Source: Chiloscyllium plagiosum (taxonomy: Eukaryota). From it: a stretch of DNA of 33,861 nt. Each line of letters begins with the position of its first letter. The stretch's first letter is position 1. The position numbers and the translations under genes are program-made. Under the pieces are notes generated by a model. The model ran no database searches, was not told the DNA's origin, and saw only the letters and a program-made list of their open reading frames with translations. This document shows, one piece after another, positions 1 through 33,861 of the stretch. The stretch covers positions 1-33,861 of the forward strand of contig NW_025213514.1 in the NCBI RefSeq assembly GCF_004010195.1. Direction: 5' to 3'.

Positions 1-1110
1 AGAGTAGGTCAAGTTTTGCACCTTCTCTAGTAGATCCACGTACTGAATCAGAAAATTGTTTTGCACACACTTAACAAATTCAACTCCATCTCAACCCTTA
101 ACACTATGGGCAATCCCAGTCTATGTTTGGAAAGTCAAAATCCCCTACCATAACCACCCTATCATTCTTACAGATAGTTGAGATCTCCTTACAAGTTTGT
201 TTCTCAATTTCCCTCTGACTATTAGGGGGTCTATAATACAATCCCAAAATGGTTATCATCCCTTTCTTATTTCTCAGTTCCACCCAAATATCCTCCCTGT
301 ATATATTTCCGGGAATATCCTCCCTCAGCACAGCTGTAATGCTATCCCTTATCAAAAATGCCACCCGCTTTAATTTATTAGTCCTAACTTGTCCCTGCCT
401 GCCCTGACTGTTTGACTCACTGCTGTTCTCAACTGTACCAGTCTCAGATTGATCTCTTTCCTCACTATCTCCCTGGGTTCCACCCTCCCACCTAACTAGT
501 TTAAATGCTCCTGAGCAGTTCTAGCAAATCTCCCTGCCAGTATATTAGTCCCCTTCCAATTTAGTTGCAATCCATCCTTCTTGTACAGGTCACTTCTCCC
601 CCTAAAGAGATTCCAATAATCCAAAAATGTGAATCCTTCCACCATACACCGGCTCCTCAGCCATACACTCATCTGCTCTATCCTCCTATTCCTGCCCTCA
701 CTAGCTCGTAGTACCGGGAGTAATCCAGATATTACTACTCTCGAGGACCTCCTTTTAAAATTCCTGCCCAACTCTCTGTAATCTCCCTTTAGAATCTCAA
801 CCTTTTCCCTTCCTATGTGGACAATGACCTCTTGCTGGATGCAGAATATTCTGCATCCTCTCTGAGACATCCTTGATCCTGGCACCAGGGAAGCAACAAA
901 CCATTCTGCTTGTTCGCAGCTGGCCACAGAAACGTCTGTCTGTACCTCGAACTAGAGAATCCCTGAACACGATTGATCACTTGGAACCCGACGTAATCCT
1001 CGTTGCATTAGAGCCAGTCTCAATACCAGAAACTTGGCTGTTCGTACTACGTTCCCCTGAGAATCCGTCACCCCTACATTTTCCAAAATGGCATACCTGT
1101 TTGAAAAGGA
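1..1110 (-). mobile_element. CR1-clade LINE fragment, subfamily A (ORF1 esterase region plus ORF2 endonuclease), internally deleted
   Basis: ORF 104-364 has APE motifs (LGLYYRPPNS, VVMVGDFDFPNIDW). ORF 496-927 resembles the CR1 ORF1 SGNH esterase (VVISGLLP, LYKKDGLQLNWKG). Close paralogue of 3970-5150. Confidence 0.9.
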
Positions 1111-2249
1111 GACTTCAGAAAGGCATTCAACAAGGTTCCCCATGGTAGACTGATTAGCAAGGTTAGATCTCACGGAATACAGGGAGAATGAGCCATTTGG
1201 ATGCAGAACTGGCTCAAAGGTAGAAGACAGAGCGTGGTGGTGGAGGGTTGTTTTTCAGGCTGGTGGCCTGTGATCAGTGGAGTGCCTCATGGATTGGTGC
1301 TGGGTCCTCTACATTTTGTCATTTACATAAATGATTTGGATGTGAGCATAAGAGGTACAGTTAGTAAGTTTGCAGATGACACCAAAATTGGAGGTGTAGT
1401 GGACAGCGAAGAGGGTTACCTCAGATTACAACAGGATCTTGGCCAGATGGGCCAATGGGCGAAGAAGTGGCAGATGGGGTTTAATCAGATAAATATGGGG
1501 CGCTGCAGTTTGGGAAAGCAAATCTTAGCAGGACTCATAGACTTAATGGTAAGGTCCTAGGAGTGTTGCTGAACAAAGAGATCTTAGAGTGCAGGTTCAT
1601 AGCTACTTGAAAGTGGAGTCGCAGGTAGATAGGATAGTGAAGAAGGCTCTTGGTATGCTTTCCCTTATTGGTCAGAGTATTGAGTACAGGAGTTGGGAGG
1701 TCATGTTGCGGCTGTACAGGACATTGGTTAGGCCACTGTTGGAATATTGAGTGCAATTCTGGTCTCCTTCCTATCGGAAAGATGTTGTGAAACTTGAAAT
1801 GGTTGAGAAAAGATTTACAAGGATGTTACCAGGGTTGGAGGATTTGAGCTANNNNNNNNNNNNNNNNNNNNNNNNNNNNNNNNNNNNNNNNNNNNNNNNN
1901 NNNNNNNNNNNNNNNNNNNNNNNNNNNNNNNNNNNNNNNNNNNNNNNNNNNNNNNNNNNNNNNNNNNNNNNNNNNNNNNNNNNNNNNNNNNNNNNNNNNN
2001 NNNNNNNNNNNNNNNNNNNNNNNNNNNNNNNNNNNNNNNNNNNNNNNNNNNNNNNNAGAGGAAGTGGTGGAGGCTGGTACAATTGCAACATTTAAGAGGC
2101 ATTTGGATGGGTATATGAATAGGAAGGGTTTGGAGGGATATGAGCCGGCTGCTGGCAGGTGGGACTAGATTGGGTTGGGATATCTGGTCGGCATGGACGG
2201 GTTGGACCAAAGGGTCTGTTTCCATGCTGTACATCTCTATGACTCTATA
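1111..2249 (+). mobile_element. CR1-clade LINE subfamily A, RT C-terminal half and 3' UTR
   Basis: KAFNKVPHGRL, SGVPHGLVLGP, YINDL and KFADDTK RT motifs; QFWSPSYRKDV; ends in a CTCTATGACTCTAT tail. Spans the N gap. Confidence 0.92.
1852..2056. other. Assembly gap (205 N)
   Basis: Run of N. Confidence 0.99.
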
Positions 2250-2969
2250 ACAGGTTGATTAGAAAAATAGGGCAAATTTAAAAAAAATTAACACCCAATA
2301 AACTCATGTCACCTCAAAATAATACCCAATAAACACACAAAGATCTAGGCCAGAAGCTCCAGGTTCAAGTACTACTACAGGGCTTATTGGTCAAGTAATG
2401 ATATAGTTAAGCAGGTTAATTATTAAACTGTAAATCCCTCTGTTACACCGATGGTAAACAGTAAGAGCAGAAGAATTTTTGTGGTCAGCCAGAACCACGT
2501 GGTAACTGTAGTACAACAGCCTCCCCTTGGTAAAAATTTCCATGCGCAGTTTATTGTCATGATTATCGTCCTTATTCTGAGGGAGTACCAGACACATACC
2601 GTACCTCAAACAATTCCCAATATATACATTACCCAAACAACAAGACACACAGTTATCCCATAAAAACACCCCCAATATACACAGTACCCTGTAACACTAA
2701 ATAGACACACAGTACCCACAATAATACTTGATATTGCAAAGTAGATCCTGGCTGTAGTGGTACTGATGTCTTGTGATCGTGAACTGGTAGCATCCCTAGT
2801 CACAAGTATACCTATTATACTGACATCCGATCCACAAAATGAAAAATGCCCCAGCATGTCCTGTTCACAATAAAATAGGACAAATCAAAACTGGCCAACT
2901 ACCATAATAAAAGAAAAATACTGTGGACATGATGAATGGAGAAACTCAGTAAGTTTGGCAGCATCTGTG

Positions 2970-3237
2970 AACACCCGGGTTCGATTCCAGCCTTGGGCGA
3001 CTGTCTGTGTGGAGTTTGCACATCCTCCTCCTTTTTGCGTGGGTTTCCTGCTGGTGTTCTGGTTTCCTCCCACAGTCCACAGATGCATAGTTTAGGTGGA
3101 TTGGCCTTGCTAAATTGCCCATAGTGTCAAATGCAAGCGTACTGGGACGGGTTGGGTCTGGGAGGGATGCTCTTCAGAGGGTTGGTGTGGGCTCGATGGG
3201 CCAAATGGCCTGCTTCCACACTATAGGGATTCTATAA
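2970..3237 (+). mobile_element. V-SINE (HE1-like tRNA-derived SINE), 5'-truncated
   Basis: B box GGTTCGATTCC near 2978; V-domain-like GTGGAGTTTGCACAT...GGTTTCCTCCCACAGTCCA; LINE-like tail GGGCCAAATGGCCTGCTTCCACACT. Confidence 0.8.
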
Positions 3238-3320
3238 CTCAACATAATTACCCTTTATTTCTGAACAGATGCTACCAGGCTTGCTGAGTTTCTTCAGAAT
3301 TTTCTGTTTTTATTTATGTT

Positions 3321-3410
3321 AAAAATGTGTTGCTGGAAAAGCGCAGCAGGTCAGGCAGCATCCAAGGAACAGGAGAATCGACGTTTCGGGCATAAGCCCT
3401 TCTTCAGGAA
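3321..3410 (-). mobile_element. Penelope-like terminal repeat fragment with hammerhead motif
   Basis: Homologous to the terminus of the GIY-YIG element at 12030-12123. Minus strand reads CTGAAGA-A-GGGC-TTAT-GCCC-GAAAC-GTC at 3407-3380. Confidence 0.8.
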
Positions 3411-5422
3411 TGGTCTTTGAGGGACCCTAGTCTCTCCCTAGTTACGCTTTTGTCCTTAACTGTAAAAACTCTTTGGATTCTCCTTAATTCTATTTGCCAA
3501 AGCTATCTTATGTCCCCTTTTTGCCCTCCTCATTTCCCTCTTAAGTATACTCCTACTTCCTTTATACTCTTCTAAGGATTCACTCGATCTATCCTGTCTA
3601 TACCTTACATTTGCTTCCTTCTTTTTCTTAACCAAACCCTCAATTTCTTTAGTCATCCAGCATTCCCTATACCTACCAACCTTTCCTTTCACCCTAACAG
3701 GAATATACTATCTCTGGACTCTCATTCTTTCATTTCTGAAGGCTTCCCATTTTCCAGCCGTCCCTTTACCTGCAGACATCTGCCCCCAGTCAGCTTTTGA
3801 AAGATCTGGCCTAATACCATCAAAATTAGCCTTTCTCCAATTTGGAACTTCAACTTTTAGATCTGGTCTATCCTTTTCTGTCACTATTTTAAAACTCATA
3901 GAATTATGGTCGCTGGCTCCAAAGTGCTCCCCAACTGACACCTCAGTCACCTGTCCTGCCTTATTTCCCAAAATCCCCTACCATAACCACCCTATTATTC
4001 TTACAGATAACAAATTTCCTTACAAGTTTGTTTCTCAATTTCCCTCTGACTATTAGGGGGTCTATCCCAATCCCAATAAGGTGATAATCCTTTTCTTATT
4101 TCTCAGTTTCACCCAAATAACTTCCCTGGATGTATTTCGGGGAATATCCTCCCTCAGCACAGCTGTAATGCTATCCCTTATCAAAAATGCCACTCCCCCT
4201 CCTCTCTTGCCTCCCTTTCTATCCTTCCCGTAGCATTTGTACCCTGGAACATTAAGCTGCCAGTCCTGCCCATCCCTAAGCCATGTTTCTGTAATTGCTA
4301 TGATATCCCAGTCCCATGTTCCTAACCATGCCCTGAGTTCATCTGCCTTCCCTGTTAGACTCCTTGCATTGAAATAAGTGCAGTTTAATTTATCAGTCCT
4401 GCCATGTTCTCTGCTTTGTCTCTGTCTGCCCTGACTGTTTGACTCGCTTCTGTTCTCAACTGTACCAGTCTCAGATTGATCTCTTTCCTCATTATCCTCC
4501 TGGGTCCCACCCACCTTACTAGTTTAAATCTTCCTGATCAGCTCTAGCAAATATCCCTGCCAGTATGATAGACCCTTCCAATTTAGGTGCAATCCGTCCT
4601 TCTTGTACAGGTCACTTCTACTGCAAAACAGCTTCCAATGATCCAAAAATGTGAATCCTTCTCCCATACAGCAGCTCCTCAGCCATGCATTCATCTGCTC
4701 TATCCCCCTATTCCTGGCCTCGCTAGCTAGTAGCAATGAGCATAATCCAGATCTTACTACTCTCAAGAACCTCCTTTTTTGACTTTCTGCCTAACTCTCT
4801 GTAATCTCTTCAGAATCTCAACCTTTTCCCTTCCTATGTCATTGATTCCAATGTGTACAATGACCTCCCGCTGGCCCGTCTCCCCCTCGAGAATATTCTG
4901 TCCCCTCTCTGAGACATCATTGAAATTGACACAGGGAAGCAGCATACCATTCTGATTTTTCTCTGCTAGCCACAGAGACGTCTGTCTGTACCTCAGACTA
5001 GAAAGTCCCCATAACAATTGATCTCTTGGAACTCGATGTACCCTTCATTGCATTAGAGCCGGTCTCAATACCAGAAACTTGGCTGTTCATGCTGTGTTCC
5101 CTTGAGAATCCATCACCCCCTATATTTTCCAAAACAGCATACCTGTTTGAAATGGGGATAGCCACAGAAGAGTCCTGCTCTACCTATCTACTTCTTTTAC
5201 CTTTCCTCGAGTTAACCCATCTATGTGACTGTATCTGCGACTTTGCTCCCTTCCTATAACTGTCATTCATCACATCCCCTTGTTCTTGTAAATTCCTCAT
5301 TGGCTCGAACTGTCTCTTCAACCAATCCATTTGATCTGATAAGATTTGCAACCAACGGTATTTATTGCAAGTATAATCCTCAGTAATACGTAAATTCTCC
5401 CTCAACTCCCACATCCGACAAG
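3411..5422 (-). mobile_element. CR1-clade LINE subfamily A, 5' half (ORF1 Zn-finger and esterase; ORF2 endonuclease and tether), disrupted
   Basis: ORF1 pieces CRMWE..DYTCNK, VIVHIGINDIG and DGLHLNWKG. ORF2 pieces YFNARSL, IAITETWL, RGGGVAFLI, SDHNS and IKENPKSFY. Frameshifts and an internal deletion near 3970. Confidence 0.93.
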
Positions 5423-7047
5423 AAGATTGGCTGTTGCAGGTTCCAGGGTTTAAATGTTTTAGTAGGGTCAGAGGTGGGGGTAAAAGAGGGGGAGGTGTGG
5501 CATTGCTTGTCAAAGATAGTATTACAGCGGTGGAAAGGACGATGGATGAAGACTCGCCATCTGAGGTAGTTTTGGCTGAGGTTAGGAATAGGGAAGGTGA
5601 GGTCACCCTGTTAGGAGTTTTCTACAGGCCTCCTAATAGTCCTAGAGACGGAGATGAAAGGATTGCGAGGATAATTCAGGAGAAGAGTGAAAGTATTAGG
5701 GTGGTTGTTATGGGGGACTTTAACTTTCCTGATATTGATTGGGAAAGCTATAGCTCAAGTTCGTTAGATGGGTCAGTGTTTGTCCAATGTGTGCAGGAGG
5801 GTTTCCTGACACAATATGTAGACAGGCCAACAAGAGGTGAGGCCATACTGGATTTGGTTCTGGGTAACGAACCAGGCCAGGTGTTAGAATTAAAGGTAGG
5901 TGAGCACTTTGGGGATAGTGACCATAATTCGGTGATTTTTACACTCGTGATGGAGAGGGATAAGTGTGTACTACAGGGCAAGAATTATAGCTGGGGTAAG
6001 GGAAATTATGATGCGGTGAGGCATGACTTAGGATGTGTGGCTTGGAAAAGTAGACTCCAAGGCAAGAGTGTAAATGATATGTGGAACTTGTCCAAGGGGC
6101 AACTATTGAGTGTCCTTGATAATTATGTACCTGCCAGGCAGGAAGGAAAGGGTCGTGCGAGGGAGCCGTGGTTTAATAAGGAATTGGAATCCCTTGTTAA
6201 ATGGAAGAGGGCAGCCTATCTCAAGATGAGACGTGAAGGTTCAATTGGGGCGATTGAGAGTTATAGGGTAGCCAGGAAGGACCTGAAGAGAGAGCAAAAA
6301 GCAGCAAGGAGGGGACATGAAAGGTCCTTAGTCGGTAGGATTAGGGAAAACCCTAAGGCTTTCTATAGGTATGTTAGGAATAAAAGAATGACTAGGGTAG
6401 GAATAGGTCCAGTCAAGGATAGTAGTGGGAAGTTGCGTGTAGAGGCGGAAGAGATTGGGGAGACACTGAATGAATACTTTTCTTCAGTATTCACTCAGGA
6501 ACAGGGCATTGTTGGCGGTGAGAATACTGAGGCACAAATAAGTAGAATGGATGGCCTTGAGGTATGTAGAGAAGAGGTGTTGGAAATCCTGGAAAAGGTG
6601 AAAATAGATAAGTCCCCTGGGCCTGATGGCATTTATCCTAGGATTCTCTGGGAAGCAAGGGAGGAGATTGCAGAGCCATTGGCCTTAATTTTTATGTCCT
6701 CTTTGTCTACAGGAGTAGTCCCAGAAGACTGGAGGATAGCAAATGTGGTTCCCTTGTTCAAAAAGGGGAGTAGGGATAGCCCTAGTAACTATAGGCCGGT
6801 GAGTCTCACTTCTGTTGTGGGCAAAGTCTTAGAGAGAATTGTAAGGGATAGGATTTATGAACATCTGGATAGGAATAATGTGATCAAAGATAGTCAGCAT
6901 GGTTTTGTGAAGGGCAAGTCGTGCCTCACAAACCTTATTGAATTCTTTGAAAAGGTGACGAAGGAGGATGATGAGGGGAAAGCGGTAGATGTGGTATATA
7001 TGGATTGTAGTAAGGCGTTTGATAAGGTCCCCCATGGTAGACTACAA
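5423..7047 (+). mobile_element. CR1-clade LINE subfamily B ORF2 segment (endonuclease to RT N-terminal domains), 539 uninterrupted codons, truncated at both ends
   Basis: ORF 5434-7053: RGGGVALLV, YRPPN, GDFNFPDIDW, LDLVL, SDHNSV, KSPGPDGI, PLFKKG, NYRPVSLTS, QHGF, KAFDKVPHGRL. It stops before the catalytic FADD motif. Confidence 0.95.
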
Positions 7048-7552
7048 CATTAATGGGTAGTAGATAGCTTTGTTGGAGAATTGTTCTAAGTGAATTCTGG
7101 AAACAAAATCATAGGTTTGCAGCAATTACATTGTGTTGTCATGTACCTCTACAAAGTTATTCTGCTCTAACAGGAACAGTAATCTCTTTGATTTTGTTAT
7201 ACTGCAGTTCCCCAACTACTGGAGTGAACATGCTTTAGGCAACTACAATATTTTAAACAAATTACATGATAATTCTGAGCACAAAAGAGAAATTCTTGCA
7301 ATAGCTGCTCACTGCCATTTCTCTCTAGATTTGATGTATTATGACTAATCATATAGCATAGAGATATGGAACATTTTCCTCGCTATAGTAGTGCAGGCTG
7401 TTGCGAAGTGCTTCAGAATAGATGTTGCATTTTCAGAGAAAAAGAGAGAAGTCAAATGTCATAGTATTTGTGAAGAGTGTAGCCAATGATGAAGAAACAG
7501 TGTGAAATAAATCACTTTATTTCCACTAAGACTAGTCATATAACTTATCACT

Positions 7553-7835
7553 GAATCACACAATGGTTGGAGCACAGGAGGTGGCTACTTAGTCTGACGT
7601 GTCTGTGTTGGGGAGCTATTCACCCCCTGCCATGCCCAGCTTTTGCCATGTAGCCTTTCACTTACTGTCCTTTCAGAGACCAATCCCATTTCGTCTTGAA
7701 TGCTTGAATTGAATGCACTCTGCCCTACTCTGAGGCCACTCATTCCAGCTCCTGACCAATTGCTGCATGAAACCATTTTTGCTCATATCACTCTCATTTC
7801 TTCAGCCAATTACTTTCAATCTGTCCTTAACATTT
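7553..7835 (-). mobile_element. Old degenerate CR1 3' end
   Basis: Loose similarity to the 3' UTR layout of the other CR1 copies. Confidence 0.45.
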
Positions 7836-7964
7836 GCATCAATGGGAATGGGATAGATCTTGGAGTTTAAGGATGAAGAACATTGTGCATCTGTAAAGAA
7901 GTAGGAGTCGCTATACAACCTAAGTTAGTTGCTTGTTCGTTTGTGTGTGCATATAAATCGTGCA

Positions 7965-8313
7965 ATGAGTCTCATTTCTTTACTCAGCGAGTCGTGAGTT
8001 CATGGAATGCGCTGCCTGTGGGAGTGGCAGAGTCAGAATCATTGGCGAACTTTAAGTGGCAATTGGATAGGTACATGGATGGGTGCTTAAGCTAGGACAA
8101 ATGTTCGGCACAACATCGTGGGCCGAAGGGCCTGTTCTGTGCTGTATTGTTCTATGTTCTCTATGTTCAGTAGTAGTGGTGGACTCTCCCTCTTTATGGG
8201 CATTTAAACGGGCATTGGATAGGCATATGGAGGATAGTGGGCTAGTGTAGGTTAGGTGGGCTTGGATTGGCGCAACATCGAGGGTCAAAGGGCTTGTACT
8301 GTTCTATGTTCTA
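7965..8313 (+). mobile_element. Two tandem CR1 3'-end fragments with (TTCTATG)n tails
   Basis: 7965-8167 encodes HFFTQRVVSSWNALP and ends TGTTCTATGTTC. 8168-8313 matches the subfamily B 3' UTR at 30885-31045. Confidence 0.85.
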
Positions 8314-8557
8314 AGAGCATTTCACTCTGCTAAAGGCCATTTTTGCTTTTTTCAATCTACAGCAGCTCTGTCTTCTTCCTCTACAAAACACTGCTCCAGC
8401 TTAAATTAATATTTTTGGCCCATGTTTTTAAGTTTAATCAAGAGACATACCTCAATATAACATATAATCAAGAAAGAATCCACTCAACTCATTACTGTAG
8501 ACTTACTGAAAGGCCACACTTAAAATATTTGCTTACCTGTTTCTGTGCTGTGACCAC

Positions 8558-8695
8558 TCATAGAGATGTACAGAACAGAAACGGACCCTTTGGTCCCACT
8601 CATCCATGCTGACCAGATATCCCACCCCAACCTAATCCCACCTGCCAGCAACCAGCCCATATCCTTCCAAACCCTTCCTATTCATATCCATTAAA
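8558..8695 (-). mobile_element. CR1 subfamily A 3' tail
   Basis: Reverse complement of 2110-2245. Confidence 0.85.
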
Positions 8696-8761
8696 TCTTT
8701 TGGATCAACATGTTTCACCACATTCCTCTGCTTTGCAATCTTTGTGAGTGCATACATAAAT

Positions 8762-8822
8762 ATAGATTAGATTCCCTACAGTGTGGAAACAGGCCCTTCG
8801 GCCCAACCAGTCCACATTGACC
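8762..8822 (-). mobile_element. V-SINE/LINE shared 3' tail fragment
   Basis: Reverse complement of the tail at 3180-3235. Confidence 0.65.
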
Positions 8823-8964
8823 CTGAAGAAGGGCTTTCCTGAAGAAGGGCTTATGCCTGAAACGTCGATCCTCCTGTTCCTTGGATGCTGCCTGACCTGC
8901 TGCGCTTTTCCAGCAACACATTTTCAGCTCTGATCTCCAGCATCTGCAGCCCTCACTTTCTCTC
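8823..8964 (+). mobile_element. Penelope-like terminal repeat with hammerhead motif
   Basis: CTGAAGA(8839-8845)-A-GGGC-TTAT-GCCT-GAAAC-GTC, preceded by a partial duplicate of the motif start. Reverse complement of 15396-15525. Confidence 0.8.
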
Positions 8965-9349
8965 AAATGTTTTTATTTATGGTCAACAATCACCCCTTCA
9001 ATCTATTCTTACTCATTAGCAACATAATGGAAAGTTTTGTTGGCAATGCTATAAAGCAGCTATAGCCCGTTCACCAATGTCCAGTTTAGGGTTATGAGAG
9101 CAGTCAGTGATAGTGTTGACTCAAAATGGCCAAGAAACTGGAATTCCAGAGATGAGACGAAAGTAACTGGTAACAAGGTATTATTTGGAGCACTGTTTGT
9201 TGGAGCCCTAGAAAAATTGAAGTGAATGGGAACCAGGGAAATTCACCACTGTTTGGTATCATAACTTTTAGAAAGGGAGATGACTGAGGATTACAGTGTC
9301 CTGAACCATTCACAAGTGTTTAGATACTGAAGCAGTCTGTTTAGATACT

Positions 9350-9515
9350 GAAGCAGCAAAGCATGGACCATTTAATCTTGAGCTGAGATATGGTAAATAA
9401 AATTTGTGCCACCCAAGCACCAGAGAATAGCTATCTCCAACAATAAATAGTCAAACCCCATGACAATTAAAGGCATAACCATCACTGAATTCCCATCATC
9501 AACATAATGGGGCAT
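9350..9515 (+). mobile_element. Degenerate LINE fragment, probably the family seen at 29730-30455
   Basis: Resembles the post-RT region of a CR1/L2-like LINE from memory only; a matching-family tail lies at 10345-10460. Confidence 0.4.
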
Positions 9516-9984
9516 AAGTTTTTAAGAGTTCTAGTATTCAAATCTCAATATTAATTTGCTCATTTCAGACTTGAACCAATAAGGCAACAAGAGACAATCT
9601 GGTGTAGTCACTCAGGAAACTTTTATTTAGTTATAAAATTACTATAAGTTTATTGTACAATTGTAAGAGCAGGGTAGACTCTTTACAAGCCTACTGTGAC
9701 TCTTGGTTTCTGCTTCAGATTCTCTCTCTTTCTTTCTTTCCCTGCCTCCCCCACTGCCTGCAATGCCTCAAGAACTTTGGTCTCTCAGCTGGACGCAGAA
9801 TAACTTTCTCACATGCGCACCTTGACCATTGAAAGCTGCTGCTCATGAACTTTTTCTAAGTTGCAATCCTCAGCAAGGTCATTTACAGCATTACATTCTG
9901 ATTGGCTTAAGCATGAGACTTATTCGTAATTGGTTGGAAGGACTCTTGATCCTATTTCTAATTGGCTCTTGAGGTTTTTTTTTA

Positions 9985-10320
9985 ATTCATAGGATGAGGG
10001 TGTTGTTGGTTAAGCCAATGTTTATTGCGCATCCCAGAGGGCAGTAAAGTGTCAACCATATTGCGATGAATCTGGAGTCACATGTAGGCCACACCAGATG
10101 ATGATGGCAGATTCCCTTCCCTAAAGGGCACTGGTGTACCAGATGTGTTTTTTCCAATAATTGACAATGGATTCATGGTCATCATTAGACTCTTAAGTCC
10201 AGACTTTTATTGACTTCAAATTCCACCATCTGCCGTCATGGATTGAACCTGGGTCCCCAAAATATTAACTGGATTTCTGGATTAACAGTCCAGCAATAAT
10301 ACCACTGGGCCATTGCGTCC
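9985..10320 (-). mobile_element. tRNA-derived SINE, possibly DeuSINE/SacSINE1-like
   Basis: Minus strand has A box TGGCCCAGTGG and B box GGTTCAATCCC. Its 3' tail is similar to the LINE tails at 10400-10460 and 30390-30445. A second copy lies at 33612-33861. The family name is from recall. Confidence 0.7.
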
Positions 10321-10344
10321 CCCTAATGATGAGTAAGGGTGATG

Positions 10345-10462
10345 GTCATGGACTGCAGCAGTTCAACAAGGCCAGCTCACCAACACCTTATCAAGGGCAA
10401 CTTGGGATGGGCAATAAATACTGACCCAGCCATGATGATCGTGTCCCGGGGTGAATAAAAAA
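10345..10462 (+). mobile_element. LINE 3' tail (family E)
   Basis: GGACTGCAG..TTCAA..AGG..CACC..CAAGGGCAACT..GGGCAATAAAT matches 30340-30445. Confidence 0.7.
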
Positions 10463-10749
10463 GTGGTTGATAGATATTTTTGCTTCTTTTTGAAAATGAG
10501 AAGGGAAGCAGAAATAATATGGATTTAATGATAGATGCTTTGATCTCATGTCTCAATCCTTGCTTACTTGATGAAATTCCAATTAAATCAGATGCTTATT
10601 TATCACTAATAGTTTGTTTTTCTTTAGTTTGATTCTGCTGTGTAGAACACATGGAAACACTTCACATTCTTTACATTACCATCATACAGAAGATCAGAAA
10701 AAGTACGCTCATTTCTATAAATTGTTATTCAGGTTCAATTAAATTCTAA

Positions 10750-10970
10750 AAAGTAAAGGTAAAGTGGCCATAGTCCAAGCGACCAAAGGGCTGCTCTTTC
10801 ATTAGAGAAAGATGACTGGTAGCGATTTAACCTGAAGGTCACCACACCTCAGGCAAGAGGAGAGGTTGAGAAGGAGAATCCTTCCTGGTTACTCAACTAG
10901 TTTAAGAATTGCACCCATACTGTTCGTGCTACATTACATTGCAAACCAGCCATCCAGTCAACTGAGCATA
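10750..10970 (-). mobile_element. tRNA-derived SINE, third family
   Basis: Minus strand begins GCTCAGTTGACTGGATGGCTGG (A-box-like), has a degenerate B box GGGTGCAATTC and ends in (CTTTAC)-like tail repeats. Confidence 0.55.
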
Positions 10971-11004
10971 TACCATCTAAATGTGGACTGGAGAAAATCA
11001 CCAA

Positions 11005-11230
11005 CGTTGCTTTGACAGCACTTTCCAAACTGCAATCTTTAGCACTTTGAAGAACAAGGGCAGAAAATGCATGGGAACACTGACACCTATAAGTTCCCCT
11101 GAAAGTGACACATCACTCTGACTTAGAACCATATTGCCATTCCTTCACTGTTAATGGGTCAAAATTCGGCAAATTGCTCCCAAACAGCACCATTGTGTAT
11201 CCTCATAGAAGTAACGTGAATTGTAAGGAA
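11005..11230 (+). mobile_element. LINE 3' fragment (family E)
   Basis: Aligns by eye to 30150-30320 (CTTTCCAAAC, AACAAGGGCAG, ATATTGCC). Confidence 0.65.
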
Positions 11231-11880
11231 GATAATGACAAACTTCAAAAGGACATACGAAGGTTGGTGGAATAAGTGAACAAACTTAGAGAAATCTGCA
11301 GAGAAGTGTGAAGTGATTTTGGTTGGAAAAATGAAAAGAAGCCAAATAAATAAGGGCACAATACAAAAGAAAATGCAGGAATAGAGAGTGTGGTTATATG
11401 TGGAATATTGAGAGTCACAGAGCAGGTGAGAGGAGTGAATAAAATAAACAGGATTCTAGGTTTCATAATCACAGGCATTGGGTACAGTTATGATCAATGT
11501 GCATGAAAACTAGTTTGGCCTCAAATGTATTACTGTGCAGTTCTGGGCAGCATACTTTCGGAAAGAGTAGGAGAGATGCAGAAAGGATTTATGAAAATAA
11601 TTCCAACAAAGAGGATTTTCATTCATGTGGACAGATTGGAGAAGCTGGTGTTTTTCTCCTTGGAGAAATGATTAAGAGGAGATTTGATAGAGGGTTTCAA
11701 ATCACAAAATGTCTAGATAGAGAGGGGGAAACTGTTCCGAAACAGGTTCAAGATTGGCAAAAGTATTAATGGTGACGTTAAGATCTTGTTTTACAAGATG
11801 AGTGATTATGTATGGAATACATTGCCTGAGGGTGTAGTAGAGGTAGGTTTATCATGAGAAGAGAACAAAAATTTGTAGAG
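11230..11880 (+). mobile_element. Old degenerate CR1 RT C-terminus and 3' region
   Basis: Remnants LQKDI, EKCEVI, YCAVL, RLEKLVFFSL and WNTLPE with many indels. Confidence 0.65.
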
Positions 11881-12028
11881 CTACCAGAAAAGGAACCACC
11901 AATACTGCACTATAAACTCCATATACAGTATCCAACAAATAATACTCAATTTACTAACATACAGTCGCTCTGAGCATCCAATTACCTCACAATATGCACT
12001 CTACAATAATAACAATATAGCACCAATA

Positions 12029-13041
12029 ATCGAGAGTGTGGTACTGAAAATGCACAGCATGTCAGGCAGCATCCGAGGAGCAGGAGAATCAACGTTTCAG
12101 GCATAAGCCCTTCATCAGGAATGAGGTTTGTGGGCCGAGGGGCTGAGAGGTAAATGGGAGGAGGGTGATGCTGGGTTTGGGGGGCTGGGTTGTAGGGAAG
12201 GCACCTGAGCATGCATTAAGTAGATGAAAGTGGGGGAGAAGGTGATAGGTCAGAGAGGAGGGTGGAGCAGATAGATGGTTCAGGTTAGGAGGGAAGTGCC
12301 GATTCGGAGGCTTGGGATTAGGCTAAGGTGAGGGGAGGAGAAATGAGGAAACTGGTAAAATCCACCTTATTCTCATGAAGTTGCAGGGTTCCAAGGTGGA
12401 AAAGGAGGCATTCTTCCTCCAGGCATTGGGTGGTTAGGGCTTGGCGATGGAGGAGGCCCAGAACCTGCATGACTTTGGTGGAGTGGGACAGGGAGTTGAA
12501 GTGTTCACCAATTGGATGGTGGAGTTGGTTGGTGCGGTTGTCCCAGAGATGTTCTCTGAAACGATCTGCCGGCGTCCTGTCTCCCCAATGTAGGGGAGAC
12601 CACATCAGTTGGAACGGATACATTAGTGGAGATACAGGTAAATTTCTGTCGGATGTGGTCATCCTGGGAACAGGTGCGGCAGAGGTGGCAGAAGCATCTG
12701 TTTCCAGGATGACCAATTCCACCAAAGAAAATCTCAGATGGCCACCTTCTTCAAAGACTGCAATTTCCCCTTGCACATGCTCGATGACACCCTCCTTGAT
12801 GGAGTGGGAGGGGGAGTTGGAGTGTTTAGCTACGGGACGGTGGGGGCCGGTTGATGTGGGTGTCCCAGAGTTGTTCTCTAAAATGATCCTCAAGTAGGCG
12901 TCCTATCTCCCCCATGTCGAGGAGACTACATCAGGTGCAATGGATGCAGTAGATGACATTTGTGGCGGTACAGGTAAATTTCTGTCAGATGTGGAAAGAT
13001 CCTTTGGGTCCTTGGACAGAGGTGAGCACTCTTGACTCTGA
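12029..13041 (-). mobile_element. Penelope-like element: two tandem partial GIY-YIG endonuclease copies, 3' terminal repeat with hammerhead motif, and a short inverted terminal piece
   Basis: ORF 12318-12893 contains DRFREHL, PIGEHFNS.SHS, VLGLL and LEEECLLFHLGTLQ, typical of the PLE GIY-YIG C-terminus. 12780-13000 repeats 12450-12670. Hammerhead core at 12118-12091. 13027-13041 is an inverted piece of the terminus. Confidence 0.85.
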
Positions 13042-13469
13042 ACTCACTGTAACCTCAAATAACTCTCACTCCTTCTGGCTAGCATTCGCATCCAGGCCAG
13101 CTACCTGTATGAACCTCGCTGCTGAAATTATTACCCCAGTATTCCTTGCAGGAGTTTAGGCTAAGTGAGTAGTATTTCATTTCTCTGTAACTTCAAACAA
13201 ATAGCATTTTTTCAGTACACCTGACATTGTCTGATGAATGGATCTGTTGTTCAGTGATGGATTTAATTTAGGAGTATGTGTGAGGCCTACTATTGAGCAA
13301 ACCCATTCGTTTTAACTGTGCTCTGCACAAGTGTTTTATTTGTCAGCAATTCCACAAATTTTCTTAGTGATTTAACAATTTACACACACTTTTACGCAGT
13401 AACACAAGCATGCTTAAATGTTTTATTCAAAGAATGTCCTTTTGCTTATCCTTTTCCCATACATTAAGA

Positions 13470-13567
13470 TTTATCTGAAGGGGAGCTGCACGCTAAACGT
13501 TAACTGCTTTCTCTCCACAAATGCTACCAGATCTCAATATCTCCAGCAATTTCTGTTCTTGTTTCAA
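13470..13567 (+). mobile_element. Older Penelope-terminus-like short repeat (second family) with decayed hammerhead motif
   Basis: CTGAAGG...AAACGTTAAC...CTCTCCACAAATGCTACCAGA...CCAGCAATTTCTGTT; related to 3265-3315, 25740-25870 and 29920-30010. Confidence 0.5.
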
Positions 13568-14094
13568 ATTTTCGACATCAGTTTCTGGTTTTAATATTTA
13601 TCTTGCTTTTGAAGGCACACTTTTTGAGGATTTTCTGTTCTACAGGTGTTTGTACGTTTTTTTCCGTTAAATTACCGACCGCGTACTTCCCTTTTAATCA
13701 GGTTTTGTATTCCCACCCGCTCCCCTACGAATCACTAAAACAATAAAAAAAAGGCGAGCGGGCGGGCGCACACCACGCGCTGACAGAAGGCGGTGATTGT
13801 TGGAATGGTTTTTGTCTGCCTAACCCCGCCCCGCTCCCTCTGGTTCGGCAGACGGAGTTGGGGGAGCGGCACTTGCCCCTCCTCGCCTTCCAACTGTCAA
13901 TCAGACCTCCGGAGCCGCCTCCCCCCCCGAGCTGTCCATCAGACGGAGCAACCCCGCCCCTTCCTCCGGTCAATCGGGCGCGGTGATCCGCCCCCCTTTT
14001 CCCTGTCAATCTGCCCGCTGGGCCCCGCCTCCTCCCGCTTACCCTTTCCAGTCCCTCAGTAGCCACGCCCCCCACCCTTGGCCCTGTCAATCAC

Positions 14095-14209
14095 GCGGAG
14101 CGCTCAGTTTGTAGCGCTGCTCGGAAAGTGAGGTTTGTGATCCTGAGTGGAACCGCCGGCATCTGGAGCTGGCGCTGCCGCTGGTGTCTCTTGAGCAGCC
14201 GTGGCGCAG
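14095..14209 (+). other. Putative non-coding exon 1 of a host gene (start approximate)
   Basis: Lies just downstream of the motif cluster, has no ATG and ends in CAG|GTATTT. The putative intron 14210-14410 ends in a T/TG-rich tract and CACGCAG. Confidence 0.55.
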
Positions 14210-14427
14210 GTATTTCCGCACTTTTTTTTGAAGGAGGGGGGCTTCGAAATGTCGTTGATGTTGGGCCTGCGGGAGTGGGAAATTCGTTGCTCGGTTTAGC
14301 TCATTAATTTCAGGGGTAGTTGAAATTTGGAGGTGGGCAGTGTGGGTGTTTTTATTTGAAGCGAGTGGCTGCCTCTCTGTGTGTGTGTTTGCGTTGTGCG
14401 CCTCACGCAGGATGGCTGCATGTAATA

Positions 14428-14509
14428 ATGGCGGACTCGGCGCAAGAAAAAAAAACTGAGGGAACAAAAAAAATCCGCGAGGAGGTGTGCTCCGGTCAAA
14501 TCGAGAAAG
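14428..14509 (+). CDS. Putative first coding segment of an unidentified host gene (MADSAQEKKTEGTKKIREEVCSGQIEK), within putative exon 14411-14509
   Basis: Acceptor CAG at 14408-14410; ATG in strong Kozak context (ATAATGG); donor AAG|GTGTGG at 14509/14510. No homology recognised. Confidence 0.45.
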
Positions 14510-15395
14510 GTGTGGGGTGGGATGAAAAATTATTTTAACGCCTCTGGATGTGTACATTTTTAAAAAATTGCAATCGTGGAATCGAATCTGAGTAGCGTTT
14601 TATCTCGGATCTGGTGCAACAAATGGCTCATGTTTGGGGGTGAAATCTATCCCTATCACTTAACGTTTGGTGCATTTTTTTTGTGGGTTTCGATAGTTTT
14701 CCTACCCCGCTGGCTTGGTGTGATCTCTTTAAAAATACACATACAATCCGCTCTGTTGGAGAGTCAGGGATATTCGATGTGTATGTGTTTCGTTCACTGG
14801 TCCATTTTAAGTCTGCCCTTCTGTGCCGTCGCATTGCAAGCACATTTTTTTTGCTCTGAAAATGGTGGTAAACAGACTTTATTTGTGTGTGTTTTTGTTT
14901 GGAATTAAATGAGAGGCGATGGTGGCGGTTGGAGACGTCTCGCCCAGTCAGACGGTGGGTGGGTGGGTGGGGGTTGGAGTTGGAGTCAGCTCGTGTTGAG
15001 GGAGGTGGGTGGCTGGGGCTGAGGGGTGGAAATGGGAATCCGGTTCAGGAGGTGGGAATCCGTTCCGGGATTGTGGAACGATCCTCTCCTGAGCCCTGAG
15101 CACATACATTCCAGGCAGCAGCACCAATTACAGCAACGAATCTGAAGACTATCTTGCTCAAAAGCGTGGGGGTCGCCCGTTAGTTGCTGCTGTTGCTTGT
15201 TTGCTCGCTCTCGCAGTAAATAAGGCAAAGGAAGGACGTGCATGAAAGTGCACAGCCCAGTAACAAATGTAACAAACAGTTCACTTGATGCTGCTTGTTT
15301 CAATACCACCTCTCAAAAAATAGCTAGACGGGGCGTTTGATTGCATACTCTACTCAGCCAGGTTGCTGGCTGATCTCTGCTAACTTCATATTTGT

Positions 15396-15557
15396 GGGAG
15401 AAAGTGAGGACTGCGAATGCTGGAGATCAGAGCTGAAAATGTGTTGCTGGAAAAGCGCAGCAGGTCAGGCAGCATCCAAGGAGCAGGAGAATCGACGTTT
15501 CGGGCATGAGCCCTTCTTCAGGAATTCTTCATTGCTTTTCCAGCAACACATTTTCAA
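15396..15557 (-). mobile_element. Short Penelope-terminus insertion with hammerhead motif, inverted end piece and 16-bp TSD
   Basis: Flanked by CTAACTTCATATTTGT (15380-15395) and CTAACTTTATATTTGT (15558-15573). Hammerhead core at 15521-15494; 15534-15556 inverts 15434-15457. Confidence 0.85.
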
Positions 15558-16229
15558 CTAACTTTATATTTGTATCAGTTTGTGTTTGCTGCTCGGAGAT
15601 GAGAGAGAAATTGTGGAGGAGAAAAGCATGGCAAGATGTCCTCGCCTGATATCTAGCCCAGCAGCGGCCGGGCAACCGATCGTTGTTGGAGTTATCTTTA
15701 CTGATTACTTTAGAGCAAAATAAAACCTGGTCAAACGGCAGTTCTTTGTATGCAATGTTCAGCTCAATACAGATGAGCGATGCAAGCTCGGACTTCCCTG
15801 ATTAGGCTCGAATGGTACAACATTGTGCATTTACCAAATTCTCGGACAAGGATATTCGGATTACTGTACCACATTTTAAAAAAATCTCCATTATAAAGTA
15901 TTAGCGTTGTGCACATCATATTAATGTAATCACATTGTGTTTAAGGCAGGAGACAATTGTTTGTACCATGTTGTGACCAGAATAGTAAGTGTTGGCTTTT
16001 AGTTCTCTCTTTTCTATTAGCTCACAAATGAATGGAACTTGGTGAACTTGTGCCCTTGAACAGGAATGATGCAGTGAGGATTACAAGAAATATGGATACA
16101 AAAAGGTTGCTGTTTCTGATGCATGGTAAAATGTCAGAGCTTTACAGTATAGAAAGAGACTCTTTGGCCCATAATGCACGTGTCGGATACAAGTATCTAA
16201 ATGGGGTGAAAATCAGTCAATGCTAAGAA

Positions 16230-17117
16230 TCGAAATTGGAAAAGGACAGATTGTTGGGAATTGGAAGTTGAACTGGAGTGTGTTGATTGGAAGTGCATTT
16301 GGTGGATAAAACAGTGGATGAAAAATGGGAGAATTTCAGAAAGGGAGACAAATAGAGTGCAAGCTAGGTACATACCTGTGAGAAATAAATACAGGGTAAC
16401 TAAAGCAAGAGTATCTTGCCTGATTAAAGATATTGTTGAGAAACTAAGGAAGAAAAGGTGGGCAAATGATTGATGAGAATAATAATATCAATAGAAATCA
16501 GAAAGAGTATCTCAAATGCATGAGAAGGGCTAAGAGGAAGAATGAGGAAACAATGTCAGGCTCTGCTAAACCAAACAGTAAAATATTCTTCAAGTGTATT
16601 AATAGTAAAAGTGAAAGACAGAGTGGGGTCAATGACAGTGGTACTAAAAGAACACTACTATGCTTCTGTCTTTACAAAATTACAGATGGTCACAGTGGCC
16701 TGGTTGAAAATGTGTGTGTTGAGCAACTAAATGGTAAATGATAGAGAACAGGTCCTAAAAAGGCTGTCTGCACTCCAGGTAGCCAAGTCACCAGGCCCAG
16801 ATGAGGTGCATCCTAGATTGCTGAGAGAGTTATGGGAGCAAACTGCGGATCTGTTGACAGAAATTTTCCGGGCCCCTCTGAACATAGGATGAGTCCCAGG
16901 GGACTGGAGGATTGTAAATGTGATACCGTTGTTTAAGAAAGAGACAAAGAATAACCCAGGAAACTAGAGACCTGTCAATTTGACATCAATAGTGGGAAAA
17001 CAGATGGAGGCCAGATTTACAGATGAGGTAAGTATGCACTTGGAGTAAAATAAGTTAATACTAGATTATCAATATGGCTTTGTCAAGGGCAGGGCATATC
17101 TGACAAATTTAATTGGG
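16230..17117 (+). mobile_element. Old CR1 subfamily C ORF2, left part
   Basis: Remnants KIFFKCINSK, KSPGPDEVHPRLLRE, PLFKK, RPVNLTS, QYGFVKGR and LTNLI; continues at 18693. Confidence 0.85.
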
Positions 17118-18692
17118 TGTTGAGAATGTTAGATGACTAAAGAAATTGAGGTTTTGGTAAAAAAAAGCATGTCAGGTATAGGCAGCAGAGATTGAGTGAA
17201 TCCTTGGAGTACAAAAACAGTAAGAGTACGCTTAAGAGGGCAATCAGGAGGGCAGAAAGGGCACATGAGATAGCTTTGCAAATAGGATTAAGGACAATCC
17301 AAAGGGATTTTTAAAAGTACATTAAGGACAAAAGAGTAATTAGGGAGAGAATATGGCCCCTCAAAGATCAGCAAGGTAGCCTTTGTGTGCAACTGTAGGA
17401 GATGGGGGAGATACTAAACAAGTGTTTACTGTGGAGAAGGACGTGGAAGATATAGAATGTGGGGAACTCAATGGTGACCTATTGAAAAATATCCACAAGA
17501 CAGAGGAAGAGGTGCTGGATGTCTTAAAATGCATAAAGACGAATAAATCTCCTGGACATGATGAGGTGTACCCAACAACTCTGTGGGAAGCTAGGGAAGT
17601 GATTGCTGGGGCCCTTGCTGAGATATTTGTATAATTGATAATCGCAGGTGAGGTGCTGGAGGTTGGCTAACGTGGTGCCACTTCTTAAGAAAGATGGTAA
17701 GGAAAAGCCAAGGAACTATAGACCGGCGAGCCTGATGTCACTGGTGGGCAAGTTGTTGGAGGGAATCCTGAGGAACAGGGTTTACATGTATTTGGAAAGG
17801 CAAGGACTGATTAGGGCGAGTTAACATGGCTCACAAACTTGATTGAGCTATTTGAAGAAGTAACAAAGCGGATTGATGAGGACAGAGTGATACCGTTGTT
17901 TAAGAAAGAGACAAAGAATAACCCAGGAAACTAGAGACCTGTCAATTTGACATCAATAGTGGGAAAACAGATGGAGGCCAGATTTACAGATGAGGCAGTG
18001 GACATGATCTATATGGACTTCAGTAAGGTGTTCGACAAGGTCCCCCATAGTAGACTGGTTAGCAATGTTAGATCGCATGGATTTACAGTGAGAACTAGCC
18101 ATATGGATACAGAACTGGCTTGAAGATAGAAGGTCGTGGAGATGGGTTGCTTTTCAGACTGGAGGCCTGTGACCAATGGTGTACCACAAAAGTCAGTACT
18201 GGGTCCACTGCATTTTGTCATTGATATCAATGATTTGAATGTGAACATCGGAGGTATAGTTAGTAAGTTGCAGATGACTCCAAATTTGGAGTGATGGGCA
18301 GCGAAGAAGGTTACCTCAGAGTACAATGGGATCTTGATCAGATGGACGAATGGGCTGAAGAGTGGCAGATGGAGTTTAATTTAGGTAAATGTGAGGTGCT
18401 GCATTTTGGAAAGGCAAATCAGGGCAGGACTAACATATTTAACTGTAAGGTCTTGGGGAATGTTGCTCAACAGAGACCTTGGAGTGCAGGTTCATTATTC
18501 CTTGAAAGTGGAATTGCAGGTAGATAGGGTAGTGAAGAAGGCATTCCTTTATTGGCCAGAGCATTGAGTATTGGAGTTGGGAGGTAGTGTTGTGGCTGTA
18601 CAGGACATTGGTTCAGCCACTTTTGGAATATTGTGTTGGCGTGGACCAGTTGGACCGAAGGGTCTGTTTCTATACTGTACATCTCTATGACT
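17118..18692 (+). mobile_element. CR1 subfamily A, 5'-truncated, nested inside subfamily C
   Basis: Start matches the reverse complement of 3420-3690. RT motifs MDFSKVFDKVPH and WQMEFN.GKCEVLHFG; ends CATCTCTATGACT. Confidence 0.9.
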
Positions 18693-19900
18693 AAGTTATT
18701 TGAGATGACACAGATAGTTGAGGGTAGTGCTGTGGATGTTGTATATTTGGACTTGCAGAAAACATTTAATACAATACTGCATGACAGCTTGGTTAGTAAA
18801 TGAGAAATGTTCGGGATTGATGGGTCCTTGGGAGCATGGATTTACATGTTGGCTGAAAGATAGGAAACAGCGGATAGGTGTCGATGGGCATTTCTCAGAG
18901 GAGAAGAGTTGGAAGTGGTGTTTCTCAGGGATCGGTGTTGGGACCTTTGCTTTTTCTGATTTATAAAAACGATTTAGAGATGGGTGATGAGGGCAAACTC
19001 TCTAAATTTGCAGAGGATATTAAGCGAGGGAGAATAGTGAATTGAGAGGATGATGCTGAGTGACTTCAAAGACATATTGTTAAGTTGAGAACTTGGGCAG
19101 ACTCCTGGTAAATGCTCTTCAATGTCGAGAAACGTGAGTAATGCATTTTGGTCGAAGAAGCATGGAGAGACAATACAGACTCAATAGTATGATGTTTAGG
19201 GGAGTACAGGAGCAGAGGGACCTCTGGGTTCATACCCATGATTCTCTTAAGGTGGCTGGGCATGTTGAAACAATTGTTAAGAAGGCATATAGGATCCTTT
19301 GGTTTATAAATAGAGGCATAGAGTATAAAAGCGAGGAAGTGTTGCTGTACCCCTACAATCATTGGTCTCACCACATTTGGAGTACTGTGTTCAGTTCTGG
19401 GCAGTTTAGTCAAGGAAAGATGTTCAAGCTCTGTTGAGACCTCCAAGCAAGATTTTCGAGAATGATACCAGGAAGGAAGGAGTTTAGGTACAAGGAAATC
19501 GTGGAGAGATTGGGCTTATTCTCCTTGAAGTAGAGAAGATTAATAGGTAACCTTATTGAGGTGTTCAAAATTATCAACAATTTTGACAGGATGAAGAAGG
19601 ATGCACTGTTTCCACTAGTTGGTACGTCAGTAACTCGGGATCCCAATTTCAAGACAGCAAGAAAACCAGGAGTAAGATGAGGAGTAATCTCTTTCCTCAG
19701 AGTTGCTAGGATTTGGGATATGCTGCCTGGGAGCGTGGTGAGGCAAATTTCATAGGAGGTTTCAAAAGAGAGCTGGATATATTTTGAAAGTGATGAAGTG
19801 AGAAGGTTATGGAGATAGAGTTGGAGAACGGACCAGCTACATAACTCTTTCAGGAGCTGGTCAAGTGACCACCTCTGAACTGTAAAATTCTGTGTTTCTG
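18693..19900 (+). mobile_element. Old CR1 subfamily C, right part (RT to 3' end)
   Basis: Resumes with EGSAVDVVYLD, WLKDRKQ, KFAEDIK, MHFGRRS, PHLEYCVQFW and ERLGLFSL. Confidence 0.85.
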
Positions 19901-22207
19901 TATTCTCATCCCATTTTCCAGCACGTGGCCTATGCCTGTGTGTGCCACGACATTTCAAGTACTCAGTTAAGTATTCCATAAATGTCACTTTTGCCAATCC
20001 TCAGCTGAGTGTACTTTGGATTTTAAGATATTCATGTTGTCTGAGGTTGAACATACAAATCAGTCTATGAATGGAACTCTTAGCCAGCTGGGCATTATTT
20101 GCATCAATAAATGTATTATATTACTTATAAGGTGCCTTTATTACAATGGGGTATTGCCTGTTTTTAGGCATATAGATACATTTCTTTTGTATTTTAATTG
20201 AGATATGTTGACACTCATTCATCTCTCTCACCTGGCGTTTGCATCAAGGTCTCTGAGAAAGGATGGCCACAGGTTCAGGAAAGCAACATGAGCACATGTG
20301 TAGTGTTCTTCACATAGAGTTTGCTCAAGAAACTCAGGATCTATTTGGAGAGAGAACTAATATTACAAGCACAGTACAAGCTTTCTTTGAGACTAGCTAA
20401 CACTATTACCTGTTTGATTGTTGCTTGAACACCTAGATTGAAATAGGACTGACCATATCATTTCACATATCATACTCAATGGATAACTGATTCTACTTGT
20501 TTAGTCACCATTAGTTCAGTTGTTATGTATCTTGTCCAAGAGTGCTTATTTTTGGGCAAGAATGTCTGAAGTGGGGAAAATTTCCATTTCCCATCAGTTT
20601 CATTTCACAGTAAAGAAAATGTCAGTAATTCTAAATTGTATGCCTTATGTTATTTTGAGGTTTAATTCTACTTTTTATGTTGAAGCACGGTGAACTTGCC
20701 ATAATTTTCTGCCAACGACAAATTTTAGGTCAGAAAACCAAACTCTCTAGCCACAGTTATACAGCTTGTTGATACATCACTGGGTCATCACACTAATAAG
20801 TGGTGATGGATTCACTCTTGTACCTCCCAGGTATGTAGTTTCTCATCCATTTCAATCTTGAAGGTTAAATAGAAGTTGGAAGTTTCCTCAAAGAGAAGAA
20901 AAACGAAAGGTTAAGTTACGGAGTTTCCATGCTGCATACAACAATAATATCTATAATACAGTAGTGGTGTTAACTGCTTGTTTGCATTGAGCTTTGAAGG
21001 CGATCACATATAACTTGTTTGTTTGAGGCAGTCTCAAATAAATTGTTGAATGTTTTGGGAAAAATAATAGCTAAAATAAAAGCATGGCTGGGCACATTCA
21101 ATCTGCTGGTATTCACCACCTGCTGAGCTGACTTTTTAAAAGTAATACTTAGCATGGTCCACGTGTGTCAAAACGTTTTGTATGTTGGATAAAGTAACAG
21201 TGAATTTGGCAATTAGGTGACTTAGTTACTTCTGTTTCCATAGCATTGATCAAGACACTTGAGAATTAGTCTTGTTCATCTATTGGTTCGGTCCAGAAAA
21301 TGTCACTTGTGTTAGTGGTTCCTTGTTAGCAACGATCTGGCTAACATCTTTTCTACAACTCCTGAAGCAGTTTGATAAAGCCGCATTGTTATTGTTTAGA
21401 TTCTGAAATTTGTAATATGTTACCAGTTTATATTGTGTGTGCAATATCAACATTGCACATTAAGTATCAGAATTCAAACAGATTGTACAGCAGTACCAAA
21501 GTCTGGAAGGACACACTGTTTGCTATTGGGTGTTTTTGAGAGGTCAGAGTAGGAAAGTAACAAACACACATTGTGCTTTGATAAAATCTTAATAGAATGC
21601 TGTTGGATTTGCTGAGAAATGTTCTGCATGTACTGGTTCTGAAATAGAATGGATTTGCCATGCCAGTGGAAATTGGATCTAATAATTTTCTTAATTTTTA
21701 TTGTGTGAAATTATTTAGGAATAGTGGAATTTAGAGCTCTTGAGGAATGATAGGAGAGCAGAGGAATTAGTGGCCTTAAGGCCGGAAAATCCACATTATA
21801 GCTTCAGTAGAGCAAAACACATTTTCAAATGTATTGAAATGAAAAAAAACTGCATCCTTCGACTGAGTGCCTTGGGAGGGATGGGTCACGTGCTGTATAA
21901 AATCCTGGTCGTAGATTGAATAACTTACAGCACTTGGTAAACGTCTCATAAACATAAGGGAAGCTAGTGTCCTCCCCCAATTTTCTTTTCAGAAAGTGTC
22001 AAGGCAATCCTGATGATCCAGGCTCCTTTGATTTGACATTTGTAACCATGAAAATAAGTGAGACGATTAACAGGGTGCACGATATGATTGGTTGAATAGA
22101 TCGTTATATGCAAGGGGCAACCTGTATGAATTTCTGAAAAGGTTCTGTTTTAAAATCAGTTGTATCTTATTGAAGTCACAAGGTTGTGGATGAGGCAAGC
22201 CCATTAT

Positions 22208-24060
22208 CGTAGAATCCATACAGTATGGAAGCAGGCCATTTGGCCCATTGAGTCCACATCGACATTGTGAAGACCATAAGGCATAGGAGTGGAAGTAAGG
22301 CCATTCAGCCCATCGAGTCATTCAATCGTGGCTGATGGGCATTTCAGCGCCACTTAACCGCACTCTCCTGTATCCTTTAATTCCTTGTGAGATTAAGAGT
22401 TGATCAATCTCTGCAGATAAGACATTTCATGTCCCAGCCTCCACTGCGCTCCATGGCAATGAGTTCCACAGGCCCACCACTCTCTGGCTGGAAGAAATGT
22501 CTCCTCATTTATGTTTTAAATTGACCCCCTCTAATTCTAAGGCTGTGTCCATGGATCCTAGTATTCCCGCTTGACTGAAACAAATTCCCGGCATCCACCC
22601 TTTCTAAGCCATGCATTATCTTCTAAGTTTCTATTAGATCTCCCCTCAACCTTCTAAACTCTAATGAATACAATCCCAGGATCCTCAGCCATTCATCTTA
22701 TGTTAGGCCTACCATTCCAGTGATCATCTGTGTGAATCTCCGCTGGACACGCTCCATTGCCACTATGTCCTTCCTGAGGTGTGGGGCCCAAAACTGGTCA
22801 CAGTACTCCAAATGGGGCCTAACCAGAGCTTTATAAAGTCTCAGTAGCACATCGCTGCTTTTACATTTCAGCCCTCTTGAGATAAATGGCAACATTACAT
22901 TTGCTTTCTTAACCACAGACTCAACCTTCAAGTCATCCTTTACAGGATTCTGGACTAGCATTCCCAGATCCCTTTGTACATTGGCTTAAGAATTTTCTCA
23001 CTGTTTAGAAAATAGTCCGTCCCTGTATTTTTTTTTCTGATGTGCAAGACCTCGCATTTGCTCACATTGAATTTCATCAGCCATTTCTTGGACCACTCTC
23101 CTAAACTGTCTAAATCTTTCTGCAGCCTCCCCACCTCCTCAGAACTACCTGCTGTCCGCCTAACTTCGTATCATCGTCAAACTTTGCCAGAATGTCCAGA
23201 GTCCCTTCATCCAGATCATTAATATATAAAGTGAACAGCTGCGGCCCCAACACTGAACCCTGCGGGGCACCAGTTATCACTAGTTGCTATTCCGAAAAAG
23301 AACCTTTTATCCCAACTCTCTGCCTTCTGTCGTTCAGCCAAACATCAATCCATGCCAGTAGCTCACTTCGAACACCATGAGCCCCTGACCTTACTCAACC
23401 TCCCGTGAGGCACCTTATCAAAGGCCTTTTGGAAGTCTTGGTAGATAAAATCCACTGGGCTTCCCTGGTCTAACCTACTTGTTACCTCTTCAAAGAATTC
23501 TAACAGGTTTGTCAGGCACAACATCCCCTTACTAAATCCATGCTGATTTGTTCTAATCCAACCCTGCAATTCCAAGAATTTGGAAATCTCATCCTTAATG
23601 GTGGATTCTAGAATTTTACTTACAACCGAGGTTAGGCTAATTGGCCAATAATTTTCCATCTTTTGTCTCGATCCTTTCTTGAACAAGGGGTTACAACAGC
23701 GATTTTCCAATCATCTGGTACTTTCCCTGACTCCAGTGATTTTTGAAAGATTACAGCCAATGCCTCCACTATTTCTTCAGCCACCTCCCTCAGAAGTCTA
23801 GGATGTAGCCAGGAGGTTTATCAATTTTCAGACATTTTAGCTTTTCTCGTACTTTGTCTTTTGTGATGGCTACCGTACTCAACTCTGCTTCTTGACTCTC
23901 CTTAATTGTTGGGATATTACTCATGTTTTCCACAGTGAAGACTGACACGAAGTATTTATTAAGTTCTTCAGCTGTTTCCTTATCTCCCATCACTAGCCTT
24001 CCTGCATCAATTTGGATCGGCCCAATTTCTACTTTTGTCTCTCGTTTGTTTCTTACTTAC
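22208..24060 (-). mobile_element. CR1 subfamily D, RT and 3' UTR (with a short tail fragment at 22208-22268)
   Basis: ORFs 23790-23993, 23363-23710 (PLFKKG, PISLTS, QHGF, DFQKAFDKVPHGRL) and 22698-22961 (LYKALVRPHLEYC.QFWAP). Confidence 0.92.
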
Positions 24061-24074
24061 TGAACATTCTACCC

Positions 24075-24290
24075 AGATACCACCCCCAACCCTATCCCTC
24101 TAACCCTGCATTTTCTATGGCTAATCCACTGAGCTTGTACATCTTTGGACTGTAAGAGGAAATCTGAGTATCCAGAGAAAACCTATGCAGAAATGGGGAG
24201 GATATGCAAACTCCACACACAGTTGCCCAAGCGTGGAATTAAACCCAAGTCCTTGGTGCTATGAGGCAGCAGTGCTAATCACTGAGCCCC
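24075..24290 (-). mobile_element. V-SINE (HE1-like)
   Basis: Minus strand has A box GGCTCAGTGATTAG and B-box-like GGTTTAATTCC; its V domain matches 3000-3120. Confidence 0.8.
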
Positions 24291-24294
24291 TATT

Positions 24295-25232
24295 ATTGTT
24301 TACTTGGACTTTCAAAGTGCTTTAGATAAGTACCAAACCAAGCTTCTGCAAGCCACAGCTTCTGATATTGTATTATCAGAATATTTTGAACTGGGTTGAG
24401 GATTGCCTTGACCACATTGGCATAAGGCCATTGTAGATGGATTTAAATCTGTTTAACTATATTAGCATTCATGTCCTGCAAGGTTAAATGGGACCCCTGC
24501 CCTTCAATTTCATTGATCTACATGTGGGTCTCTATTTGCATTTTTGGAGGTAATTTTAAGGCATGCGTTGGTTTTATGCCTGTGGACAATGTTCCTCTAC
24601 TTCAAGTGAATTTTGATATGTGAGGAGATTGAACAGGTGACTCTCAAATGACGTTTAAATCATTGTGCATATATGTGTGTTTATGTATACCCATCAGGAT
24701 TCATGAATGAAATTATAACTAAAGCAAGTGAGGTGTTGAAAATAGTCCGTCCCTGTATTCTTTCTTTCTGATGTGCAAGACCTCACTTTTGCTCACATTG
24801 AATTTCATTAGCCATTTCTTGGACCACTCTCCTAAACTGAATTTGACCAGACCTCACTTTGAATATGATGTCCAGTTTTGGTTATCTCAAGTTTGGTGAC
24901 TTTGGGCAGGATACAGCAGAGAGCAATCATGCTAATTTTGAGCATGAGGCATCTCCATTATCAAGATAACTCCAATAAATCAAGACCCTGCATTTGTGAG
25001 ATGCATAGATTTCAAAATGGTCTGATTTGAGGTTTATAAGATCATGAAGAGGATATGTTTTGTTCCAGTTCAGTTTGTTCAAGTTAAGGAAGGACCAGAT
25101 GTTGCAACTTTGTTATATAAGACCACATCTAGTTTAGGTGTCAGGAGGTGGTTTATTTCATGGAATCTTGGATTCTCTGCAATACTAGTTTGTGGTAGGT
25201 GTCAACTGACTGAATTCTTCTGACTGGACTTG
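24295..25232 (+). mobile_element. Very old CR1/L2-like RT to 3' fragment
   Basis: Remnants VYLDFQSALDK, RPHFEYDVQFW and LI*GL*DHE (LIEVYKIM-like). Confidence 0.6.
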
Positions 25233-25246
25233 GATGATTTCTTGTT

Positions 25247-25451
25247 GTATGTGTAGTGCTGGGAAAGCACAGTAGATCAGGCAGCATCCAAGGAGCAGGA
25301 GAATCAATGTTTCGGGCAGAAGCCCTTCATCAGGAATGCCCGAAACGTCGATTCTCCTGCTCCTCGGATGCTGCCTGACCCGCTGTGCTTTTCCAGCACC
25401 ACACTCTTGACTCTGATCTCAAGTATCTGCAGTCCTCACTTTTTCTCTTCA
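25247..25451. mobile_element. Fold-back Penelope-terminus insertion with 14-bp TSD
   Basis: Inverted arms at 25251-25318 and 25337-25404; GATGATTTCTTGTT direct repeat at 25233-25246 and 25452-25465. Confidence 0.85.
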
Positions 25452-25739
25452 GATGATTTCTTGTTTGGTTGGAAATAATTGTTTGCAGAATGTAAGTACT
25501 ACAACAAATTTGGACAAGGGTGATCTCTTTAACTTGTTTTGATTACTCTGATTGGAAAAGGGGTATTTTCCCCTTACTTGACCTGGAGTTTTAAAATTTG
25601 TTCTGCATTTCTCTGGAGATCAATTGGATTTTGGATGGAGTAGAATGTATTTTCATAAAGAGACAGAAGAGTATTCGTTATATGTGTTAACATTAGACTA
25701 ATTTGAGGCGACATAGAACAAACTTCAAGGAAAAGGCCA

Positions 25740-25870
25740 ATGAAAAGCAAACATTATGGAGGCTGGCAATCTGAAATGGAAACAAGATACATTGAAAATA
25801 CTCAGTAGGTAAGGCAGCATCTGTGGAGGGAAATGAGTTCAAGTTTCAGATCAGTGATCTTTCACCAGAA
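25740..25870 (-). mobile_element. Second-family Penelope-terminus-like repeat with hammerhead-like motif
   Basis: Minus strand reads CTGGTGA-A-AGATC-ACT-GATCT-GAAAC-TT at 25868-25841. Confidence 0.6.
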
Positions 25871-26024
25871 GAGAAACAAGTTATCTGATACAATGGAGCT
25901 ATGCTCGTGTTTGTACTCCACATGAATCTTCTTCACACCCTACTTTATCTCACCATATCATGATAAATTTCTGTTATTTTTTGCCTCCTATTGAGCTCGC
26001 TCTTACTTAAGTACATCTGTATAT

Positions 26025-26533
26025 ACTCCCTGATATAGGAAGGATGTTGTGAAACTTGAAAGGGTTTACGAGGGTGTTGCCAGGATTAGAGGGCTCGAAT
26101 GAAGGGGGGAGGCTGAATAGGGTGGGGCTATTTTCCCTTGAGTGTCAGAGGCTGAGGGGTGATCTTATGAGATTTATAAAATCATGAGGGGCATGGACAG
26201 GGTAGATCGATAAGGTCTTTTCCCTGAGGTGGGGAGCCCAAAAAGGGAGGGCATAGATTTAAGGTGAGAGGGGAAAGATTTAAAATGAACTGAAAGGGCA
26301 ACTTTTTCGCGCAGAGGGTAGTCCATGTATGGAATGAGCTGCCAGAGGAAGTGCTGGAGGCTAGTGCAATTTACAACAATTAAAAGACATCTGGATGGAT
26401 ATATGAAAAGGAAGGATTTAGAGAGATATGGGCTAAATGCTCACAAGTGGGACTAGATTTATTTGGCTGTCTGGTCAGCATGGACGAGTTGGACCGAAAG
26501 GTCTGTTTTCATGCTGTATATCTCTATGACTCT
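26025..26533 (+). mobile_element. CR1 subfamily A 3' end
   Basis: YRKDVVKLERV, LFSLE, FFAQRVV..WNELPEEV; tail TCTCTATGACTCT; matches 1770-2245. Confidence 0.9.
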
Positions 26534-26774
26534 TAGTTCCACATTCTGAATGAACAAATTTCTTGAGAATTCTTCAATGGATTAATTAGCAGCTATCCTT
26601 TCTGTGACCCTTTGCTTTGGATTTAAAACCTCCAACTGCTAAACTAAATGATATTTGTGTTCTAAAATTCAGACCATTGAATGACAATGGAAATAACTAC
26701 TTTGCCTTGTTTATCAACATTGCCCTCAAATTTGCTCAGCACAGGAGATAGTGTGATTAGAAAGGGTTGTAATG

Positions 26775-26954
26775 TGTATTTCGTTAACATGAATTTGTTA
26801 TAACACGATTGTTGAATTGGGGATTGTTTATAAAACACAAAGTTTTACAGTGTGTATTGGTTATAACATGATTCCGGCCTGATTAGTTTAAATGGTGCTG
26901 CTATTACAGGATTGCATGGGAATGGAACTACACATTTTAGTAGAACTGACTGTA
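26775..26954. mobile_element. Possible pogo/Tigger-like DNA transposon end
   Basis: Ends GAACTGACTG-TA (TA+CAGT terminus on minus) with repeated subterminal GTTATAACA(C/T)GATT motifs. No matching left TIR seen. Confidence 0.35.
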
Positions 26955-27339
26955 AACAAATTCATAAGAGACTGGGGATGACTTTTTTTAAGTCAATAAA
27001 ACATTCACTCCATTAGCCTATGGAGTTTTCAGAATTTTTCGGAACTATCTTGCTTTTCATTTGTGTTTGTATTTCATTACTATGTGGTTTGCTTTGGAGA
27101 ATAGTTTAGCCAGATCTGGATTATTTGAATACTGTAGGGTTTCACTATCTTTTACTAAAGCAGGCAATCATCACAAGATCATGCATACATAATCCCCCAC
27201 TTCTTATTTTTGCGAACAATCTGTGCCATAAACCATTATGTCCACTTCCCTCCATGATGTGCAGCAATATTTGGATATCTTAACTGTTAAGACTGCGATG
27301 ATCCATTTTACCTTTTTGATATGTACTAATGCTGTTGAG

Positions 27340-27812
27340 TTGGATTTAAACTAGATTAGCAGGGGATCCTGACAAGTAGTTCAGAACGGAGAGAAGCTGA
27401 GTTAGAATTAGAGTCTGGAAGACAGAGGAAATAAATATAGGTTGGCTAAGGAAGAAATGAGTTTAGCAAGGCTAAATGGAATGTATTTTAATGTAAGGAG
27501 TCTGAGCAATCAGGTAGATGAACTGAGGGCACAGATAGGCTTGTGGGAATATGATGTTGTTACATTCGAGATTTGACTCAACGATGGACAGGGTTGGCAA
27601 CTCAGCATTCCTGGTTAATAGGGTATTCAGACAAGATAAAGAAGGGAATAGAAGGGGAGTTGCTGAAGGAATCAATTAAAGTAGTGAAGAGGGATGATAT
27701 TTTGGAAGGATCATGAAATGAAACCTTATGGGTAGAGGTGAAAAAAAAACCTCAGTGGCAAAACAAACACACTATTGGGTGTGTAGTGTAGGGGTCAATC
27801 AAGGAGCATCAG
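27340..27812 (+). mobile_element. Old CR1, end of ORF1 and start of endonuclease
   Basis: MYFNVRSLSNQVDELRAQIGLWEYDVV, DGQGWQLSIPG and LWVEV; continues at ~29095. Confidence 0.8.
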
Positions 27813-28548
27813 ACATAGTGATAGAGTTGTACAGCATGGTAAAAGACCCTTCGTTCCAACTCGTCTATGCTGACCAGATATCTTAAATTCATCTAGTCCC
27901 CTTTCCCAGCATTTGTACCCACCCAGATGCCTTTTAAATGCTGGAATTGCACTAGCCTCCTCCACTTCCTTTGGCAGTTCATTCCATACACGCACCACCT
28001 TCTATGTGTGGAAAAAATTGCCCCTTGGGACCCCTTTATATCTTTCCCCTCTCACTTTAAACCTATGCCCTGGGAAAAATAATTTTTCTACTTAGCCTAT
28101 CCATGCCCCTTATGATTTTATAAACCCATATTCGGTCATCCATAAGTCTCCAAGCTGCAGGAAAAATAGCCCAAGCCTATTCAGCCACTCTCTATAGCTC
28201 AAATCCTCCAATCCTGGAAAAATCTTTGTAAACCTTTACTGCACTCTTTCAAGCGTAACAACATTTTTCCTATAGCAGGGAGAGCAGAATTGAATGCACT
28301 CTTCCAAAAGTGGCCTAACCAATGTTCTGTATAGCTACATGACATCCCAACTTGTATAAAGGCAAGTATACTACCCTTTTACTATTCTGCGTATCTGTGA
28401 CTCCACCTTCAAGGAACTATGAACCTGTACCCCAAGTCGTTTCTCCCAGCATCCTGCCATTAACTGTCGTAAGTCCTGCCCTGATTTGGCACACCACAAT
28501 GCAGCAACTCACATTTATGTAAGTTAAATTCCCATCTGCCACTCAGCC
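27813..28548 (-). mobile_element. CR1 subfamily A 3' portion
   Basis: Reverse complement of 1460-2245 and 26025-26533; WNELPKEV in ORF 27795-27998. Confidence 0.88.
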
Positions 28549-28554
28549 TGAGCA

Positions 28555-29082
28555 TGTGTAAAGGGTATAAGCAGGCAGGGAAAGAGTTGAGTTTTGTGAA
28601 ACAGAAAGTTCAGCTGAGTATGACTCAGATCACATAAGGACTTAGACTTAACAATGGGGTGCTGGAGGAAAGGAGGGTTAACAAGGTGGAAAAGCATTCA
28701 TTATGTAGAGCCATTTAACAATCTTGGAAGTATTCAGTATGTAAGGTCAGTTTAACAAGGTGAAAAATATTCATTGTGAAGCCATTTAAGGTTCGGAACA
28801 ATCATTGTTTAACAGCAGATGGCTTAATCTTTACAATCAGCGAGTGTCAATAGTAACGGTCGCCCAGTCAATATGCATGCTGCCTTATGTGGATGCTCCT
28901 CCTTGTAAGTGACTATATAATTCATTAAGAAACTCCTTTTCGAGAGACAAGACCAGGAACTCATGTCCCTGCGCACTTTGGCGAACCTTCTCTCTCCCTC
29001 CAGGGCCGAGAATAAAGATGGAGGTAAAACTACTGTGTATCTGGCGTTTCGCTTCAACTGAGCAGGAGAAAACGGGATGACA
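28555..29082 (+). mobile_element. Probable solo LTR
   Basis: AP-1 TGACTCA at 28621; ~40-bp direct repeats at 28678-28718 and 28752-28789; TATATAA at 28914; AATAAA at 29011; CA end at 29081-29082. It interrupts an old CR1. No TSD found. Confidence 0.55.
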
Positions 29083-29094
29083 ATAAGCTAATCT

Positions 29095-29720
29095 GATCAA
29101 ATTTCAGAGATGAGTAAGAATAATACAGGAATAGGAGGAGATTTTCTCATACCCACATATTAATGGGATAGTTTTAGTGCTCACAGTTGAGAGAGAGCAA
29201 AATTCTTAAATTTCATCCAAGGAAATGCTTTTAATCAGTACTTGGAAAGCTTCATAAGAACTGTTCTGGACCTCATTTCAAGTAAGGTAACATTTTGGAG
29301 ACAGTGACCATAATTCCACTTTGATTTGGATAGTTATGGAAAGGATAAGGATTGGTTGGAATAGAAGTTCTTAACTGAACGTGAGCTAGTTTTAGAAAGA
29401 AAATCTGTTTTGACCCAAGTGACCAGGAGAAGTTACTTGCAGATAAAACTGTCAGAACCGTGGGAGACATTCAAGGAGGAATTAGTGAGACTACCAGGGA
29501 AATAGACTTTGCAGAAACATAAGGGTCTGTCCAAATTTAGGGAATCCTGGATGTCAAGGGCATAAAAATTAGGATTGAGAAGGCGAGGTATATAATGAGC
29601 GTAGGGGCAGTTTTAAAATTAGGAAAGCAGAATGAATACACAAGAAAGCATTGGCAGGTAGAATAAAGGAAAACCCAAAGTATTTGTTCAAATATATAAA
29701 GAGTAAGAGAATAACTTAAG
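29095..29720 (+). mobile_element. Old CR1 endonuclease/tether continuation
   Basis: GGDF, VLDLI, GDSDHNS, WETFKEELVR and LAGRIKENPKYLFKYIKSKRI. Confidence 0.8.
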
Positions 29721-29729
29721 GGCTTATCA

Positions 29730-30455
29730 GAAACTCAGTTGGACTCGTCACATAAACACCGTGGCTCCAAGAACAGGTGAGAGGCTAGGAATACTGCATT
29801 GAGTGATTCACTTCTTGACTTCCCAAAGCAGTCTTTTCAAATACAAGGCACAAGTCCAGAGTGTGGCGGAATACTTCCCACTTGCCAAGATGGGTGTAGC
29901 TTAACAACACTCAAGCTTGAATAAAAATGCAAATTGCTGCTAAATCTCAGCGCATCTGGCAGGTCTATGGAGAGCAATCAGAGTTTATATTTTGGGTCCA
30001 GTGACCCCCCTTTAAACCCTTCCTGAAGAAGCTTAACACCACTCAGGACAAAGCAGCCCATTTGCTTGCTCCACCTCCACAAAAGTCAACTCTGTCCACC
30101 ACTGAAGTTCAGAAGCAGCAGTGTGTGCCTTGTAGAAATTGACTCAAGCTTCTTAGACAACATCTTCCAAACCCATGACACTTCTGTCTCGAAGGACAAG
30201 GGCAAGAGAGAGATGCATATTTCCCTTTAAGCCAATCACCATCCTAACTTGGAAATATATTGCCATATCTTTACTGTCACTGATTCAAAGTCCTGGAGTT
30301 CCCATTCTGTTGGCAATGTGGGTCTATTTACAGCATGTGGACTGCAGTGGCTCAAGAAGGCAATCACTACCACGTTATCCAGTGCAACTAGGGAAGGGCG
30401 GTAAATGTTGGCCAGCCAGCAATGGCCACGTCCCACAAATGAATGAAAAGGGAAT
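29730..30455 (+). mobile_element. LINE family E 3' portion, containing a short Penelope-terminus-like insert at ~29920-30030
   Basis: YKAQVQSVAEYFPLA and TTQDKAAHL remnants; tail shared with 10345-10462. The insert has a GGGTC/GACCC hairpin at 29994-30007. Confidence 0.65.
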
Positions 30456-30880
30456 CTGATTGTTTTCTGTGTTGACCCGAAAGACATGTATTGTGATATC
30501 CATGAATAATTCGTTGGTCTTCACAATGAAAAAGGATGATGCAGGTATTGATGTCAGGTTGAAAGACTGTGAAATATTAGAGCACATCCCCAGAGACAGA
30601 GATGAAGAATTTGGGGGTTTCCGCAACCTTAAAAGTGGAATCTGCATGTCTGATTGAGATGTATCCTTGGCTGTTGGAGGCGGCTTGGGTGGCGATAGTA
30701 CGGATGCTGCAGTAACTTCCAAATTCTCTCTGGCTCCACCTGAGGAATCGGAGGACTGCTGATGTTATTCCATTGTTACAAAAAGAATTAAGGGAAAGCC
30801 AGGAATTAAAAGCCAATCAGTGTAATTTTGATGGAAGGAAAATATTTGAAAGAATATCTGAGGAGTGGAATGTATTTAAA
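30456..30880 (+). mobile_element. Old CR1 continuation (pre-RT and RT start)
   Basis: SLVFTMKKDD, *MYPWLL, DC*CYSIV (EDWR.ADVIPL-like) and KPISV. Confidence 0.6.
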
Positions 30881-30881
30881 A

Positions 30882-32185
30882 TAGAACATAGAACATAGAA
30901 GAATACAGCGCAGTAGAGGCCCTTTGGCCCTCGACGTTGCGCCGATCCAAGCCCACCTAACCTACACGAGCCCACTATCCTCCATATGCCTATCCAATGC
31001 CCGCTTAAATGCCCATAAAGAGGGAGAGTCCACCACTGCTACTGGCAGGGCATTCCATGAACTCACGACTCGCTGAGTAAAGAACCTACCCCTAACATCT
31101 GTCCTATACCTACCACCCCTTAATTTATAGCTATGCCCCCTTGTAATAGCTGACTCCATACGTGGAAAAAGGTTCTCACGGTCAAACCTATCTAAACCCC
31201 TCATCATCTTGTACACCTCTATCAAGTCACCCCTAAACCTTCTTTTCTCCAATGAAAACAGCCCCAAGTGCCTCAGCCTTTCCTCATACGATCTTCCTAT
31301 TATACCGGGCAACATCCTGGTAAACCTCCTCTGCACCCGTTCCAGTGCCTCCACATCCTTCCTATAGTATGGCGACCAAAACTGCACACAATACTCCAGA
31401 TGCGGCCGCACCAGAGTCTTATACAACTGCAACATGAAATACTGCACTCTAGAACATAGAAATATACAGCGCAGTACAGGCCCTTTGGCCCTCGATGTTG
31501 CGCTGATCCAAGCCCACCTAACCTACACTAGCCCACTTTCCTCCATATGCCTATCCAATGCCCGCTTAAATGCCCATAATGAGGGAGAGTCCACCACTGC
31601 TACTGGCAGGGCATTCCATGAACTCACGACTCGCTGAGTAAAGAACCTACCCCGAACATCTGTCCTATACCTACCCCCCTTAATTTAAAGCTATGCCCCC
31701 TTGTAATAGCTGACTCCATACGTTTGAACCTTTGCCATCAACTTCTACCCTCTGTCTTCTTCCAGCCAGCCAATTCCTAATCCAAACCTCCAACTCACCC
31801 TCAATGCCATACCTCCGTATTTTTTGCAGTAGTCTACCATGGGGAACCTTATCAAACGCCTTACTAAAATCCATATACACCACATCTACCGCTTTCCCCT
31901 CGTCCACCTCCTTAGTCACCTTCTCAAAGAATTCAATAAGATTTGTGAGGCACGATCTGCCCTTCACAAAACCATGCTGACTATCCTTGATCACATTATT
32001 CCTATCCAGATGTTCATAAATCCTATCCCTTACAATTCTTTCTAAGACTTTGCCCACAACAGAAGTGAGACTCACCGGCCTATAGTTACTAGGGTTATCC
32101 CTACTCCCCCTTGAACAAGGGAACCACATTTGCTAGCCTCCAGTCTTCTGGCACTACTCCTGTAGACAACGAGGACATAAAAATG
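30882..32185 (-). mobile_element. CR1 subfamily B composite: 3' end (30882-31437), second 3' UTR copy (31450-31722), RT fragment (31723-32185)
   Basis: ORF 30962-31447 (LVRPHLEYCVQFWSP, FFTQRVVSSWNALP). ORF 31680-32129 is nearly identical to the end of ORF 5434-7053. (TTCTATG)n tails. Confidence 0.93.
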
Positions 32186-32470
32186 TCATGGATGAATCAA
32201 GGATAGCATGAATTTGTTATAAAGTTTGACAAATTTGAATTGTTTGATGTAACTAGGTATGTTAAGAAGAATAATGCATTTTAATGTGGTATGTATGGAC
32301 ATTAACAAGGCTTTTGATAAGATCGCTCAAGGCAGACCAGTCAAGAAAGTAAAAGCTCTTCTGGTATTCAAGGCAAATTGAGTGAAATGCAGGAAGCAGA
32401 ATGTGATGGTAAGTATTTCTGTTTCTAATGGATTTTCACGGGGCTCGTTGATGGGGCTCTTAATGTTTGG
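32186..32470 (+). mobile_element. Old CR1 RT continuation
   Basis: NQG*HEF, NVVCMDINKAFDKIAQGRP and GFSRGSLMG remnants. Confidence 0.65.
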
Positions 32471-32479
32471 AGACTGGGA

Positions 32480-33300
32480 GGATAGTGCAGCAAGTCAGCA
32501 TCACTGTAGAGCAGACTGGAGCACCTGACATGTGAGAAGAGCTGGAGTGGTGGGAAACAAAAATTGGAGGCAAAGAGCCCCGTCCACCTGTTTTTAACTG
32601 TCAGAACTGAAGTGTGACATCACTGGACAACAGGTCATTGTTAGGTATTTCTTGCACATCTTTCTTGATGGTTTAAGTGGTTTAAATGAAGAGAAGTTGT
32701 TTTGGCTGAAAAATGCAGTTAAGAAATTGACTTAAAATATTCAGCAGCTAAAGTAATTAAAATAAATATAGATGCTGGGCAGGTGATGAATCGCAGTTGT
32801 AGTATGCGGGGGCTGGTGATGCATGTGCAATACATGGCGATACTATCTTCTGCAAGTGTTGGCTGCTCTGGGAACTTTGGATCAGAGTTGATGAGCTGGA
32901 GTCTGAGCTGCAGATGCTGTGATATGTTGGGGAGGGGGCCAGTTAACAGAACACTGCTCAGTGTCACAACCCCTAGATTGACCATAGACCAATGGTCAGT
33001 GACTAAGGGAAAGTCGTTCTGTTGAGGGGCTATGGGCTAAATTAGAAAGTGGAGCACAAAGATGATCTCTTAATATTTGAGAAATGTGTTACTTGGTATA
33101 AAGTAAAGAACATTAGAAAGGTGAATGCATGGTTGATAGATTGGTGTGAGACAAATAGATTCCAATTCGTGGGGGACTTACAGTAGTTGGCGAAGAGAAC
33201 TGTTCCATTGGGACAGGGTTCATTTGATCCATGCTGGGAGCAGTGTCCTCACAAATCCCACAACTAAAGTTGCAACTATGTCTTTACACTGACAAGTTGT
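32480..33300 (+). mobile_element. Old CR1 5' UTR/ORF1 fragments
   Basis: CKCWLLWELWIRVDELESELQML (Zn-finger plus coiled coil); VNAWLIDWCETNRFQFVG and LFHWDRVHL (esterase end). Confidence 0.7.
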
Positions 33301-33334
33301 GATGTGGTGGGTTTAGTTGAGAAACGTTAGACAG

Positions 33335-33600
33335 TTGAGGGTGGCTTTCCTTGGAGCAGAGAAGGTTGGAAGAGGGTCTGATAAGGATGCAGATAGGGTG
33401 ATTAGGAAGGCACTTTTCCCACCGGTAGAGGGTTCAATAACTAATGGTTATAGATTTAAGGCAATTTGCATAAGGTGAAGAGGAGGTTTGAGGATAAATG
33501 GTTTTCACAAAGGGTTGTAGAAATTTCGAACTCAAAGTCTGAACTTGGACAGTTTTTTTAGATATTCATTTGCAATGTATTGGAGGTGTCTGGGATATGG
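33335..33600 (+). mobile_element. Old CR1 3' fragment
   Basis: FSLEQRRL-like segment, TTTTCACAAAGGGTTGT and GGGATATGG remnants. Confidence 0.55.
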
Positions 33601-33611
33601 TCTTTTGTTTT

Positions 33612-33861
33612 AGTCATTCATGGGAATGACTCGGTCATCATTTATTGCCCATCCCTGATTGTCCAGTGAAGGGTGAACCATATTGCTATAGGTCTGTAAT
33701 CATAGGTAGGCCAGATCTAATAAGAACATTAGTAAACCAGATGAAAAACAACTTTATTGGTTGGCTTTATTGATTGACTTTAAGTTCCACCATCCACCAT
33801 GATCGGGTTTGAACTCGCCCTTCGAGAATTAGTCTGGACCTCTGCATTAGTCACCCAGTAA
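33612..33861 (-). mobile_element. tRNA-derived SINE, same family as 9985-10320
   Basis: Shares TTTATTGCCCATCCC, AACCATATTGC, GTAGGCCA and TTCCACCAT; B-box-like GAGTTCAAACC on minus. Confidence 0.7.

Follow-up and report, generated by a model that had tools for sequence, protein, structure and literature searches.

Five hammerhead motifs and the insertions that carry them

The window, by which we mean the whole stretch of 33,861 nucleotides analysed here, contains five hammerhead motifs, each of which sits in a repeat of 90 to 130 nt. The insertions and their parts are given below; signed positions are counted from C3 of the ribozyme core.

3322..3412, minus strand: Penelope-like pseudo-LTR stub that starts 5 nt before C3 and ends at +85, without tail; 99% identical to the reference copy L006
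3380..3407, minus strand: minimal type I hammerhead (CUGAAGA, extra A, 4-bp stem II, GAAA, CG, UC)
Between 3380 and 3379, minus strand: predicted cut of the motif at 3380..3407; helix I with 3/4 pairs
8822..8962, plus strand: stub with tail (ends at +123), hammerhead at 8839-8866, partial motif duplicate at 8822-8837
12030..12996, minus strand: longer 5'-truncated copy with GIY-YIG endonuclease remnant, pseudo-LTR and hammerhead at 12118-12091 (GUU site)
12345-12566, minus strand: C-terminal part of the GIY-YIG remnant; internal duplication 12475-12658/12796-12994
12148..12154, minus strand: TTTACCT, AT-rich element at the TATA position, 32 nt before A(-4) at 12122 in an initiator-like TCATTC; putative promoter element
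15397..15559, minus strand: single insertion made up of a stub with tail (15525-15397, start at -4), hammerhead 15521-15494 and a short inverted arm (15533-15559)
25252..25445, no single strand: fold-back insertion with one arm at 25338-25252 (minus) that carries a decayed hammerhead (25333-25306) and an inverted arm at 25338-25445 (plus)

All five motifs had been listed in a preliminary description of this DNA, and we found them again on the same strands and at the same coordinates with 0 mismatches; 100 dinucleotide shuffles gave 0 matches. The core elements CUGANGA, GAAA and NUH are present in five of five copies. Helix II has 4 bp, with a predicted stem II probability of 0.89 to 1.00 when folded in short context, the extra nucleotide after position 9 is A, and 10.1-11.1 is G-C in three copies and G-U in two. 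The palindrome ACGU, described for the motif as a whole, is found in four of the five; in copy 25333 a CpG change has given ACAU and AUU instead. Copy 12118 has GUU at the cleavage triplet. It had also been pointed out that stem II is kept while its loop varies. This is so, but the change in the stem is a single C/T difference (G-C to G-U) among near-identical repeat copies, and the five window copies alone therefore provide no covariation evidence. The warning that helix I is weak was justified: there are 3/4 pairs and a U-U mismatch in four copies, and 2/4 pairs in copy 8839, because the partial motif duplicate (8822-8837) replaces the 5' strand. An Rfam covariance-model scan returned eight matches up to an E value of 10, none of them to a hammerhead family. 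The Rfam hammerhead models include helix III.

Two of the insertions combine an inverted arm with flanking target-site-like repeats. The insertion at 15397..15559 lies between 16-nt repeats (15380-15395 and 15558-15573; 15/16 alike), and the fold-back insertion lies between 14-nt repeats at 25233-25246 and 25452-25465. The inverted arm of the latter spans +16 to +123, tail included; fold prediction buries the ribozyme of this insertion in a long hairpin and gives stem II a probability of 0.00. The window copies are 3 to 10 kb apart, single or inverted, and form no tandem array.

Many CR1-type LINE fragments are scattered around these insertions (104-2246, 3411-7053, 16600-18700, 22600-24900, 26000-28550 and 30880-32190), with Pfam hits to endonuclease, reverse transcriptase (RT) and GDSL-like ORF1, a 558-codon open frame (5377-7053) and an inverted pair (6688-7045/31829-32184, 94%). 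The segment 13700-14300 is GC-rich, has several GATTGAC motifs and looks like a promoter or CpG island; no gene was identified in it. We also noted a perfect 109-nt duplicate (16920-17028/17887-17995) that may be an assembly effect, a 275-nt duplicate at 96% (30889-31163/31450-31723) and an N run at 1852-2056, which is an assembly gap.

The Penelope-like host and the fold across families

The Penelope origin proposed for the motifs is supported by copy 12118, which is joined to a GIY-YIG remnant homologous to two other loci, L061 and L063. The hammerhead of this copy lies ~230 nt downstream of the decayed endonuclease (EN) frame, on the same (coding) strand. The remnant shares 71% DNA identity with L061 over 639 nt, where the domain passes the Pfam GIY-YIG cut-off (23.5 bits against 22.6), and 76% amino acid identity with the RT-EN frame of L063, which has RT motifs, a CxxxxCxxC linker and GIY-YIG all in one frame. 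Because Pfam searches of the window's own remnant and of the L063 frame gave no match, the identity of the remnant rests on its homology to L061 and L063. At a further locus, L045, RVT_1 was detected at an E value of 3.3e-06, below the Pfam cut-off. A zinc finger-like CX2-5CxxC linker between RT and EN was seen in the L061, L063 and L041 frames and is defined as a Neptune-type feature in PMC8557442. This linker points to a Neptune-type Penelope-like element (PLE) as the host. No full copy of the window's family with an ORF between two pseudo-LTRs (pLTRs), each bearing a hammerhead, was recovered among the loci examined, in which long candidates contained assembly gaps, and eight further stretches contained no full tandem element. 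An apparent 973-aa frame at L061 was rejected, being due to an assembly gap.

The high copy number predicted for the motif was borne out by 84,449 intact motifs in the genome, 69,916 of which are followed by GATT and 14,533 by GAAT; the GAAT subfamily has the full four helix I pairs. In 112 random 10-kb stretches (1.079 Mb) we found 192 copies, and five copies in 34 kb are an ordinary density for this genome. The 3' ends of the 192 copies cluster near +90 and +125 from C3, and this pair of ends is the Penelope tail. The same sample contained 35 head-to-head arm pairs, most with one 3' end of each kind. These pairs and the two 3' ends fit the Penelope hallmark of an inverted 5'-truncated copy with a 30- to 40-bp tail at one end.

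Between families, the core is identical at 9 to 11 of 11 positions, against 1 to 6 of 16 in the stems. Within family A, to which the window copies belong, the core shows no advantage over the 3' flank: G12 is retained in 83%, C15.2 in 77%, G16.2 in 74% and C17 in 83%, against 93 to 99% at +45..+56. CpGs occupy four positions in or next to the core, and for this reason it decays as fast as the flank or faster; only 32 of the 192 sampled copies keep core, palindrome and 3/4 helix I pairs. Since the family A core decays like its flanks, the dispersed copies look neutral, and the effect of selection is accordingly seen when source lineages are compared, not among copies after insertion. The 12-nt segment at +45..+56 (window 3351-3362 and equivalents), conserved to 93 to 99% in family A, is common to family D and is possibly a protein-binding or RT-start signal.

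A general hammerhead descriptor gave 78 hits in the 1.079 Mb, compared with 0, 2 and 2 in Markov controls and 1 in the reversed sequence, and the hits fall into several families with unrelated stems. Aligned by their cores, 11 representatives paired in 112 of 121 cells (mean of 2000 shuffles, 76.7; maximum, 91). MAFFT's own alignment paired only 76% of cells against 61.5% when shuffled, because three rows were shifted by one. The descriptor search required both the core and stem II, so that core identity and stem II pairing are partly built in, and the independent support comes from helix I, a CG/GC switch and a family with an exchanged core pair. Helix I, which the search never required, pairs in 11, 10, 9 and 6 of the 11 representatives (36/44 cells), using C-G, U-A, A-U and G-C, and reaches 4/4 pairs in the GAAT subfamily and in family D. 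Positions 15.2-16.2 are either CG or GC, so that the palindrome switches between ACGU and AGCU, and 15.1-16.1 stays palindromic. A sister family has U3-A8 in place of C3-G8; it gave 1,616 genome matches, with A8 in 100/100 among the matches listed and U3 in 10 of the 13 copies read. In this family (L181-L192, L253-L282; at least 1,616 copies) all 4 bp of helix I are formed, and the usual start follows a TATA box by 31 nt. The covariation check proposed for genomic copies thus supports the hammerhead fold across families (helix I at 36/44, ACGU/AGCU, U3-A8), and the identification as a minimal hammerhead with a palindromic helix III and an extra nucleotide after position 9 stands. We infer that the fold is under selection in source lineages and that copies decay neutrally once inserted.

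Copy ends and a probable start of the element RNA

To map where copies begin, each copy was anchored 3' of the ribozyme; 13 copies cut by gaps or edges and 16 that start at or beyond +37 were dropped, leaving 163 copies of family A. Just over half of them (83/163) start at -10..+4 of the core, some of the calls at -8/-9 in this random sample stemming from divergent subfamilies, and 4/163 start at the cut site (+27..+29), where the local expectation is 3.9. Among copies without an inverted arm (starts at -40..+36), 39/68 fall in the -10..+4 zone. The 85 copies that reach 90% identity or more start most often at A(-4), with 24 starts at -5..-2, 4 at -35..-11 and 2 at the cut. Likewise, 96 RNA reads lose their match exactly at A(-4) (raw poly(A) run, 2% read; host read-through). 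The genomic copy ends indicate that RT copied across the uncut ribozyme. A splice acceptor at about -27 was rejected as the cause of the pile-up, with 0 starts at -30..-21. We found no description of such a 5' pile-up in the open-access texts searched.

Of 156 copies examined for an AT-rich element, 56 have it, and in 50 of these it lies 31 to 33 nt before A(-4), with divergent spacers. A(-4) itself lies in the initiator-like TCATTC. TATA and initiator motifs are promoter consensus sequences. Family D carries TATAAAT at -35..-37, and 14 of its 30 starts fall in the zone, 8 of them at -4, with 0/30 at the cut site. Family B carries TATAAAT at -38; 48 of 97 starts lie at -9..+4, 6 at -40..-11, 22 beyond and 2 at the cut (n = 97 after one gap-cut row was dropped; ends from genome copies only). 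For family B we had predicted in advance a mode at -8 ± 1; this failed, the mode being -5, with 6/97 at -9..-7 against 9 at -4..-3, although the pile-up has its edge at -9/-11. Family C, which is Poseidon-type, has TATAAAT at -50 and no pile-up, and 22/30 copies run past -40. In three families, though not in a fourth, the zone follows a TATA-like box at a distance of ~30 nt, so that a transcription start is likely, not proven. One family B locus (L348:700-1530, minus strand) shows, in order, a TATA box, the hammerhead, ATTAAA/AATAAA with a GU-rich tract, the tail and an ATG frame of ~145 codons, an arrangement that amounts to an LTR-like layout. A rotifer pLTR has been described with motifs of the TATA and initiator type (PMC3846280). 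The layout with a TATA box before the ribozyme is not universal, since D. virilis Penelope has a TATA-less internal promoter and an intron before the ribozyme (PMC2377424).

Taking these results together, we consider it probable that the pseudo-LTR of a Neptune-type PLE carries the motifs as minimal type I hammerheads, that they would likely cut only as dimers or with the help of the element's protein in the RNA of source elements and are likely inert in stubs, and that short cDNA made from uncut RNA was inserted or folded back. Reverse transcription would start inside the RNA at +90 or +125, the tail ends; RT would copy straight across the uncut ribozyme and run off the 5' end of the RNA 4 to 8 nt before the core, ~30 nt behind the TATA-like box; and the short cDNA would be inserted as is or fold back to give inverted arms. 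A bolder extension of this scheme is conceivable, if somewhat doubtful. The hammerhead would then be the first structure of the mRNA, which would start 4 to 8 nt before the core, and the hundreds of thousands of stubs would be strong-stop cDNAs inserted before the template jump. Cleavage, triggered by protein or by dimer formation, would shed a capped leader of ~32 nt and act as a switch for uncapping or silencing the RNA; it would not prepare the template.

The pile-up could also arise at a real hammerhead without marking an RNA start, through the folded ribozyme, a bound protein or a short palindrome at the 5' edge (cDNA fold-back or jump). The zone does coincide with the 5' edge of helix I (-4 in families A and D, -3 in B), the family B mode is -5, the random sample contains the 35 head-to-head arm pairs as well as junctions in near-palindromes, and self-priming is argued for in PMC3846280. 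We nevertheless regard this reading as unlikely. Copies without arms peak in the same zone (39/68), starts thin sharply at TATA+30 in three families of differing sequence, family B starts thin at -9/-11 although its helix I ends at -3, and family C has the same fold and no pile-up.

Two other explanations have very little in their favor. The endonuclease of PAc, the Poseidon element of Anolis carolinensis, is reported to cleave in vitro at 5'-ATT-3' beyond the ORF-pLTR junction (PMC11167929), and family A has ATT at -4..-2, so the element's endonuclease might nick its own pseudo-LTR DNA just before the core and trim new copies; however, family D piles up at AGCT without ATT, family B piles up at ACAATCAC/ACAACCAC, and the family A ATT at +29 has no comparable peak, which makes such trimming highly improbable. 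We give equally little credence to efficient processing of the retrotransposition template by the ribozyme into cut or circular monomers, with scattered copies cutting host transcripts. PMC4209133 puts forward processing as its model, RT could likewise pass the site if the RNA were re-ligated into a circle, and dimers could form in cis in a short tandem of 224-nt units at L343. Yet starts at the cut number only 4/163, 2/97 and 0/30, a circular template would not explain a stop at -4, RNA read depth is smooth over the site, and the core, palindrome and 3/4 helix I pairs survive in only 32/192 copies.

Cleavage and comparison with known elements

Predicted folds speak against activity of these copies: a modelled double hammerhead of the window's best copies lies 5.7 to 5.9 kcal/mol above two free monomer folds, and that of the GAAT subfamily 1.1 kcal/mol above. 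The modelled dimer also faces competition from a slipped palindrome, in which GUCGAU pairs with itself. Predicted folds did not support lengthening helix I distally in family A. Neither the genome copy ends nor the RNA reads gave a sign of cutting at dispersed copies. The RNA data came from one raw poly(A) single-cell run, 2% read, with 1,860 matching reads, 93% of which run into host flanks; they represent host read-through, in which the element's own start is not visible. In this sample, depth passes smoothly over the cut site without a read pile-up, and no site was found where many RNA molecules begin or end. The scattered stub hammerheads are likely inert where they now sit.

Motif and host are of a known kind, the minimal PLE hammerhead (Cervera and De la Pena 2014), and what is new is a very high-copy member. 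Minimal hammerheads (min-HHRs) sit in the pLTRs of metazoan PLEs, including fish Xena, Poseidon and Neptune, and their cleavage is low and dimer-only (PMC4209133). Like them, the motifs here are type I, lack helix III, are palindromic at 15.2-16.2 and have an extra nucleotide between 9 and 10.1, G10.1-C11.1, a short helix I and mostly solitary truncated copies. The U3-A8 variant of the sister family is also reported among these min-HHRs, in Schistosoma Cercyon. In contrast, stem II here has 4 bp, not 7 to 8, helix I of the main subfamilies has a U-U mismatch, and the 84,449 intact motifs compare with ~4,000 in coelacanth and ~9,000 in Xenopus (PMC4209133). One of the two supplement files of that paper names no shark entry.

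An experimental parallel concerns PAc, in which RT starts at two internal sites that bound the tail, the template is uncut RNA (Frangieh 2024, PMC11167929) and the hammerhead cuts only with protein (PMC11167929). The elements studied here share the two 3' ends bounding the tail, the uncut RNA template and the lack of RNA reads ending at the cut. They differ in type, PAc being a Poseidon element whose start codon lies within the ribozyme and whose protein-assisted cutting has been shown, whereas ours are Neptune-type with a hammerhead predicted from sequence; no 5' pile-up is described for PAc in the available part of PMC11167929. The role of hammerheads in PLEs has been described as unclear (PMC8557442). 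The copy ends provide an in vivo record that uncut RNA served as template. If the pile-up marks the transcription start, the ribozyme would act at the cap, and pseudo-LTR formation would resemble strong-stop synthesis followed by strand transfer. Natural variants among the ~84,000 intact copies (4-bp or mismatched helix I, ACGU or AGCU, C3-G8 or U3-A8) form a test panel, with the U3-A8 family as a good natural control for cleavage.

Animal non-LTR retrozymes (bioRxiv 10.64898/2026.07.22.740005) resemble the elements here in deriving from PLE pLTRs and bearing hammerheads, and have been reported in one chondrichthyan. They are tandem, with at least two units that carry complete hammerheads, whereas the window has single or inverted stubs separated by kilobases; a short tandem was seen elsewhere, at L343. 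There, three GAAT-subfamily hammerheads lie in a retrozyme-like row (L343:2386-2930, minus strand), 224 and 320 nt apart. The tandem shows sequence 3' of the tail, and cis dimers could form in it.
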